Positions 1 to 64,000 of a DNA stretch of 64,000 nucleotides are shown piece by piece. The notes under the pieces were generated by a model. It worked only from the letters and a program-made list of their open reading frames with translations. It did no database searches and was not told the origin of the DNA. The first letter of the stretch is position 1. Each line of letters opens with the position of its first letter. This stretch comes from an uncultured Gemmatimonadales bacterium (GTDB lineage Bacteria; Gemmatimonadota; Gemmatimonadetes; Longimicrobiales; RSA9): positions 2,240,001-2,304,000 of the forward strand of contig OY970192.1 in assembly GCA_963708135.1 (NCBI GenBank), read 5' to 3'. The translations under genes and the position numbers were made by a program.

Positions 1-1502
1 CTGCGCACGATCTGGAGCTCCTCATCGAGCGAGACGAAGCCGCCGTCGGAGCGCTTCAGCACGGCACGGAGCAGCCCGGTGAGCCGCAGCAACGTGTCCA
101 GCGCCCGGTCCGGCGCCTCGCGGATCAGGTGCCCGATCGTGGTGAGGGTGTTGAAGAGGAAGTGTGGATTGAGCTGGGCCCGCAGCGCGCGCAGCTCCGC
201 CTCGGTGGCGAGCTGCAGGATCTCGCGCTCGCGCCGGTCGCGGGCGTAGCGCTCCTCGGCGACGCGAACGGCGTCGATGCGGCGGCCCGCCAGGTTGGCT
301 ACCGCCTCGAGCACGAGCAGGTCGTCGGAAAGGAAGCGGCGGCCCTCGTTCAGCTGGCTCACGGTCACGCGGAACGAGGGCGGGTCGGCCGTCGGGATCC
401 ATACGGTCGCCTCCCGGCCGCGTGCGGCGGCCGGCACGGTGGCCAGGCGACGGGCGCGCGGCGGCGGCTCCGTCGCCTCGCTCCAGGAGGCGTGGCTGGC
501 GGAGAAGGTCTCGGCCACCCCGGCGCACACGGTGTCCAGGACCTCGGCCGGCGTGGCCAGGGCATCGATCGCCTCGCTCACGCGGCCCACGGTCTGACGA
601 TAGTCGGTGCGCCGCAGCACGACGCGGTCCACGAAGCGGGTGATCCAGTCACGCAGCACCGGATAGGCCAGGGCGGTCAGGATCCAGAGCGCGAGCAGCA
701 GCGCGACGAGGCGGGGCCGGTCGGGATCGCGTGCCAGGTACGGCTCCAGCAGGGGCGCGCCCAGCCAGGTGTAGAGGAAGAGCGAGAGCGCCACGAGCGC
801 GAGCAGCGTGAGTACCCGCTTGAGGAAGAGGTCCGCGAGCGCGAAGCGGAAGTCCTGGTACAGGATCACGACCGCCAGCGGCAGCGAGAGGTGGTGCCCG
901 AGCAGCTCCATGAGCAGCGTGTCGGTCCCCACCTCGTGCCGACTCAGGTGCAGCGCCATCACCGCGAAGGCCGCCAGCGCCACGGCGGTCAGCACCTTCC
1001 GGGAGCGCGGCTCGTGCGGCCGCGTCATGAGCAGGATCCCCACGATCACGACGTATCCCACGCTCAGCAGCAGGAGTGCACCGCGCGCGGGCGGCGCCGC
1101 CTGCTCGAGCGCGGTGAGGATCTGCTGGGTGGCCGCCACGGCGCTCAGCGCGTAGGAGGCGGCGGCGAGCAGCCGCCCGGAGCGCGTCCACCCGCGCGAG
1201 GCCAGCGACGCGTGCACCACCACGGCCGGCAGAAAGCCGAGCGCCGAGAAGGCGACGGCGCCCAGCCACGGCTCCGGCCGCAGCAATCCGAGATCCCGGC
1301 CGCCGTAGAGGACCAGCGCTCCGCTGTTCCAGACCAGCCCCAGGACCGACGTGGCGAGCGGGATCCGGTCGCTCCGCCGCTCCTCTGGCGGACGCGGCCG
1401 GCCGGGCAGGCGCAGCGTCATGGCGCCCAGCATGGCGTAGAGAACCACGCCGGCCACGAAGCCGAGGAGGTGAACGAGCACGCCGAGGTCCTGCGGCGTC
1501 AT
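1..1502 (-). CDS. LytS/YehU-family membrane sensor histidine kinase (3' end runs off the window)
   Basis: Manual translation from ATG at 1502 (MTPQDLGVLVHLLGF...) gives several hydrophobic helices, then the LytS H-box ELRALRAQLNPHFLFNTL and ...FVSLDEELQIVR at the window edge. Absent from the ORF track because it is truncated. Confidence 0.9.
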   Translation of the reverse strand, partial: MTPQDLGVLVHLLGFVAGVVLYAMLGAMTLRLPGRPRPPEERRSDRIPLATSVLGLVWNSGALVLYGGRDLGLLRPEPWLGAVAFSALGFLPAVVVHASLASRGWTRSGRLLAAASYALSAVAATQQILTALEQAAPPARGALLLLSVGYVVIVGILLMTRPHEPRSRKVLTAVALAAFAVMALHLSRHEVGTDTLLMELLGHHLSLPLAVVILYQDFRFALADLFLKRVLTLLALVALSLFLYTWLGAPLLEPYLARDPDRPRLVALLLALWILTALAYPVLRDWITRFVDRVVLRRTDYRQTVGRVSEAIDALATPAEVLDTVCAGVAETFSASHASWSEATEPPPRARRLATVPAAARGREATVWIPTADPPSFRVTVSQLNEGRRFLSDDLLVLEAVANLAGRRIDAVRVAEERYARDRREREILQLATEAELRALRAQLNPHFLFNTLTTIGHLIREAPDRALDTLLRLTGLLRAVLKRSDGGFVSLDEELQIVR

Positions 1503-1548
1503 CTGGCGCTGGACTCCCGGGAGACAGACGCGAGCGGAAACCCGCTGC

Positions 1549-1578
1549 AGCATACGGCCCCCGGCGGCGGGCCGGCAA
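1549..1578 (-). promoter_or_regulatory. Putative sigma70 promoter of the LytS-type kinase
   Basis: Minus strand TTGCCG-N18-TATGCT, about 47 bp upstream of the ATG. Confidence 0.45.
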
Positions 1579-1587
1579 TCAGGCGTC

Positions 1588-1639
1588 GGCGAATGGTCGC
1601 AACCGGGGGGTGAACGGCGCCGCCGGGTTGACGAATCGC
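1588..1639 (-). promoter_or_regulatory. Three LytTR-type direct repeats at a 21-bp period
   Basis: Minus strand GCGATTCGTC, GCCGTTCACC, ACCATTCGCC at 1630-1639, 1609-1618 and 1588-1597. They resemble the AlgR box ACCGTTCGTC. Confidence 0.65.
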
Positions 1640-1703
1640 ATCCGGACCTGTATGCATTGCCCGTCTCCACACGCAACAAGACGTCCAATCCAGCTCGGGA
1701 ACC

Positions 1704-2078
1704 ATGCGCGGACGGACGAGTAACAGGGGCGTGCCAGCCTGCCTTCGTCGTCGCCTCCCGGCCCGATTCGCGGCCGCGGCGCTGCTCGCGCTCGTCGTGC
1801 AGCTGGGGCTGTCCGTTCTCGCGCCGATCGCGGACGCGCACGAGCCGCGGAATCTGCCGGTTCACGTCGAGCGGCCGGGCCGGCACCACATGGCGCACAA
1901 TCCCGAGATGTGCGCCTTCTGCATCGCCATTCAGGCGGGCGGCGTGCCCGCGCACGTGCAGCGGGCGCCGCTCCCGCGCGTCGTGCAGCGCGCGGTGTCT
2001 CCGCCCCAGGTCCCGGCCTCCCACACCAACACCCGCTTCTCCGTCAGCGCCGCGCGCGCACCGCCCTCCTCCGCCTGA
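1704..2078 (+). CDS. DUF2946/CruR/CutF-like leader protein (signal peptide, His-rich CxxC, C-terminal RAPP)
   Basis: Basic n-region, hydrophobic h-region, ADA|H cleavage site; RHHMAHNPEMCAFC; ends ARAPPSSA*. The start could instead be the GTG at 1731. Confidence 0.75.
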   Translation: MRGRTSNRGVPACLRRRLPARFAAAALLALVVQLGLSVLAPIADAHEPRNLPVHVERPGRHHMAHNPEMCAFCIAIQAGGVPAHVQRAPLPRVVQRAVSPPQVPASHTNTRFSVSAARAPPSSA

Positions 2079-2250
2079 GGACCATCCGGTCCTCGCACCG
2101 GCAGCACCGGCAGCAACGCATCCGACAACAGAAGGGACGGCGCACGCGAAGGCGCGTGCTCACCCCTGCGCAGGTCGCGCGCGCGTTTCCGCACATACGT
2201 GGCGGGCGTGCGCGGCCGCGCCGCAACCCGACACGGAAGACGGGACCCAC

Positions 2251-3543
2251 ATGCTCAGCACAGCCATCACGGCGCTCGCCTGCCTGTGTGCCGGCGGCCA
2301 GCTCGCGGCGACGGGAGGCGCCGTGCAGGACACGGCGGGCGTCCTCTCGCTGACGCGGGCCGAGGCCGTCCAGCGGGCGCTCGCGCACAATCCACAGCTC
2401 GAGGCGGCGCGCCAGCAGGTGGCGCAGGTCCGCGCGCAGGGGACGCAGCTGGTGGCGCTCCCCGACCCCGCACTCTCCGGCAGCTACGACGACGAGACGC
2501 GCGTGTTCCAGCTCGGTGGCTCGCATTCGCACACGCTGGGGCTCGGCTGGACGCTGCCCTTCCCCGCGAAGCTGCGCGAGCGCTACCGCATGGCGGGCGC
2601 GGACACGAAGGCGGCGCAGTTCGGGCTGGAGCAGGCGCGGCAGCTCGTGGCCGCGCAGGCGGCGCAGGACTATGACGCGCTGCTCGTGGCGGAGCGCCAC
2701 TCGCGGGACCTGACCGAGGCGCTCGCGGCCGCGCAGGACTTCGTCAAGCGCACGCAGGCGCGCTTCCAGGCGGGCACGGCGGCCAAGCTGGACGTGATCA
2801 AGGCGCAGGTGGACGCCTCGCAGGTGCAGACGGACCTCATCTCGAGCGAGCGCGACATCTCCAACGCGCGCGCGGCGCTGAATCACGTTCTGGGGCGGGC
2901 CGTCGGGCTGCCGCTGGCCGCCGCGGACACGCTGGCCACCCCCGCGGCGCTGCCGTCGCTGGAGGATCTCCGGGCACGGGCGCACGCCGCGCGACCCGAG
3001 GTCGGCGCGCTGCTCGAGCAGCGGCGGAGTGCGCACGCGGCGAAGACGCTGGCAAGGGAGTACTGGCTGCCGGACCTGGACGTGGGCGTCGAGGGCAGCG
3101 GCTCGCCGGGCGCGCCGAACTCGTTCTCGACCGGCTTCGGCATCTCCTTCCCGCTCTTCTTCTGGCAGCACCAGCGCGGCGAGGTGGCGGAGGCGGGGCA
3201 TCGGGAGCTGGAGCTGGAGGCCGACGCGCGGGACCTGTCCGCGCAGATCGAGCAGGAGGTGCGCTCCTCGTACGCGGACGCGAGCACCGCGCTGCGCCAG
3301 GTCGACTACATCGGGACCCAACTCCTCCCCGCCGCGCGCGAGGCGTACCGCATCGCCACGGTGAGCTACGGCCTGGGTGGCGCCTCCGCGCTGGAGGTGC
3401 TGGATGCCAAGCGCGCGATGCTGGACGCCGAGAGCCAGTACGCCGACGCGCTGGGCGCCGCGAACGACGCCGTATCCCAGCTGGAGCTCGCCGTGGGCGG
3501 GCCCCTCGAGCAGACTTCCTCAGGAGACCGCTCCCATGATTAG
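2251..3543 (+). CDS. czcC: TolC/CzcC-family outer membrane efflux protein
   Basis: OEP repeat pattern (LTRAEAVQRALAHNPQL; RFQAGTAAKLDVIKAQ; YGLGGASALEVLDA). First gene of a C-B-A operon. Confidence 0.88.
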   Translation: MLSTAITALACLCAGGQLAATGGAVQDTAGVLSLTRAEAVQRALAHNPQLEAARQQVAQVRAQGTQLVALPDPALSGSYDDETRVFQLGGSHSHTLGLGWTLPFPAKLRERYRMAGADTKAAQFGLEQARQLVAAQAAQDYDALLVAERHSRDLTEALAAAQDFVKRTQARFQAGTAAKLDVIKAQVDASQVQTDLISSERDISNARAALNHVLGRAVGLPLAAADTLATPAALPSLEDLRARAHAARPEVGALLEQRRSAHAAKTLAREYWLPDLDVGVEGSGSPGAPNSFSTGFGISFPLFFWQHQRGEVAEAGHRELELEADARDLSAQIEQEVRSSYADASTALRQVDYIGTQLLPAAREAYRIATVSYGLGGASALEVLDAKRAMLDAESQYADALGAANDAVSQLELAVGGPLEQTSSGDRSHD

Positions 3544-4672
3544 CAAGAGCGCGCTCGCCGTGGCGGCCGCCTCCGCCCTGCTCGTGGCCGCGGGCTGCGG
3601 CGGCACGCCCGAGACGGATGCCGCCGTGGCAGCGCCGGACACCATGAGCCTCGTGCTGCCGAAGGAGCAGCAGGCGCGGGTGAAGTCGGAGGTCGTGCAG
3701 CCGGTGAGCTACCGCGCGACGATCGAGACCACGGGCAACGTCGCCTTCGATGGCGACCAGTCCACCTCGGTGCTGGCCCCGATCTCGGGCCCTGTCACCC
3801 GCGTCCTGGTCGAGCCCGGCGCGCGGGTCCGCGCCAGCCAGCCGCTGGCCTACGTTTCCTCGCCCGACTTCGCCGCGGCGGTGGCGGACTACCGCAAGGC
3901 CATTGCGCAGGCGCGCAACGCCAGGCGCATCGCGGACCAGGACGAGCAGCTGTTCAAGAACGACGCGATCGCGCACCGGGACGTGGAGCAGGCGCAGACG
4001 GACGCACTGGCGGCGCAGGCGGACGTCGAGGCGGCGGCGCAGCAGCTCCGCTCGCTCGGCATCGACCCCGACAGCGCAATGGCCGGGAGTGGCAGCGGTC
4101 AGGCGCTGCAGGGTGTGATCCGGGCGCCGCTCTCCGGCACGCTGGTCGAGCGGCTCATCACGCCGGGGCAGCTCCTGCAGGCGGGGGCCACGCCATGCTT
4201 CACCATTGCCGACCTGTCGAAGGTGTGGGTGATGGCCAACGTCTTCACGACGGACCTGGCGCACGTGGGCGTGGGCGACCGCGCGGACATCACCACGGCG
4301 GCCTCGCCCGATACGTTCCCGGGTACGATCGACTACGTGGCCGCGCTCGTGGATCCCGCCACGAAGGCGACGTCGGTGCGCATCGTCGCCGCGAACCCCG
4401 GCCATCTGCTGCGCAAGGACATGTACGTCACGGTGGGGATCCGCTCGCGGGCCACGGATCGGGGGCTGCTCATCCCGGTCTCGTCGGTGCTGCGCGATGA
4501 CGACAATCAGCCGTTCGTCTTCCTGGACCAGGGCGGTGGACACTACCTCCGTCGCGACATCGTGCTCGGCGCGCGCGTCGGCGCGCGCTACCCGGTCGCG
4601 GCGGGGCTCAACGCGGGTGACCGCATCGTCAGCGAGGGCGGGCTGTTCCTGCAGTTCGCGCAGAGCCAGTGA
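3536..4672 (+). CDS. czcB: RND periplasmic adaptor (CzcB/CusB-like), lipoprotein
   Basis: Lipobox-like LVAAGC; biotinyl-like APISGPVTRV and IRAPLSG; FTIADLSKVWVMANV. Overlaps both neighbours. Confidence 0.9.
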   Translation: MISKSALAVAAASALLVAAGCGGTPETDAAVAAPDTMSLVLPKEQQARVKSEVVQPVSYRATIETTGNVAFDGDQSTSVLAPISGPVTRVLVEPGARVRASQPLAYVSSPDFAAAVADYRKAIAQARNARRIADQDEQLFKNDAIAHRDVEQAQTDALAAQADVEAAAQQLRSLGIDPDSAMAGSGSGQALQGVIRAPLSGTLVERLITPGQLLQAGATPCFTIADLSKVWVMANVFTTDLAHVGVGDRADITTAASPDTFPGTIDYVAALVDPATKATSVRIVAANPGHLLRKDMYVTVGIRSRATDRGLLIPVSSVLRDDDNQPFVFLDQGGGHYLRRDIVLGARVGARYPVAAGLNAGDRIVSEGGLFLQFAQSQ

Positions 4673-7600
4673 GCGGCCATGCCGTGCTGCCGCCGGCGGA
4701 GCTGGCGGAGCAGGAGGAGCTGCAGGCGGAGAAGGAGGCTTCGTTCGTCAACCGCATCGTGCGCACCGCGCTCGACCAGCCGGTGCTCGTGGTGCTACTC
4801 GCGGCGCTGCTGACGGGCGCGGGGCTCTGGTCGCTCACGCGGCTGCCGGTGGACGCCTACCCGGACCTGTCCCCGCCGCTCGTGGAGATCACAACGCAGT
4901 GGCCCGGCCACGCGGCGGAGGAGGTCGAGCGGCTGATCACGGTGCCGCTCGAGGTCGAGATGAACGGGCTGCCGGGGCTCAAGGTGATCCGCTCGGTCTC
5001 GCTCTACGGGCTGTCCAGCATCCGGCTCACGTTCACGGACGCCACGGACAGCTACTTCGCGCGCCAGCAGGCCTTCGAGCGGCTACCGGATGCCGAGCTG
5101 CCGGACGGCGTCAGCCCCGGCATCGACCCGCTCTTCTCGCCGTCCGGACTCGTCTACCGCTACGTGCTCGACTCGCCCGACCGCTCGCCGATGCAGCTGA
5201 AGAACCTGAACGACTGGGTCATCGGCCGCGCCTACAAGTCCGTGCCCGGCGTCGCGGACGAGTCCGGACTGGGCGGCGAGACCATGCAGTATCAGGTGCT
5301 GCTCGACCCGGCGCGCGTGGCCGGCGCCGGCCTCACCGTCCAGAACGTCATGGACGCGCTCGGCGCCAACAACTCGAACGCCGGCGGCGGCTTCTACTCC
5401 GAGGGCGGGCAGTTCTTTTACGTGCGCGGACTCGGACGGCTCAAGACGCTGGAGGACATCGGCAACGTCGTCGTCTCCGTCCACGATGGCATCCCCGTCC
5501 TGGTGAAGGACGTCGGCCGGATCGTCGTGGGGCACGCCCCCCGCCTCGGCCAGTTCGGCTTCAACGACCGCGACGACGCCGTGGAAGGCGTCATCCTCAT
5601 GCGCAAGGGCGAGCAGACGCAGACGGTGCTCAAGGGCGTCGAGGCCAGGACCCGCCTGCTGAACGAGAAGATCCTGCCGAAGGACGTGCGGATCCATCCG
5701 TTCTACGACCGCAGCGACCTGGTCAAGCTGACCGAGCACACCGTGGCGGACAACCTGCTGCGCGGGATCCTGCTCGTCCTCGTGGTGCTGGTCTTCTTCC
5801 TCTGGGACATCCGCTCGGGGCTGATCGTCACGGCGGCCATCCCGGGAGCGCTGCTCTTCGCCTTCATCTTCCTGGACCTGCGCCACATTCCGGCCAACCT
5901 CCTCTCCATCGGCGCCATCGACTTCGGCATCCTGGTCGATGGCGCGGTGTTCATGGTGGAGAACATCTTCCGCCAGCTCGCGGCGCGCGAGGGCACGGAC
6001 TACGACATCCGCCACGTCATCGCCGCCGCCGCCGCGGAGGTCGACCGGCCGATCCTCTACTCGATCGCCGTCATCGTGGCCGGCTTCCTGCCGATCTACG
6101 TGCTCTCCGGCCCGTCCGGGCGGCTGTTCAAGCCAATGGCGGACACGACCATCTTCGCCCTCATCGGCGCGCTGCTGGTCACGCTGACCGTGCTGCCGGT
6201 GCTCTGCTCGCTGCTCATGCGTGGCGGCGTGCGGGAACGGGTGAACCCGGCGTTCGAGTGGTCCAAGCGCCAGTATGCGCGCGGGCTCCAGTGGTCGCTC
6301 GCCCGGCCGTGGCCGGTGGTGATCGGCTCGACGGCGATCTTCGTGGCCTCGCTCCTCCTGCTCCGCGTGATCGGCGCCGAGTTCATGCCCAAGCTGGACG
6401 AGGGTGCCCTCTGGGTGCGGGCCACCATGCCGTACACGATCAGCTTCGACGAGTCGTCGAAGATCGTGCCGCAGGTCCGCGCCATCCTGCGCTCCTTCCC
6501 CGAGGTCACCGACGTGGGGTCGGAGCACGGCCGGCCCGATGACGGGACCGACCCCACCGGCTTCTTCAACGCGGAGTTCTACGTCGGCCTGAAGCCGTAC
6601 GACCAGTGGAAGGGCCCGTATCACAAGAAGCAGCAGCTGATCGACGCCGTCGCCAGCAAGCTATCCGTCTTCCCCGGCATCACGTTCAACTTCACGCAGC
6701 CGGCCGAGGATGCGGTGGACGAGGCCGAGACGGGCCTCAAGAGCGCCCTCGACGTGAAGATCTTCGGACCGGACCTGAACGTGCTGGAGAGGAGCGCGAA
6801 GCAGGTGAAGCTGGCCATGCAGAAGGTGCCCGGCATCAATCACGTCATCGTGGTGGAGGAGCTCGGGCAGCCGTCGCTCACGATCACGCCCAACCGCGCG
6901 GCCATGGCGCGCTACGGCGTCAGCGTGGATGACATGAACAACCTGATCAATGCCGCCGTGGGCGGGGCCACGGCCACCTCCGTGCAGCAGGGCGAGCGGC
7001 TCTACGACCTGGTCGTGCGGCTCGGGCCCGAGTACCGGGGCAACCCCGACCAGATCGGCAACATCCTGGTGCCCACGCCGGACGGTCAGCAGGTGCCGCT
7101 GCACGAGCTGGCCACCCTCGACGTGTCGAGCGGCGCCAGCTTCATCTACAGGCAGGACAATGCCCGCTTCATCGGCGTGCAGTTCGCCGTCGAGGGGCGC
7201 GACCTCGCCAGCGCCGTCCAGGACGCGCAGCGCACGGTCGCGGAGGCGGTCAAGCTGCCGCCGGGCTACCGCGCGGTCTGGGGCGGCGAGTACTCGGAGT
7301 ACACGGCCTCGCGGCACCAGCTGGTGGTGGTCCTGCCGCTCACGATCCTCGCCATCTTCCTGCTGCTCTTCGCGCTCTACGGCAACTTCAAGTTCCCGTT
7401 CATCACCGTCGTCGGCGTGATCCTGTCGGCGCCCGTGGGCGGCCTCCTGGCGCTGCTCGTCACCCGCACGCCATTCTCCGTCTCCTCGGGCATCGGATTC
7501 CTCGCCCTGTTCGGCGTCTCCGTCCAGACGGCGGTGGTCTACATCTCGTACGCCAACGAGCTGCGAAAAGGAGGTTACGACATCACCCTCGCCACGGTCG

Positions 7601-7821
7601 AGGCGGCGGTCCTGCGGCTGAGGCCGATCATGATGACGGCGCTCGTGGCCGCGTTGGGGCTGCTGCCGGCCGCGCTCTCCACGGGCGTCGGCTCGGACTC
7701 GCAGCGCCCCTTCGCCATCGTGATCGTGGGCGGGCTGTTCAGCCGGCTGCTGATCAGCGTCTTCCTCATGCCCGTGCTGTATCAGATGGTCGCGCGCGAG
7801 GGAGACAGGCTTAAGGTCTGA
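4669..7821 (+). CDS. czcA: Heavy-metal efflux RND permease (CzcA/CusA family)
   Basis: 1050 aa. LPVDAYPD, AAEEVERLITVPLE, TM4 AIDFGILVDGAVFMVEN, RLRPIMMTALVA, GSDSQRPFAIV. Confidence 0.95.
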   Translation: MSGHAVLPPAELAEQEELQAEKEASFVNRIVRTALDQPVLVVLLAALLTGAGLWSLTRLPVDAYPDLSPPLVEITTQWPGHAAEEVERLITVPLEVEMNGLPGLKVIRSVSLYGLSSIRLTFTDATDSYFARQQAFERLPDAELPDGVSPGIDPLFSPSGLVYRYVLDSPDRSPMQLKNLNDWVIGRAYKSVPGVADESGLGGETMQYQVLLDPARVAGAGLTVQNVMDALGANNSNAGGGFYSEGGQFFYVRGLGRLKTLEDIGNVVVSVHDGIPVLVKDVGRIVVGHAPRLGQFGFNDRDDAVEGVILMRKGEQTQTVLKGVEARTRLLNEKILPKDVRIHPFYDRSDLVKLTEHTVADNLLRGILLVLVVLVFFLWDIRSGLIVTAAIPGALLFAFIFLDLRHIPANLLSIGAIDFGILVDGAVFMVENIFRQLAAREGTDYDIRHVIAAAAAEVDRPILYSIAVIVAGFLPIYVLSGPSGRLFKPMADTTIFALIGALLVTLTVLPVLCSLLMRGGVRERVNPAFEWSKRQYARGLQWSLARPWPVVIGSTAIFVASLLLLRVIGAEFMPKLDEGALWVRATMPYTISFDESSKIVPQVRAILRSFPEVTDVGSEHGRPDDGTDPTGFFNAEFYVGLKPYDQWKGPYHKKQQLIDAVASKLSVFPGITFNFTQPAEDAVDEAETGLKSALDVKIFGPDLNVLERSAKQVKLAMQKVPGINHVIVVEELGQPSLTITPNRAAMARYGVSVDDMNNLINAAVGGATATSVQQGERLYDLVVRLGPEYRGNPDQIGNILVPTPDGQQVPLHELATLDVSSGASFIYRQDNARFIGVQFAVEGRDLASAVQDAQRTVAEAVKLPPGYRAVWGGEYSEYTASRHQLVVVLPLTILAIFLLLFALYGNFKFPFITVVGVILSAPVGGLLALLVTRTPFSVSSGIGFLALFGVSVQTAVVYISYANELRKGGYDITLATVEAAVLRLRPIMMTALVAALGLLPAALSTGVGSDSQRPFAIVIVGGLFSRLLISVFLMPVLYQMVAREGDRLKV

Positions 7822-7914
7822 GGCCGGCCCGCCTTCGGGCGCCGACTGGCGGGGCGGCGCAGCGAGCGGCGCCGCGCGCGAAGACGGGCCGGGCCGTCCG
7901 CGCCGGCCGCACGC

Positions 7915-8415
7915 TCAGCCGCGCTCGGCCCTGATCACGCTGATCTGGCCATCCGGCTCGAGGTACGCCTCCTCGACCTGGTCCAGGGAATTCACCCCGT
8001 GCAGCCGCAGCTGCTCCCTGACCTGCTGTCGCGTCAGGAACTCGCTGGCGAGGTTCTCGTAGAGGATCCGGCCGTCCGCCACGATCAGCTTCGGCCGCGC
8101 GCGCAGCAGCCGCCGGAAGAGGCGGCTCCTGAAGGCGAGGAAGTTCAGGAACCAGTTCCAGAAGATGAGCACCGCCGCCGCAACGAGCGCGTCACCCACC
8201 GTGTTGAAGTTGCCGACGAGTCCCCGCCGCACCGTGCTGGCCAGCAGCACCAGGACCAGCATGTCCGAGACCCCGATCCGCCCCGCCTCCCGGCGCAGGA
8301 TCGTGCGGAAGACGAGGTAGAGGAGCAGATAGATGAACGACACCCGCACGATGTGCTCGAGCAGGGGCTCACGCGGCCAGAAGAAGCTCGCCCAGTCGTG
8401 CGGGATGATCGGCAT
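7915..8415 (-). CDS. DUF421/YetF-family membrane protein
   Basis: Three TM helices, RREAGRI..SD motif, and P.LIVADGRI...LRLHGV..L.QVEEAYLEPDGQISVI. ATG at 8415 follows GGAGG. Confidence 0.88.
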   Translation of the reverse strand: MPIIPHDWASFFWPREPLLEHIVRVSFIYLLLYLVFRTILRREAGRIGVSDMLVLVLLASTVRRGLVGNFNTVGDALVAAAVLIFWNWFLNFLAFRSRLFRRLLRARPKLIVADGRILYENLASEFLTRQQVREQLRLHGVNSLDQVEEAYLEPDGQISVIRAERG

Positions 8416-8481
8416 ACGCCTCCGTTTCTCTGCGCTGCCGCCGTGGGAATGAAGGAATTGTGCCGCGGGGCGAGGCGGGGT

Positions 8482-8800
8482 TGGGAGAGTGGGAGAGTGG
8501 GAGACCGGGCGACGTTCGCGGGGGCCGCTGCTCACCGGGCCATCCGGCTGCCGGGCGTCGCTTTTCCGGGCGGTGCCCGCTCGCCGACGCGGCGCGAACC
8601 CGCGCTGGGTGGGGGACCGGCGGGGGCGGGACCGGCGCGGCGCGGAACCGGCGCGGCGCGGGAACGCCCGGCGCGGGACCGGCACGGCGCGGGACCGGCG
8701 GGACGCGGCACCGGCGCGGCGCGGGAACGGCGCTGCGCCCGGCACCGGTCCGGGCCCGCGACGCCCGCCGCATCCCCCACTCTCCCACTCCCCCACTCTC
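8482..8800. repeat. Composite intergenic repeat: inverted octamer arms around a 16-bp tandem array
   Basis: (TGGGAGAG)x~3 at 8482-8504 and its reverse complement CYCCCACT x~3 at 8774-8800. About 8 degenerate copies of GGGACCGGCGCGGCGC at 8613-8738. Confidence 0.8.
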
Positions 8801-8818
8801 GCGCCGCAGGCGCCCGCC

Positions 8819-10456
8819 CTACCCTCCCGCCGCCCGCTCCCGCGCAGCGCGGCCGCCCGGCAGCCGGAGGATGGTATCATGCAGGCAGCGGGAGTCGTCG
8901 CGTTCCGGGTGGTCCGTGGTGTAGTGCAGGCCGCGGCTCTCCCGCCTCGAGCGGGCGGAGCGGACGATCAGGAGCGCCGTCTGGACGAGGTTCCGCAGCT
9001 CGACGAGCGAGGCCGTGAGCGGAGCCCGCGCGTACTCCTCCTCGACGCGGCGCCGCAGTCGCACGATCCGCCGCTCCGCGCGCGCGAGGCGGGCGTCCCT
9101 GCGCACGATCCCGGCATCCTCCCACATCCAGCCGCGCAGCTCATCGGCCCAGGCGGCCAGGCGCGCCTCGGCTTCGGGATCGGCCGGGCCGCGCAGCCGG
9201 GGCGGCGACGGCGCCGCCGCATCCACGGCGCGCACGTGCAGCTCCCCGGCCACCTTCTCCGCCGCGCGGTGGCTGAAGACCAGCGCCTCGAGCAGCGAGT
9301 TCGAGGCGAGCCGGTTCGCGCCGTGCACCCCGGTGCACGCCACCTCGCCGACGGCGTAGAGTCCCGCGAGCGAGCTGCGCCCGTGCACGTCCGTGCGCAC
9401 GCCGCCACACGCGTAGTGGGCCGCGGGCACGACCGGGATCGGGTCCGCCGGGAGCGAGATCCCGCGCGCGGCGCATTCCGCGGCGATCATCGGGAAGTGC
9501 GCCTCCACGACGTCCGGCGGGATCGCCGAGAGGTCCAGCAGCACGTAGGGGTCGGCGGTCGTCTTGAGCGAGGCGTCGATCGCGCGCGCCACCACGTCGC
9601 GGGTGGCCAGCGAGCCGCCCGCCACGCCCTCCATGAGCGGCGTGCCGTCCATCCGGCGCAGCACGGCGCCCTCGCCGCGCACGGCCTCCGAGATCAGGAA
9701 GGCGCGGTCCTCCGCCGGGTAGAGCGCGGTGGGGTGGAACTGCACGAACTCGAGGTTGGCCACCTCGGCGCCCGCGCGGTAGGCCATGGCGACGCCGTCG
9801 CCGGTAGCGATGTCGGGGTTCGTCGTGTGACGATAGACCCGGCCCAGCCCGCCGCTCGCCAGCAGCGTCACGGCCGCGCGCACCTCGACCACGTCGCGCG
9901 TGTGCCGGTCGAGGACGAGCGCGCCGCCGCAGCGGCGCTCGCCGGTCCCTGGATCGGTGCCGACCAGGAAGTCGAGGGCGAGGCGGTCCTCGTAGAGGGT
10001 GGCGGCGCCCGTGGCGGCGAGCGCGTCGAGCAGCGCTCTCTCGATCTCGCGCCCCGTGGCGTCCGCGGCGTGCACGATGCGGCGGCGCGAGTGCCCGCCC
10101 TCGCGGCCGAGCGCGGGGCGGCCGGGCTCGCCCGAGAAGCGGGCGCCCCACGCCATCAGCTCGCGCACGCGGGCGGGGCCCTCCTCGACGAGCGCGGCGA
10201 CGGCATCCGCGTGGCAGAGGCCGGCGCCGGCGGCCAGCGTGTCGCGCACGTGGAGCGCGGGGCGGTCGTCCTCGCCCATGACGGCGGCAATGCCGCCCTG
10301 GGCGTAGTTGGTATTGGAGTCCGCGCGCCGCTTCTTGGTGATGAGCGCCACGCGCCCGGCACCGGCCGCCTGGAGCGCGAAGCTGAGCCCGCCGATGCCG
10401 CTGCCGATGACGAGGATGTCCACCTCCTCGACCGACGTGGTGCCGCGTGCGTCCAT
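8819..10456 (-). CDS. nadB: L-aspartate oxidase
   Basis: GSGIGG FAD motif, SNTNYAQGGIAAV, REGGHS..RIVHAADATG, EFVQFHPT, GVHGANRLASNSLLE, RESRGLHY. Confidence 0.96.
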   Translation of the reverse strand: MDARGTTSVEEVDILVIGSGIGGLSFALQAAGAGRVALITKKRRADSNTNYAQGGIAAVMGEDDRPALHVRDTLAAGAGLCHADAVAALVEEGPARVRELMAWGARFSGEPGRPALGREGGHSRRRIVHAADATGREIERALLDALAATGAATLYEDRLALDFLVGTDPGTGERRCGGALVLDRHTRDVVEVRAAVTLLASGGLGRVYRHTTNPDIATGDGVAMAYRAGAEVANLEFVQFHPTALYPAEDRAFLISEAVRGEGAVLRRMDGTPLMEGVAGGSLATRDVVARAIDASLKTTADPYVLLDLSAIPPDVVEAHFPMIAAECAARGISLPADPIPVVPAAHYACGGVRTDVHGRSSLAGLYAVGEVACTGVHGANRLASNSLLEALVFSHRAAEKVAGELHVRAVDAAAPSPPRLRGPADPEAEARLAAWADELRGWMWEDAGIVRRDARLARAERRIVRLRRRVEEEYARAPLTASLVELRNLVQTALLIVRSARSRRESRGLHYTTDHPERDDSRCLHDTILRLPGGRAARERAAGG

Positions 10457-10461
10457 TCGGC

Positions 10462-11529
10462 TCAGCCGATCTCCAGCATGCGGTCGATCGAGCGGCGCGC
10501 ACGGACGCGGATCTCTTCGGGCACCTCGATCCTCCATCGGTCGTGGAGCAGCGAGTCGCGCACGTTCTCGAGCGTGATCTCGCTCATGTGCGGGCAGCGG
10601 AAGGAGCACAGCCGGACCATCTCCTTTTCCGGCGACTCGGCGATGATGTTGTCGGCCATGCTGCACTCGGTCAGCAGGAGGTAGCGCGGCGCGTCGGCCT
10701 CCCGCACGTAGCGGATCATGGCCGAGGTGCTGCCCGAGTAGTCGGAGGCCTCCACGACATCCGGCGGACATTCGGGGTGCGCCAGCACGACCACGTCGGG
10801 GAACTGCGCCCGCACGGCCGCCACATCCTCGACCGTGAAGCGGTCATGCACCTCGCAGCGGCCGCGCCAGCCCACGAGCTCGAGCTCCACGCCGTCCGCC
10901 AGCGCATCGGCCGCGCGCGCGTCCGTCACAGCCTCCAGCGTGGGGAAGACGATGCGCTTCCCGGTCTCCCGCGCGACGTTCCTCGCCAGGTACTCGTCAG
11001 GCAGGAAGATGATGGTGTCCGAGTCCAGTGCCTCGACCACGCGTACCGCGTTGCCCGACGTGCAGCACACGTCCGTCTCGGCCTTCACGTCCGCGTACGT
11101 GTTGATGTAGGTCACCACCGGCACGCCCGGGTAGCGCGCGCGCAGCCGGCGCACGTCCGCCGCCGTGATCGATGCCGCCAGCGAGCAGCCGCCGCGCTCC
11201 GACGGCAGCAGCACGGTGCGCTCGGGCGAGAGGATCTTGGCCGTCTCGGCCATGAAACGGACGCCGCAGAAGACGATCGGGTCACCCTGCGCTTCGGCGG
11301 CCACGCGCGAGAGCTCGAGCGAGTCGCCCACGTGGTCGCACACCGAGTGGTAGAGCGCCGGCTCCATGTAGTTGTGCCCGAGGATCACCGCGCCGCGCTC
11401 CGCCTTCAGGCGGTTGACCTCGACGGCCACCTCCGCCTTCCAGGCCAGCTCCGGCTCAGGGACCACGTCCCGCAGCCGCGCCACGAGCGCCTCGCGCATC
11501 TCCTCCACATCCGTCGTCCGGATCGCCAC
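10462..11529 (-). CDS. nadA: Quinolinate synthase A
   Basis: ILGHNYM, GDSLEL, FCGVRFMAETAKIL, GCSLA, YINT, CCTSGNA, CEVH, LAHPEC, CPHM. Confidence 0.96.
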   Translation of the reverse strand: MAIRTTDVEEMREALVARLRDVVPEPELAWKAEVAVEVNRLKAERGAVILGHNYMEPALYHSVCDHVGDSLELSRVAAEAQGDPIVFCGVRFMAETAKILSPERTVLLPSERGGCSLAASITAADVRRLRARYPGVPVVTYINTYADVKAETDVCCTSGNAVRVVEALDSDTIIFLPDEYLARNVARETGKRIVFPTLEAVTDARAADALADGVELELVGWRGRCEVHDRFTVEDVAAVRAQFPDVVVLAHPECPPDVVEASDYSGSTSAMIRYVREADAPRYLLLTECSMADNIIAESPEKEMVRLCSFRCPHMSEITLENVRDSLLHDRWRIEVPEEIRVRARRSIDRMLEIG

Positions 11530-11538
11530 GGTCCCGCC

Positions 11539-12420
11539 TCAGTCGATGAAGTCCAGCGCCGCGTCGAACGCCGGCGCCGAGTGGGTCAGCGCGCCCACGG
11601 AGATCAGGTCCACCCCGGTCTCCGCCACCGCGCGCACGGTGTCCAGCGTGATGCCGCCCGAGGCCTCCACGAGCGCCCGGCCGCCGACCTGTCGCACGGC
11701 CTCCCGCAGCACGTCCGGCGGCATGTTGTCGAGCAGCACCGCGTCCGGCGCGGCCGCGAGCGTCTCCGCCAGCTGCTCGAGCGCGTCCACCTCGATCTCG
11801 AGCCGCACCACGTGTGGCAGGCGACGCCGCGCCGCCCGCACCGCGTCGCCGAGCGCGATCCCCGACGCCGCCAGCGCCTCGCGGTGGTTGTCCTTGAGCA
11901 GCGCCGCGTCCGACAGATGGAAGCGGTGGTTGTGCCCACCGCCGCAACGCACCGCGTAGCGCTCGAGGAGCCGCAGCCCCGGCGTCGTCTTGCGCGTGTC
12001 CACGATTCGCGCCCCGGTGCCCTCCACGGCCCGGACGTAGCGCGCCGTGAGCGTGGCGATCCCCGAGAGCCGCTGCACGAAGTTCAGCGCCACCCGCTCC
12101 GCCGAGAGGAGCGCACGCGCCGCGCCACCCACCGTGAGCAGCACCGCGCCCGGCTCGACCGGGTCGCCGTCGGCGGCGTGCAGCTCGATCGCCGCAGCGG
12201 GCGCCAGCGCCTCGAACGCGAGCGCCGCCACGGGCAGCCCCGCCACGACGCCCGCCTGCCGCGCCACGAGCTTCGCCCGCGCGCGCACGCCCGCCGGGAC
12301 GAACGACTCCGTCGTGATGTCACCCCAGCCCAGGTCCTCGGCCAGCGCGCGCTCCACCAGCTTGCGCACCCGCGCCAGAGGCGGCAGCTGGATGCCTGCG
12401 ACTCCCTCTGTCAGCTCCAT
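11539..12420 (-). CDS. nadC: Nicotinate-nucleotide pyrophosphorylase (carboxylating)
   Basis: ALAEDLGWGDITT, ERVALNF, DTRKTTPGLR, NHRFHLSD, LLDNM, EASGGI, ISVGALTHSA. Confidence 0.96.
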   Translation of the reverse strand: MELTEGVAGIQLPPLARVRKLVERALAEDLGWGDITTESFVPAGVRARAKLVARQAGVVAGLPVAALAFEALAPAAAIELHAADGDPVEPGAVLLTVGGAARALLSAERVALNFVQRLSGIATLTARYVRAVEGTGARIVDTRKTTPGLRLLERYAVRCGGGHNHRFHLSDAALLKDNHREALAASGIALGDAVRAARRRLPHVVRLEIEVDALEQLAETLAAAPDAVLLDNMPPDVLREAVRQVGGRALVEASGGITLDTVRAVAETGVDLISVGALTHSAPAFDAALDFID

Positions 12421-12583
12421 GCCTCTACACGCCTCCGTCCGGCCTCCGAGGGGCGCGAAGTGTAGCCGCGGCGCCACGATGCCGCAACGGACCCGTATAC
12501 ACGCGAGCGGCGCAGAAGTGGCGGCCCCGTCCCCGCCGGAACGGCCCCGCGCGGAGCCTCCCCGTCGCCGAACCGCTCGCGCC

Positions 12584-13636
12584 TCAGTCGCCCGCGCCGG
12601 CGGTGTCGTAGCCCTTCACGCGATAGAGGACCGCGGAGCCGATCCAGGTGCCGACGAAGACGAGCACGACCAGCGCGCCGATCAGGCCGAAGCGGCCGTT
12701 CAGCGAGGCGATCGCGCTCCACACTCCGCCGTGCAGCCCGAGCTTCCCGGCCAGCAGCCCGAGCGCCTCGATGCCCCCCACAACGAGCGCCACCAGCACG
12801 GAGACGAACGTGATCGTCATGTTGTAGTAGAGCTTCCGGATCGGCTTCCGGAACGCCCAGCCGTACGCCCCCACCATGAGCACGTTGTCCGTCGTGTCCA
12901 CCAGCGACATGCCCGCCGTGAACAGTGCCGGGAACACCAGGATCGACCAGATCGACATCCCCCGCGCCGCGCCCACCGCCGAGATCCCGAGCAGCCCGAT
13001 CTCCGTCGCCGTGTCGAAGCCGAGCCCGAAGAGCAGCCCCAGCGGGTACATGTGCCAGCTGCGGCGGATCATGCCGAAGAGCGGGCGGAAGATGCGCGCG
13101 AGCAGGCCGCCGCCCGTGAGCAGCAGATCGAGGTCGGCCTCGTCGTGGCTGCCGCCGGCGCGGACCCGGCGGAAGGCGCGGTAGACGGAACCCAGGATCA
13201 CCAGGTTCATCACCGCGATCCCGAGCAGGAAAGCGGCCGAGACCAGCGTGCCGACCACGCTCGCCATCCCCCGCAGCCCCTCCAGCCGCGTGTTCAGCGC
13301 GAGCGCCGTGGCCGCGATCGCCACTGAGGCGAGCACCACCACGGTCGAGTGTCCGAGCGAGAAGAAGAAGCCCACCCCCACCGGCCTCTTCCCCTCCTGC
13401 ATCAGCTTGCGCGTGACGTTGTCGATCGCCGCGATGTGGTCGGCGTCGATGGCGTGCCGCAGCCCCAGCCCGTACGCCAGAAGCCCCGTGCCGAGGAGCA
13501 GCGGATAGTGGCGGAACGCCGAGAACGCCCACAGCCACGCCGCCAGGTTGCCCACCCCCAGCAGCCCGTACAGCGCTAGAACGCGGCCGCGCACATCGAC
13601 CGCGTCATCCCGCAGGATGCTCCCCATGGAGCGCAT
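12584..13636 (-). CDS. High-affinity Ni/Co permease (NiCoT; HoxN/HupN/NixA family)
   Basis: Signatures GLRHAIDADHIAAID, FFSLGHSTVV, LFGLGFDTATE, GMSLVDTTD. The start may be the ATG at 13627. Confidence 0.95.
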   Translation of the reverse strand: MRSMGSILRDDAVDVRGRVLALYGLLGVGNLAAWLWAFSAFRHYPLLLGTGLLAYGLGLRHAIDADHIAAIDNVTRKLMQEGKRPVGVGFFFSLGHSTVVVLASVAIAATALALNTRLEGLRGMASVVGTLVSAAFLLGIAVMNLVILGSVYRAFRRVRAGGSHDEADLDLLLTGGGLLARIFRPLFGMIRRSWHMYPLGLLFGLGFDTATEIGLLGISAVGAARGMSIWSILVFPALFTAGMSLVDTTDNVLMVGAYGWAFRKPIRKLYYNMTITFVSVLVALVVGGIEALGLLAGKLGLHGGVWSAIASLNGRFGLIGALVVLVFVGTWIGSAVLYRVKGYDTAGAGD

Positions 13637-13992
13637 CCGCCCCCCATCCCGTAGGCGACCGCCGCGGCGCCATGGAAGCTCGTGCGCTTTCCGCGGGCGG
13701 CGATCTCGTTGCGCGGGAAATCTAGCAGCCCCGCGCCCCTCGCGCCCCAGCACTACCGGCGCCAGCCGGACGCCCGAGCGTCAGAACCGTGCCCACCACT
13801 CCCGCGCCTGGCCGAGGTGCCACGGCCCGGGGTCGATCCGGCGCGTTCGAATCCCGGTTCGACTCCGCACGTTCGCCCGTCTGCTCCCGCTCGACGTAGC
13901 AGATCGTCGTTGACCGACCGGCTGCGAGCCATCACATTGGCGGTCCGGGCAGGAACTGCTACGGACCCCGCGGGAGCGATGGAGGGCCGAGG

Positions 13993-14985
13993 ATGGCGGG
14001 AGCGCACGAGCTGAGGGAGCAGCTGAGGCAGCGCGTGGTGAGTGGGCTGCACACGGGTCGCCTGCGTCGAGGGGATCGGCTGCCGAGCCTGCGGGAGGTG
14101 TCGCGGGAGCTGGGGGTGGATCATCGGGCGGTGGCGCGGGCGTACCGGGAGCTGGAGTCGGAGGGGTTGGTGCAGATCCGGGGCCGATCGGGGATCTACG
14201 TGGCGGGGCAGGAGCGCCTGGGAGGCGAGCTGCTGCAGGAGACGTGGCGCTGGCTGGCGGGGATGCTGACGGAGGCGTGGACGCGGCGGTGGACGCTGCC
14301 GGGGCTGCCGGAGATGGTGCGGCGGTGCACGGCGGCGCGGCGGCTGTCGTGCGCGTGTGTGGAGTCGAACGAGGACCAGCTGACGGCGCTCTGCGACGAG
14401 CTGCGGGAGGATTTCGGCCTGGACACCTACCGGGTGTGGGCGGATGCCGAGGGCCCGGCGCCGGAGCGGCTGGTGCCGCAGCTGGAGGGAGCGGACGTGG
14501 TGGTGGCGACGGCGTACCACGCGGTGGAGGCGGCGGCGGCGGCGGAGCGGCTGGGGCTGCCCTTCGTGCGGGCGCCGCTGAACCCGCACCTGGCGGAGAC
14601 GATCGAGCGGCGCCTGCGCTCGAAGCCGCTGACGTTCGTGATCGCGGACCGTCGCTTCGAGGAGCGGCTGGGGCTGATGTACCCGGCGCACGCCGAGCGG
14701 ATGCGCGTAGTGCTGGCGGAGCGGGTGGAGGAGGTGGCGGCGCTGGATGCGTGGGAGCCGGTGATCCTGACGCGCGCGGCGCGCAAGCGGCTGGGCGGGC
14801 TCGGGGAGATTCCGCTGCTCTACCCGCATTCGCCGTCGGTCTCGGCGGAGTGCGCGCGGGACCTTTTCGAGTGCATCGTCCGGCTGAACCTGGAGGTGCG
14901 GGTGCCCGGCGGCGGGGTGGGTGGCGCGTGGGCGCGCGTTGGCCCGGACCGTGCTGCCCTGAAGGAGGCCTTGCGACCCTCATGA
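13993..14985 (+). CDS. GntR-family transcriptional regulator with long C-terminal domain
   Basis: wHTH GDRLPSLREVSRELGVDHRAVARAYRELESEGLV..RGRSGIYV. The stop overlaps the next ATG (ATGA). Confidence 0.88.
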   Translation: MAGAHELREQLRQRVVSGLHTGRLRRGDRLPSLREVSRELGVDHRAVARAYRELESEGLVQIRGRSGIYVAGQERLGGELLQETWRWLAGMLTEAWTRRWTLPGLPEMVRRCTAARRLSCACVESNEDQLTALCDELREDFGLDTYRVWADAEGPAPERLVPQLEGADVVVATAYHAVEAAAAAERLGLPFVRAPLNPHLAETIERRLRSKPLTFVIADRRFEERLGLMYPAHAERMRVVLAERVEEVAALDAWEPVILTRAARKRLGGLGEIPLLYPHSPSVSAECARDLFECIVRLNLEVRVPGGGVGGAWARVGPDRAALKEALRPS

Positions 14986-16484
14986 GCGTGATGCAAGACC
15001 GACTGGTCAGGCTGTACAGGGAGCATTTCGGTGCCACGCCGGTGGCGGTCCTCGAGCTGCCGGCGGATGGGTCGTCGCGTACCTACTTCCGTCTGGTGGG
15101 CACGGACTGGCAGACCGCGATCGGGGCGATCGGTCCGGACCACGACGAGAACCGTGCATTCCTGTCCTTCTCGCGCTCGTTCCATGGCGCGGGGCTGCCG
15201 GTTCCGACGATCTACGGCGCGGACGAGGCGTCGGGCGTCTGGCTGGAGGAGGATCTGGGGGACACGACGCTGTTCGACGCGCTGGTGGAGGCGCGCGACC
15301 GGGAGCAGCAGGCGTTCCCGGACTCCATGGTCGGGATCTACCGGCGGGTGGTCGAGGTGTTGCCGCGCTTCCAGGTGGAGGGCGGAAAGGTCATCGACTA
15401 CAGCGTGGCGTACCCGCGCGCGGCGTTCGACCGGCAGTCGATCGTGTGGGACCTGAACTACTTCAAGTACCACTTCCTGAAGCTCGCCCACATCCCGTTC
15501 AACGAGGGGCGGCTGGAGGAGGACTTCGACCGGCTCGCGACGTTCCTGCTCCAGACCGGCACGGACTACTTCCTGTACCGCGACTTCCAGTCCCGCAACA
15601 TCATGCTGCGCGACGGGGCGCCGTGGTTCATCGACTACCAGGGCGGCCGCAGGGGGGCGCCACAGTACGACATCGCCTCGCTGCTCTACGATGCCAAGGC
15701 GGACGTCCCGGAGCCCGTGCGCGCCATGCTGCTGGAGCACTACATGGACGCGCTCGGCGCCTACGTCGCGATCGACCGGGACGCCTTCCGGGAGCGCTAC
15801 CGCGGCTACGTCCTCGTGCGCATCATGCAGGCGCTCGGCGCCTACGGCTACCGCGGCTTCTTCGAGCGCAAGCCGCGCTTCCTGCAGAGCGTGCCGTACG
15901 CCGCGCGCAACATCGCCCGCATCCTGGACGCCGGCCTGCCGGTGGCGCTGCCGCAACTCGAGGGGGTGTTCCGCCGCATCGTCGAGGAATGGCGGTCGAG
16001 CGCGATGCCCGAGGCCGAGTTCCCCGGGCTGACGGTGTACGTCGGCAGCTTCAGCTACAAGCGCGGCTACCCGGACGACGCCACCGGCCACGGCGGCGGC
16101 TTCGTCTTCGACTGCCGCGCGATCCCGAACCCGGGCCGCCACCTCGAGTACGCCTCGATGTGCGGGATGCAGCGCCCGGTCGCCGACTTCATCGAGCGCG
16201 CCGCGGAGGCGGAGGCGTTCTTCGAGAACGTGCGCGGCCTCGTGGACGCCCAGGTGGCCGAGTACCTGCGGCGCGGCTTCACCAGCCTGAGCGTCTGGTT
16301 CGGCTGCACCGGCGGGCAGCACCGCTCCGTCTATTTCGCGGAGCGGCTCGCCGGCCATCTGCGCGGGCGCTTCGACGGGGTGAACGTGAAGCTCTCGCAC
16401 CGCGAGGCCGCCACCTGGCCCGAGGAGGCGCGCGTATCCTCGCCCGAGGTCACCGGCGCCTCCTCCCACGCCGGCCCGCCCTGA
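14982..16484 (+). CDS. AmgK-like sugar phosphotransferase fused to a RapZ C-terminal domain
   Basis: ADGSSRTYFR, EDLGDTTL, YRDFQSRNIM, FIDYQG, YDIASLL; then SFSYKRGYP, FVFDCRAIPNPG, GCTGGQHRSV. Confidence 0.88.
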   Translation: MSVMQDRLVRLYREHFGATPVAVLELPADGSSRTYFRLVGTDWQTAIGAIGPDHDENRAFLSFSRSFHGAGLPVPTIYGADEASGVWLEEDLGDTTLFDALVEARDREQQAFPDSMVGIYRRVVEVLPRFQVEGGKVIDYSVAYPRAAFDRQSIVWDLNYFKYHFLKLAHIPFNEGRLEEDFDRLATFLLQTGTDYFLYRDFQSRNIMLRDGAPWFIDYQGGRRGAPQYDIASLLYDAKADVPEPVRAMLLEHYMDALGAYVAIDRDAFRERYRGYVLVRIMQALGAYGYRGFFERKPRFLQSVPYAARNIARILDAGLPVALPQLEGVFRRIVEEWRSSAMPEAEFPGLTVYVGSFSYKRGYPDDATGHGGGFVFDCRAIPNPGRHLEYASMCGMQRPVADFIERAAEAEAFFENVRGLVDAQVAEYLRRGFTSLSVWFGCTGGQHRSVYFAERLAGHLRGRFDGVNVKLSHREAATWPEEARVSSPEVTGASSHAGPP

Positions 16485-16491
16485 GGCGGGC

Positions 16492-17211
16492 TTGGACGCC
16501 ATGATCTTCGCGGCCGGGCTCGGCACCCGGCTGCGCCCCCTCACCGACCACGTGCCCAAGGCCCTCATCGAGGTGGGCGGCCGCCCCGTCCTCGAGCACG
16601 TCGCCCGCCGCCTCATCGCCGCCGGCGCCGACCGCCTCGTCGTGAACACCCACGGCTACGACGACGCCATCGAGCGCTTCGTCGCCTCCCGCGACGGCTT
16701 CGGCGTCGAGGTCCGCTTCTCGCGCGAGGAGCCCCGGCCGCTCGAGACCGGCGGCGGACTGCGCCGCGCCGCGCCGCTGCTCCGGCGCGAGGCGCCCTTT
16801 TTCATGCACAACGTGGACGTGCTCTCCGACTTGGACCTCGGCGCGCTCCATGCCGCCCACACCGAGCACGCGCCGCTCGCCACACTCGCCGTCATGCGCC
16901 GAGACACCTCGCGCCACCTCGTCTTCGACGACGGCGGCCTGTGCGGCCGCATCGACGCCCGCGCCGACCTCTCGCTCCAGGTCCGCGCGCCGCTCGGACC
17001 ACCCCGCAAGCTGGCCTTCTGCGGCATCCACGTCGCGGATCCGCTCCTGCCGGCGCTGCTCACCGAGACCGGCGCCTTCTCCATCATCGATGCCTACCTC
17101 CGCCTCGCCGCCGCCGGCGAGCGCATCCTCCCGTTCAGCGCCGACGGCACCGCCTGGGTGGACATCGGGTCGGCCGCGCGGCTGGAAGAGGCCCGCGCCC
17201 GCTTCGGCTGA
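16492..17211 (+). CDS. murU: MurU-like sugar-1-phosphate nucleotidyltransferase
   Basis: AMIFAAGLGTRLRPLTDHVPKAL, LETGGG, HNVD, WVDIG; lies directly after the AmgK-like gene. Confidence 0.82.
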   Translation: MDAMIFAAGLGTRLRPLTDHVPKALIEVGGRPVLEHVARRLIAAGADRLVVNTHGYDDAIERFVASRDGFGVEVRFSREEPRPLETGGGLRRAAPLLRREAPFFMHNVDVLSDLDLGALHAAHTEHAPLATLAVMRRDTSRHLVFDDGGLCGRIDARADLSLQVRAPLGPPRKLAFCGIHVADPLLPALLTETGAFSIIDAYLRLAAAGERILPFSADGTAWVDIGSAARLEEARARFG

Positions 17212-17530
17212 CGCACGGTGGACGCGGCAGGGCCGCCGCGAGCCGTCGCTTGGGCGGATGGAGGCGGCTGCACGGGGCCCCGCTCCCCTGTGCGTGTGCG
17301 CGCCACCAGGGGCGGCGGCGGCCGGACCTTTCTGCACGATCGTCGCCTCCGCGCCAGCCCGCTCGCACTTCGGGCCGCTGGGCAGACCAAATTCCCGACG
17401 CGCCGGCTGCCCTCGTCCGCGCGACGTGACTTTGGTCCGCATAGCGACCATTTCTCCCGGGGCGTTCTCGGCCTGTCGGCGAAGTGGAAGTTTGATCCGC
17501 GCTGCGCTGAACGTGCGGCCGGTCGCTAGC

Positions 17531-17606
17531 CCCGCGGCCGGCGGCCGGCCCCGCGGCCGGCGTCCGGGCCCGCGGCCGGCGTCCGGGCCCGCGGGCGGCG
17601 TCTGAG
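17531..17606. repeat. 19-bp tandem repeat x4
   Basis: Unit CCCGCGGCCGGCGTCCGGG; two exact and two degenerate copies. Confidence 0.8.
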
Positions 17607-17641
17607 CCGCTCCGCGCCGTCTCCCGGCCCGTCCACATGCC

Positions 17642-19150
17642 TCAGTCCCGCGGCGGACCCGGCCGGATCATCAGCCACGACGCCAGCGCGCCCGCGCCTG
17701 CCAGCAGGCCGGCGAGGAGCGCGACCTGCCGGAACCCGTGCACGAAGGAGGTGTGGACCACCGCCTCGACGCCGGCACGCGAGCCCGTACCCGACGGTAC
17801 GCCCAGGTCGAGCAGATCCGCGCTCCGCGCCAGCAGCATCGCGCGCACCGCCGCGGGAACGCGCGTCGCCCCGGCAATGCCGGTGCGAAAGCCGTGCAGC
17901 ATCACCACGCCGGACACCGCCACCGCGACGACCGAAGCCGCCCGCGCGACGGCGTTGTTCACGCCGGAGGCCACGCCGGCATGGCGTTCCTCGACGGCGC
18001 CCATCACGGTCGTCGTGAGCGGCGCGACGCTCACGGCCATGCCCAGGCTCATGACCATGATGCAGGGGAAGAAGCTGCTCCAGTAGCTGCCCGCGTGCGC
18101 GGACGGCAGCGCGAAGGAGGCGAAGCCCGCGCCGGCGACGAGCGGCCCACTCGCGAGCGGCAATCGTGAGCCGTAGCGCGCCACCAGCCCACCGGCCCAG
18201 CGCGAGAGCAGGAACATGGTGAGCACGAACGGTAGCAGCGCCGCGCCCGCCTGCAGCGGAGTGTACCCCTGCACCTGGATGAGATCGAACGGGAGGAAGA
18301 ACAGCACACCGCCCAGGGCGGCGTATAGGAACAGCGTGAGCAGATTGGCGCCCGCGAAGGTGGTGGAGCGGAACAGCTCGAGGGGCATCATCGGCGCCGG
18401 CCGACGGCTCTCCACGAGCAGAAAGGCCGCCAGCAGGGCGACGCCGGCCCCGAGCGTGACCGGCAGGAAGACGCCGCTCGCCGCGTGCCGATTCGACTCG
18501 ACCAGCCCGAAGACGATCGCTCCCAGCCCGAGCGTCGCCAGCGCCGCGCCGGGCCAGTCGATCCGGCCGTGCGCCTGCTCGTCGCGGCTCTCCGGCACGT
18601 GCCGCCACGTGATCAGCACCACGGCGACCGCGAGTGGCAGGTTGATGAAGAAGATCCAGCGCCAGGAGAAGCGCTGGATCAGCCAGCCGCCGAGCACCGG
18701 GCCGGCCCCCGCCGCCATCGCCGTGACGCCGGACCACGTCCCGAACGCCCGTCCGCGCTCCCCGGGGCCGAAGCTCGCGCTGATCAGCGCGAGGCTGCCC
18801 GGCACCAGCAGCGCGGCGCCGACGCCCTGGACGGCGCGCGCGACGATCAGCTCGGCGGTCCCGCCCGAGAGCCCGCACCACGCGGATGCCGCGGCGAACA
18901 GCACGACGCCCGCCGAGAAGACGCGCTTGCGGCCCAGCCGATCGCCCAGCGCGCCGCCCACGAGGATCAGCGCGGCCAGCATGAGCGCGTAGGCCTCGAC
19001 GATCCACTGCGCGGCCACGACACTGGCGTGCAGACGCTGTTGCAGCACGGGCAGCGCCACGTTGACGACCGTGCCGTCGATGAACGTGATGCTGGAGCCG
19101 AGGATCGCCGCGCTCAGGACCCAGCGGCGCGAGCCGGTGCGGGTAGGCAT
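17642..19150 (-). CDS. MFS drug:H+ antiporter (DHA2, 14 TMS)
   Basis: FIDGTVVNVALP, GALGDRLGRKR, ARAVQGVGAA, WRWIFFINLP, ASGVNNAVAR. Confidence 0.93.
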   Translation of the reverse strand: MPTRTGSRRWVLSAAILGSSITFIDGTVVNVALPVLQQRLHASVVAAQWIVEAYALMLAALILVGGALGDRLGRKRVFSAGVVLFAAASAWCGLSGGTAELIVARAVQGVGAALLVPGSLALISASFGPGERGRAFGTWSGVTAMAAGAGPVLGGWLIQRFSWRWIFFINLPLAVAVVLITWRHVPESRDEQAHGRIDWPGAALATLGLGAIVFGLVESNRHAASGVFLPVTLGAGVALLAAFLLVESRRPAPMMPLELFRSTTFAGANLLTLFLYAALGGVLFFLPFDLIQVQGYTPLQAGAALLPFVLTMFLLSRWAGGLVARYGSRLPLASGPLVAGAGFASFALPSAHAGSYWSSFFPCIMVMSLGMAVSVAPLTTTVMGAVEERHAGVASGVNNAVARAASVVAVAVSGVVMLHGFRTGIAGATRVPAAVRAMLLARSADLLDLGVPSGTGSRAGVEAVVHTSFVHGFRQVALLAGLLAGAGALASWLMIRPGPPRD

Positions 19151-19214
19151 CCCGACAAGCTACCTCCGCAGCGCCGGCCGCGCGCATACCGCCCTTTGCC
19201 GCGCAGCGCGGCCG

Positions 19215-21410
19215 CTACTCCCTCCGTACTCCTCTCCTGGCCATCGGCAGCTGCCGCACGCGCACGCCGCTCGCCGCCGCGATGGCCGCGCCGATGGCGG
19301 GTGCCAGCGCGATGAGCGGGGTCTCCCCGGCGCCCACGGAGGGCTGGTCCTTGCGGTCGAGCAGCACCGCCTCGACCACGGGCGTGTCCTTGAAGCGTGG
19401 CACGCGGTACGCCGAGAGCCGGTCCGTGTGGATCACGCCGTCGTCGAAGTCGATCTGCTCGAACAGCGCGCCGCCCAGCCCCTGGATGTTGGCGCCCACG
19501 ATCTGGTTCTCGAGGTTGTCGGGGTTGACCACGGCCCCGCAGTCGAACGCCGTGACCACGCGGTGGACGCGGACCTCGCCATCGTCGCCTGCGGAGACGT
19601 CCGCGCACGTGGCGACGTAACCACCCTTCTCGAAGCCGCACGCGATGCCGTGGCCGCGGCCCGGCGCCGCCTTCGCGCCGCCCCAGCCGAAGCGCTCCGC
19701 GGCCGCGTGCAGCGCCGCCTTCAGGCGCGGGTCCGAGAGGTTGCGCAGCCGCAGCTCGAGCGGATCGAGTCCCACCATTCCGGCCAGCTCGTCCAGGTGC
19801 ATCTCGCGCGCGAAGTTGTTGGCCGTGGCGGCCAGCGCGCGGTAGGAGCCCTGCCGGAACGGCGAGTCGCTCGCGTGGAACGCCAGCCGGCGGTTCGGCA
19901 CCGTGTAGATCGAGCGGATCCCGGCGGCGCCCGAGTTGTAGTTGTCGAGCTCCCAGGAGGTGAGCGTGCCGTCCTTCGCGATCCCGGCGGCGACATCGAT
20001 CACGCCCGCGGGCCGGAAGTAGGCCCAGCGGAACTCCTCCTCGCGCGTCCAGGCCACCTTGACCGGCGCGCCGGCCGCCTTCGCGAGCGTGGCCGCCTCG
20101 ATGGCGCACTCGCCGGTGTGCTTGCCGCCGTAGCCGGAGCCCATGTCCGGCATGCGCACGCGCACCTTCTCCTTCGGCAGTCCGAGGGCCGCGCACAGCT
20201 CCTCCTGCACGCCGAACGGCCGCTGTGTCCCCGTCCACACCGTCAGCTTGCCGCTCGTGTCCCAGCGCGCCACGGCCGCGCGCGGCTCGAGTGGCACGTG
20301 CGCGATGTAGGCCACCGTATAGGTCCGCTCCAGCACGTGGTCCGCCGCCTTCCTCCCGCTGGCGACGTCGCCCTCCTCGAACCCGCCGGGCCCGCCGAAC
20401 TCCCCGCGCCGTGGCGCCTCCTTCGGCCGCGTCCTGCGCAGGTAGTCGAAGAGCTCCTTCTGCGAGGGCTGCGGCGTGCGCGTCCAGGCGGCATCGAGCG
20501 CGGAGAGGGCGCGCGCCGCCTCCGGCATCGATGCCGCCGCGACGCCGACCAGCTCGCCCTCGTGCACCACCGTCACGTTCGGCAGCCGCGAGGCGGCCGA
20601 GGCGTCGAGCCGCTCGAGTCGGGCACCGGCCGCGGGCGCGCGCAGCACCTTCCCGATGAGCATGCCGGGCAGCTTCATGTCCCACGGGTAGCGGTGCTTC
20701 CCCGTCACCACGTCGCGCCCCGTCGTCCGGTCCAGCGAGGTGCCCGCCACGCGCCACGCCGACGCGGGCGTGAGCGGCGCGTCGTCGCGCACGGTCTCGG
20801 TGAGCTTTCGTCCCGCCGTCAGCTCGCCGTAGCCGAGCGAGCGCGAGCCCTTCCCGTCCACCACCCTGCCGTCCTCCGCGGCGAGCCCCTCGCGCGCCGC
20901 GCCCCAGCGCTCCGCGGCCAGCCCAACGAGCACCTCCCGGGCGGCCGCCGCGGCCTTGCGCAGCTGCGTGCCCATCTGCGGGGTGGAGCGGCTGCCGAAC
21001 GTGCCCATGTCGAACGGCGTCAGGTCCGTGTCCCCCATGACGAGGCGGATCCCGGACACCGGCACGCGCAGCTCCTCCGCCACCTCCTGCGCGAGCGAGG
21101 TGCGGATCCCCTGCCCGATCTCGACCTTCCCCGTGTAGACGGTGACGGCGCCGTCCTCCCCGATGTGGAGCCAGGCGCTGATCAGCTCGGGCGGCGCTTC
21201 GCTCCCGCCCCAGCCGCTCTCCAGCGCCACCCCCATCGAGCGCGGCGCGCCGAACAGGTCCCGCGTGACGAAGACCACCACCAGGCCGCCCCCGAGGACC
21301 TTGAGGAACGCCCGCCGTGTGGTCGTCCCGGCCCCGTGCAGCTCCACCTCCCGCAGCTCGTAGCGCTCCGGCTCGAGCGTGTCGAGCGGCTGGCGCGTAT
21401 CCGTGCTCAT
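19215..21410 (-). CDS. Xanthine oxidase-family molybdopterin subunit (IorB-like) with twin-arginine motif
   Basis: TTRRAFLK, GKVEIGQGIRT, GDTDLTP.DMGTFGSRST, HVPLEP, GSGYGGK, AFDCGAVVNP, GAGETP. Confidence 0.9.
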   Translation of the reverse strand: MSTDTRQPLDTLEPERYELREVELHGAGTTTRRAFLKVLGGGLVVVFVTRDLFGAPRSMGVALESGWGGSEAPPELISAWLHIGEDGAVTVYTGKVEIGQGIRTSLAQEVAEELRVPVSGIRLVMGDTDLTPFDMGTFGSRSTPQMGTQLRKAAAAAREVLVGLAAERWGAAREGLAAEDGRVVDGKGSRSLGYGELTAGRKLTETVRDDAPLTPASAWRVAGTSLDRTTGRDVVTGKHRYPWDMKLPGMLIGKVLRAPAAGARLERLDASAASRLPNVTVVHEGELVGVAAASMPEAARALSALDAAWTRTPQPSQKELFDYLRRTRPKEAPRRGEFGGPGGFEEGDVASGRKAADHVLERTYTVAYIAHVPLEPRAAVARWDTSGKLTVWTGTQRPFGVQEELCAALGLPKEKVRVRMPDMGSGYGGKHTGECAIEAATLAKAAGAPVKVAWTREEEFRWAYFRPAGVIDVAAGIAKDGTLTSWELDNYNSGAAGIRSIYTVPNRRLAFHASDSPFRQGSYRALAATANNFAREMHLDELAGMVGLDPLELRLRNLSDPRLKAALHAAAERFGWGGAKAAPGRGHGIACGFEKGGYVATCADVSAGDDGEVRVHRVVTAFDCGAVVNPDNLENQIVGANIQGLGGALFEQIDFDDGVIHTDRLSAYRVPRFKDTPVVEAVLLDRKDQPSVGAGETPLIALAPAIGAAIAAASGVRVRQLPMARRGVRRE

Positions 21411-21892
21411 CGCCCGACCCCCTCCCCCGCCGCGCTCTTGCCGGCCGCCGCCCGACGGATCGCCTTCACCACCCGCGGATAGGTGCCGCAGCGGCATACG
21501 TGGCCGTTCATCCCCTCGATGATCTCCGCCTCGCTCGGGTCCGCCTTGGCCGAGAGCAGCCCCACGGCGCCCATGATCATCCCGGTCGTGCAGTAGCCGC
21601 ACTGGAGCGCCTGTTCCGCCAGGAAGGCCTCCTGCACCGGGTGCAGCCTGCCGTCCCGCTCCAGTCCCTCTACCGTGGTCACCTTCTTCCACGCCGCGCC
21701 CGAGACGGGCGTGATGCAGGAGTGCACCGCGCGCCCGTCCAGCAGCACCGTGCACGCGGCGCACTGCCCCTCCCCGCACCCGTACTTGGCTCCGGTCAGG
21801 TCCAGCTCGTTGCGCAGGACATCCAGCAGGCTCCGGCCCGGATCCACGTCCAGGCGGTGCTTCGTGCCGTTGACTTCCAGCTCGATCGCCAT
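21407..21892 (-). CDS. 2x[2Fe-2S] subunit (IorA/CoxS-like)
   Basis: GAKYGCGEGQCAACTV, QCGYCTTG, CRCGTY; ATGA overlap with the Mo subunit. Confidence 0.95.
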   Translation of the reverse strand: MAIELEVNGTKHRLDVDPGRSLLDVLRNELDLTGAKYGCGEGQCAACTVLLDGRAVHSCITPVSGAAWKKVTTVEGLERDGRLHPVQEAFLAEQALQCGYCTTGMIMGAVGLLSAKADPSEAEIIEGMNGHVCRCGTYPRVVKAIRRAAAGKSAAGEGVGR

Positions 21893-21952
21893 GGCCCTTC
21901 ATCCGGTGTGAGGAGGGAGACGCGCGGAGGCGGCGCCGCGGGCGCGCGCGGA

Positions 21953-21978
21953 GGGTATTTCCTGAGAGTAAAATACCC
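21953..21978. promoter_or_regulatory. AT-rich inverted repeat upstream of the iorAB-like operon
   Basis: GGGTATTT-N10-AAATACCC in otherwise very GC-rich DNA. Confidence 0.45.
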
Positions 21979-22026
21979 CCGCCGCACTGTCCATGCACCG
22001 AGCCCCGGCGTTCGAGGTCAGGGGCT

Positions 22027-22118
22027 CCCGAGCCCCGAGCCCCGATCGCGTGGCTCGCTCAGCCGCCGCGCTGCCTCCGTTCGCTCCGTTCCTCCGTTCG
22101 CTCCGTTCCTCCGTTCCC
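22027..22118. repeat. Short tandem repeats (CCCGAGC heptamer; CTCCGTTC/CTCCGTTCG units)
   Basis: CCCGAGC x2.7 at 22027-22045. Five CTCCGTTC(G) units at 22075-22118 overlap the end of the peptidase ORF. Confidence 0.75.
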
Positions 22119-24725
22119 TCGGCGCGCAACGCGCGCCGCCCGGAACAGCTCGTCGGCGGACTGCAGCACGATACCCCGCAGCCGCGGTGGGTAGTCGGGG
22201 TGCTCGCGCAGAAACGCGCGCACCACCTGCGCGGCGGCCGGCGAGCTGTGCCCGTCCAGCGTCGCGTCGAGCCAGCGCTTGGGGAAGAAGATGTCGCCGG
22301 TGCGCCGGATCTCCTCGAGCATGTCCAGCGCCGGGCGGATGTACTGCTCCGATTGCCGCGCCCGCAGCGGGTGGTTCAGGTACGCGAGCCCCTCGAGCAC
22401 CCACGGCTCGTGGCGCCGGTTGGCGGGATCGCGCAGCCGCTGGAAGAAGGAGTCGCGCACGGCCGGATCGGCGTCGAGCGCCGGCATGACGAAGGCGAAG
22501 CGCGCCTTCCGGTCGGGGTTCGTGATGCGCCCGAGCTCCGTCTCCAGGATGGCGCGCCAGCCCGGCGCCTCGCGCACCGCGAGGTCCAGCGCCAGCTGGG
22601 TCTCGTCCCGTTCCGAGAGGGGCAGGCCGGGCACGGAGTCCCGCCGCTCGAAGAGCCGCGTGAGCCGCGCGACGTCCGGCGGCGCCAGCGCCAGCGAGCG
22701 ATAGGCGGAGAAGTAGACCGACTTGAGCGACGTGGTCGGCGCCGCCTCGAGCTCGTGCCAGAGCGCCGGCTCGAACGACGTCGAGAGCGCGGCCCGATCC
22801 GACGCCGGCGCGAAGTGCCAGAAGGCATCCGTGACGTAGCCGAAGATGCGCTGCGCCTCGAGCTCCTCCGGCGTGCCGGCCATGAGCGCGTGCATGGCGC
22901 CGTGCAGGAACGTCCCCGCGTCCAGCTTCCCCTCCAGGACGGCGTCCCACAGCCCGATCCACGCGGCGCCCCGGAGCACCGGGTCGGGGAGCTCCGCGAC
23001 GTGCGCGATCAGGTAGCGGCGGCTCGCGGGGTCCAGGTCGAAGAAGCCGTAGCCCACGCCCTTCCCGTTCGGCACCACCCAGCGCGGGGCTGAAAGCCCC
23101 ACCGCCGCCGGCACCTCCACGCTCGCCGAGTCCAGCTGCACCGGCAGGTAGCGGACGCCGCCGTCCGTCCCGAGCGCGACCTCGAGCCGCTGCGGCCAGA
23201 GCAGCCCGCGCCCGAGGGGGTCGCGCTGCGTCAGCCGGAGCGAGGCGACGCGCCCGTCCGCGCCCGTGTCGAGCGAGAGCGTGACGTGCGGCCGCCCCGG
23301 CTCCTCGACCCAGCTGTGGCTCCACGCCTCCAGATCGAGCGGCGTGGCCCCGTCCAGGATGTGGATCAGGTCGGGCCAGGAGGCGTTGCCGTAGGCGTAG
23401 CGGTGCAGATACGTCCGCAGCCCGTCCCGGAACGCGGTGTCGCCGACCAGCGACTCCAGCTGCTTCATCACGATCGGCGCCTTCTCGTAGATGATCGAGC
23501 CGTACAGGCTGCCCGCCTCGTTCAGGTTCTCCAGCGGCTGCCGGATCGGGTTCGCGCCCGCCGTGCGGTCCACGGCGTACGCGGCCGGGTAGTGGGCGAG
23601 CAGGAAGCGCAGCGCGTGGTTCACCTGCGGAAAGGAGGGATTCACGATCTTGGCGGCCATGAAGTTGGCGAAGACCTCCTTCATCCACACGTCGTTGAAC
23701 CAGCGCATGGTCACCAGGTCACCGAACCACATGTGCGTGGTCTCGTGCGCGATCACGCTCGCCCGGCCCAGCTTCTGGTTCTGCGTGGCCGAGCGGTCCA
23801 GCATCAGGCTCGAGGCGTTGTAGAGGATCGCGCCAGCGTGTTCCATCCCGCCGAACTGGAACGAGGGGATCAGGACGAAGTCCAGCTTGTCGAACGGGTA
23901 CTTCATCCCCGTGTAGCGCTCCAGCCAGCGCAGCGAGGCCGCCTCCAGATCGAAGATCGAGTCCCGATTGGCCGCCACCTTGGCCGTGTCCGTCTCGCGG
24001 TGGTACATGTGGAAGGTGCGCCCATCCCGCACCGCCGTCTCCACCTTCCAGTTGCCCGCCACGAACGCGAACAGGTACGTCGGCAGCGGCTTCGTCTCCG
24101 CGAAATGGAGCGTGGCCCGGCCGCCGGAGACTTCGCGCGAGGCGACGGGGGCGTTGGCCACCGCCTTCCACGCCGCCGGGATCGTCAGTGTGAGCGTCCA
24201 GCGCGCCTTCAGGTCCGGCTGGTCGAAGCACGGCAGCGCCACCGACGCGCGGTCCGGCACGAAGAGGGTGTAGAGGTAGTCGGGATTGCGGTTCAGCGAG
24301 CCGTCGCCGGCGAGGAAGCGGATCTCGAGGGCGTGCGGCCCTTCGGCCAGCGCGTCCGCCGCGATCACGAGGTGCCCGTTCACGGACTCGAAGGCCGCCG
24401 GCCGGCCGTCCACGGCCAGGGACAGCACCGCCGCGCGCGGCTCCTTGAAGTCCAGCACCAGCGGCCGCCCGGCCCGCGCGAGCCGGAACCGGATCGTCTC
24501 GCGGCCGCGGATCCGCTCCTCCCGCCGCGCGGGGATCTGCATGACGACGTCGTAGCGCAGCTCCCGGAGCGCCGCCGCCCGCTCCGCCGCCAGCGCCCGC
24601 GTCACACCCGACTCCGGCAGCTTCGACGGCCGGGGACCGGGCCGCACCGCGCCCGCCGGGGCCGCGGCCGCGAGCAGGGAGAGCGCGCCCGCCGCGAGGC
24701 GGGAGAGGAGAGCCGTCGCATTCAT
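22059..24725 (-). CDS. M1-family zinc aminopeptidase (PepN-like, ERAP1-like C-terminus), secreted
   Basis: N-terminal signal peptide; PCFDQPDLKA, GGMEH, HETTHMWFGDLVTM.W..VWMKE (HEXXH-x18-E), IYEKA. Confidence 0.93.
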   Translation of the reverse strand: MNATALLSRLAAGALSLLAAAAPAGAVRPGPRPSKLPESGVTRALAAERAAALRELRYDVVMQIPARREERIRGRETIRFRLARAGRPLVLDFKEPRAAVLSLAVDGRPAAFESVNGHLVIAADALAEGPHALEIRFLAGDGSLNRNPDYLYTLFVPDRASVALPCFDQPDLKARWTLTLTIPAAWKAVANAPVASREVSGGRATLHFAETKPLPTYLFAFVAGNWKVETAVRDGRTFHMYHRETDTAKVAANRDSIFDLEAASLRWLERYTGMKYPFDKLDFVLIPSFQFGGMEHAGAILYNASSLMLDRSATQNQKLGRASVIAHETTHMWFGDLVTMRWFNDVWMKEVFANFMAAKIVNPSFPQVNHALRFLLAHYPAAYAVDRTAGANPIRQPLENLNEAGSLYGSIIYEKAPIVMKQLESLVGDTAFRDGLRTYLHRYAYGNASWPDLIHILDGATPLDLEAWSHSWVEEPGRPHVTLSLDTGADGRVASLRLTQRDPLGRGLLWPQRLEVALGTDGGVRYLPVQLDSASVEVPAAVGLSAPRWVVPNGKGVGYGFFDLDPASRRYLIAHVAELPDPVLRGAAWIGLWDAVLEGKLDAGTFLHGAMHALMAGTPEELEAQRIFGYVTDAFWHFAPASDRAALSTSFEPALWHELEAAPTTSLKSVYFSAYRSLALAPPDVARLTRLFERRDSVPGLPLSERDETQLALDLAVREAPGWRAILETELGRITNPDRKARFAFVMPALDADPAVRDSFFQRLRDPANRRHEPWVLEGLAYLNHPLRARQSEQYIRPALDMLEEIRRTGDIFFPKRWLDATLDGHSSPAAAQVVRAFLREHPDYPPRLRGIVLQSADELFRAARVARRGNGGTERTEERSERRQRGG

Positions 24726-24754
24726 CGCGGAGTCCGTCCGGGGTTCTCGCCGCC

Positions 24755-25069
24755 TCAGTCCGCCTCCTCCTCCGCCTCCTCGCCGTGCTCCACAATGTCG
24801 CCTTCCTGGAACAGGATCCCCTGCGCGATCTCACGCCACTGCGGCTTGCGGCGCAGCAGGAACTCGAGGTCCATGGAAAAGTGCTTGTACTCCTCCTTCT
24901 GCGCGTCGCGCATGATGGCCGCCGCCGCCGTATTCCTCTCCACGGCCAGCCGCTGCTCGTACCAGTCGATCGCCTGCGCCTCCTCGATCAGCGAGAGCAC
25001 CATCCGCGCGAAGGTGCGCGTCTCCTGCGGCAGCTCGTTCGGCGGCTCGTGGTACTGGTCGAATCCCAT
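24755..25069 (-). CDS. Encapsulated-ferritin-like (EncFtn/Flp) protein
   Basis: YHEP..EL..ET, SLIEEAQAIDWYEQR, EEYKHFSM.LEFL.R...W.....LF.EG.I pattern; 104 aa. Confidence 0.82.
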   Translation of the reverse strand: MGFDQYHEPPNELPQETRTFARMVLSLIEEAQAIDWYEQRLAVERNTAAAAIMRDAQKEEYKHFSMDLEFLLRRKPQWREIAQGILFQEGDIVEHGEEAEEEAD

Positions 25070-25111
25070 GCCCTTCCCCTCCGATCCGGTGTCGTTTGTC
25101 GATCATCGGGC

Positions 25112-25127
25112 CGCACGCCACATGCCG
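25112..25127 (-). promoter_or_regulatory. sigma54-like -24/-12 motif upstream of the ferritin-like gene
   Basis: Minus strand CGGCATG-TGGC-GTGCG (GG-N10-GC). Confidence 0.4.
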
Positions 25128-25217
25128 CGCGCCGCCCGGATGCGCGCCGCCCCGCGGCCGATCCTGCGGTCGCGGGGCGTCCGGCGCAAGGCCGCTGCGT
25201 GACCTCGTGAACGCCTG

Positions 25218-25874
25218 CTAGCGCCTGAGCGCGATCGCCATCCGCCCGCTCAGCGCAAGGCCGGTGATCAGGATCGCCGCGCCCACGGCCAGCAGCGCGA
25301 CCAGCGTCAGCGTCATGGGATCGAACCCGATCAGCGCCAGGATCCCCAGCACCGCGCTGCCCAGGCCGACCAGGATCTGCGCGCCCGCCGCGCTCCGCAC
25401 CGCCTCGTAGGCCGCCCGCTGGTAGCCCTCGCTCATGTCCGGCCACGCGCCCCGCATCATGTCCAGCCGGGCCGTGATCCCGCTCCCCAGGACCAGCGCC
25501 ACCCCGAACACGATCGCCGCGGAGGCCAGCAGGATCAGCGGACGGACCCCCACCAGCGCCAGGATGCCGAGCGCGATCCCCGCCACGCCGCCGAGGAACT
25601 CCGCGCTGATGCTGCTCAGCAGCGCAGTCCGCCCCAGCTCGCCACCCGCCGCCCGCGTCAGCACCCGCTGGTACCTCGCCCCGATGGAGCCTCCTTCGAT
25701 GGCCAGAGCGGCCCCGATCGCGATCGTCGAGATCGGCGCCGCGAGGTAGGGCAGCACACCGATCAAGCCGAGGATCGCCAGCACCACCGCCGCCGCGCCT
25801 CCGATCGATTCCGCCGCCGAGCCTCCGGCCATGAGCTGCAGTGTCTCGTCTCTCCCTGGCATCGCGGTCAACAT
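25218..25874 (-). CDS. Hypothetical 6-TM membrane protein made of three internal repeats
   Basis: ATG at 25874 follows GAGGAGG; three copies of A(E/Q)xxxGxxxxxLxILxLxG..P. Confidence 0.8.
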   Translation of the reverse strand: MLTAMPGRDETLQLMAGGSAAESIGGAAAVVLAILGLIGVLPYLAAPISTIAIGAALAIEGGSIGARYQRVLTRAAGGELGRTALLSSISAEFLGGVAGIALGILALVGVRPLILLASAAIVFGVALVLGSGITARLDMMRGAWPDMSEGYQRAAYEAVRSAAGAQILVGLGSAVLGILALIGFDPMTLTLVALLAVGAAILITGLALSGRMAIALRR

Positions 25875-25898
25875 GCGTCCTCCTCGCTCCCATTTACG

Positions 25899-25932
25899 AA
25901 AATCCGGGCCGTGTCCAGAGAACACGGCCCGG
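25899..25932 (-). terminator. Intrinsic terminator-like hairpin
   Basis: 11-bp perfect stem CCGGGCCGTGT/ACACGGCCCGG with a 7-nt loop, followed by ATTTT on the minus strand. Confidence 0.55.
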
Positions 25933-25982
25933 CCTCCTCACCAGCCGCGAGGCTGGTTGTACCCACACATCGAAGTCATTTC

Positions 25983-25998
25983 CGCATAATGCGTTCCG
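25983..25998 (-). promoter_or_regulatory. sigma54-like -24/-12 motif
   Basis: Minus strand CGGAACG-CATT-ATGCG. Confidence 0.4.
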
Positions 25999-26026
25999 GA
26001 AAGCGACGCAGTCCGCCGCCACCCTC

Positions 26027-26506
26027 TCACCCGCCCGTGCCCACCTGCCGCTCCCCCGAGCCGCCCTTCACCGAGATCCGCCGCGGCTTCGCCTCCTCCG
26101 TCTTCGGCAGCTTCACCGTCAGCACGCCGTTGTCGTAGCGTGCGTCCACGCGCTCCGTGTCCACCGTCCGGGGCAGCATGAAGCTGCGCTCGAACCGGCC
26201 GTAGCGGCGCTCCAGCAGCCGGTAGTCGTCCTCCGATTCGCCTTCCCGCCGCTCCATCTTCTTCTCCCCCGCCACCGTCAGCACGTTGTTCTCCAGCGTG
26301 ATGTCGATGTCCTCGGGCTTTAGCCCCGGCGCCTCGATCATGAAGCGCACCTCCTCCCCCGTGTCCACCACCTCCGCCGGCATGCTCCAGCTGTCCGAGC
26401 GCCCGGGCACGCCCCCCTCGTTCAGCAGCCGATCCACCTCGCGCCGCACGTCGTAGAGCGCGTCGAAGGGTGAGACCGCACCGCTCAGCCGCCGGATGAT
26501 TGGCAT
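26027..26506 (-). CDS. Hsp20/alpha-crystallin small heat shock protein
   Basis: EAPGLKPEDIDITLENNVLTVAGEK, ERRYGRFERSFMLP, ARYDNGVLTVKLPK; AAAGGAG RBS. Confidence 0.96.
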   Translation of the reverse strand: MPIIRRLSGAVSPFDALYDVRREVDRLLNEGGVPGRSDSWSMPAEVVDTGEEVRFMIEAPGLKPEDIDITLENNVLTVAGEKKMERREGESEDDYRLLERRYGRFERSFMLPRTVDTERVDARYDNGVLTVKLPKTEEAKPRRISVKGGSGERQVGTGG

Positions 26507-26604
26507 GACTGGCTCCTTTCACTCTGGGTTCCGGGATCGGCGGGAGCCTGTCGCGCGGCGAATCCGCGCCGCCGCACCGCTCCTCGCCTCAACCCGTCGG
26601 GAGG

Positions 26605-26621
26605 CGCATTGCACGTGCCAG
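26605..26621 (-). promoter_or_regulatory. sigma54-like -24/-12 motif upstream of hsp20
   Basis: Minus strand CTGGCACG-TGCA-ATGCG versus consensus YTGGCACG-N4-TTGCW. Confidence 0.55.
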
Positions 26622-26782
26622 CCGTGACCTGCCGCGGCGGCAATTCTCGCTGCACATCTGGCAGCCGCCGAGCCTCGTTCCCGCATTTCCGGCCGAGTGC
26701 CGGCCGTGAGGCGACGGTCCGTCCCTAAGGCGGGCGCTCCGCCGCCCACCGACAGCCCCGCTCCTACTGCGGCCGGGGATGG

Positions 26783-26817
26783 AAAACGGGCTCGGCGCCC
26801 GAAGCGCCGAACCCGTT
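26783..26817 (-). terminator. Intrinsic terminator after tRNA-Met
   Basis: Minus strand AACGGGTTCGGCGC-TTCGG-GCGCCGAGCCCGTT-TT. Confidence 0.7.
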
Positions 26818-26837
26818 GTGCCGCAGCCAGTGTCCAG

Positions 26838-26911
26838 TAGCAGGGGCGGGACTCGAACCCGCGACCCCGGCATTATGAGTGCCGTGCTCTAACCAGCTGA
26901 GCTACCCTGCC
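26838..26911 (-). tRNA. tRNA-Met (CAT), elongator type; CCA not encoded
   Basis: GGCAGGGTAGCTCAGCTGGTTAGAGCACGGCACTCATAATGCCGGGGTCGCGGGTTCGAGTCCCGCCCCTGCTA folds as a cloverleaf with anticodon CAT. It lacks initiator features; tRNA-Ile2 is not fully excluded. Confidence 0.95.
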
Positions 26912-26945
26912 GATTGCCTCCGCGCGCCCGCCCGCGAAGCACGAA

Positions 26946-26975
26946 AAAATAGCCCTGCGACGGCTCCCGGGTCAA
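26946..26975 (-). promoter_or_regulatory. sigma70 promoter of tRNA-Met
   Basis: TTGACC-N18-TATTTT on the minus strand. Confidence 0.6.
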
Positions 26976-27010
26976 CCGCGTACCCGCACACGCGCTGGGT
27001 GCCTCTCCCC

Positions 27011-27150
27011 TGTGCGTGTGCGTGTGCGTGTGCGCGCCACCCGGGCGGCTCGCGTCCCTTGCGCGCGCCAGTCCGCGCGCGCCCGTCCCGGCTGTTGCGC
27101 CGCCCCCAGCCCCGAGTCCCGAGTCCCGAGCCCCGAGCCCCCCGAGCCCC
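27011..27150. repeat. Short tandem repeats (TGTGCG)4 and (CCCGAGY)5
   Basis: Hexamer at 27011-27034; heptamer at 27111-27147, the same unit as at 22027. Confidence 0.8.
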
Positions 27151-28814
27151 TAACCCCTCACCCTCACCCCGTCCCCCACCACCACCGCCCCCGCCGCCCC
27201 CCGCCGCGACAGCCGGATCTCGCTCCAGCCGGCGGGAAACGCCCAGGTGCCGAGGGTCGTCCAGGCGCCGCCGCCCGTGCGCTCGTCGACGGTCGCGGTG
27301 GCGAGCGTGTCGCCGGCGGCGGTGACGACGCTGAAGGTCGCGGCTGCGGTGCGGTTGTCGCCGGCGGTCCAGCGTACATCGACGGTGCGGCTGGCCGCGG
27401 CCTCCAGCCGGAAGGAGAAGACGAGCGGGTCGTCGCGGTCGGGGCTGGTGTCGGCCCAGCGGTAGCCGTCGCCGTAGTAGCCCGGCGTCTGGCGGGAGAC
27501 GATCCAGAGCGCGGGTGCATCAGCGCGCGCGTCGGCCGGCTCGTTGCGGCCGTTGCCGTCGTCGACCACGATCTCGCCGCAGTCGCGCTGGACGAGGCCG
27601 ACGTAGTGGACCCACGGCCAGCCGGCGCCGGGGTCGCTCCGGTTCTCCGGCTGGAGCTGTCCATGCCCGACGATGTGCTGCCAGTCGCGCGGAATGTCGT
27701 GGCGCCGGGTGATGTCGCAGACCAGGCGAGCGGACGCGTCGATCTCGCCGGCCGGCCAGGAGGACTGGCTGGCGTAGCCCGCATGCTCGACGCCGACGGT
27801 GAAGTGGTTGCTCTGGACGCCGTTCAGCCAGCAGAGCGCGTCGTGGTTCAGCGTGCAGTCGTAGCGCGCTCCGATGTGCCACGCGCGGTTCTTCTCCGCC
27901 ACCAGCTGCGAGATCTCGCCGCCATCCTCGCTCACGACGTAATGGGCGCTGACCTGTGACGCGGGATCGTCCAGCCAGCTCCAGCACCCGGTGTATGCGC
28001 CCTCGCAGGTGTGGATGATCACCATCCGCGGCACGCCGCTGTCTCCGGCCATCCGCAGGTCGAAGTTGGGCGATGGTCGCCAGAGCGCGCCCGCCTCGTC
28101 GGGCGCGCTGCCCGGCTGCGGGGTCGTATCCGGCGGGGGCGCGGGACAATCGTCGGCCACGTCGCCTTCCGGCGAGGCACCCGCCGCCGCACTCGCCGCG
28201 CTCCGCCGCGGACCCGCGGCCGCGAGGAAGCGGGGCATCACGTCGCGGCGCGCGTATGCGGCTCGCCCCGCCGGCAGCGCGATCCCGCTGAACGCCGCCA
28301 CGACCTCCGCCCACGCCTCCGGCCGGCTCCGGTCGACCCCCGCCGCCCGCGCCTCCGCGTCGAGCAGCGCGGCCGCCGCGCGGATGTTCGCGCGCGCGTC
28401 CCGCCCGGCCGCCTCGCTCGCCACGCCCGCCAGCGCGGCGCCGCGCGCGAGCCGTGGCCCGCGCAGCGCCATCACGCCAAAGGCCGCGGGCCGCCCGCCC
28501 GGCCCCTCCGCCCCCGCCACCATCCGGTCGCGCGTCTCCACCCACGCGATGGCGCGCAGCAGCGCCGCCGGCACGTTGAACTCTCGCCCGGCAGCCGCGA
28601 AGATCGAGTCGTACGGGCTGCCCGGCGGCGCGACGGCCGCCGCGGCGCCGGCCAGGCCGCGGCCGTCCGCACGCACGGCCGCCGCGGCCGGGCACGGCTG
28701 GATCGGAGGAGAGGTCGGGCTGCGGTCGGCGCACGCCCCGAGAACGAGCAGGAGGGCCGCGCCCGGCGCGCGGCGTGCGCTCGCCTGGAGCGCTGCTGAA
28801 AGGGTTCGTGCCAC
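27150..28814 (-). CDS. N-acetylmuramoyl-L-alanine amidase (Amidase_2) with N-terminal lysozyme/SLT-like and C-terminal beta-sandwich domains; probable lipoprotein
   Basis: Lipobox LVLGAC; FNVPAALLRAIAWVETR; IIHTCEG, VSAHYVV, AWHIG, GVEH, IVGH......RSDPG. Start inferred at GTG 28814. Confidence 0.85.
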   Translation of the reverse strand: MARTLSAALQASARRAPGAALLLVLGACADRSPTSPPIQPCPAAAAVRADGRGLAGAAAAVAPPGSPYDSIFAAAGREFNVPAALLRAIAWVETRDRMVAGAEGPGGRPAAFGVMALRGPRLARGAALAGVASEAAGRDARANIRAAAALLDAEARAAGVDRSRPEAWAEVVAAFSGIALPAGRAAYARRDVMPRFLAAAGPRRSAASAAAGASPEGDVADDCPAPPPDTTPQPGSAPDEAGALWRPSPNFDLRMAGDSGVPRMVIIHTCEGAYTGCWSWLDDPASQVSAHYVVSEDGGEISQLVAEKNRAWHIGARYDCTLNHDALCWLNGVQSNHFTVGVEHAGYASQSSWPAGEIDASARLVCDITRRHDIPRDWQHIVGHGQLQPENRSDPGAGWPWVHYVGLVQRDCGEIVVDDGNGRNEPADARADAPALWIVSRQTPGYYGDGYRWADTSPDRDDPLVFSFRLEAAASRTVDVRWTAGDNRTAAATFSVVTAAGDTLATATVDERTGGGAWTTLGTWAFPAGWSEIRLSRRGAAGAVVVGDGVRVRG

Positions 28815-28836
28815 GATTCGACTGCTTCGCCTCTTC

Positions 28837-31227
<2,391 letters not shown>

Positions 31228-31231
<4 letters not shown>

Positions 31232-32229
31232 GTCCGCTCTTCCTCGAAGTGGCGGTACCCGGCGCCGTCGATCGCCTCGAGCCGCCCGTTCGGGCGACGC
31301 AGCACCACGCCCGCTCCCTCGCCCACGCTGCCCACGCGGGTGAGCGGGGTTCCGGTCTCCGCCTCGAACGCGTCGCGGACCGCCTCGACCGCGCCCGGCT
31401 CCGCCGTGAAGCAGAGCTCGTAGTCCTCGCCTCCCGACAGGGCGAGCCGCGCCGCCTGCCCGGCCTCGCGCGCCACGGCGGCGGCCCCGGGGTGCACCGG
31501 CAGCGCCACCTGGTCGAGCACGATGCGTACGCCGCTCGCCGCCGCCAGGTGCCCCGCATCGCCGCCCAGGCCGTCGGAGAGGTCGATCATGGCCCGCGGG
31601 ACGCCTTGCCCGGCCAGCCACAACGCCTCGCGGGTGCGCGGGACGGGATGCGCGAACGCGGCGCGCGCGGCCTCCGGCGCCCGCTCGCCGCGCCGCCAGG
31701 CGAGCACCGCCGCCGCCCCGCCGCCAAGCCGGCCCGTCACCCAGACCTCGTGGCCGGGCCGGGCGCCGGAGCGCAGCACCGGCGCATCCGCGCGGCCCAC
31801 CGCCACGATGTCCAGGGCCAGCGGCCCGGGCGAGCGGACCACATCGCCGCCCAGGAGCACGCCGCCGACCGCGCCGACCGCCTCCTCCACCCCGCGCATC
31901 ACGTCCACCGCCCCGGCATCGAGGTAACCGGGCGGGAGGGCGATGGCGGCCAGCACGCCGATCGGCCGGGCCGCCATCGCGGCCAGGTCGCTGAGCGAGC
32001 CGGCCGCGGCGCGGTAGCCGATCTCGCCGGGCGAGATCCAGTCGCGGCGGAAGTGCACGTCCTCCAGCGACAGGTCCGCGCTGATCGCGATGCCGTCCCC
32101 GACCACCGCGCAGTCGTCGCCGGGACCGACCCGCACGCCGGGTCCGTCCCCCGCCGCGCGCTCGAGGAAGCGGCGGATCAGGTCGAACTCGGCGCCCGGC
32201 CCGAGACCGGGGATGGCGGGTCCCGACAT
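31228..32229 (-). CDS. thiL: Thiamine-monophosphate kinase
   Basis: EFDLIRRF, GPGDDCAV, EDVHF, SLSDLAAM, GGD, MIDLSDGL..D..HLA.AS, ALSGGEDYELCFT. Confidence 0.94.
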
Positions 32230-32243
32230 CGGCGTATCCCCCT

Positions 32244-33947
32244 TCAGTGTCTCCAGCGCAGGCGCACGGCGCCCCCGGGTGTCGCGGCCCAGACATCGTC
32301 GCCGGCCGGAAGCACGGCCACCACGGGGCCCACCGGCAGGTCGGGGCCGACCGCGTACGTGGTCCACGTGCGCAGCGCCGCATCCCAGCGGGCCAGGCCG
32401 CCGGCTTCCGCCACCCAGAGCTGCCCGTCGGCCGCGGCCAGCGCGAGCCCGCGGCCGAGCCGGCCCACCGCCGCCGCCGCGACCGGCTGCCAGCCGGCCG
32501 CATCGTGGCGGTAGAGGCCGTCCGGTCCGAGCGCCCAGAGCGCCCCCGCCGCCGGCACGGCGTCCAGGATCCGGCCCCGAAGCGGCACCGCGTCCTCCGT
32601 CCCCGGCCCCCGCTCCGCGGCGATCCCCGTGCCGGCACGCGCTCCACCGGAGGCGACGCTGTCCCGCGGCGCTGTACCGGCGCTGTCCGCCGCGTGCGCG
32701 CCCGCGGGCCATGCCGCCGCCCGGGCGGGCGCGTCGGGCAGCATCCACAGCCCGGCGTCCGTCGCGATCCAGAGGGTGTCCCCGGCCAGGCGCAGCCGGT
32801 TCACGGCCGCGCCGCGCAGCGAGACGCCGCGCGTCTCTCCGTCCGGCCCGACGAGCGCCAGCCCCTCGCGGGTGCCCACCCACACCGCGCCGCCGCCCGC
32901 CGGGGCGAGCGCACCGACCCGGTCGAGCGGCAGCGGCCCCGCGTCCGGGATGCGGTGGAAGCCGCCCCGGCCGCGATCCAGCCGGTAGAGCCCGTCGCCG
33001 GCCGCAAACCACACGGCGTCCTGGAGCGGGAGCACGGCGTGCACGGCGCCCGCGGGCGCCCCGTCGTAACGGGCATCCCACTGCCTCCATGTGCCGAGCG
33101 CGGTGTCCGCCCACGCCACGCCGGCCTCGGGGCCCCGCCCGTCGCCACCGAACCAAATGCCGCCGCCGTCTGCCGCCAGCGCCGACGCGCCGACGCTCTC
33201 CAGCCCGTAAGGCAGCCGCCGGCTCTCCAGCGTACGGGAGTCGAAGGCGAAGAGCCCTCCCCCCGCCGTGCCGGCCCAGTATCGCCCCGGCTCCTCCGCC
33301 GGCGTCACGGCGGTCAGCGACCAGCGGCGCATGTGCTCGTCCACGCCAATCGTGCCCAGTGCGGCCGAGAGCGCGGGATCCGTGTCCGCGTAGCCGCTCA
33401 GGATGTCGCGGGCGCGGGCCTGCACCCCGCCCGGCACCCGGGCGGGCGGCACGGGATCGGCGATGAAGGAGCCGGACGGGAGCGCGAACCAGCCGGCGCG
33501 GGTGTAGAGGAAGAGGGTGCCGCCGAGGCCGGTCGTGTCGAAGACGAGCGCGAGGACCGGCGCGGCGGGGATCGTCGCCTTCCGGTCCCAGCGGCCGAAG
33601 GCGGTGGTGTAGGTGTAGAGCCCGCCCTCGGCCGTGGCCATCCAGACGCGGTCGCCGAACCGCTCGTACGCGAGCGCGGTCGGGTGCTCCCCCGCCGGGA
33701 AGCCGTCCACGGCCGTGACGGGCGCATCCCAGGCGGCATCGACGAAGTCGTAGATCCCGATCCCGCCGGGCGACGCCGCGTACACCCTCCGGTCATCGCG
33801 GGTGAGCGCGCCGATGTCGGAGAGACGAGTGACCACGACCCGCTCGCCCGGGCGCCACAACCGGCCGCTCTGTGCCCGCGCGGGCGCGCGGCACAGCGCC
33901 AGCGCCGCGCCCAGGGCGAGAATCCTGTGGAAGGAGGCGTGCGCCAC
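32244..33947 (-). CDS. Hypothetical secreted beta-propeller protein
   Basis: Signal peptide ARA|Q and about 10 repeats of (V/L)W.(A/G)T..G(L). Confidence 0.75.
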   Translation of the reverse strand: MAHASFHRILALGAALALCRAPARAQSGRLWRPGERVVVTRLSDIGALTRDDRRVYAASPGGIGIYDFVDAAWDAPVTAVDGFPAGEHPTALAYERFGDRVWMATAEGGLYTYTTAFGRWDRKATIPAAPVLALVFDTTGLGGTLFLYTRAGWFALPSGSFIADPVPPARVPGGVQARARDILSGYADTDPALSAALGTIGVDEHMRRWSLTAVTPAEEPGRYWAGTAGGGLFAFDSRTLESRRLPYGLESVGASALAADGGGIWFGGDGRGPEAGVAWADTALGTWRQWDARYDGAPAGAVHAVLPLQDAVWFAAGDGLYRLDRGRGGFHRIPDAGPLPLDRVGALAPAGGGAVWVGTREGLALVGPDGETRGVSLRGAAVNRLRLAGDTLWIATDAGLWMLPDAPARAAAWPAGAHAADSAGTAPRDSVASGGARAGTGIAAERGPGTEDAVPLRGRILDAVPAAGALWALGPDGLYRHDAAGWQPVAAAAVGRLGRGLALAAADGQLWVAEAGGLARWDAALRTWTTYAVGPDLPVGPVVAVLPAGDDVWAATPGGAVRLRWRH

Positions 33948-33959
33948 CGGTCGGGGGCC

Positions 33960-35525
33960 TCAGTGCCTCGGCGGCTGTTCGAAGCGCACGAACGGCAGCC
34001 CGATCGGCGGCACGGTCGGGCCCGGATCCGCCAGCGCCGCCGGCATCGCATCCGAGATGTCGCGCGGGGAGAGGGAGCGGCCGAGGTCCGCGAGGTCGGC
34101 GGCGCGCCCGCCGTAGAAGAGCCCGAGCGCCGCCGCCGTGCGCGGGTCGGCCCCGGCGCCGAGCAGGGCGACGATCGTCCCCGCGAGCTGGTCGCCCATC
34201 CCCGCGCTGGCCAGATCCGACGACCCCACCCCCGCCACGAGCACCCGCGCGCCCGGCGCCGCCACCACGCTCGGCTGCCCCTTGAGCAGCACCACGCAGC
34301 CGTTCGACTCCGCCACCCCGCGCGCCACGCCGACCGGGTCCGCCGTGATCTCCCCCACCGCCCGGCCGGTGAGCCGGCCGAGCTCCACCGGGTGCGGCGT
34401 GATCACCAGCGGGCGCCCGGCCGCGACCTCCGGCAGCGAGAAGGCCCCCGCCGCGATCGCGTTCAGCGCGTCCGCATCCAGCACCGTCGGCACGCCGCGT
34501 CCGCCCTCCAGCGCCCGCCGCAGCGCGGCCACGGCGCCCTCGTCCGTGCCGAGCCCCGGCCCGGCCAGCAGCGCCGCGACGCCATCCATGTCCAGCGCGT
34601 CCGCCTCCTCACGGGCGCGAAAGACCGCGTCCGGCACGAGCGCCTGGAGCACCGGCCGGTTGCCCTCGGGCGAGACGAGCCGCACGAGCCCGGCGCCCGC
34701 GCGCTGCGCCGCCTCCCCCGCGATCGCCGCCGCCCCGGCCATTCCCACGCCGCCCACCAGCAGGACGACCCGCCCCGCCGTCCCCTTGTGCGCGTCCGCC
34801 GGCCGCCGCGGCAGCCGCGCCGCCGCCCAATCCGGCGTGATCACCGCCGCGCCGGCGCCATCTGCCGCCAGCGGTGGGAAGCCGATCTCCACCGCGAGCA
34901 GCCGGCCGCAGTGCTGGCGCGCCGGCTGCAGCAGCAGCCCGAGCTTGGGCGCGCCGAAGCTCACGGTCGCGGCCGCCTGCACCGCGTTCCCCGGCACGCC
35001 GCCCGTGCTGGGATCGATACCCGATGGAAGGTCCAGAGCGACAATCGGCCGGCCGCTCCCGTTCAGCGCCGCGATCAGCTCCGCCGTCGCGCCGCGCGCG
35101 GCGCCGCGGGCGCCCGTGCCGAGCAGCCCGTCGAGCAGCACGGCTGCGCCCGCGAAGGCGAGCACCGCCTGGTCACGTGGAAGACGCCGGATGTCGTGGT
35201 CGTGGAAGGGGGCGGGATCGGGAAACCGGTCGGAGGCGAGGACGTAGGAGACCTCGCGGCCCCACGTGTGGAGCGTCCGCAGCGCCACGAGCGCATCGCC
35301 GCCGTTGTGGCCGGCCCCCACGGCGGCCACCACGGGCCCGCGCGGCCACAGCCGCGCGACGACTTCAGCCGCGGCCCGCCCGGCGTTCTCCATGAGCACG
35401 CGCTCGGGGATGCCGGACGTCTCACGGGCCGCGCGGTCCCACGCCGCCGCCTCCGCGGCGGTGGGGAGCGCGACATCCTCGCGGCCGTAGACCTCCGACC
35501 CTGCCCAGGCGCTCTCCCCGCGCAT
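33960..35525 (-). CDS. nnr: Bifunctional NAD(P)HX epimerase/dehydratase (YjeF)
   Basis: LMENAG, GAGHNGGDA, DGLLGTG, DLPSG; HKG, GAGLV, GPGLG, VLDADAL, ITPH..E, AGMGD.LAG. Confidence 0.93.
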   Translation of the reverse strand: MRGESAWAGSEVYGREDVALPTAAEAAAWDRAARETSGIPERVLMENAGRAAAEVVARLWPRGPVVAAVGAGHNGGDALVALRTLHTWGREVSYVLASDRFPDPAPFHDHDIRRLPRDQAVLAFAGAAVLLDGLLGTGARGAARGATAELIAALNGSGRPIVALDLPSGIDPSTGGVPGNAVQAAATVSFGAPKLGLLLQPARQHCGRLLAVEIGFPPLAADGAGAAVITPDWAAARLPRRPADAHKGTAGRVVLLVGGVGMAGAAAIAGEAAQRAGAGLVRLVSPEGNRPVLQALVPDAVFRAREEADALDMDGVAALLAGPGLGTDEGAVAALRRALEGGRGVPTVLDADALNAIAAGAFSLPEVAAGRPLVITPHPVELGRLTGRAVGEITADPVGVARGVAESNGCVVLLKGQPSVVAAPGARVLVAGVGSSDLASAGMGDQLAGTIVALLGAGADPRTAAALGLFYGGRAADLADLGRSLSPRDISDAMPAALADPGPTVPPIGLPFVRFEQPPRH

Positions 35526-35592
35526 CACGTAGTTGTCCTGAGAAGCCCGTTCGGTAGGCGCCGCCGCCCGTCCGATCCCGAGCCGACCCCGA

Positions 35593-35799
35593 CTACTTGT
35601 AGCTCTGGCCGATCGTCCGACCGAAGCTGATCTCGCCGTTGTCGATGCGGATGTTGAATCCGCAGTCGGGGTTGGAGCAGACCCACGCCTTGTACGTGAT
35701 CGGTGCCCCGTCGCGCCCGTAGTCGGACAGCGGAAGCATGTGCCCGCTCCCGCACTTCATGCACTGCGGGAACGGCGCCGGTGCGTTGTCGACCGCCAT
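35593..35799 (-). CDS. Small zinc-ribbon-like protein (68 aa)
   Basis: CMKC...WVCSNPDC; purine-rich RBS (GAGGGGAG); GC3-biased codons. Confidence 0.8.
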   Translation of the reverse strand: MAVDNAPAPFPQCMKCGSGHMLPLSDYGRDGAPITYKAWVCSNPDCGFNIRIDNGEISFGRTIGQSYK

Positions 35800-35881
35800 C
35801 TCTCTCCCCTCCCCTCTGCAGGGACCCCTGGGCCGCGGGCCCGCGGCCGCTCCCTCGACTCGGAGCCCTCGGCAGGCTCAA

Positions 35882-35898
35882 CGCAAAGCACGTTCCAG
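35882..35898 (-). promoter_or_regulatory. sigma54-like -24/-12 motif upstream of the zinc-ribbon gene
   Basis: Minus strand CTGGAACG-TGCT-TTGCG. Confidence 0.6.
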
Positions 35899-35948
35899 CC
35901 AACCCGCCGCCCACTCCACGGGGTGAGGACGGCCGCGCGGGCGGAGCC

Positions 35949-36329
35949 TCAGAGATCGGCGCCCCACGGGTAGTCCCGGTCGAAGGCGTCGTCGAAGTCG
36001 AAGACGTCCTCGAAGTCGCCGGGGTCGTCATCATCCTGCTTGATGAGAATGCCCGTCTCAACCAGGGCGAAGACCAGCTTCCCGACATCGGCCGTCGAGC
36101 ACACGCCCCAGTACTCGAGCACCGTGCGCGCCATCGGGCCGAACCGTTCCAGCGCCAGGTCGCGGACCCCGCCGGCCAGCTCCGGGCCCGTGATGTGGCG
36201 GGGCTCCGGCAGCCGCTCGAGCACGTAGTGGAGGGCGGAGAGCACGAAGAGGTAGGCCGTCTCCTGGTAGCGCGGATAGCGCTCCCGCAGCCGGTCCATC
36301 ACTTCCTCGTCGAGAATCATCCCGCCCAT
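35949..36329 (-). CDS. Minf_1886-family uncharacterised protein
   Basis: RY..TAYLFV..AL, RHITG.EL, A.ERFG.MA.TVL..WG...T.D.G..VF.LV, DF.DVFDF. Confidence 0.8.
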   Translation of the reverse strand: MGGMILDEEVMDRLRERYPRYQETAYLFVLSALHYVLERLPEPRHITGPELAGGVRDLALERFGPMARTVLEYWGVCSTADVGKLVFALVETGILIKQDDDDPGDFEDVFDFDDAFDRDYPWGADL

Positions 36330-36521
36330 GATCGCTCACTCCACCGGTGCCCGCTTGCGCGACCCGGAGCGCCGCCTCGCGGCCGCCCGGGCCGGGCCCC
36401 CGCCCTTCGGCCCACGAGCGGCGCGCGCCCCTGCGGGCGCGCGCCCACCCGTGGAATCTGGTCGGCGAGGGTGTGATTCGCCAGGGGAGCGACGCCCGCG
36501 GGAGGGCGCCCGCGCCGCGCG

Positions 36522-37796
36522 TCAGGGGGCGGGCGGGGGGTACTCCTCATAGATCGGGAACGCGCGGCAGAGCTCGTCCACGGCGCCGCGCACGCGCTCC
36601 GCGACCGCGGCGTCCGCGGGCGCATCGAGGACCTCCGCCATCCAGCCCCCGATGCGGCGCATCTCCTGCGGTCCCATGCCGCGCGTCGTGAGCGCGGCGG
36701 TGCCGATCCGGATCCCCGAGGTCACGAACGGCGAGCGCGTCTCGCCTGGCACGGTGTTCTTGTTCACCGTCATGAGCGCGCGGTGGAGCGCCTCCTCCGC
36801 CGCCTTGCCCGTGAGCTCTCCGCGGGCCCGCAAATCCACCAGCAGCAGGTGGTTGTCCGTGCCCCCGCTCACCAGGTCGTAGCCGCGCTCCTGCAGCGTG
36901 GCCGCCAGCGCGCGCGCGTTCTCCACCACGCGCGCCGCGTACGCCGCGAACGTGGGCGCCTGCGCCTCCCGGAAGGCCACCGCCTTGGCCGCGATCACGT
37001 GCATCAGCGGCCCGCCCTGGATGCCCGGGAAGATCTCCTTGTCGATGGCCCTGGCCAGCTCCTCGCGGCACAGGATGAACCCGCTGCGCGGCCCCCGCAG
37101 CGTCTTGTGCGCCGTGGACGTGACGATGTCCGCGTGCGGTACCGGGCTCGGGTGCACCCCGCCCGCCACCAGCCCGGCGATGTGGGCCATGTCCACCATG
37201 AGCAAGGCATCCACCTCGCGCGCGATCTCGGCGAACGTGTGGAACTCGATCACCCGCGGGTACGCGCTCGCGCCGGCGACGATCACCTTCGGCCGCTCCC
37301 GCCGCGCCAGCTCGCGCACCTGGTCGTAGTCGATCCGCCCTTCTTCCTCCCGCACCCCGTACGCCACCACGTTGTAGAGCTGGCCGCTGAAGTTCACCGG
37401 CGAGCCGTGGGTGAGATGGCCCCCATGCGTCAGGCTCATCCCGAGCAGCGTGTCCCCCGGCTTCATGACCGCCATGTAGGACGCCATGTTGGCCTGCGCC
37501 CCGCTGTGCGGCTGCACGTTCGCGTGCGCCGCGCCGAACAGCTCGCACGCGCGCGCCCGCGCCAGCTCCTCGGCCACGTCCACCCACTCGCAGCCGCCGT
37601 AGTAGCGCCTCCCCGGATAGCCCTCCGCGTACTTGTTGTTCAGCACGCTGCCGAGCGCCTCCAGCACCGCCTGCGAGACGAAGTTCTCGCTGGCGATCAG
37701 CTCCAGGTAGCGGTTCTGCCGCCGCGCCTCCTGGAGGATCGATTGGTGGATCTCCGGATCCGTGGCGCGCAGCGCGCCGAGGAACGCCTCGCTCAT
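36522..37796 (-). CDS. glyA: Serine hydroxymethyltransferase
   Basis: [65 protein letters not shown]. Confidence 0.98.
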
Positions 37797-37816
37797 GCTC
37801 CTCCCGTCAGAACCTT

Positions 37817-37870
37817 ACCCTTACCCACACCCTTACCCATACCCTCACCCCCACCCTCACCCCCACCCTC
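37817..37870. repeat. (ACCCNN)9 hexamer tandem repeat
   Basis: ACCCTT ACCCAC ACCCTT ACCCAT ACCCTC ACCCCC ACCCTC ACCCCC ACCCTC, just upstream of glyA. Confidence 0.8.
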
Positions 37871-37923
37871 CCAATGCGAATTCGACCCCCACCTCCCCCC
37901 GCCACCTCCCCGCGGTCTCCCTC

Positions 37924-38979
37924 CTACACCCACGTCCGCTGGATCGCACCCACCTGCTCGATGCGGCGCTCCGCGAGCTTGTCCGCGGCCACGTGCGTCG
38001 GCACGCCCTGCTCCTTCGAGATCTCGAACAGCTGGCGCAGCGTCTCGTAGATCTCGCCGGCCTTGCGCTTCGCCCGCTCCGCGGTCCAGTCGTTCAGCTC
38101 GCCGTAGACGTTGATCAGCCCGCCCGCGTTGATCACGTAGTCCGGCGCGTAGAGGACGCCGCGGGCGTCGAGCTCGTCCCCGTGGCGTTCCTCCGCCAGC
38201 ACGTTGTTGGCCGCGCCGGCGATGATCTCGAACCCGAGCCGCGGCAGCGTCCGGTCGTTGACCACCGCGCCCAGCGCGCACGGGGAGAAGACCTGCGCAT
38301 CGACCGTGTAGATCTCCTCCGGCGCCACGGCCTCCGCGCCGAGCTCGGAGACGACCCGCTTCACGCGCTCCTCGTCGATGTCGGTCACGCTCAGCGTGGC
38401 CCCCTCCTCGGCCAGGTGCCGGCACAGGTAGTAGCCGACGTGGCCCAGCCCCTGGACGGCGAAGCTGACGCCCTCGAGGGAGTCGTCGCCGTACTTCTCC
38501 AGCGCGCACGCCTTGATCCCGCGGTACACTCCGTAGGCCGTGACCGGGGAGGGATCCCCGGACCGCCCGGCGATGCCGCTCACGTGCTCGGTCTCCATGT
38601 GCACGTAGTCCATGTCCTCGACGCTCGTGCCCACGTCCTCCGCCGTGATGTAGCGCCCGCCGAGCGACTCGACGAAGCGCCCGTGCGCCCGGAACACCAG
38701 CTCGCGGCGCGGCGTCTTCGGATCACCGATGATGACCGCCTTGCCGCCACCGAGGTTGAGCCCGGCCACCGCCGCCTTGTACGTCATGCCGCGCGAGAGC
38801 CTGAGCACGTCGACCAGCGCCTCGAGATCGCTGCGGTAGTTCCAGAAGCGCGTGCCGCCGAGCGCGGGGCCGAGCGTCGTGTCATGGATCGCGATGATCC
38901 CGCGGTAGCCCGCCACCGGCTCGTTCCAGAACACCACCTGCTCGTGCCCGTGCTCCGCAATCAGATCGAAGATTTCCAT
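37924..38979 (-). CDS. Leucine dehydrogenase (Glu/Leu/Phe/Val dehydrogenase family)
   Basis: HEQVV, IAIHDTTLGPALGGTR, RGMTYK, GGGKAVI, YITAEDVG, SGDPSPVTAYG, QGLGHVG, GAANN. Confidence 0.94.
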   Translation of the reverse strand: MEIFDLIAEHGHEQVVFWNEPVAGYRGIIAIHDTTLGPALGGTRFWNYRSDLEALVDVLRLSRGMTYKAAVAGLNLGGGKAVIIGDPKTPRRELVFRAHGRFVESLGGRYITAEDVGTSVEDMDYVHMETEHVSGIAGRSGDPSPVTAYGVYRGIKACALEKYGDDSLEGVSFAVQGLGHVGYYLCRHLAEEGATLSVTDIDEERVKRVVSELGAEAVAPEEIYTVDAQVFSPCALGAVVNDRTLPRLGFEIIAGAANNVLAEERHGDELDARGVLYAPDYVINAGGLINVYGELNDWTAERAKRKAGEIYETLRQLFEISKEQGVPTHVAADKLAERRIEQVGAIQRTWV

Positions 38980-39020
38980 GGTGTCTCCAGATGCGCCTTC
39001 CAGCGTCGGAAGGATCTCGT

Positions 39021-40139
39021 TCACGCGCCGTAGAGAGAGCGCGCGATGCGGCGCCGCAGCGTTTCGCTGCTCGCCTCGAGCAGCTCGGTGGCCTTGGCAT
39101 CCCGCATCAGCTTCTCCACAGGATAGTCCCGCATGTAGCCGTAGCCGCCGTAGATCTGCACGGCCTCGGTCGTGACCCACATCGCCCCCTCGCTGGCGAA
39201 CAGCTTCGCCATTGCCGGAAGCGACGTCTCCGGCCGCGCGCACGCGCGCTCGAGCAGCGCGCCGGCCGCCTCCACCCGGCTCGCCATCCCGGCGAGCTTG
39301 GCCTGGATCCCCTCGAAGTCCCTGAGCCTGGTCTCGAACTGCTCCCGCTCGCCGGCGTAGCGGACGGCGTGCTCGAGGGCCGCGCGCGCGATTCCGCGCG
39401 CCTCCGCCGCCACGGCCAGGAGGGCGAGGCCGGCGCTCCGCGCCGGCGGCGCGGCGTCCGCAGCGGCCCCCGCGAGGCGCGCGTCCGCGTCGAGGCGCAC
39501 GTCCGCGAGCGTGACCGTCACCACCTCCAGCGGCCGCAGCCCCATTGTCTTCTCCCGCGCGCCGGGCCGGTAGCCCTCCGCGTCGGTCGGCACCAGGAAC
39601 AGGCCCGGCCCGCCGTCCGCCACGCGCGCGAAGATGATGGCCACGTCCGCGGCGGCGCCGTTCACCACCCATGCCTTCCGCCCCCGCAGCACCCAGCCGC
39701 CGCCGTCCGGCTCGGCCGTCGTTTCCGGCGCCGAGGGGTCCCAGCCCGCCTCCGGCTCCGCACGCGCCACGCAGCCGAGCGTCTCGCCGGCCGCCATGGG
39801 GGCCAGCCAGCGCTCCCGTTGCGCGTCCGAGCCGAGCGCGAGGAGCAGCTCCGACGCCTGGCACGCCTGCGCCAGCGCGACCGCCACGGAGGCCTCGCCC
39901 CAGGCCAGCTCCTCGACGGCGGCGGCGTAGGCGCCCGGCCCGAAGCCCATCCCGCCCGCGGCCTCGGGCACGAGCATCCCGAGGAAGCCGAGCTCGGCGA
40001 GCTGCGCGAGCAGCCCTGGCGGCAGCGTCGCCTCGCGGTCCCAGACCTCGGTGTGTGGGCGCAGCTCCGCCTCCGCGAACTGCCGCGCCAGCTCCCTGAC
40101 CTGCTGGATCTCTTCCGGGTCCTCCATCGCCGTCTCCAT
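39021..40139 (-). CDS. Acyl-CoA dehydrogenase family protein (divergent)
   Basis: ELGFLG...PE..GG.G, EPEAG.D, L.G.KAWV.NG, EKTMGLR, REQF, KLFASE, AVQIYGGYGY.RDYPVE...RDAK. Confidence 0.9.
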   Translation of the reverse strand: METAMEDPEEIQQVRELARQFAEAELRPHTEVWDREATLPPGLLAQLAELGFLGMLVPEAAGGMGFGPGAYAAAVEELAWGEASVAVALAQACQASELLLALGSDAQRERWLAPMAAGETLGCVARAEPEAGWDPSAPETTAEPDGGGWVLRGRKAWVVNGAAADVAIIFARVADGGPGLFLVPTDAEGYRPGAREKTMGLRPLEVVTVTLADVRLDADARLAGAAADAAPPARSAGLALLAVAAEARGIARAALEHAVRYAGEREQFETRLRDFEGIQAKLAGMASRVEAAGALLERACARPETSLPAMAKLFASEGAMWVTTEAVQIYGGYGYMRDYPVEKLMRDAKATELLEASSETLRRRIARSLYGA

Positions 40140-40155
40140 GGCCGCGCCCGCCGCG

Positions 40156-41004
40156 CTAGTATGTGTAGAAGCCGCGCCCGCTCTTGCGGCCGAGCCAGCC
40201 GGCGGCCACGTACTTCCGCAGCAGCGGGCTGGGGCGGTACTTGTCGTCGCCGAGGTCGCGCTGCAGCACCTCGAGGATGAACAGGCAGGTGTCCAGCCCG
40301 ATGAGGTCCGCGAGGGCGAGCGGCCCGATCGGGTGGTTCATCCCCAGCTTCATGACCGTGTCGATCGACTCGGCCGAGGCCACGCCCTCCATCAGGCAGT
40401 AGACGGCCTCGTTGATCATCGGCATGAGCACGCGGTTGGAGACGAAGCCCGGGAAGTCGTTCGCCTCCACGGGCGTCTTCTCCAGCGCCCGCGCCAGCTC
40501 CATGACCCGCTCCAGCGTCTCGTCCGAAGTCTGGAGGCCCCGGATCACCTCGACCAGCCGCATCACGGGGACCGGGTTCATGAAGTGCATCCCGATCACC
40601 CGCTCCGGGTGCGACGTGTGCCGCGCCAGCGCGGTGATCGAGATCGAGGACGTGTTCGAGGCCAGGATCGCCTCCGGCGCGAGCGCGTCCAGCTCCGCGA
40701 AGAGCGCGGCCTTCATGTCGAGGTTCTCCGGCACCGCCTCCACCACCAGGTCCGCGCCGGCCGCGCCCTCGAGCGACGTGGCGGTGCGGATGCGCCCGAG
40801 AGTCTCCGCCTTCGCGGCCTCCGTGACCGTCCCCTTCCGGACCTGCCGGTCCAGGTTGCCGCCGATCCCGGCGAGCGCCTTCTCCAGCCGCTCGTCGCTC
40901 ACGTCCACGAGCGTCGTGTCGTGCCCGTGCTGCGCGAAAACGTGGGCAATGCCGTTGCCCATGGTGCCGGCCCCGATCACCGCGACCCTGCCAATGGTGC
41001 GCAT
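40156..41004 (-). CDS. hbd: 3-hydroxybutyryl-CoA dehydrogenase
   Basis: [61 protein letters not shown]. Confidence 0.93.
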
Positions 41005-41018
41005 ATGCCCGCTCTCCG

Positions 41019-41936
41019 TCAGATCCGTGAATCGACCAGGGGGCCGAGCGCCCGCATCTCCGGCGCCTCGCCCGTCGCCCCCGTCACCAGCAGCCACACC
41101 GTGCCGGCGGCGAACGCGAGCGTGCCCACCACGCCGGCCTCGGGCCCGAACGCGCCGCCGGTCAGCCAGCGGAGCCCTCGCACCTGGGCATCGTAGTACG
41201 GCGTGTCGAACAGCCGCAGCCCGCTCACCGGCAGGTCCAGCGCGAGACCCATCACCCAGTTCCAGCCGAGGTGCGCCGCCGTCGCGAACCAGAGGCTGCG
41301 CGTCTTCAGGTAGGCCAGCGAGAGGAAGACGCCGGCCAGCACCAGGTTGCCGAAGGCCACCGCGTCCAGCCCGGGGTTGGCGCCATGCGCCGCCGCGAAC
41401 ACGAGGCTGCCCAGCACGACGGCCGGGACGGGGCCCAGCGACTCGACCAGCACCTGAAAGGCGTAGCCGCGGAAGACCACCTCCTCCGCGGCCGCCGCTA
41501 CGAACAGGACGGCCAGGCCGCGCAGCAGCTCCGCCAGATAGGCCGCCGGCGTGCCCGCCTCGCCGCTCCAGCGCAGCGCGCCCACCGCGACCAGCACGGC
41601 CGCCGCGAGCAGCTGGATCCCACCGCCCAGCGCGAAGCCCGTGACCAGCTCCCGGGGAGTCCGCGGCGTGAGCGCGAAGCCCAGCGCGCCGGGGCTCCGC
41701 CGCTCCACCCACCGCAGCAGGAGCCACCCCGCGCCGAGTCCGGCGCCGAACAGGATCGCCTCGCTACCCACGGTCCACAGCAGCGCGGGGCCGCCTGGCC
41801 GCACGCCGGCCACGAGCGCGACCACCGTCAGGACCTGCGCGACGACGAACGCCACCGCGACCCAGAGCAGGATGCGCCAGAACGCGCGCAGCCGGCCACC
41901 GGCCACGAACAGCCCGCGCAGCCCTTCGCCGGACAT
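41019..41936 (-). CDS. CPBP/Abi-family intramembrane metalloprotease
   Basis: [27 protein letters not shown]. Confidence 0.92.
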
Positions 41937-41952
41937 GAAGAAAACCCCCGGG

Positions 41953-42549
41953 CTAGAGAAACCCGAGGGTCCGCTCGCGAATCCGCCGCGCGACCAGAAG
42001 CGCGGCGACGATCTTCAGACCGTCGCCGACGAGGAACGGCAAGACGCCCAGCTCCAGCGCGCGCCCGAACCCGCCCACGTAGAACGACAGCTGCGCCGCG
42101 CCGCCCAGCAGGATGAGCGCCGTCGCGGCGAACAGCGCCGCCGCCGCGCGAATGGTGGCGGCGGACCCGGGCGCCGCGACACGCGGGCCCAGCATCCCGG
42201 CCAGCCACGCGGCGGCCGGGTAGGCGATGAGATAGCCGCCCGTCGGCCCCAGCACGTGCGCGAGCCCCGAGCCGCCGGCGAAGAACACCGGCGCGCCTAG
42301 CAGCCCGATGCCCAGGTACGCCGCCTGCGCCGCCGCCCCGAGCGCCGGCCCCAGGACGAGCCCGCCGAGGATCACGAACAGCGTCTGCAGCGTGACCGGC
42401 ACCGCCGTGAAGGGCAGCGGCACGGCCGCGTACGCGCCCAGCGTCGTCAGCACGACGAACACTGCCACGGCCAGCGCCCGCCGCGCGGTCCGGCTCCCCA
42501 CCAGCTCGAGCGTCGCGACGCGACGCACCCGGAGCCTCATCGCGTCCAT
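41953..42549 (-). CDS. bioY: Biotin transporter BioY
   Basis: PVTLQT, YL..G..G.PVF, GPTGGYL..Y, G.LPF..GD.LK. Confidence 0.92.
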   Translation of the reverse strand: MDAMRLRVRRVATLELVGSRTARRALAVAVFVVLTTLGAYAAVPLPFTAVPVTLQTLFVILGGLVLGPALGAAAQAAYLGIGLLGAPVFFAGGSGLAHVLGPTGGYLIAYPAAAWLAGMLGPRVAAPGSAATIRAAAALFAATALILLGGAAQLSFYVGGFGRALELGVLPFLVGDGLKIVAALLVARRIRERTLGFL

Positions 42550-42550
42550 G

Positions 42551-43762
42551 TCACACCCTTTCCACGGAGAGCGCCACCGCGTCCCCGCCGCCAAGGCACA
42601 GCGTGGCCAGCCCCGTGCGGGCCCCGCGGTTCTTCATGGCGTAAAGCAGCGTGACGAGCACCCGCGTGCCCGATGCGCCGATCGGGTGGCCGAGCGCGAC
42701 GGCGCCGCCGTTCACGTTCACCCGGTCCCAGTCCCAGCCCAGCTCCCTGCCGTCCGCCAGCGCCTGCACCGCGAACGCCTCGTTGGCCTCGATCAGGTCG
42801 TAGTCCCCGATCGACCTGCCCTCCTTCTCCATCACCCGGCGCACGGCCCGGACCGGCGCGAAGAAGAGCTCCTGCGGCCGCGTCGCACCCGTCGAGTACG
42901 CGTTGATCCGCGCCAGGATCGGCAGCCCATGCGCCTCCGCGTACTCCTGGCTCGCAACCACCACCGCCGCCGCGCCGTCGTTGAGCCCGGGCGCGTTCCC
43001 CGCCGTCACCACGGGGTTCACGACCTCCGGCGGCTTGTCCTTCGCGAACGCCGGCGGGAGCTTGGCCAGCGCCTCGAGCGTCGTCTCCCGGCGCGGCGCC
43101 TCGTCCTTCTCCACCACGGTCGTCCCCTTCCGCGACTTCACCTCCACCGCCACGATCTCCTCCGCGAAGCGGCCCTCGTCCATGGCGGCGATCGCCTTGC
43201 GGTGCGACGCCAGCGAGAACTCGTCCGCCGCCTCCCGGGTGATCCCCGCCTTCCATGCCGTGTACTCCGCGTGCCCGCCCATGTGGCAGTCGTGGAAGCC
43301 GCACCACAGGCCGTCCTCGATCAGCCCGTCCACCAGCTCCTGGTTGCCGAACTTCACCCCCTGCCGCATCCCCTTCACGTAGTACGGCGCGTTCGACATC
43401 GATTCCATGCCGCCCGCTACGATCACGCGAGCGTCCCCCGCCTTGATCGCCTGCGCACCGAGCATCACCGCCATGAGGCCGGAGCCGCATACCCGGCTCA
43501 CGCCCATGGCGCCCACCGTGTCCGGCACCCCGCCACCCAGCGCCGCCTGCCGCGCCGGCGCCTGACCGAGCCCCGCCGAGACGACGTTGCCCACGATCAC
43601 GTCATCGAGGTCCGACGGATCGATCCCGGACCGCTCCAGCGCGGCGCGGATCGCAACAGCCCCGAGCTGTGGCGCCGAAAGCGTCGCCAGCCCGCCGAGA
43701 AACCTGCCGATCGGCGTACGCGCGCCGCCGACCAGCACCGGGACGAGACGCGGGTCAGCCAT
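42551..43762 (-). CDS. Acetyl-CoA C-acyltransferase (thiolase)
   Basis: [55 protein letters not shown]. Confidence 0.96.
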
Positions 43763-43909
43763 ATGCATCTCCTTTCGCCATAACCGGTTCTGTGCCAAGG
43801 CACCCGCCACTCGCGAACTGCCATGGCTCTGCCATTATAGGCGGCCCCACCGCCTGGGGCCAGAGCGGGTCGAACGCTCGTTCGAGCGCCGCGACCCCGC
43901 CCGTTCCGC

Positions 43910-44443
43910 TCACCGCCCCAGCAGCGACGGCGACCCGCCCGCGCCGACCGCATCCGCCGACAGGACCACCAGCTGCCCCGCCATGAACGGCAGGTGCGCC
44001 GGCACGTTGCACGTGAACGGATAGATGCCGGGAGAGGACGCCACCCAGGTCGTGTCCACCCGCGCTCCCCCCGGCAGCGGCACGTAAAGGTCCGGCAGCA
44101 CGAAGGAGTGCACGTCGTCCTCCGGGTTCACCAGCGTGAGCCGCAACGTGTCCCCTGCCACCACCGTGATCGTCGAGGGCGAGAAGGCGTAGACCTCCTT
44201 GCCCGCCAGCACGCCGGTCGCCGAGAAGTCCTGCTTCAGGAAGGGATAGACCTTCTGCATCTCCTTCGTGAGGAGCGGCACGGTCGTCACGGTGATCTGC
44301 CGTGTCCGCGGCGTGTAGCGCCCCGCCACGGCCCTCTCACGCGGCGGATTCCGCCGCACGCGGCACCCCGCCGCTAGCACGCTCGCCGCGAGCAGCACGG
44401 CCCAGCCCAACGTCCACCTTTTCATGCCCGTCGGTGCGCCCAT
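43910..44443 (-). CDS. Cupredoxin-domain lipoprotein (type 1 copper)
   Basis: Lipobox LAAGC; FSPSTITVVAGD, N....H, YPFTCNVPAHLPFM.GQL (His, Cys, His, Met ligands). Confidence 0.85.
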   Translation of the reverse strand: MGAPTGMKRWTLGWAVLLAASVLAAGCRVRRNPPRERAVAGRYTPRTRQITVTTVPLLTKEMQKVYPFLKQDFSATGVLAGKEVYAFSPSTITVVAGDTLRLTLVNPEDDVHSFVLPDLYVPLPGGARVDTTWVASSPGIYPFTCNVPAHLPFMAGQLVVLSADAVGAGGSPSLLGR

Positions 44444-45348
44444 CACCCCTCCTCTTCCAGCAGCCGCGGCCGCTCCGGTGACTGCGGATCGAGCCGTCCC
44501 CACGGCACGACCGGATCGTGCTCGAAGACGAGGAGCCATCCCTCCTCGCGGGCGCGCGGCAGCAGGGCCCGCTTGGCCTCGAGGGTCACGAGTGGCTCGA
44601 CGTCGTAGCCCATGATCCAGGGCAGCGGCAGGTGCGCGGAGGTGGGGATCACGTCGGCCAGGAAGAGGGCCGTCTCGTCCTCGGACCGGATCCGGAGCGA
44701 CTGGTGGTGGGGCGTGTGTCCCGGCGTGTGCACCGCGTGGATGCCGGGGACGATCTCGCCCTCGCCCTCGAGCAGGGTGAGGCGGCCCGCCGCGACGACG
44801 GGCTCGAAGTTGTGCGGAAGGTAGCTGGCCTGGACGCGTTCGTTCTTCGTGCGCGCGAACTCGAGCTCGCCGCGCTGGGCGAAGTAGCGGGCGTGCGGGA
44901 ACGAGAGCCGGACCTGCCCCTCCTCGTCCACGTGGGTGTTGCCGCCGGCGTGGTCGAAGTGGAGGTGACTGGCGATCACGACGTCCACGTCCTCGGGTGA
45001 GAAGCCGGCGTCGCGGAGCGCATCCTCCAGGCGGGTCGGGCCGGGGTCCGCGCCGGCGTTCTCCACGCCGTAAATCTCCATGAACCTGGGGCCCTCCTTG
45101 TTGCCCAGCCCGGTGTCGATCAGCACCAGGGCATCGGGCGTCTCGACCAGCAGGCAGCGCATGGCGAGCGGGATGCGGTTGCGCGTGTCGGCGGGGATCC
45201 GCTTCTCCCAGAGCGGCTTCGGGACGACCCCGAACATCGCGCCGCCGTCCAGGCGCTGCAGCCCCGCCTCGAGGGCGTGGATGCGCAGCGCCCCGAGCCG
45301 GCGGCTGCGCCGCAGCGGCAGGGGCGTCACTGCGGCGGGATCTCCCAT
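44443..45348 (-). CDS. MBL-fold metallohydrolase (YtnP-like)
   Basis: LDGGAMFGVVPKPLW, LIDTG.G, SHLHFDHAGG, TPGHT..H, FEHDP. Confidence 0.93.
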   Translation of the reverse strand: MGDPAAVTPLPLRRSRRLGALRIHALEAGLQRLDGGAMFGVVPKPLWEKRIPADTRNRIPLAMRCLLVETPDALVLIDTGLGNKEGPRFMEIYGVENAGADPGPTRLEDALRDAGFSPEDVDVVIASHLHFDHAGGNTHVDEEGQVRLSFPHARYFAQRGELEFARTKNERVQASYLPHNFEPVVAAGRLTLLEGEGEIVPGIHAVHTPGHTPHHQSLRIRSEDETALFLADVIPTSAHLPLPWIMGYDVEPLVTLEAKRALLPRAREEGWLLVFEHDPVVPWGRLDPQSPERPRLLEEEG

Positions 45349-46016
45349 GGCTCCATGGATGTCGGCATGGCCGTCCGCTTCCTCCGCGTGCGGGGCTTCG
45401 GCCGGCTCAAGAGCGCCTGCAGGTCGGCCCAGGAGGCGACCTCCTGCTCGTGCGCCCGCTCGATGAGGAGCGCCAGCAGCTCCGCCGTCACGCGTGCGTC
45501 GCCCCAGGCGCGGTGGCGCGCCTCGTTCAGCAGGCCGAAGTGCTGGCTCAGCGCATCGAGTGAGCGGCGGCGCAGCTCCGGCACCAGCCGGCGCGCGAGC
45601 CGCAGCGTGCAGAGCACGCGCATCTCCTCGGCGCGGGCCCCGGCCCGCTCGACCTCCATGGCGACGAACCCACGGTCGAAGGATGCGTTGTGCGCCACGA
45701 AGATCCGGTCGGCCAGCAGGCGTCGCACGTCGTGCGCGATGTCGCGGAAGCGCGGCGCCTCGCGTACCATGGCGGTCGTGATGCCGGTGAGTCGCGTGAC
45801 GAAGCTGGGGATCGGGCGCTCCGGGTTCACCAGCGTGGCGAACTCCTCGAGCACGCGGCCGGTGCCATCCACGCGCACGGCCGCGAACTCGGTCACCCTG
45901 TGGCCCCGGCCCGGAGAGCCGCCCGTTGTCTCGACATCCACGACCACGTACTCCAGCGAGCGGAGCAGCGCCGGGCGCTCGGGCCCGGCGAACACCCGCC
46001 AGAGCGGCCCGCTCAC
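45327..46016 (-). CDS. DEDDh 3'-5' exonuclease (DnaQ/epsilon-like)
   Basis: VVDVETTG, LTGIT, FVAHNASFD, HRAWGDA; GTG start overlaps the arcA stop. Confidence 0.9.
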   Translation of the reverse strand: MSGPLWRVFAGPERPALLRSLEYVVVDVETTGGSPGRGHRVTEFAAVRVDGTGRVLEEFATLVNPERPIPSFVTRLTGITTAMVREAPRFRDIAHDVRRLLADRIFVAHNASFDRGFVAMEVERAGARAEEMRVLCTLRLARRLVPELRRRSLDALSQHFGLLNEARHRAWGDARVTAELLALLIERAHEQEVASWADLQALLSRPKPRTRRKRTAMPTSMEPWEIPPQ

Positions 46017-47257
46017 CAGACGTCCTGCCGGCGCAGCGGCATGCTCATGCACCGGCTGCCGCCCCCGCCCCGCACCAGCTCGGAGCCCTCGAAGAGGATC
46101 GCCGCCTTCTCGTCCTCCCCGATGTCGGCCTCGCCCGTCAGGAAGTCGATGGCATCGATCAGCGTGTAACCCGCCTCGCGCTCCAGCTCCTCGTACGTGC
46201 GCTCGTTGCGCGAGTAGCCCAGGATCACCCCCGGCCGCACCGCCACGAAGTTGCAGCCGCTCGACCACTGCTCCCGCTCCTGGTGGGTACGCCGCGAGCC
46301 GCCGCAGAAGACCGGCTCGAGCGGCAGCCCCACCTCCCGCAGCCCCGCGAACAGGTTCGGCATCTCCCGCATGCCCCGGCGCCCCGCATGGTAGTGCAGA
46401 ACGGGGCTGCGCGTCGGGCCCACGAAGCTGGGCGGGAACACCACGCAGTGCTCCCGATCGACCATGGTGAAGATCATGTCCAGGTGGATCATCGCCCGGT
46501 CCCTCGGCAGCACCACCACCAGGATGTCGCGCACGCCAGCCTGCTCCACCAGGTTCTCCGCGATCACGTCGAACGCGCCCGGGCTCGAGCGCTCCGACAG
46601 TCCGATCAGCGCCAGGTCCGGCCGCAGCACGTGGACATCTCCCCCCTCCAGCGTGTAGCCCGTCCGCCGCTCCTCGCTGCCGTCGTAGATGAGCCCCGCG
46701 TTCCGCAGCCACGGATGGTACGTGAACAGCGTCTTCATCAGGATCTCTTCGGTCCAGCGCACGGTGTAGCGCATGGAGCCGATGATCACCCCGTCCCCCA
46801 CCACCATGCCGGCATCCCGCGTGAAGAAAAGGTTCGGCAGCGGCGGAAGCTCGTAGCTCTCCACGTTCAGCAGCCGCTGCAGCACCCCCTCCTCCATCTC
46901 CCGACCCTCGATGATCGCGCCCGCCAGCTCGCTCGACGACAGCTCCAGCATCCGCCGCCCCAGCGGCTCCGAGCGCGCCACGTCCATCACCCGCTCCACC
47001 AGGAAAGGACGCACCTCCGGCTGCTGCAGCACCTCCTCCAGCAGCTCGCGGACCTCGTACACCTCCGCGAACCGCGACAGGATCGCCTTGAAGCGGTGAT
47101 GCTCCCGTCGCGCCTGATCCAGCCCGATGATGTCGTCGTAGAGGAAGTCCTCGCGCGTCGCCGGCGTGACCGCCAGCAGCTCCGGTCCCGGCGAGTGGCA
47201 CAGCACCGCGTCCAGCACGCCGATCTCCGACGTCACGTGCACCCGCTGCTCGTTCAT
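46013..47257 (-). CDS. arcA: Arginine deiminase
   Basis: VTSEIG.L, FLYDD, PNLFFTRD, LEGGD, GLSERS, IHLD, REQW, SELVRG.GG.RCMSMPL. Confidence 0.92.
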   Translation of the reverse strand: MNEQRVHVTSEIGVLDAVLCHSPGPELLAVTPATREDFLYDDIIGLDQARREHHRFKAILSRFAEVYEVRELLEEVLQQPEVRPFLVERVMDVARSEPLGRRMLELSSSELAGAIIEGREMEEGVLQRLLNVESYELPPLPNLFFTRDAGMVVGDGVIIGSMRYTVRWTEEILMKTLFTYHPWLRNAGLIYDGSEERRTGYTLEGGDVHVLRPDLALIGLSERSSPGAFDVIAENLVEQAGVRDILVVVLPRDRAMIHLDMIFTMVDREHCVVFPPSFVGPTRSPVLHYHAGRRGMREMPNLFAGLREVGLPLEPVFCGGSRRTHQEREQWSSGCNFVAVRPGVILGYSRNERTYEELEREAGYTLIDAIDFLTGEADIGEDEKAAILFEGSELVRGGGGSRCMSMPLRRQDVW

Positions 47258-47934
47258 CGCGCCCGCCCGTTGCCGCCCCCGCGCCGCGCACCCCCCCGCC
47301 GGCTCCCCGCCGGACGACTGTTCGCGAGCGCGTACGAGAGCCCCTCCATCTCCACCGCCATGTTCACATTCTTCACCGCCACGTCCGGCGGCACCACCAG
47401 CTTCGTCGGCGCGAAGTTCAGGATCCCACGCACCCCTCCCGCCACGACCCGGTCCACCACCTGCTGCGCCACCTCCGCCGGCACCGCCACGATCGCGATG
47501 TCGAAGCCCTCCCGCGCCAGCGCGGTCTCCATCTCCGCGTCCGGCCTGACCTCCAGGCCGTGCCACCGCTGCCCCACCTTGCGCGGGTCCGCGTCGAATA
47601 CCGCCTCGATCTCGAAGCCCCGCCGCCGCAGATCCCGGTAGCCCACCAGCGCACCGCCGATCTTGCCCGCCCCCACCAGCACCACCCGCCAGCGACGCGA
47701 CAGCCCCAGGATCGACCGCAGCGCCTCCCGCAGCTCCGGCACGGAGTACCCCAGCCCCCGCTTCCCGAACGTGCCGAAAAACGACAGATCCTTCCGCACC
47801 TGCGCGGCGGTCGTGCCCCCCCGCCTCGCCAGCTCATCGCTCGACACCGTGCCCGCCCCCTCCTCCTCCACATCCCCCAGCAGCCGCAGGTACAGCGACA
47901 GACGCCCGACGGTGGACTCCGATACCTTCTTCAT
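47254..47934 (-). CDS. rex: Redox-sensing repressor Rex
   Basis: T..RLSLY, SS.EL, QVRKDLSFFG.FGKRG.GY, VGAG..G.AL, ILNFAP. Confidence 0.96.
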   Translation of the reverse strand: MKKVSESTVGRLSLYLRLLGDVEEEGAGTVSSDELARRGGTTAAQVRKDLSFFGTFGKRGLGYSVPELREALRSILGLSRRWRVVLVGAGKIGGALVGYRDLRRRGFEIEAVFDADPRKVGQRWHGLEVRPDAEMETALAREGFDIAIVAVPAEVAQQVVDRVVAGGVRGILNFAPTKLVVPPDVAVKNVNMAVEMEGLSYALANSRPAGSRRGGARRGGGNGRAR

Positions 47935-47960
47935 CGCGGAAACGCTCGACTCGCGGACCA

Positions 47961-47978
47961 TTGTGAAACCATTCACAA
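47961..47978. promoter_or_regulatory. Rex operator (ROP)
   Basis: TTGTGAA-ACCA-TTCACAA, an exact match to TTGTGAAN4TTCACAA, 27 bp upstream of rex. Confidence 0.93.
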
Positions 47979-47980
47979 AC

Positions 47981-48009
47981 AAGCTACCCGCCCCGCACGC
48001 AAGCGTCAA
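47981..48009 (-). promoter_or_regulatory. sigma70 promoter of the rex operon
   Basis: TTGACG-N17-TAGCTT on the minus strand; the predicted +1 falls inside the Rex operator. Confidence 0.75.
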
Positions 48010-48842
48010 TTCGGGAGTGGGGCAACCTCGATGTGGAGCGTCGTGCCGGCGCCGTCGCGCTCGACCGAGATGCGGCCGCCGAGCGAGCGCGCCACGCGGG
48101 CGGCCATGGCCAGCCGGAGCGAGGCGCCGCTGTCGAGTGGCCCGCGGGCCCGCGCCTGCAGGGCGACGTCATCGCGGCCGGGCTCGAGCGCGGAGCCGCG
48201 GATCTCCGCGGCGAAGCCGTCGCCATCCGCGCGCACCCGGAGGTCCAGCGCGCGGCCGGGGGAGGCGCGCACGGCCGCGCCGAGGGCGAGGTCGAGCAGG
48301 GCGGTGAAGCGAGGCCGGTCGGTGCGCAGGTCGCCTAGATCGGCCGGGAGCTCGGCCTGCAGAGTGGCGCGGCGGCCCTCGGCCATGGCCCGGAGGCTCT
48401 CGACGGTGGCGGCGATGACGGGACCGAGCGAGACGTCCTCGGGCTCGAGGCCGGGGTCGGCATCCGGCGGGATGAGCATCTCGTGCAGTCCGTCGAGCAG
48501 GTGGCGCATCTGCTCGGCGGCCCCGCCGATGCGGTGCACGGCCTCGGCGGCGCGTCCCTCGATCGGGCCGAGCAGCCCGTCCTCGAGCAGCTCGTGGTAT
48601 CCGATGATGGCGGCGAGCGGCGTCCGGAGCTCGTGGGCGAGGAGCCGGAGCGGCTCGGAAGGGTGGAGCGCGTGCTCGGCTCCGTCCGCCGGTGCCGCGG
48701 AGCCGGGGCCGGGCGGCGCGGGCGGCGGGGCTGCGGTCGCCTGCCGCTCTCGCGGCGTCCCGCGGCGGCGGCGCGAGCCTGCCAGAGCGATGACCGCGCC
48801 CGCGGCGAGGCCGATGGCGACGGCGAGCCCGACGGCGCTCAC
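48006..48842 (-). CDS. Membrane-anchored histidine-kinase-like protein with degenerate ATPase domain
   Basis: One N-terminal TM helix and intact H-box AHELRTPLAAIIGY; N, G1 and G2 boxes are not conserved. Confidence 0.78.
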   Translation of the reverse strand: MSAVGLAVAIGLAAGAVIALAGSRRRRGTPRERQATAAPPPAPPGPGSAAPADGAEHALHPSEPLRLLAHELRTPLAAIIGYHELLEDGLLGPIEGRAAEAVHRIGGAAEQMRHLLDGLHEMLIPPDADPGLEPEDVSLGPVIAATVESLRAMAEGRRATLQAELPADLGDLRTDRPRFTALLDLALGAAVRASPGRALDLRVRADGDGFAAEIRGSALEPGRDDVALQARARGPLDSGASLRLAMAARVARSLGGRISVERDGAGTTLHIEVAPLPN

Positions 48843-50164
48843 GCGGCGGCCTCGGCCGGCAGCCGCTCCTCGGGCGGCCAGTCGCGCGGGGCGTCGGAGA
48901 CGGAGCGCAGGATCAGAAAGCTGGCGATGACGCCGCCGAGGAGCGTGAGCACGGCCGCCGGCCGGCCGAGCCCGAGCACGTCCACGACGAATCCCCAGAT
49001 GAACGGCCCTGTGACGGCGGAGAAGCGGCCGACCATGCCGTAGAGCCCGTAGAACTCGCCGACCCGGGCCGGCGGCGTGAGGCGCAACATGTAGGGGCGG
49101 TCCGCGGTCCAGGTGCCGCCGAGAGCGATGCCGGCCAGGCAGGCGGCCGGCCAGAAGACGGCGCCCGGGAGGTGGAAGAACCCGACGGCGGCGACCCAGA
49201 CGAAGACGACGAACCAGAGCACGAGCACCGTTTCGAGCGTGCGCTTCGGGCCGATCCGGTCCACGATCCTGCCCCAGCCGAACGCGCCGACGGCGGCGAA
49301 GCTGATGGCGGTGAGCAGGACGAAGGAGACCTGCTTGGCCGTGAAGCCGACCTCGTTGGTGACGTAGACGCCCATGAAGGCGATGACGGTGTTGACCGCA
49401 TTGGTGTAGAAGGCGCGGCCGACGAGGAAGCGCAGCAGCCCGGGGTAGCGGCCGCTGGCCTTGATGGTCCCCACGACCTGTCTCAGGGCGGCGCCGACCG
49501 AGGACAGGCGGAAGCGCCGGGCGCGCCGCACGCGCTCGCGCACGAAGAAGAAGCATGGCAGGGCGAAGGCGAGGAACAACACGGCGGTGACCCGGAAGAC
49601 GGTCTCGTAGCGCTCGGTTTGCACGGCGTGCGGCATTCCCTCGACGCCCTTGAGGAGGACCGTGCCGACGGCGACGCCGATGAAGGAGCCGACGTAGCCC
49701 ATGCCGATGCCGACGCCGCCCACGATCCCGCGGTTCTCCTCCACGCTCACGTCGGGGAGCAGCGCGTCGTAGAACTGGAGGCCGGCCTGATAGGCCACGT
49801 TGGCGATCGCGAAGAAGACGAGCGAGGGGACGAGCCCGCCCACGCCCAGGAACAGCGTGAACGCCACGCAGATGAGGGTGGACGCCACCAGGAACGGCAT
49901 GCGCCGCGACGCCTGGTCCGTGAGCGCGCCGAGGAGCGGCGCGCTCACGAAGATGACGGCCATCGAGATGCTTGTCGTGAACGCGTAGTCGGCATCCCGC
50001 CCCCCCATCACGTTGACCACCCAGATGGAGAAGTAGAGCGACACGATGTTCATGGAGAAGATCGTGTTGGCCAGGTCGTAGAGGACCCAGCTGCCGACGG
50101 AGAGCCGGCCCGGCCGCGTGGCCGCCCGGACCCCCTCCGTCGCGTCGGTGCTCACCGTGCTCAT
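48839..50164 (-). CDS. MFS transporter (UMF1/Atg22-like)
   Basis: SW.LYDLAN, APLLGALTD, FYDALLP, GYVG, GEFYGLY...GR....GP. Confidence 0.88.
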   Translation of the reverse strand: MSTVSTDATEGVRAATRPGRLSVGSWVLYDLANTIFSMNIVSLYFSIWVVNVMGGRDADYAFTTSISMAVIFVSAPLLGALTDQASRRMPFLVASTLICVAFTLFLGVGGLVPSLVFFAIANVAYQAGLQFYDALLPDVSVEENRGIVGGVGIGMGYVGSFIGVAVGTVLLKGVEGMPHAVQTERYETVFRVTAVLFLAFALPCFFFVRERVRRARRFRLSSVGAALRQVVGTIKASGRYPGLLRFLVGRAFYTNAVNTVIAFMGVYVTNEVGFTAKQVSFVLLTAISFAAVGAFGWGRIVDRIGPKRTLETVLVLWFVVFVWVAAVGFFHLPGAVFWPAACLAGIALGGTWTADRPYMLRLTPPARVGEFYGLYGMVGRFSAVTGPFIWGFVVDVLGLGRPAAVLTLLGGVIASFLILRSVSDAPRDWPPEERLPAEAAA

Positions 50165-51009
50165 GCGGCTCCGTGGCCCGGGATCTCCTCGGTGTCGCGG
50201 CGCGGAAGCCCCTCCGCGCGCAGCGCTCCGGCCAGCGCGGCGAGGCGCTCGGGCGCGAGCGTCTCCGGCCGCGCCTCCAGCTCCAGCCCCGTGGCCGCCT
50301 GCACCCGCCCGAGCGCCGCGGCGTCCAGCCCGTATTCGGGCGAGCTGCGCAGCGTCTTCTGGAGCTGCTTGCGCCGCCAGCCGAACGCGACCCGGGCCAG
50401 CGTGCGCAGATCGCGCTCCTCCGCCGGGCTCGTGCGCGGCGGCGCGTGCGGCACGATCCGCAGCACCGTGGAGTCCACGTCCGGAACCGGCCGGAACGCC
50501 GCGCGCCCGATCGTGAAGAGCAGCTCCACGTCCGCCACGCTGCGCACGCCGACCGAGAGCGCGCCGTAGGTGCGGCCCCCGGGCGGCGCGGCGATCCGCT
50601 CCGCCACCTCCTTCTGCACCATCAGCACGAGGACCGCGGGACGCGGCCGCTCCAGCAGGTGGAACAGCAGCGGCGTCGTGATGTTGTAGGGCACGTTCCC
50701 GATGACGCGCAACCCGGCGACGTCCTCGAAGGCGGATTCCGGGCGGAAGCGCAGGATGTCCGCGTGCACGACCTCCACGCCCGGCACGCCGCCCAGCTCG
50801 GCCTCGAGCGCCGCCGCGAGCGCGTCATCCAGCTCGACCGCCACCAGCCGGCCGACGCTGCCCGCCAGGTGGCGCGTGAGCGCCCCCCGCCCGGGGCCGA
50901 CCTCGAGCACCGCGTCCCCGGCGCCCGCCCCGAGCGCCGCCACGATCTTGCGCTGCAGGTTCGGGTCGACCAGGAAGTTCTGGCCGAGCGACCGCTTGGG
51001 CCGGGCCAC
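50161..51009 (-). CDS. rsmA: 16S rRNA m6,2A dimethyltransferase
   Basis: PKRSLGQNFL, VLEVGPG.GALT, GNVPYNIT, MVQKEVA.R, F.P.P.VDS, F..RRK.L. Confidence 0.96.
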   Translation of the reverse strand: MARPKRSLGQNFLVDPNLQRKIVAALGAGAGDAVLEVGPGRGALTRHLAGSVGRLVAVELDDALAAALEAELGGVPGVEVVHADILRFRPESAFEDVAGLRVIGNVPYNITTPLLFHLLERPRPAVLVLMVQKEVAERIAAPPGGRTYGALSVGVRSVADVELLFTIGRAAFRPVPDVDSTVLRIVPHAPPRTSPAEERDLRTLARVAFGWRRKQLQKTLRSSPEYGLDAAALGRVQAATGLELEARPETLAPERLAALAGALRAEGLPRRDTEEIPGHGAA

Positions 51010-51010
51010 G

Positions 51011-52588
51011 TCACACGCGGACGAGCACGGCGGTCCGATCGTCGGGCGGCACGCTGAGCTCCGCCCCTTCCGCGGTCGCGAACACGCGCTCGAGCACCTC
51101 CGCGAGCGGCTGGCCGAGCAGCTCATGGACCCGGCCGAGCAGCGCCGCCTCGCCTGCCGCGCCGCTGCCGAAGGCGTCCGAGAGCCCGTCCGTGAACAGG
51201 AGCAGCACGTCCTCCGCGTCGGTCCACGGCACCGCCGCCTCGCCGTAGTCGTGGAAGGTCACGATGCCGAGCGGCGGGCTGGTGGCGCCCAGGCGCAGGG
51301 CCACGCCTTCGTGGCGCAGGGCGAACGCGTGCGGGTGGCCGGCGTTCGAGTAGACGAGCCGTCCGTGCGCCGGGTCGAGCACGCCGTAGAAGAGCGTCAG
51401 GTACATCTCCGTCGTCTCGAGCTCGTCGATGAGCGCCGCGTGGACCCGGCGCAGCACCTCGGCGGGCGGGTCGGACTCCTGGGCCGAGATGGCGACGGCG
51501 CTCATGGTGAGCGCCATGATCAGCGCGGCCGCGAAGCCGTGGCTGGAGACGTCGCCGATCATGACGCCCAGCCGGTCGCCCGAGAGGCGGAACAGGTGGT
51601 AGAAGTCGCCACCCACCGACTCGGCGGGGACGCAGCGCGCGGCCACATCCGCGGTGCCGTCGAAATCGGAGGTGTCGGGGAGCAGCTTCAGCTGGAGGTC
51701 GTGCGCCAGCTCGAGCTCGCGCATGAGCCGCTCCTGGCTGAGGCTCTCCTGCATGAGGCGCTGCGTCTCCAGCGCGGCGCCGACCTGGCTCGCGATGGCC
51801 GCCAGCAGGCGCGCGTCGCCGGCCGTGAAGCGCACGTTCGAGCGCCGCCCCACCAGCGTGATGACGCCCACCGTGCGGGCCTCCCCCTCGGGCGGCGTAT
51901 AGCTGATCGGGACGGACAGGAAGGCCTCGCGCCCGTGCGGCCGCGGGTCCAGGTTCGTGCCGCGCGGCAGCGCCGTGCCGCGCTCCAGATTCAGCGGCTG
52001 GCGCTCGCGGAACACCCAGGCCGTGGCCGAATCCGGGTCGTCCACGGGAATCGGCTGGCGCGGCGCCTCCTCCCCCTCGGCGGCGCGCGGGTAGAGCTTG
52101 CCGTCCGCGGGATCGAAGACCCAGATCGACGCGCGCCGCGCGCCCAGCACATCCGCCACCTCCGTGAGGATACGCCCGGCGGCCGACTCGAGCGTGAGCA
52201 CGGAGCCGAGGATCTCGCTGATCGAGTAGAGCAGGTTGATCTCCTCGTACTTCTCGCTCAGCTCGTGCGCCGCGGAGCGCGCCTCCTCCTCGTAGGCGAA
52301 CGCCTGGCGCAGCGCGTCCCCGAGGAAGCGCGCCGCGATCGGGTCCGCCTCCCCGTCCACCTCCAGCCCGAGCGTCCCGCCGCCCGGCAGCGTCAGCGCG
52401 CGCATCGGCCCCACCGGCGCCGGCGGCGCGCCGTCCTCCGCCCCCGATGGCTGTACCCGCGTCCAGCCGCCGTCGAGCGGGGTCCACAGCCGCACGTCCA
52501 CGCCTGGCTGCGCGACCCGGAACGCCTCGAGCAGCGCCGCCACCCCGCGCGGCAGCCGATCGCGCGTCGGCACCGCCGTCGCCGTCAC
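51011..52588 (-). CDS. GAF plus SpoIIE/PP2C phosphatase (RsbU-like)
   Basis: ELELAHDLQ..LLP, VGGDFY, IGDVSSHG, YSNAGHP, LFTDGL, DDRT. Confidence 0.92.
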   Translation of the reverse strand: MTATAVPTRDRLPRGVAALLEAFRVAQPGVDVRLWTPLDGGWTRVQPSGAEDGAPPAPVGPMRALTLPGGGTLGLEVDGEADPIAARFLGDALRQAFAYEEEARSAAHELSEKYEEINLLYSISEILGSVLTLESAAGRILTEVADVLGARRASIWVFDPADGKLYPRAAEGEEAPRQPIPVDDPDSATAWVFRERQPLNLERGTALPRGTNLDPRPHGREAFLSVPISYTPPEGEARTVGVITLVGRRSNVRFTAGDARLLAAIASQVGAALETQRLMQESLSQERLMRELELAHDLQLKLLPDTSDFDGTADVAARCVPAESVGGDFYHLFRLSGDRLGVMIGDVSSHGFAAALIMALTMSAVAISAQESDPPAEVLRRVHAALIDELETTEMYLTLFYGVLDPAHGRLVYSNAGHPHAFALRHEGVALRLGATSPPLGIVTFHDYGEAAVPWTDAEDVLLLFTDGLSDAFGSGAAGEAALLGRVHELLGQPLAEVLERVFATAEGAELSVPPDDRTAVLVRV

Positions 52589-53022
52589 GCCCGGCCCCGG
52601 CGGCGCCGCCGCGCGGGCCCGGACGAGAGCACCATCGTGATGGAGTTGCCGCGCTCGTTGAAGACCACCTCGTCCATCAGCTTGCGGATCAGGAAGATGC
52701 CGCGGCCGCCGGGGCGGCTGCGATTGTCGGGTAGCGTGGGATCGGGCAGGTTGCTGGGGTCGAAGCCGCCGCCCTCGTCGGTCACCTGGACCACGATGCG
52801 CTGCGGGCTGAGGTGCGCCTCCAGGCGCACGCGCTTGGCGGGATCGCGACGATTGCCGTACAGCATGGCGTTGGCCAGGGCCTCGGTCAGGCTGACCCGG
52901 AAGTTCAGGCGCAGCCGCTCACTCTCGAAGCCCGCGTCGCGGCTCCGGTCCATCAGGTAATGAACGGCCCGCTCGATCGTGCGCAGGTCGTTCGGCAGCT
53001 CCAGGATGTAATCCAGCGGCAT
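52585..53022 (-). CDS. Anti-sigma factor Ser/Thr kinase (RsbW-like)
   Basis: EALANAMLYGN, VTDEGGGF, GGRGIFLIRKLMDEV. Confidence 0.92.
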   Translation of the reverse strand: MPLDYILELPNDLRTIERAVHYLMDRSRDAGFESERLRLNFRVSLTEALANAMLYGNRRDPAKRVRLEAHLSPQRIVVQVTDEGGGFDPSNLPDPTLPDNRSRPGGRGIFLIRKLMDEVVFNERGNSITMVLSSGPARRRRRGRA

Positions 53023-53091
53023 CGACGGCTCGGCGGAACGGGACGAGATCCTCCTTTCGATGATAGGGCCGGCCGGCCCCGGACGACAGCC

Positions 53092-53424
53092 TCAGAGGGA
53101 GGCCAGCGCCTCGTCCCGGCTGTCCGCGATGTGGAAGAGCGTGTCCAGCTTCGTGAGCTCGAACAGGGTGCGCAGGTCCTCGTTCAGGTTGGCCAGCCGC
53201 AGCTCGCCGCCCTGCTCCCGGATCTTCTTCGACAGGCTGACCAGGACGCCGAGCCCGGACGAGTCAATGTAGCCCGTGTTCGCGAAATCGATCAGGAACT
53301 TCCGCGCCCCGCCATCCAGCTCCTCCAGCACCTTCTGCTTCAGCTCCTGGCGGTTGCCGACGATCAGCTGCCCCTCAACGCCGATCACCGTCACCTCGCC
53401 CTGCTTGCTCACGTCGAATCCCAT
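53092..53424 (-). CDS. STAS anti-anti-sigma factor (RsbV-like)
   Basis: YIDSSGLGVL phospho-Ser motif; LFELTKLD; 110 aa. Confidence 0.93.
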   Translation of the reverse strand: MGFDVSKQGEVTVIGVEGQLIVGNRQELKQKVLEELDGGARKFLIDFANTGYIDSSGLGVLVSLSKKIREQGGELRLANLNEDLRTLFELTKLDTLFHIADSRDEALASL

Positions 53425-53463
53425 GGTGCCCCCTGTGATGTGTGTTGCCCGTCCCCGGGCGGG

Positions 53464-53480
53464 GGCAAGGACCATGCCTT
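53464..53480 (-). promoter_or_regulatory. sigma54-like -24/-12 motif upstream of rsbVWU
   Basis: Minus strand AAGGCATG-GTCC-TTGCC. Confidence 0.55.
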
Positions 53481-53536
53481 GTCCCGGTCCGGCCGCGGCC
53501 CGGGATCTGCCGGCGCCGCGGCCCCCGCCCGGACCG

Positions 53537-54547
53537 CTACGCCTGCAGCCCCGCAATGCAGGCCACGTTCACGATGTCTTCGTCCGACGCGCCGCGCGAC
53601 AGGTCGTTCACCGGCCGAGCGAGCCCCTGCAGGATCGGCCCGATCGCCTCCGCCCCCGCCAGGCGCTGCACCAGCTTGTAGGCGATGTTGCCGGCATCCA
53701 GGTCCGGGAACACGAGCACGTTGGCCTGCCCCCGCAGCGGGGAATCCGGCGCCTTCCGCGCCGCCACGTCCCGGATCAGCGCCGCGTCCACCTGCAGCTC
53801 GCCGTCCGCCGCCACGTCCGGCAACGCCGCGCGGAACAGCGCCAGCGCCTCCCGCACGCGCAGCACGCTCGGGCCCTCCGCGCTGCCCCGGGTGGAGTAG
53901 GACAGGAAGGCGACGCGGGGCTCGTCCCCCACGATCGCGCGCCGCGCCTCCACGGCCGCCCGCGCGATCTCGGCCAGCTGCTCCGCCGTGGGGTCCGGCA
54001 CGACACCGCCGTCGGTGAACGTCAGCACCTCCTCACCCAGGCCGCGGAAGTCCTTCACGAGCATGTAGAACGAGGAGGAGACCGTGCGGATCCCGGCCGC
54101 AGTGCCCACGCACCGGAGCGCCGCGCGCAGCACATCCGCCGTCGTCCGCACCGCCCCCGCCACCATCGCGTCGGCCTCGCCTTCCCGCACCATGAGCGCG
54201 CCGAACACGAGGGGGTCCTCCACCGCCTCGCGGGCCTCGGCCCGGCTGATCCCGGCCTCCCGGCGCAGCGCCTGGTACGCCAGGCCGTAGGCGTCCGCGC
54301 GCGGATCCGTGGCCGGATCGAGAACCGTCACGCCAGCGCCGGGCGCCGGCTCCGGCTCCTCGCGCCGCAGCGCGTCGAGCGCGCGGTGGAGCTCCGCCTC
54401 CGGACCGAGCAGGATCGGACGTGCCAGGCCGCCGCGCAGGAGGCGGAGCGCCGCCCGGAGCGTCCTCGGATCGAGCGCCTCCGGCAGCACGATCCGCCGG
54501 CACAGCGCGGCGGCGCGGAGGTGCAGCGTATCCAGAAAGTCGCTCAC
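53537..54547 (-). CDS. pta: Phosphate acetyltransferase
   Basis: [59 protein letters not shown]. Confidence 0.95.
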
Positions 54548-55062
54548 CTCTCTTCCTCCCGCGAGCTCCGCGCGAGCACGGCCAACAGGCGGGCGTGCAC
54601 GGCGGGGGTCACGAAGTCGCGCACGTCGCCGCCCAGCGCGGCGATCTCGCGCACCAGCGAGGCCGAGAGGAAGGAGTACTGCACGTCCGGGGCGAGGAAG
54701 ATGGTCTCGATCTCGCCCCAGAGCTCCCGGTTCATGAGCGCCATCTGGAACTCGTACTCGAAGTCGGAGACGGCGCGCAGCCCGCGGATGATGAGGCGGG
54801 CCTGGTGGGCGCGGGCGAAGTCCACGAGCAGCCCCGTGAACTCCGCCACCTCGACCTTCGGCTCATCGGCGAACGTGTCGCGGATCATCTCGACCCGCTC
54901 CGCGATCGGGAACAGCCCCTCCTTCTTCTGGGTTGCCGTGTGCGCCACGGCCACCACGAGCCGGTCCGTGAACGTCAGCGCGCGCCGCACGATGTCCTCG
55001 TGGCCGCGCGTGATCGGGTCGAACGACCCGGGGTAGATGGCACTCCGGTTCTCTTGGCTCAT
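54544..55062 (-). CDS. coaD: Phosphopantetheine adenylyltransferase
   Basis: [30 protein letters not shown]. Confidence 0.97.
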
Positions 55063-55586
55063 TCCGGTGCGGGGATGGAGGTGAGGGCGGTTTCGCCGTA
55101 GCGGCGCGTCCGCGCGCCGGGCAGCGCGGGAAGCGGCGTCCTGGCCCGGTGCTCCAGCCAGAGCCAGCGGGCGAACGGCCGGCGCGCGAATGCCTCGACC
55201 AGCGCGGCGGCGGCGGCTTCATCGTAGGGCGGGTCGGCCAGCGCGACGTCGAAGGCCAGTGGCTCGAGCCCCTCGACGTAACGCAGCGCATCGCCCCGGA
55301 CCACGGTCGCCTCGCCCGCGGCGCCGAGCTTCTCCAGGTTGCCGGCGAGGGCCTTCAGGGCGCCGCCGGCGCGCTCGACGAACGTGGCATGCGCCGCGCC
55401 GCGCGAAAGCGCCTCCAGCCCGAGCGCGCCCGAGCCGGCGTAGAGGTCCAGCACGGCGGCTGCCGGAAGCAGTGGGAGCAGCGCGCTCATCCAGGCCTCG
55501 CGCACGCGGTCCGTCGTGGGCCGGGTGCGGCGGCCGGGCGGCGCCTGGATGACGTGCCCGCGCCAGCGCCCGGCGATGATCCTCAT
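55059..55586 (-). CDS. rsmD: 16S rRNA m2G966 methyltransferase
   Basis: MRIIAG..RG, RPTTDRVREA, LDLYAGSGALGLEALSRGA, DPPY. Confidence 0.95.
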   Translation of the reverse strand: MRIIAGRWRGHVIQAPPGRRTRPTTDRVREAWMSALLPLLPAAAVLDLYAGSGALGLEALSRGAAHATFVERAGGALKALAGNLEKLGAAGEATVVRGDALRYVEGLEPLAFDVALADPPYDEAAAAALVEAFARRPFARWLWLEHRARTPLPALPGARTRRYGETALTSIPAPE

Positions 55587-57352
55587 TCCACCCGCCGCAG
55601 ATCCACCAGCCGGGCCTGCAGGCGGGAGCGGCCCTTCCAGCGGTCCTCGACGAGCTGGAACGCGACGTCCAGCCGGGCGCGGCCGCCGGCGAGCTCGTCC
55701 GCCCGCTCGGCCATGCGGAACCCGATCGCAGCCAGCCGCACCCCGTCCTGCAGCAGCTCGAGCTTCAGGTGGTCCTTCCCCACGATCCGCGCTGGGCCAT
55801 GCATCGCCACCCCCCGGGCCGCGAACACCGGCGTGGGGTTTCCCACCCCGAACGGCCCGAGGTGGCGCAGGTAGCGGCACAGCTCCGACGTCGCCTCCGC
55901 CAATCGGACCTCGAGGTCGATCGCCAGCTCGGGGACCAGCGCTTCCGGCGGGAGCACGACGCGGGCATGGGCGTTCAGCGCCTCGCGGAACGCCGCGATC
56001 CGCGCCGGCTCGATGTCGAGCCCCGCCGCGGCGGCGTGGCCGCCGAAGCGCTGCAGGTGCGGCGCGCACGCGGCCAGCGCTTCGTAGAGGTGGAAGCCGG
56101 GGATCGAGCGGGCGCTGCCACGAGCCCTCGGCGCCGCGCCGTTCAGCGCGATGAGGACGGCCGGCCGGTGGATCCGCTCCACCACCCGCGACGCGACGAT
56201 GCCGATCACGCCCGGGTGCCACCCCTCCCCCGCGAGCACCACCACGCGGTCGGCCTCCGGGTCGAAGTCCCGCGCGAGCAGAGCCAGCGCCTCGTCCAGC
56301 GTGGCGCGGTCCAGCGTCTGTCGCTCCCGATTCAGCTCGCCGAGCCGCGCCGCCAGCGCAGCCGCCTCCGCCTCGTCCTCCGAGAGCAGCAGCCGCGCGC
56401 CGATGGCCGCGTCGTCGATCCGGCCCACGGCGTTCAGCCGCGGCGCCAGCACGTGGCTTACCTGCCCCGCCGCGAGCTCCTCCAGCTCGGCCAGCCCCGC
56501 CTCCCGCAGCATTGCGGCGAGGCCCGGGTTGCGCGTCTCGCGGAGCACGCGCAGCCCTACGCGCGCGAGCACCCGGTTCTCGCCCCGGAGCGGCACCAGG
56601 TCCGCGATGGTGGCCAGCGCCACCAGGTCGAGCTGGTACCAGAGCCACGTCTCTTCCAGCCCACGCGCCCGCGCGAGCGCCTGGCACACCTTGAAGGCGA
56701 CGCCCGTGCCCGCCAGCACCGCCTCCGGATAGCCGGAATCCGCGCGCTTCGGATCGACCACGGCCACCGCCGCGGGCAGCGTCGCCCCCGGCGTGTGGTG
56801 GTCCGTCACGATGACGTCGATCCCGGCCGCGCCCGCCGCCTCCACGGCGTCGTGGGCGAGGATGCCGCAGTCGCCGGTGAGGATCAGCCCCGCCCCCACC
56901 TCCACGGCCCGCCGCACGCCGCCCTCGCCGAGGTCGTAGCCGTCCGCGACGCGGTGCGGCACGAAGGTCTCCACCTTCGCACCGAGCCGCCGCAGCACGC
57001 GGGTATAGAGGCTGGCCGCGCAGATCCCGTCCACGTCGTAATCCCCGTGGACCAGGATCGTCTCGCCGGCATCGAGCGCGCGGGAGAGGCGGGCCGCGGC
57101 CGGCCCCACATCGGCGAGGAGGAGCGGGTCGAGGAGCTGATCGAGGCGGGGGCGCAGGAACCTGCGGGCGTCGGGATCCGTGCGGTGGCCACGCTGCACC
57201 AGCAGGCGGCAGAGAGGCAGCGGGAGTGACAGGACCTGCGCGAGGGCAGCGGCCGCCTCGGCGCCTTCCGCCTCCTCCGCTCGCGCCACCCACCGGGGGC
57301 GCGGCACCGAGAGCCGGGTCGGAGGCGTCGGACGCGCGGCCGGAGCGGTCAT
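55583..57352 (-). CDS. recJ: ssDNA exonuclease RecJ
   Basis: GDYDVDG, TDHH, TIADLVPL, PRLNA.GR, WHPGVIGIVA, RGSARS, FGGH..AAG, PFG.GNP.P. Confidence 0.96.
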   Translation of the reverse strand: MTAPAARPTPPTRLSVPRPRWVARAEEAEGAEAAAALAQVLSLPLPLCRLLVQRGHRTDPDARRFLRPRLDQLLDPLLLADVGPAAARLSRALDAGETILVHGDYDVDGICAASLYTRVLRRLGAKVETFVPHRVADGYDLGEGGVRRAVEVGAGLILTGDCGILAHDAVEAAGAAGIDVIVTDHHTPGATLPAAVAVVDPKRADSGYPEAVLAGTGVAFKVCQALARARGLEETWLWYQLDLVALATIADLVPLRGENRVLARVGLRVLRETRNPGLAAMLREAGLAELEELAAGQVSHVLAPRLNAVGRIDDAAIGARLLLSEDEAEAAALAARLGELNRERQTLDRATLDEALALLARDFDPEADRVVVLAGEGWHPGVIGIVASRVVERIHRPAVLIALNGAAPRARGSARSIPGFHLYEALAACAPHLQRFGGHAAAAGLDIEPARIAAFREALNAHARVVLPPEALVPELAIDLEVRLAEATSELCRYLRHLGPFGVGNPTPVFAARGVAMHGPARIVGKDHLKLELLQDGVRLAAIGFRMAERADELAGGRARLDVAFQLVEDRWKGRSRLQARLVDLRRVE

Positions 57353-57380
57353 GGGGCGGGCGCCATCGCCGGTGGGCGGG

Positions 57381-58091
57381 TCAGGAGTCTTCGGCGTAGA
57401 GGATCACGCCGCAGGCCTCGCAGCGCATGAGCGAGCGCGCGGCACGGACCTCCGCCTGCTGCTGGATCGGCAGCACGTTGAAGCACTGGCCGCAGGCGCC
57501 GTCGTGCGTGAGGGCGGCCAGCACCCGTCGGCTGCGGCCGGCGTGCACGCGCTCGTAGAGGCGAGCCGCCTGCGGGTCGAGTCGAATCGTTTGGTTGGAG
57601 CGCTTCGCGCGCAGGACCTCGAGCGCTTCCTCGGCCTCCTTCCGGCCGGCCAGCAGCTCCTGCCTCCGGGGCTCGACATCCTCGCGTACCCGGCCGAGCT
57701 CCTTCTCCACGTCGTCGCCCTTGAGCTCCGTGCGCGTGGCCTGCTCCATCAGCTCCAGCGCCTCCTGCTCGTCCGCCAGCGCGGCCTTGCGCACCAGGTC
57801 CATCTCCGTGCGTACCGCGGCCTCCTCGCGCTGATTGCGGATCCGGCCCATTCGATCCTCGTAGAGCTTCAGCCGCTCCCGCTTCTGATTCGCGCCGCGC
57901 TCCAGCCGCTGCACGTCCCGGCGCAGTTCCTCCAGCCGCGTGCGCAGCCCCTCCAGGTCCCGCTCCAGCGCCACCACCGGCGCGTCCAGCTCTGCCATCC
58001 TCGGGGCGAACTCCGCCAGCTTCCGCTCGGCCCCGTCGATGTTCTCGTCCAGCTCCTGGAGCTCCAGCAGTGCTCTGTAAACCTCTTGCAT
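57381..58091 (-). CDS. Coiled-coil plus C4 zinc-ribbon protein (DUF164/zf-RING_7; HP0958/CT398-like)
   Basis: LLELQELD N-terminus, long coiled coil, LYER, CGQC...CEACG.ILY. Confidence 0.9.
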   Translation of the reverse strand: MQEVYRALLELQELDENIDGAERKLAEFAPRMAELDAPVVALERDLEGLRTRLEELRRDVQRLERGANQKRERLKLYEDRMGRIRNQREEAAVRTEMDLVRKAALADEQEALELMEQATRTELKGDDVEKELGRVREDVEPRRQELLAGRKEAEEALEVLRAKRSNQTIRLDPQAARLYERVHAGRSRRVLAALTHDGACGQCFNVLPIQQQAEVRAARSLMRCEACGVILYAEDS

Positions 58092-59932
58092 TACGCGTCC
58101 GTTGTTGAGGGTCCTGACCGGTCCGGGCGAGCCGCGCTCCGGTGCCGCCGGTAGCGTGGGCTCACCTTGAAACCGAGGCGCGCGCCTTCGCGCTTCTTCA
58201 TGAGCTCCTGCTTGCGCCGCATCAGCTCCGCCTTCTCCGGCTCCGGGGCCAGCTCGAGCTGCCGCGAGATCTCGTCGATCTCAAGCAGCAGCCCGTCCGT
58301 GCGGATGTCCGCCACGGCGTCGGCAAAGGTCCGGTCGCCGTCCGTGATCTGCTGCGGCTCCTTCCGCAGCTCCGCGACCCTCGCGAGCGCGGGCGGCGTC
58401 AGGCCCAGTCCGGCCCCGTCCTCCTGCGGTGGCCCGTACTCGACCAGCGCCTCGAAGATCTGCCGGTGCACCGGGTCGCGCAGCTCGTCCGGCCGGATCG
58501 CCTCCGCCGCCTGCGGGATGCGCGCCTCGTCGGCGAGCATCAGCACGAGCAGCAGCCGCTCCGCGGCCCATTCCTCCTCGCGCACCACCCGGCGCGGCGC
58601 CACATCCGGCCGGCGCGCGGCGAGGCGCGCGCCGCCGAAGGGGGCGCCGGGCCCGAGCTCGCGCTCGATCGTCTCCGGCCGCACCCCCGTCCGCTCGGCG
58701 ACGCGCGTCACGTAGATGTCGCGCAGCGCCGGGTCCGTGACTGCGCGCAGCGTGGGCAGCAGCCGGTCCAGCCCGCGCCGCAGCCCCTCGACATCCTCGA
58801 GGTAGTGACGTTCATCCAGAATCTGAAGCTTCCGCTCCAGCACGTCCACCGCTGCCTCGACGTGCGGCCGCAGCGCGGCGGCGCCACCCTTGCGCACGAC
58901 CGAATCCGGATCTTCGCCCACCGGCAGTGTCACGACAAGGGGGTGCACCCCGGCGCGCAGCAGGGCATCCCCCGACCGGAACGTGGCGCGCAGCCCTGCC
59001 GCGTCGCTATCGTAGAGCAGATAGGCGGTGCGCGTGTAGCGCGCGACCAGTGCCGCCTGCTCCGCGGTCATGGCCGTGCCCAGGCCGGCCACCACGTTCT
59101 CGATCCCGCGCGCGGCCAGCGAAACGTAGTCCATGTACCCCTCGACCACCAGCGCGGACTCCTCCCGCCGGATCGCGCCCTTCGCCCAGTGGATACCATA
59201 CAGCAGGTCGCCCTTGTGGTAGATCGGCGTCTCGGGCGAGTTCAGGTATTTCGGCGTGTTCTCAGCGGCCTTCCCGAGCGCCCGGCCGCCGAACGCGACG
59301 ATCCGCCCGGTTATGTCCGGGATGGGGAAGATCAGCCGGTCGCGAAGCCGGTCGTACGGCTCCTCCATCCGCTCGCTCGTCTTGACCAGCCCGGCCTCGA
59401 GCAGCACCTCGTCCGCCATCCCGTGCGTCGCCGCCGCCTCGCGCAGCGCGCGCCAGGCGTCGGGCGCGAAGCCCAGCTGGAAACGCTCCGCCGCCGCCTC
59501 CTCGATCCCGCGCGCCTCCAGGTACGCCCGTGCCCGCGCCCCCGCGAGGTCGTCCCGCAGCATGCGCCGGAAGAAGTCGGCGGCGAAGGCGACGGCCTCG
59601 CGCACCGCGCGATGCGAGTCCTCCTCCCGCCGCGACTCCGAGGGCTCCGGGATCTCCACCCCGACCCGTCGCGCCACGGCGCGCACCGCGTCCTGGAACT
59701 CCAGCCCCTGCCGCTTCATGAGGAAGCTGAACACGTCGCCCGACTCGCCGCAGCCGAAGCACTTGTAGAACCCCTTGCCCGGCACCACGTAGAAGGAGGG
59801 CGTCTTCTCCTGGTGGAAGGGGCACAGCGCGCGGTACTCCTTCCCCGCCTTCTTCAGCGGCAGCTGCTCGCCGATCAGCTCGACGATGTCCGCCCGCGAC
59901 CGGACCTCCTCGACCAGCGAGTCCGGGATCAT
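58091..59932 (-). CDS. dnaG: DNA primase
   Basis: CPFH.EKTPSF, CFGC, R.IFPI, FGGR, KYLNSPET, EGYMD, YDSDAAG, DPD. Confidence 0.97.
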   Translation of the reverse strand: MIPDSLVEEVRSRADIVELIGEQLPLKKAGKEYRALCPFHQEKTPSFYVVPGKGFYKCFGCGESGDVFSFLMKRQGLEFQDAVRAVARRVGVEIPEPSESRREEDSHRAVREAVAFAADFFRRMLRDDLAGARARAYLEARGIEEAAAERFQLGFAPDAWRALREAAATHGMADEVLLEAGLVKTSERMEEPYDRLRDRLIFPIPDITGRIVAFGGRALGKAAENTPKYLNSPETPIYHKGDLLYGIHWAKGAIRREESALVVEGYMDYVSLAARGIENVVAGLGTAMTAEQAALVARYTRTAYLLYDSDAAGLRATFRSGDALLRAGVHPLVVTLPVGEDPDSVVRKGGAAALRPHVEAAVDVLERKLQILDERHYLEDVEGLRRGLDRLLPTLRAVTDPALRDIYVTRVAERTGVRPETIERELGPGAPFGGARLAARRPDVAPRRVVREEEWAAERLLLVLMLADEARIPQAAEAIRPDELRDPVHRQIFEALVEYGPPQEDGAGLGLTPPALARVAELRKEPQQITDGDRTFADAVADIRTDGLLLEIDEISRQLELAPEPEKAELMRRKQELMKKREGARLGFKVSPRYRRHRSAARPDRSGPSTTDA

Positions 59933-62367
59933 GACAGCTCCGCCACGGTGACGCCCGTCCCGCCCTCGCCCCGCCCGCCCGCACGGTAGGCCTTCACCCG
60001 CCGATCCTCCCGCAGCAGCTCGCCCACGACCTCACGGAGCGCCCCGGTGCCCTTGCCGTGGATGATCCGCAACGACGCCAGGTCCGCCCGGATCGCCGCA
60101 TCCAGCGCGGGGTAGAGCGCCCCCGCCACCTCCTCTGCCCGCAGCCCGCGCAGGTCCACCTCCGGGCTCGCGTCCACCTCGGGAGCGCTCCACCCGGCAG
60201 CCACCGGGCGCCGCTCCCGGGGCTCCTCCTCCGCCGCGAGCGGCTCCAGTCCCGACGCCGCCACCTGGAGCCGCACACCACCCGTCTCCACGGTGGCCCG
60301 TCCGTCGCGCAGCTCGATCAGCACGCCCCTGGCGCCGGTGGCGGCCACCCGCACGCGGCTGCCCTCCTCGAGGCCGCCGCCCCGGCCCTTCCGCCCCCGC
60401 ACGAGCGACACCTCGGGCGTTCGCTCCGCCTGGCGCCGCGCCGCCTCCTCGACCCGCCGGCGCGCGCCGCGCGCCGCCTCGTCCAGCAGATCGCCCGCGG
60501 CGGTCCCGGCGTCCGCTTCCGCGGCAGCGGCGGCCAGGCGAGCGCGCTCGTCCCGGATCACGGCCTCGGCCGCTTCGCGGACGTCCCGGATCGCCGCCTC
60601 GACCTCCTCGCGCGCGGACAGCAGGACGTCGCGCGCCTGCTGCCTCGCGCGGCGCTCGGCCTCGCGCTCCCGCTGGCGGACGGCGTGCTCGCGCTCCTCG
60701 ACCTCGCGCCGGAGCGCCAGCGCCTGCGCCCTCTCGCGCTCCGCCTCGGCGAGCGCCTCCGCCATCCCGCGCTCCTTCTCCTCGAGCTCCTGGAGCAGCT
60801 GGGCCGCGCTCCGCTCCTCGCCCGGCAGGAAGGCCTCGGCGCGCCCGAGCACCGCGTCCGGGAACCCGAGCCGGCGCGCGATGGCGAGGCCGTAGCTGCG
60901 GCCCGGCAGCCCCTTGAGCAGGCGGTAGGTGGGGCGCAGCTCGCGCGAGTCGAACTGGAGCGAGGCGTTCACCACGCCCGGCTCCTCGCCCGCCAGCAGC
61001 TTGAGCTGCCCGAGGTGCGTGGTGGCGATGGTCATGGCACTGCGGCGGGTGAGCTCGACCAGGATGGCCTGCGCCAGCGCGCCGCCTTCGGCGGGGTCCG
61101 TGCCGCTCCCCATCTCGTCCACCAGCACGAGGGAGGCGTGGTCGGCCTCGCAGAGCAGCTCGGCGAGGTTGCGCAGGTGCGCGGAGAAGGTGGACAGGCT
61201 CGCCTCGATCGACTGCTCGTCGCCGATGTCGGCGAACACGTTGCGGAAGAGGGGCAGCCGCGCGTCCGGCCCGACCGGCGGCACGACGCCGGCCTGCGCC
61301 ATCAGGCTGATGAGGCCGATCGCCTTGAGCAGCACGGTCTTGCCACCGGTGTTGGGACCGGACACGAGGAGCGTGCGCTCCCCCGGCTCGAGTACCAGGT
61401 CGAACGGCACGGTGTCGGGCTCCGCCGCGAGCAGCAGCGGGTGCCTCGCCCCGAACACGCGATACTCCTCCGCGTCGCCCGCCAGCAACGTCGGCCGGCG
61501 GCCGTTGAAGTGCAGCGCGTAGCGTGCCCGGGCGAACAGGGAGTCAAGCTCGATGAGCGCGGCCAGCGCGTCGGCCAGCGGCTCGCGGTGCGGGCGCAGC
61601 CCACCCGTCAGCTCGCGCAGGATCCGCTGCACCTCCCGCTGCTCCGCGATCTCGAGGCCGCGCAGCCGGTTCATCAGCTCGATCGCGAGTGGCGGCTCCA
61701 CGAAAAGCGTCCCGCCGGTGGCGGATTCGTCGTGGACGATGCCGCCCACATCGGAGCGGCCCTCCCGCCGAATGGGGATAACGTAGCGCCCCTCGCGCAC
61801 GGTGACTGACGCATCGGCCACGCGGACGCGGTCGGGCAGCGAGATGGCGAAGCGCTCGAGCTGCTCCACGATGCGGGAGCGGGCGCCCCGGATCTCGGAG
61901 CGCAGCCGCTTCAACTCGCGCGACGCCCCATCCCGCACCTCGCCCGCGGAGTCGATGGCCCGGCGAAGCTCCGCCTCCTCGGCCTCCATCCGGACGAGCC
62001 GCTCGCCGCGGCGGGCGAGCAGGGGATGGTCGTCCGCGTGCTGGAGCAGCGTGCGGCGGGTCTCGCGGGAGGAGCGGATGAGCTCCGCGCAGTCGCGCAG
62101 CCAGGGGCCCTCCCACACCGAGCCCTCGAGTGCCAGCCGGCGGAGCGGCCCGCGCAGGTCCGGCAGCGCCGGGATGACGAAGTCGTCAACGCGAAGCAGC
62201 AGCCCCACCATCTGGTCCACGCCGCGCAGCTCCTCGTCCACCCACGCCAGCGCGTCGCTCGGCTCCAGCGCGCGCACCGCCTCCGCGCCCAGCGGGCTGG
62301 ACGCGTAACCGGCTACGAGGTCGAGCGCCTCGGGAAGCTGTAGGACCTGGAGTGCGTGACGATTCAT
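59929..62367 (-). CDS. mutS2: MutS2 (Smr-domain ATPase/endonuclease)
   Basis: GIVHD.S..G.TLFVEP, SGPNTGGKT, DIGDEQSI..SLSTFS.H, DE.GSGTDP.EG, TTH; C-terminal Smr IIHGKGTG.LR. Confidence 0.96.
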   Translation of the reverse strand: MNRHALQVLQLPEALDLVAGYASSPLGAEAVRALEPSDALAWVDEELRGVDQMVGLLLRVDDFVIPALPDLRGPLRRLALEGSVWEGPWLRDCAELIRSSRETRRTLLQHADDHPLLARRGERLVRMEAEEAELRRAIDSAGEVRDGASRELKRLRSEIRGARSRIVEQLERFAISLPDRVRVADASVTVREGRYVIPIRREGRSDVGGIVHDESATGGTLFVEPPLAIELMNRLRGLEIAEQREVQRILRELTGGLRPHREPLADALAALIELDSLFARARYALHFNGRRPTLLAGDAEEYRVFGARHPLLLAAEPDTVPFDLVLEPGERTLLVSGPNTGGKTVLLKAIGLISLMAQAGVVPPVGPDARLPLFRNVFADIGDEQSIEASLSTFSAHLRNLAELLCEADHASLVLVDEMGSGTDPAEGGALAQAILVELTRRSAMTIATTHLGQLKLLAGEEPGVVNASLQFDSRELRPTYRLLKGLPGRSYGLAIARRLGFPDAVLGRAEAFLPGEERSAAQLLQELEEKERGMAEALAEAERERAQALALRREVEEREHAVRQREREAERRARQQARDVLLSAREEVEAAIRDVREAAEAVIRDERARLAAAAAEADAGTAAGDLLDEAARGARRRVEEAARRQAERTPEVSLVRGRKGRGGGLEEGSRVRVAATGARGVLIELRDGRATVETGGVRLQVAASGLEPLAAEEEPRERRPVAAGWSAPEVDASPEVDLRGLRAEEVAGALYPALDAAIRADLASLRIIHGKGTGALREVVGELLREDRRVKAYRAGGRGEGGTGVTVAELS

Positions 62368-62489
62368 GCGGAGCCTCGGGTCATGCTACACCGCGCCCCC
62401 ACCCTGGAGCCCCGGCGCGGACGGCGGCCGCCGCCGCGCGGCGCCCCGGAAGAATAGCCGCCCCCGGCCCCCTCGGCACCCCCTCCGCC

Positions 62490-62518
62490 TTGACACCTCC
62501 GCGCTCGCCGGATAGCCT
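62490..62518 (+). promoter_or_regulatory. sigma70 promoter of ggt
   Basis: TTGACA-N17-TAGCCT. Confidence 0.65.
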
Positions 62519-62581
62519 CCCGCAGAGGCCGCCGCAGCCGCGCCGGCCGCAACGCCTCACCACCCCGACCGGACCTCTGCC

Positions 62582-64000
62582 ATGCCCGCGATCGTCCCGC
62601 GCCGCCGCGGTCCCGCGCCCGCCACCGGTGACGTCCCGAGCCGCGCCGCCCTCGCGCTCGCCGCCGGCCTGCTCCTCGCCGGCTGTGCCCCGCGCGGCCC
62701 GGCGGCGACGCCGGCGCCGGACACGGGGAAGCGCGCCGTCGCCTCCCACGGCATGATCGCCTCCGCCCACCCGCTGGCCAGCGAGGCCGGGCTCCGGATG
62801 CTCCGCCAGGGCGGCAACGCCGTCGATGCCGCAGTGGCCACCGCCTTCGCAATCGGCGTGGTCGAGCCGATGATGAGCGGCCTCGGCGCCGGCGGCGGCA
62901 TCCTCATCTGGCCGGCCGCGACGCGCCACCCCGTCTACGTCAACTTCTACTCCACCGCGCCTTCCGCTCCCGTGCGCCCGGTGCGCGGCGAGGCGGGGCC
63001 CGCCGACGCGAAGGGCGCCGCGATCCCCGGTGGCGTGGCGGGCCTGCTGCTCGCGCAGCAGAAGTATGGACGGCTGCCCCGCGCCGCCGTGCTCGAGCCC
63101 GCCATCCGCCTGGCCCGCGACGGCTTCCCGGTCCATTCGCTCCTCGCCCGTGTCGTGGCGGAGGACAGCGCCAAGCTCTCCGCCTACGAGGGCGCGCGAC
63201 GGATCTTCCTCCCCGACGGGCACCCGATCCACGCCGGGCAGACGCTCGTGCAGCCGGAGCTCGCCGCCACCCTCGAGCGCATCGCGGCCGGCGGCGCGGA
63301 CGCCTTCTACCGCGGGCCCGTCGCCGCCGACATCGTGCACGTGCTGAACGACGGCGGAAATCCCACGACCGTCGCCGACTTCGCCGCCTTCCACGCCCGG
63401 CCGAGGCGCCCGCTCTGCGGAACGTACGAGGGCCGCGTCGTCCTCTCTGCCCCGCCGCCGCAGTCGGGGATGCAGGTGATCGAGATGCTCCACCTGCTCG
63501 AGGCGCAGCACCTCCCCGCGCTGGGCCTGCCCACCCGCTCGCCCGAGGCGTTCCGCCGCCTCGTCGGCGCCATGCGCGTCGGAATCGTCAACCGCAACGC
63601 CTTCGTCGGCGACCCCGACCACGCGGCCGTCCCCGCCGCCGGCATCGCGTCCGGCCGCTTCGCCGCCTCGCGAGCCGCCGCCCTCCGCTCGGCCGACGAC
63701 GGCGCCCTCCCCGCCCTTTCGCCCGGCGACCCCTGGGCCGAGGACTCCGTCGCGGCCACCGGCGCCTGCGCCGCGCTCCAGCCGTTCGGACCCGCCCGCG
63801 CCGCGCCCCGTGCCACGCCCACCACCGGCAACCCCGGAGATGATGGGCTCGGCGAGACCACCCACATGTCCGTCGTCGATGCCGACGGCGACGCCGTCGC
63901 TCTCACCTACACCAACGGCCTCTACTTCGGTAGCGGCGTCTGGGTCGATGGCTTCTTCCTGAACAGCGGGATGTGGAACTTCTCCCGCAGCGACTCCAGC
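62582..64000 (+). CDS. ggt: Gamma-glutamyltransferase family lipoprotein (3' end runs off the window)
   Basis: Manual translation: lipobox LLAGC, GMIASAHPLASEAG..ML.QGGNAVDAAVA, EPMMSGLG.GG, and autoprocessing site ETTHMSVVD. Confidence 0.92.
   Translation, partial: MPAIVPRRRGPAPATGDVPSRAALALAAGLLLAGCAPRGPAATPAPDTGKRAVASHGMIASAHPLASEAGLRMLRQGGNAVDAAVATAFAIGVVEPMMSGLGAGGGILIWPAATRHPVYVNFYSTAPSAPVRPVRGEAGPADAKGAAIPGGVAGLLLAQQKYGRLPRAAVLEPAIRLARDGFPVHSLLARVVAEDSAKLSAYEGARRIFLPDGHPIHAGQTLVQPELAATLERIAAGGADAFYRGPVAADIVHVLNDGGNPTTVADFAAFHARPRRPLCGTYEGRVVLSAPPPQSGMQVIEMLHLLEAQHLPALGLPTRSPEAFRRLVGAMRVGIVNRNAFVGDPDHAAVPAAGIASGRFAASRAAALRSADDGALPALSPGDPWAEDSVAATGACAALQPFGPARAAPRATPTTGNPGDDGLGETTHMSVVDADGDAVALTYTNGLYFGSGVWVDGFFLNSGMWNFSRSDSS

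Follow-up and report, generated by a model that had tools for sequence, protein, structure and literature searches.

A 124-codon open reading frame lies directly upstream of, and co-oriented with, genes for an outer membrane factor, a membrane fusion protein and an RND permease in the DNA shown above (64,000 nucleotides in full, hereafter the window). An earlier note on this DNA had read the frame as the gene for a leader peptide that senses metal while still attached to the ribosome and, by implication, turns on a detoxifying pump when metal is abundant. The locus raises the question of whether this leader is a real arrest regulator and, if so, which metal it senses and in which direction it drives the pump. 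Direction is the key issue here, as both tested leaders of the CruR/CutF class sense copper and respond to it in opposite ways.

The frame, an export signal of Sec type and a 44-residue spacer running up to an RAPP motif three residues before the stop were all found as the earlier note had described them, with the start of the outer membrane factor gene (OEP family) at 2251, 172 nt downstream (Table 1). The Arg-rich N-terminus is followed by one confident helix at residues 20-45 of a structure model (pLDDT >90 at 21-40), and A-D-A at residues 43-45 is a possible cleavage site. This signal helix is the sole confident part of the model (pTM 0.39), which has no secondary structure past residue 77. 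Residues 60-73 read RHHMAHNPEMCAFC, and the 44 residues of the spacer separate C73 from R118. The arrangement CxxC-x(43-46)-R[AGS]PP-x(1-7)-stop occurs in 2 of the 44,052 stop-to-stop segments of the genome, namely the leader and an Arg/Pro-rich segment that lacks the His cluster, and a profile of the leader family matched this genome only once.

Table 1. Features of the leader and pump operon (positions within the window).
Feature	Position	Strand	Evidence or remark
Leader ORF, candidate CruR/CutF-like RAPP arrest peptide	1704..2078	+	124 aa, ATG start, TGA stop
Export signal: Arg-rich n-region, hydrophobic helix, A-D-A 43-45	1704..1838	+	hydrophobicity, model helix
Putative metal site H61 H62 H65 C70 C73; conserved core H65-x4-C70xxC73	1884..1922	+	
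44-residue low-structure spacer	1923..2054	+	conserved length, model
C-rich, G-poor stretch, 41 C / 16 G	2021..2098	+	candidate Rho loading site as in cruR; partly due to Pro codons
Leader codons pairing with the pump Shine-Dalgarno (SD) region 2232-2244	2032..2043	+	predicted pair probabilities 0.8-0.99, footprint blocked or not
Candidate RAPP arrest motif, residues 118-121 of 124	2055..2066	+	
Intergenic region, 172 nt, structured, SD-like sequence at 2235-2244	2079..2250	+	
Outer membrane factor, OEP/TolC family, CzcC-like	2251..3543	+	PF02321 E 1.5e-59
Membrane fusion protein, nearest solved structure ZneB	3536..4672	+	3LNN E 2.4e-38, next match 1.9e-14
Heavy-metal RND permease, CusA/CzcA family, probable HME3a (ZneA/ZniA) type, Leu at ZneA E136 position	4669..7821	+	TIGR00914 876 bits, cut-off 701

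A scan of positions 1450-2400 for sigma-70 promoters and terminators found none; by eye, TTGACG and TATGCA spaced by 17 nt at 1628-1656 (+) form a weak sigma-70-like site, below threshold in that scan, 48 nt upstream of the leader start. The OEP reading frame stays open at 1657-3543 (+) across the entire leader, in a different frame, probably as an effect of GC content. A frameshift from the leader into this frame was considered and rejected, as the frame is open from before 1657 here, yet extends as far as RAPP in just 8 of the 69 loci.

The leader alignment held no conserved stretch fit for a locus scan, so loci were collected through the pump genes. Searches with the OEP protein yielded 4 relatives in 60 near genomes and matches in 75 of 401 genomes of the phylum, own genome included. 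Seventy-four pump loci were kept (the own locus, the 4 near ones and 69 of the other 74), and five were left out, among them that of G202, a genome counted only in the 75/401 above and the 262/401 below. A leader lies upstream of the pump in 70 of the 74, ending in R[AG]PP in 69 cases and in RSPP in one; three loci have none and one is cut off. Two automatic picks in the wrong frame were taken out by eye, and a reverse-complement control fired in 1/71.

The alignment of orthologous loci proposed in the earlier note thus returned a retained RAPP at a retained distance. Over the 69 aligned leaders C70, R118, P120 and P121 are invariant, and 68 of them carry the hydrophobic segment. CxxC is found in 49, with a spacer to RAPP of 44 residues in 36 and of 43-46 in 48 of these. 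The HHxxH-CxxC motif proposed earlier is present at this locus, but of its HHxxH half only the His five residues N-terminal of CxxC is conserved (48 of the 48 leaders with CxxC at 43-46). The remaining leaders (~20-21/69) have a single conserved Cys 45-48 residues before RAPP and almost always a His 4-5 residues N-terminal of that Cys; members of this single-Cys class (L005, L011, L012, L017, L023, L036 and others) occasionally have a second Cys 5-7 residues back. The spacer sequence is unconserved, the distance from Cys to RAPP is fixed, and RAPP is written with many synonymous codons, so the motif is kept as protein. These codons are skewed towards rare ones, Arg being CGA in 25/69 (6-7% background) and the first Pro being CCT or CCA in 46/69 (12-15% background), with importer leaders (see below) alike in both.

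In an overlapping set of loci gathered with the RND permease, a leader was found in 60 of the 62 with enough upstream DNA, including Alphaproteobacteria and Acidobacteriota, and a Verrucomicrobiota pump locus with a shorter flank has one too. Several alphaproteobacterial pump copies (L088, L092, L098, L108, L118, L121, L125, L129 and L135) have a different outer membrane factor and still carry CxxC and RAPP leaders. In total, the leader profile matched in 262 of the 401 phylum genomes and 2,280 protein representatives at E <=0.001.

The pump was classified from its residues. Against solved structures, the permease matched ZneA (4K0E) at E 1.6e-218 and CusA at 5.6e-155, and its site residues were read against the site table of PMC7060636. 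Its transmembrane helix (TMH) IV reads DFG-x3-DGA-x3-VEN, with Glu at 658, a proximal site L-D-E-D-E and a distal site E-D-D. Neither the CusA/HME4 signature (A[VI]G-x3-DAA in TMH IV, Met at 658) nor the CzcA/HME1 site pattern (E-D-D-L/M-E) is present. Of the HME3a features (ZneA, ZniA, HmvA) it has the DFG-x3-D helix, four of the five residues of the proximal E-D-E-D-(D/E) and the whole distal E-D-D; in all 79 related pumps Leu takes the position of ZneA E136. On these sequence features the pump is ZneA/ZniA-like, of divalent-metal type and not a CusA, and HME3a fits by site residues. Moreover, the genome has a separate CusA-like operon at which the leader profile has no match. Given this operon and the class of the pump, copper, the signal of the characterised examples cited in the earlier note, is a less likely signal for the leader.

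No metal regulator adjoins the operon, in agreement with the earlier note. Divergently oriented beside the leader, however, are genes for a LytS-type kinase (PF06580) and a response regulator. This kinase, the response regulator and a TonB-dependent-receptor-like gene occupy 3-1553 (-) and run left past the window (G000:C1:2236247-2241553). The kinase was rejected as part of the system because a similar one occurs in 1/79 related loci. No conserved fourth gene was found 3' of the pump among the 51/61 downstream ORFs scanned, and a porin within <=5 kb downstream was seen in 1/79 loci, behind a leader of its own. Past the pump, at 7915-8400 (-), lies a DUF421/YetF gene of opposite orientation, and the ORF at 12584-13753 (-) encodes what we take to be a nickel/cobalt permease of the HoxN/NixA kind. 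In this closed genome no porin, ZnuA or ZIP match was obtained; two Nramp genes are present, as is rho. An ABC-3 permease gene lies at G000:C1:1262150-1262926, with no ZnuA-family binding protein found in the genome, and a further rho-like gene, which scores under the family cut-off, at G000:C1:3540296-3541435.

The genes found behind other members of the leader family bear most directly on direction. From the phylum profile matches, 41 further leader loci were hand-picked, 37 of which were followed by a gene of sufficient length for scanning. In 25 cases its product is a porin-like barrel that no Pfam family matches with confidence, in 11 a TonB-receptor-type protein (6 with a barrel match) and in one an OEP; all 37 serve envelope transport and none is sec or yidC. 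ZnuA follows the porin in 21 of the 23 cases scanned and is followed in turn by an ABC-3 permease, giving an operon of the form porin-ZnuA-ZnuB; no adjoining ATPase gene was seen in three such operons (L227, L230 and L232), and L229 has one. Pump and importer leaders have an identical His/Cys pattern and spacing. They interleave on a quick tree (111 columns), in a clustered manner, with at least 4 changes of cargo forced by well-supported branches, and motif, spacing and switch helix are unchanged between leaders of up to 68% identity that precede opposite cargo.

Some genomes display the exchange at a single site. In the congeneric pair G219/G171 both flanks, the leader, the gap, the ribosome-binding site (RBS) and the first signal peptide are common, one member having a pump and its partner porin-ZnuA-ZnuB; the same holds for the congeneric G095/G106 with respect to the upstream flank, leader, gap, RBS and first signal peptide. 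The flanks are also common in G345/G325, where G345 retains a porin before the leader, without ZnuA. Tandem paralogous leaders occur as well (L132:8072-8429, L082 after the RND gene, L206, L207 and L210), one before the pump and the second before an adjoining TonB receptor or porin-ZnuA operon; they are 59-60% identical in two genomes.

The two kinds of cargo are, furthermore, nearly mutually exclusive. The porin is present in 172 of the 401 phylum genomes, but in 5 of 73 pump genomes; in the two large families it occurs in 3/37 pump genomes against 22.5 expected and in 2/32 against 9.0 expected. Within 14 mixed genera the overlap of pump and porin was 3 versus 13.7 expected (p 9e-8 by a hand tally of listed genomes; p = 0.004 when the tally is enlarged by half as many unlisted genomes lacking both). 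ZnuA was found in 6/76 pump genomes. Control transporters showed no such exclusion, with Nramp in 71/73 pump genomes vs 61/76 chosen porin genomes and ZIP in 54/73 vs 65/76. Literature searches found neither the cargo swap nor the near mutual exclusion with zinc uptake, and it is the occurrence of this leader family also at the head of porin-ZnuA-ZnuB operons, with cargo swaps, that is new here.

We infer translation of the leader, stalling on it, the identity of the metal, the direction of control and the route of coupling to the pump, all within the following scheme. That the leader is a real arrest regulator is very probable, and the position of RAPP, the spacer of 44 residues (45 in CruR), the conservation and a family-wide pairing of the last codons with the RBS suggest that it is a cis-acting one of CruR/CutF kind, as the earlier note had supposed. 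It would act in cis, with the ribosome stalling at RAPP by default on a membrane-targeted nascent chain whose H-x4-CxxC, 44 residues back, would be just clear of the tunnel. A divalent metal, most likely zinc, would bind or drive folding at the His/Cys site, pull on the chain and free the ribosome, as has been put forward for CruR. A zinc finger folding on its metal has been shown to exert such a pull on an arrest peptide. In most relatives the stalled ribosome would keep the operon on by unmasking the next RBS, and shortage of metal would then lead to synthesis of the ZneA/ZniA-like pump, which would sit in the regulatory slot that holds the porin-ZnuA-ZnuB genes in sister lineages.

The argument for this direction runs through the importers. 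These should be expressed in metal scarcity, which means that their stall should stand for on and that metal should release it, as in CruR; a pump that took the place of the cargo in a retained cassette would inherit that logic. As orthologous leaders head zinc-uptake operons, the direction implied earlier, in which metal turns the pump on, becomes doubtful, and expression of the pump in metal shortage is the direction that we somewhat favour. The nearest characterised systems, ZniCBA and ZneCBA of Cupriavidus metallidurans, are reported to be induced by starvation (see below), in keeping with this direction. Folding predictions for the family point the same way. In the 69 pump loci, 20-nt windows starting at RAPP favour the RBS of their own locus over those of other loci in pairing (z -7.9; -6.9 for windows 10 nt later), a score to be read with the caution that start codons were chosen by a heuristic rewarding SD strength and that related loci are not independent; windows upstream of the RAPP codons gave z between -2.4 and 0.8. 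Blocking the footprint of a stalled ribosome opened the RBS by >=1 kcal/mol in 45 of these 69 loci and closed it in 7, and a control block opened it in 19 and closed it in 13. At the importer loci the pairing z was -5.8, and the footprint opened 20/36 and closed 2 (control 7/36). The stall is thus predicted to mean on for both types of cargo, though not at the own locus.

Several observations stand against expression in shortage. The footprint does not open the RBS at the own locus, RND pumps of its class are established exporters, the loci compared are related to one another rather than independent, and those of importers were picked by hand. Moreover, the higher frequency of Nramp in pump genomes given above would fit a difference in habitat that could itself drive the exclusion. 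A further step, which we put forward tentatively and with less confidence than the direction itself, is that the pump is a functional stand-in for the porin-ZnuA-ZnuB importer, on in shortage and aiding zinc acquisition by import, by mobilising zinc or by clearing competing metals from non-specific carriers.

The strongest competing account, which we nonetheless consider rather unlikely, is that the leader works like CutF: metal would prolong the stall and turn on a detoxifying exporter, lineages of metal-rich or acid habitats having swapped uptake for efflux and retuned the leader. CutF itself responds in that direction, the pump retains the proton-relay motif and 4/5 of the proximal-site acidic residues of ZneA, Nramp is slightly in excess in pump genomes, and outer membrane proteins of RND pumps are the commonest neighbours of CutF-like leaders. 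On the other hand, the response would have to flip at each of the >=4 cargo changes despite leaders up to 68% identical, and the motifs of CutF are CxxxC and PPP rather than CxxC and RAPP.

Folding of the own locus suggests a different route to expression in metal excess. The leader codons predicted to pair with the pump SD region sit just upstream of the predicted footprint of the stalled ribosome, and a parked ribosome could leave them free to sequester the SD, such that release by metal and read-through would turn the pump on. With the stall footprint the opening energy of the RBS rises from 11.4 to 13.0 kcal/mol, an increase seen in most choices of window and footprint (by 1-2.6 kcal/mol for the footprint of a single ribosome), so by folding alone the stall could even mean off here. 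This inverted wiring is nevertheless improbable, since the effect is near that of control blocks and changes sign with a wider footprint in one of three windows, and since the closest relatives differ, L003 (6.3) and L083 (1.1) opening with the footprint and L004 remaining unchanged. Single, wide and double footprints gave no consistent unmasking of the own RBS. Opening was also absent in L224, a member of a swap pair, and in the paralogue pair L012/L206. Native codons of the own leader pair with the RBS no better than random synonymous recodings (p 0.12), and the folding z-score of the whole region, -1.38, is not significant. For expression in shortage at this locus, with its long gap, the on state would more probably come from a block of Rho or from a ribosome queue over the anti-SD, and by analogy with cruR a Rho control acting on the C-rich stretch is plausible.

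Marginally less probable again is a leader that serves mainly as a secretion monitor of the ApdA/ApdP kind, or as a small metal-binding protein that works in the periplasm once exported, a role suggested for CzcI. The export signal would suit either role, and CzcI, encoded before czcCBA, has been proposed as a metal-sensing regulator; the fixed distance from Cys to RAPP over an unconserved spacer with little predicted structure, and the envelope-transport genes behind all 37 scanned leaders, with no sec or yidC among them, argue against both. Finally, a chance ORF is hardly credible: DNA of 72% GC does yield many long frames, 523 of the 44,052 segments end near R[AG]PP, and a single-sequence search returned only the query itself (the leader being too divergent for a word index), but conservation in 70/74 loci with synonymous variation and 2,280 profile representatives refute it.

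A near-identical leader, RBS and signal peptide before either an importer or an RND pump makes direction testable with one reporter. If both cargo types shut off in metal, a heavy-metal RND pump would belong to a shortage response, which bears on the induction of such pumps by starvation in Cupriavidus metallidurans; if pump and importer leaders differ, a few changed residues would show how an arrest sensor flips its sign. The zinc reading, if true, would extend nascent-chain metal sensing from copper to zinc. The role of importer stand-in, if true, would offer a genetic entry point to the induction of ZniCBA and ZneCBA by starvation, so far unexplained, and would suggest that the 'efflux' label of many RAPP-led operons is mistaken.

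Among known systems, ZneA and ZneB of C. metallidurans are the closest solved structures to the pump proteins; TMH IV and the site residues fit HME3a, and the 602-610 segment of the permease ends in GFFNAE, as in ZniA. The own operon differs from ZniCBA and ZneCBA in its gene order C-B-A behind a leader and in the Leu for E136. Both C. metallidurans systems are reported to increase when EDTA starves the cells of metal, an outcome that its authors describe as unexpected (PMC11647595), and control of ZniCBA is ascribed to antisense RNA. Klebsiella zniCBA was set aside as an ABC importer that shares the name only.

The context of an RAPP leader ahead of an RND pump is already in print, contrary to the impression given by the earlier note. 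With 124 residues (limit <150), PP at 120-121 within the last 15 residues and the next same-strand gene 172 nt away (limit 1000 nt), our leader passes the filters of the list of CutF-like proteins, in which outer membrane proteins of RND pumps are given as the commonest neighbours (PMC9973294, Ozturk 2023). Among the matches listed by Fujiwara 2025 (PMC12992588), uORFs with RAPP outnumber those with AAPP before RND adaptors (620 vs 148), TolC (530 vs 380) and CusA/CzcA (50 vs 7), and single RAPP uORFs, again among the matches listed, precede 'zinc-regulated TonB-dependent' receptors. Our literature search found no RND-linked leader described as tested, in line with the examples known to the earlier note. 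CzcI, SilD and CusD of Cupriavidus are small exported proteins of the CutF-like set, none of them reported in that source as tested for arrest, and CzcI is described there as having no proline motif at its C-terminus (PMC9973294). Compared by this description only, CzcI and the leader are both small, exported and encoded before a pump, and only the leader has the proline motif. Like ApdA and ApdP (PMC12992588, PMC10951233), the leader is a small exported protein with RAPP close to its C-terminal end; they precede protein-localisation genes, whereas the leader, with its fixed His/Cys site, is followed by genes for metal transport, not sec or yidC.

CutF of Rhodobacter capsulatus is reported to stall at PPP in copper and thereby to unmask the next SD, the stalling being induced by copper and sensitive to EF-P (bioRxiv 10.1101/2025.02.05.636593), while the RAPP arrest of ApdA/ApdP is reported to resist EF-P (PMC12992588). 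The leader has CxxC and RAPP in place of the CxxxC and PPP of CutF proper, whose motifs it therefore lacks. Unmasking of the next SD is predicted for 45/69 leader relatives as well, not at the own locus, and by analogy control in the direction opposite to that of CutF is the more likely.

CruR (Bp2923) of Bordetella pertussis is the nearer model. Its CxxC and RAPP are 45 residues apart, expression is reported to require RAPP, and copper shut-off to require CxxC and to act through Rho (PMC9426467); its arrest has been demonstrated in vitro (PMC12992588). Both combine an export signal and CxxC with an RAPP that three residues separate from the stop, both have a C-rich stretch, and the gap to the next gene is 172 nt here and 162 nt in CruR. 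They differ in that the leader family has a conserved His five residues before CxxC, that its RAPP codons are often rare where those of CruR are described as frequent, that RBS pairing is predicted in most leader relatives, and that the cargo is a ZneA/ZniA-like pump rather than a TonB receptor. The search against DUF2946 proposed in the earlier note yielded a sub-threshold match only (PF11162 on residues 56-121, 14.9 bits vs a gathering cut-off of 23.7, E 0.046); 34 of 69 homologous leaders match at E <=0.1, the best at 2.9e-5. A Pfam DUF2946 search over the own genome gave one unrelated sub-threshold match and did not recover the leader, and NCBIfam had no match to it. For DUF2946 the expected place is the first gene of an operon for copper homeostasis; the leader gene does come first, here with a divalent-cation-type pump as cargo and with relatives at the head of ZnuA operons. 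On these sequence comparisons the leader represents a divergent, probably zinc-linked branch of CruR-like peptides lying outside the Pfam score limit.
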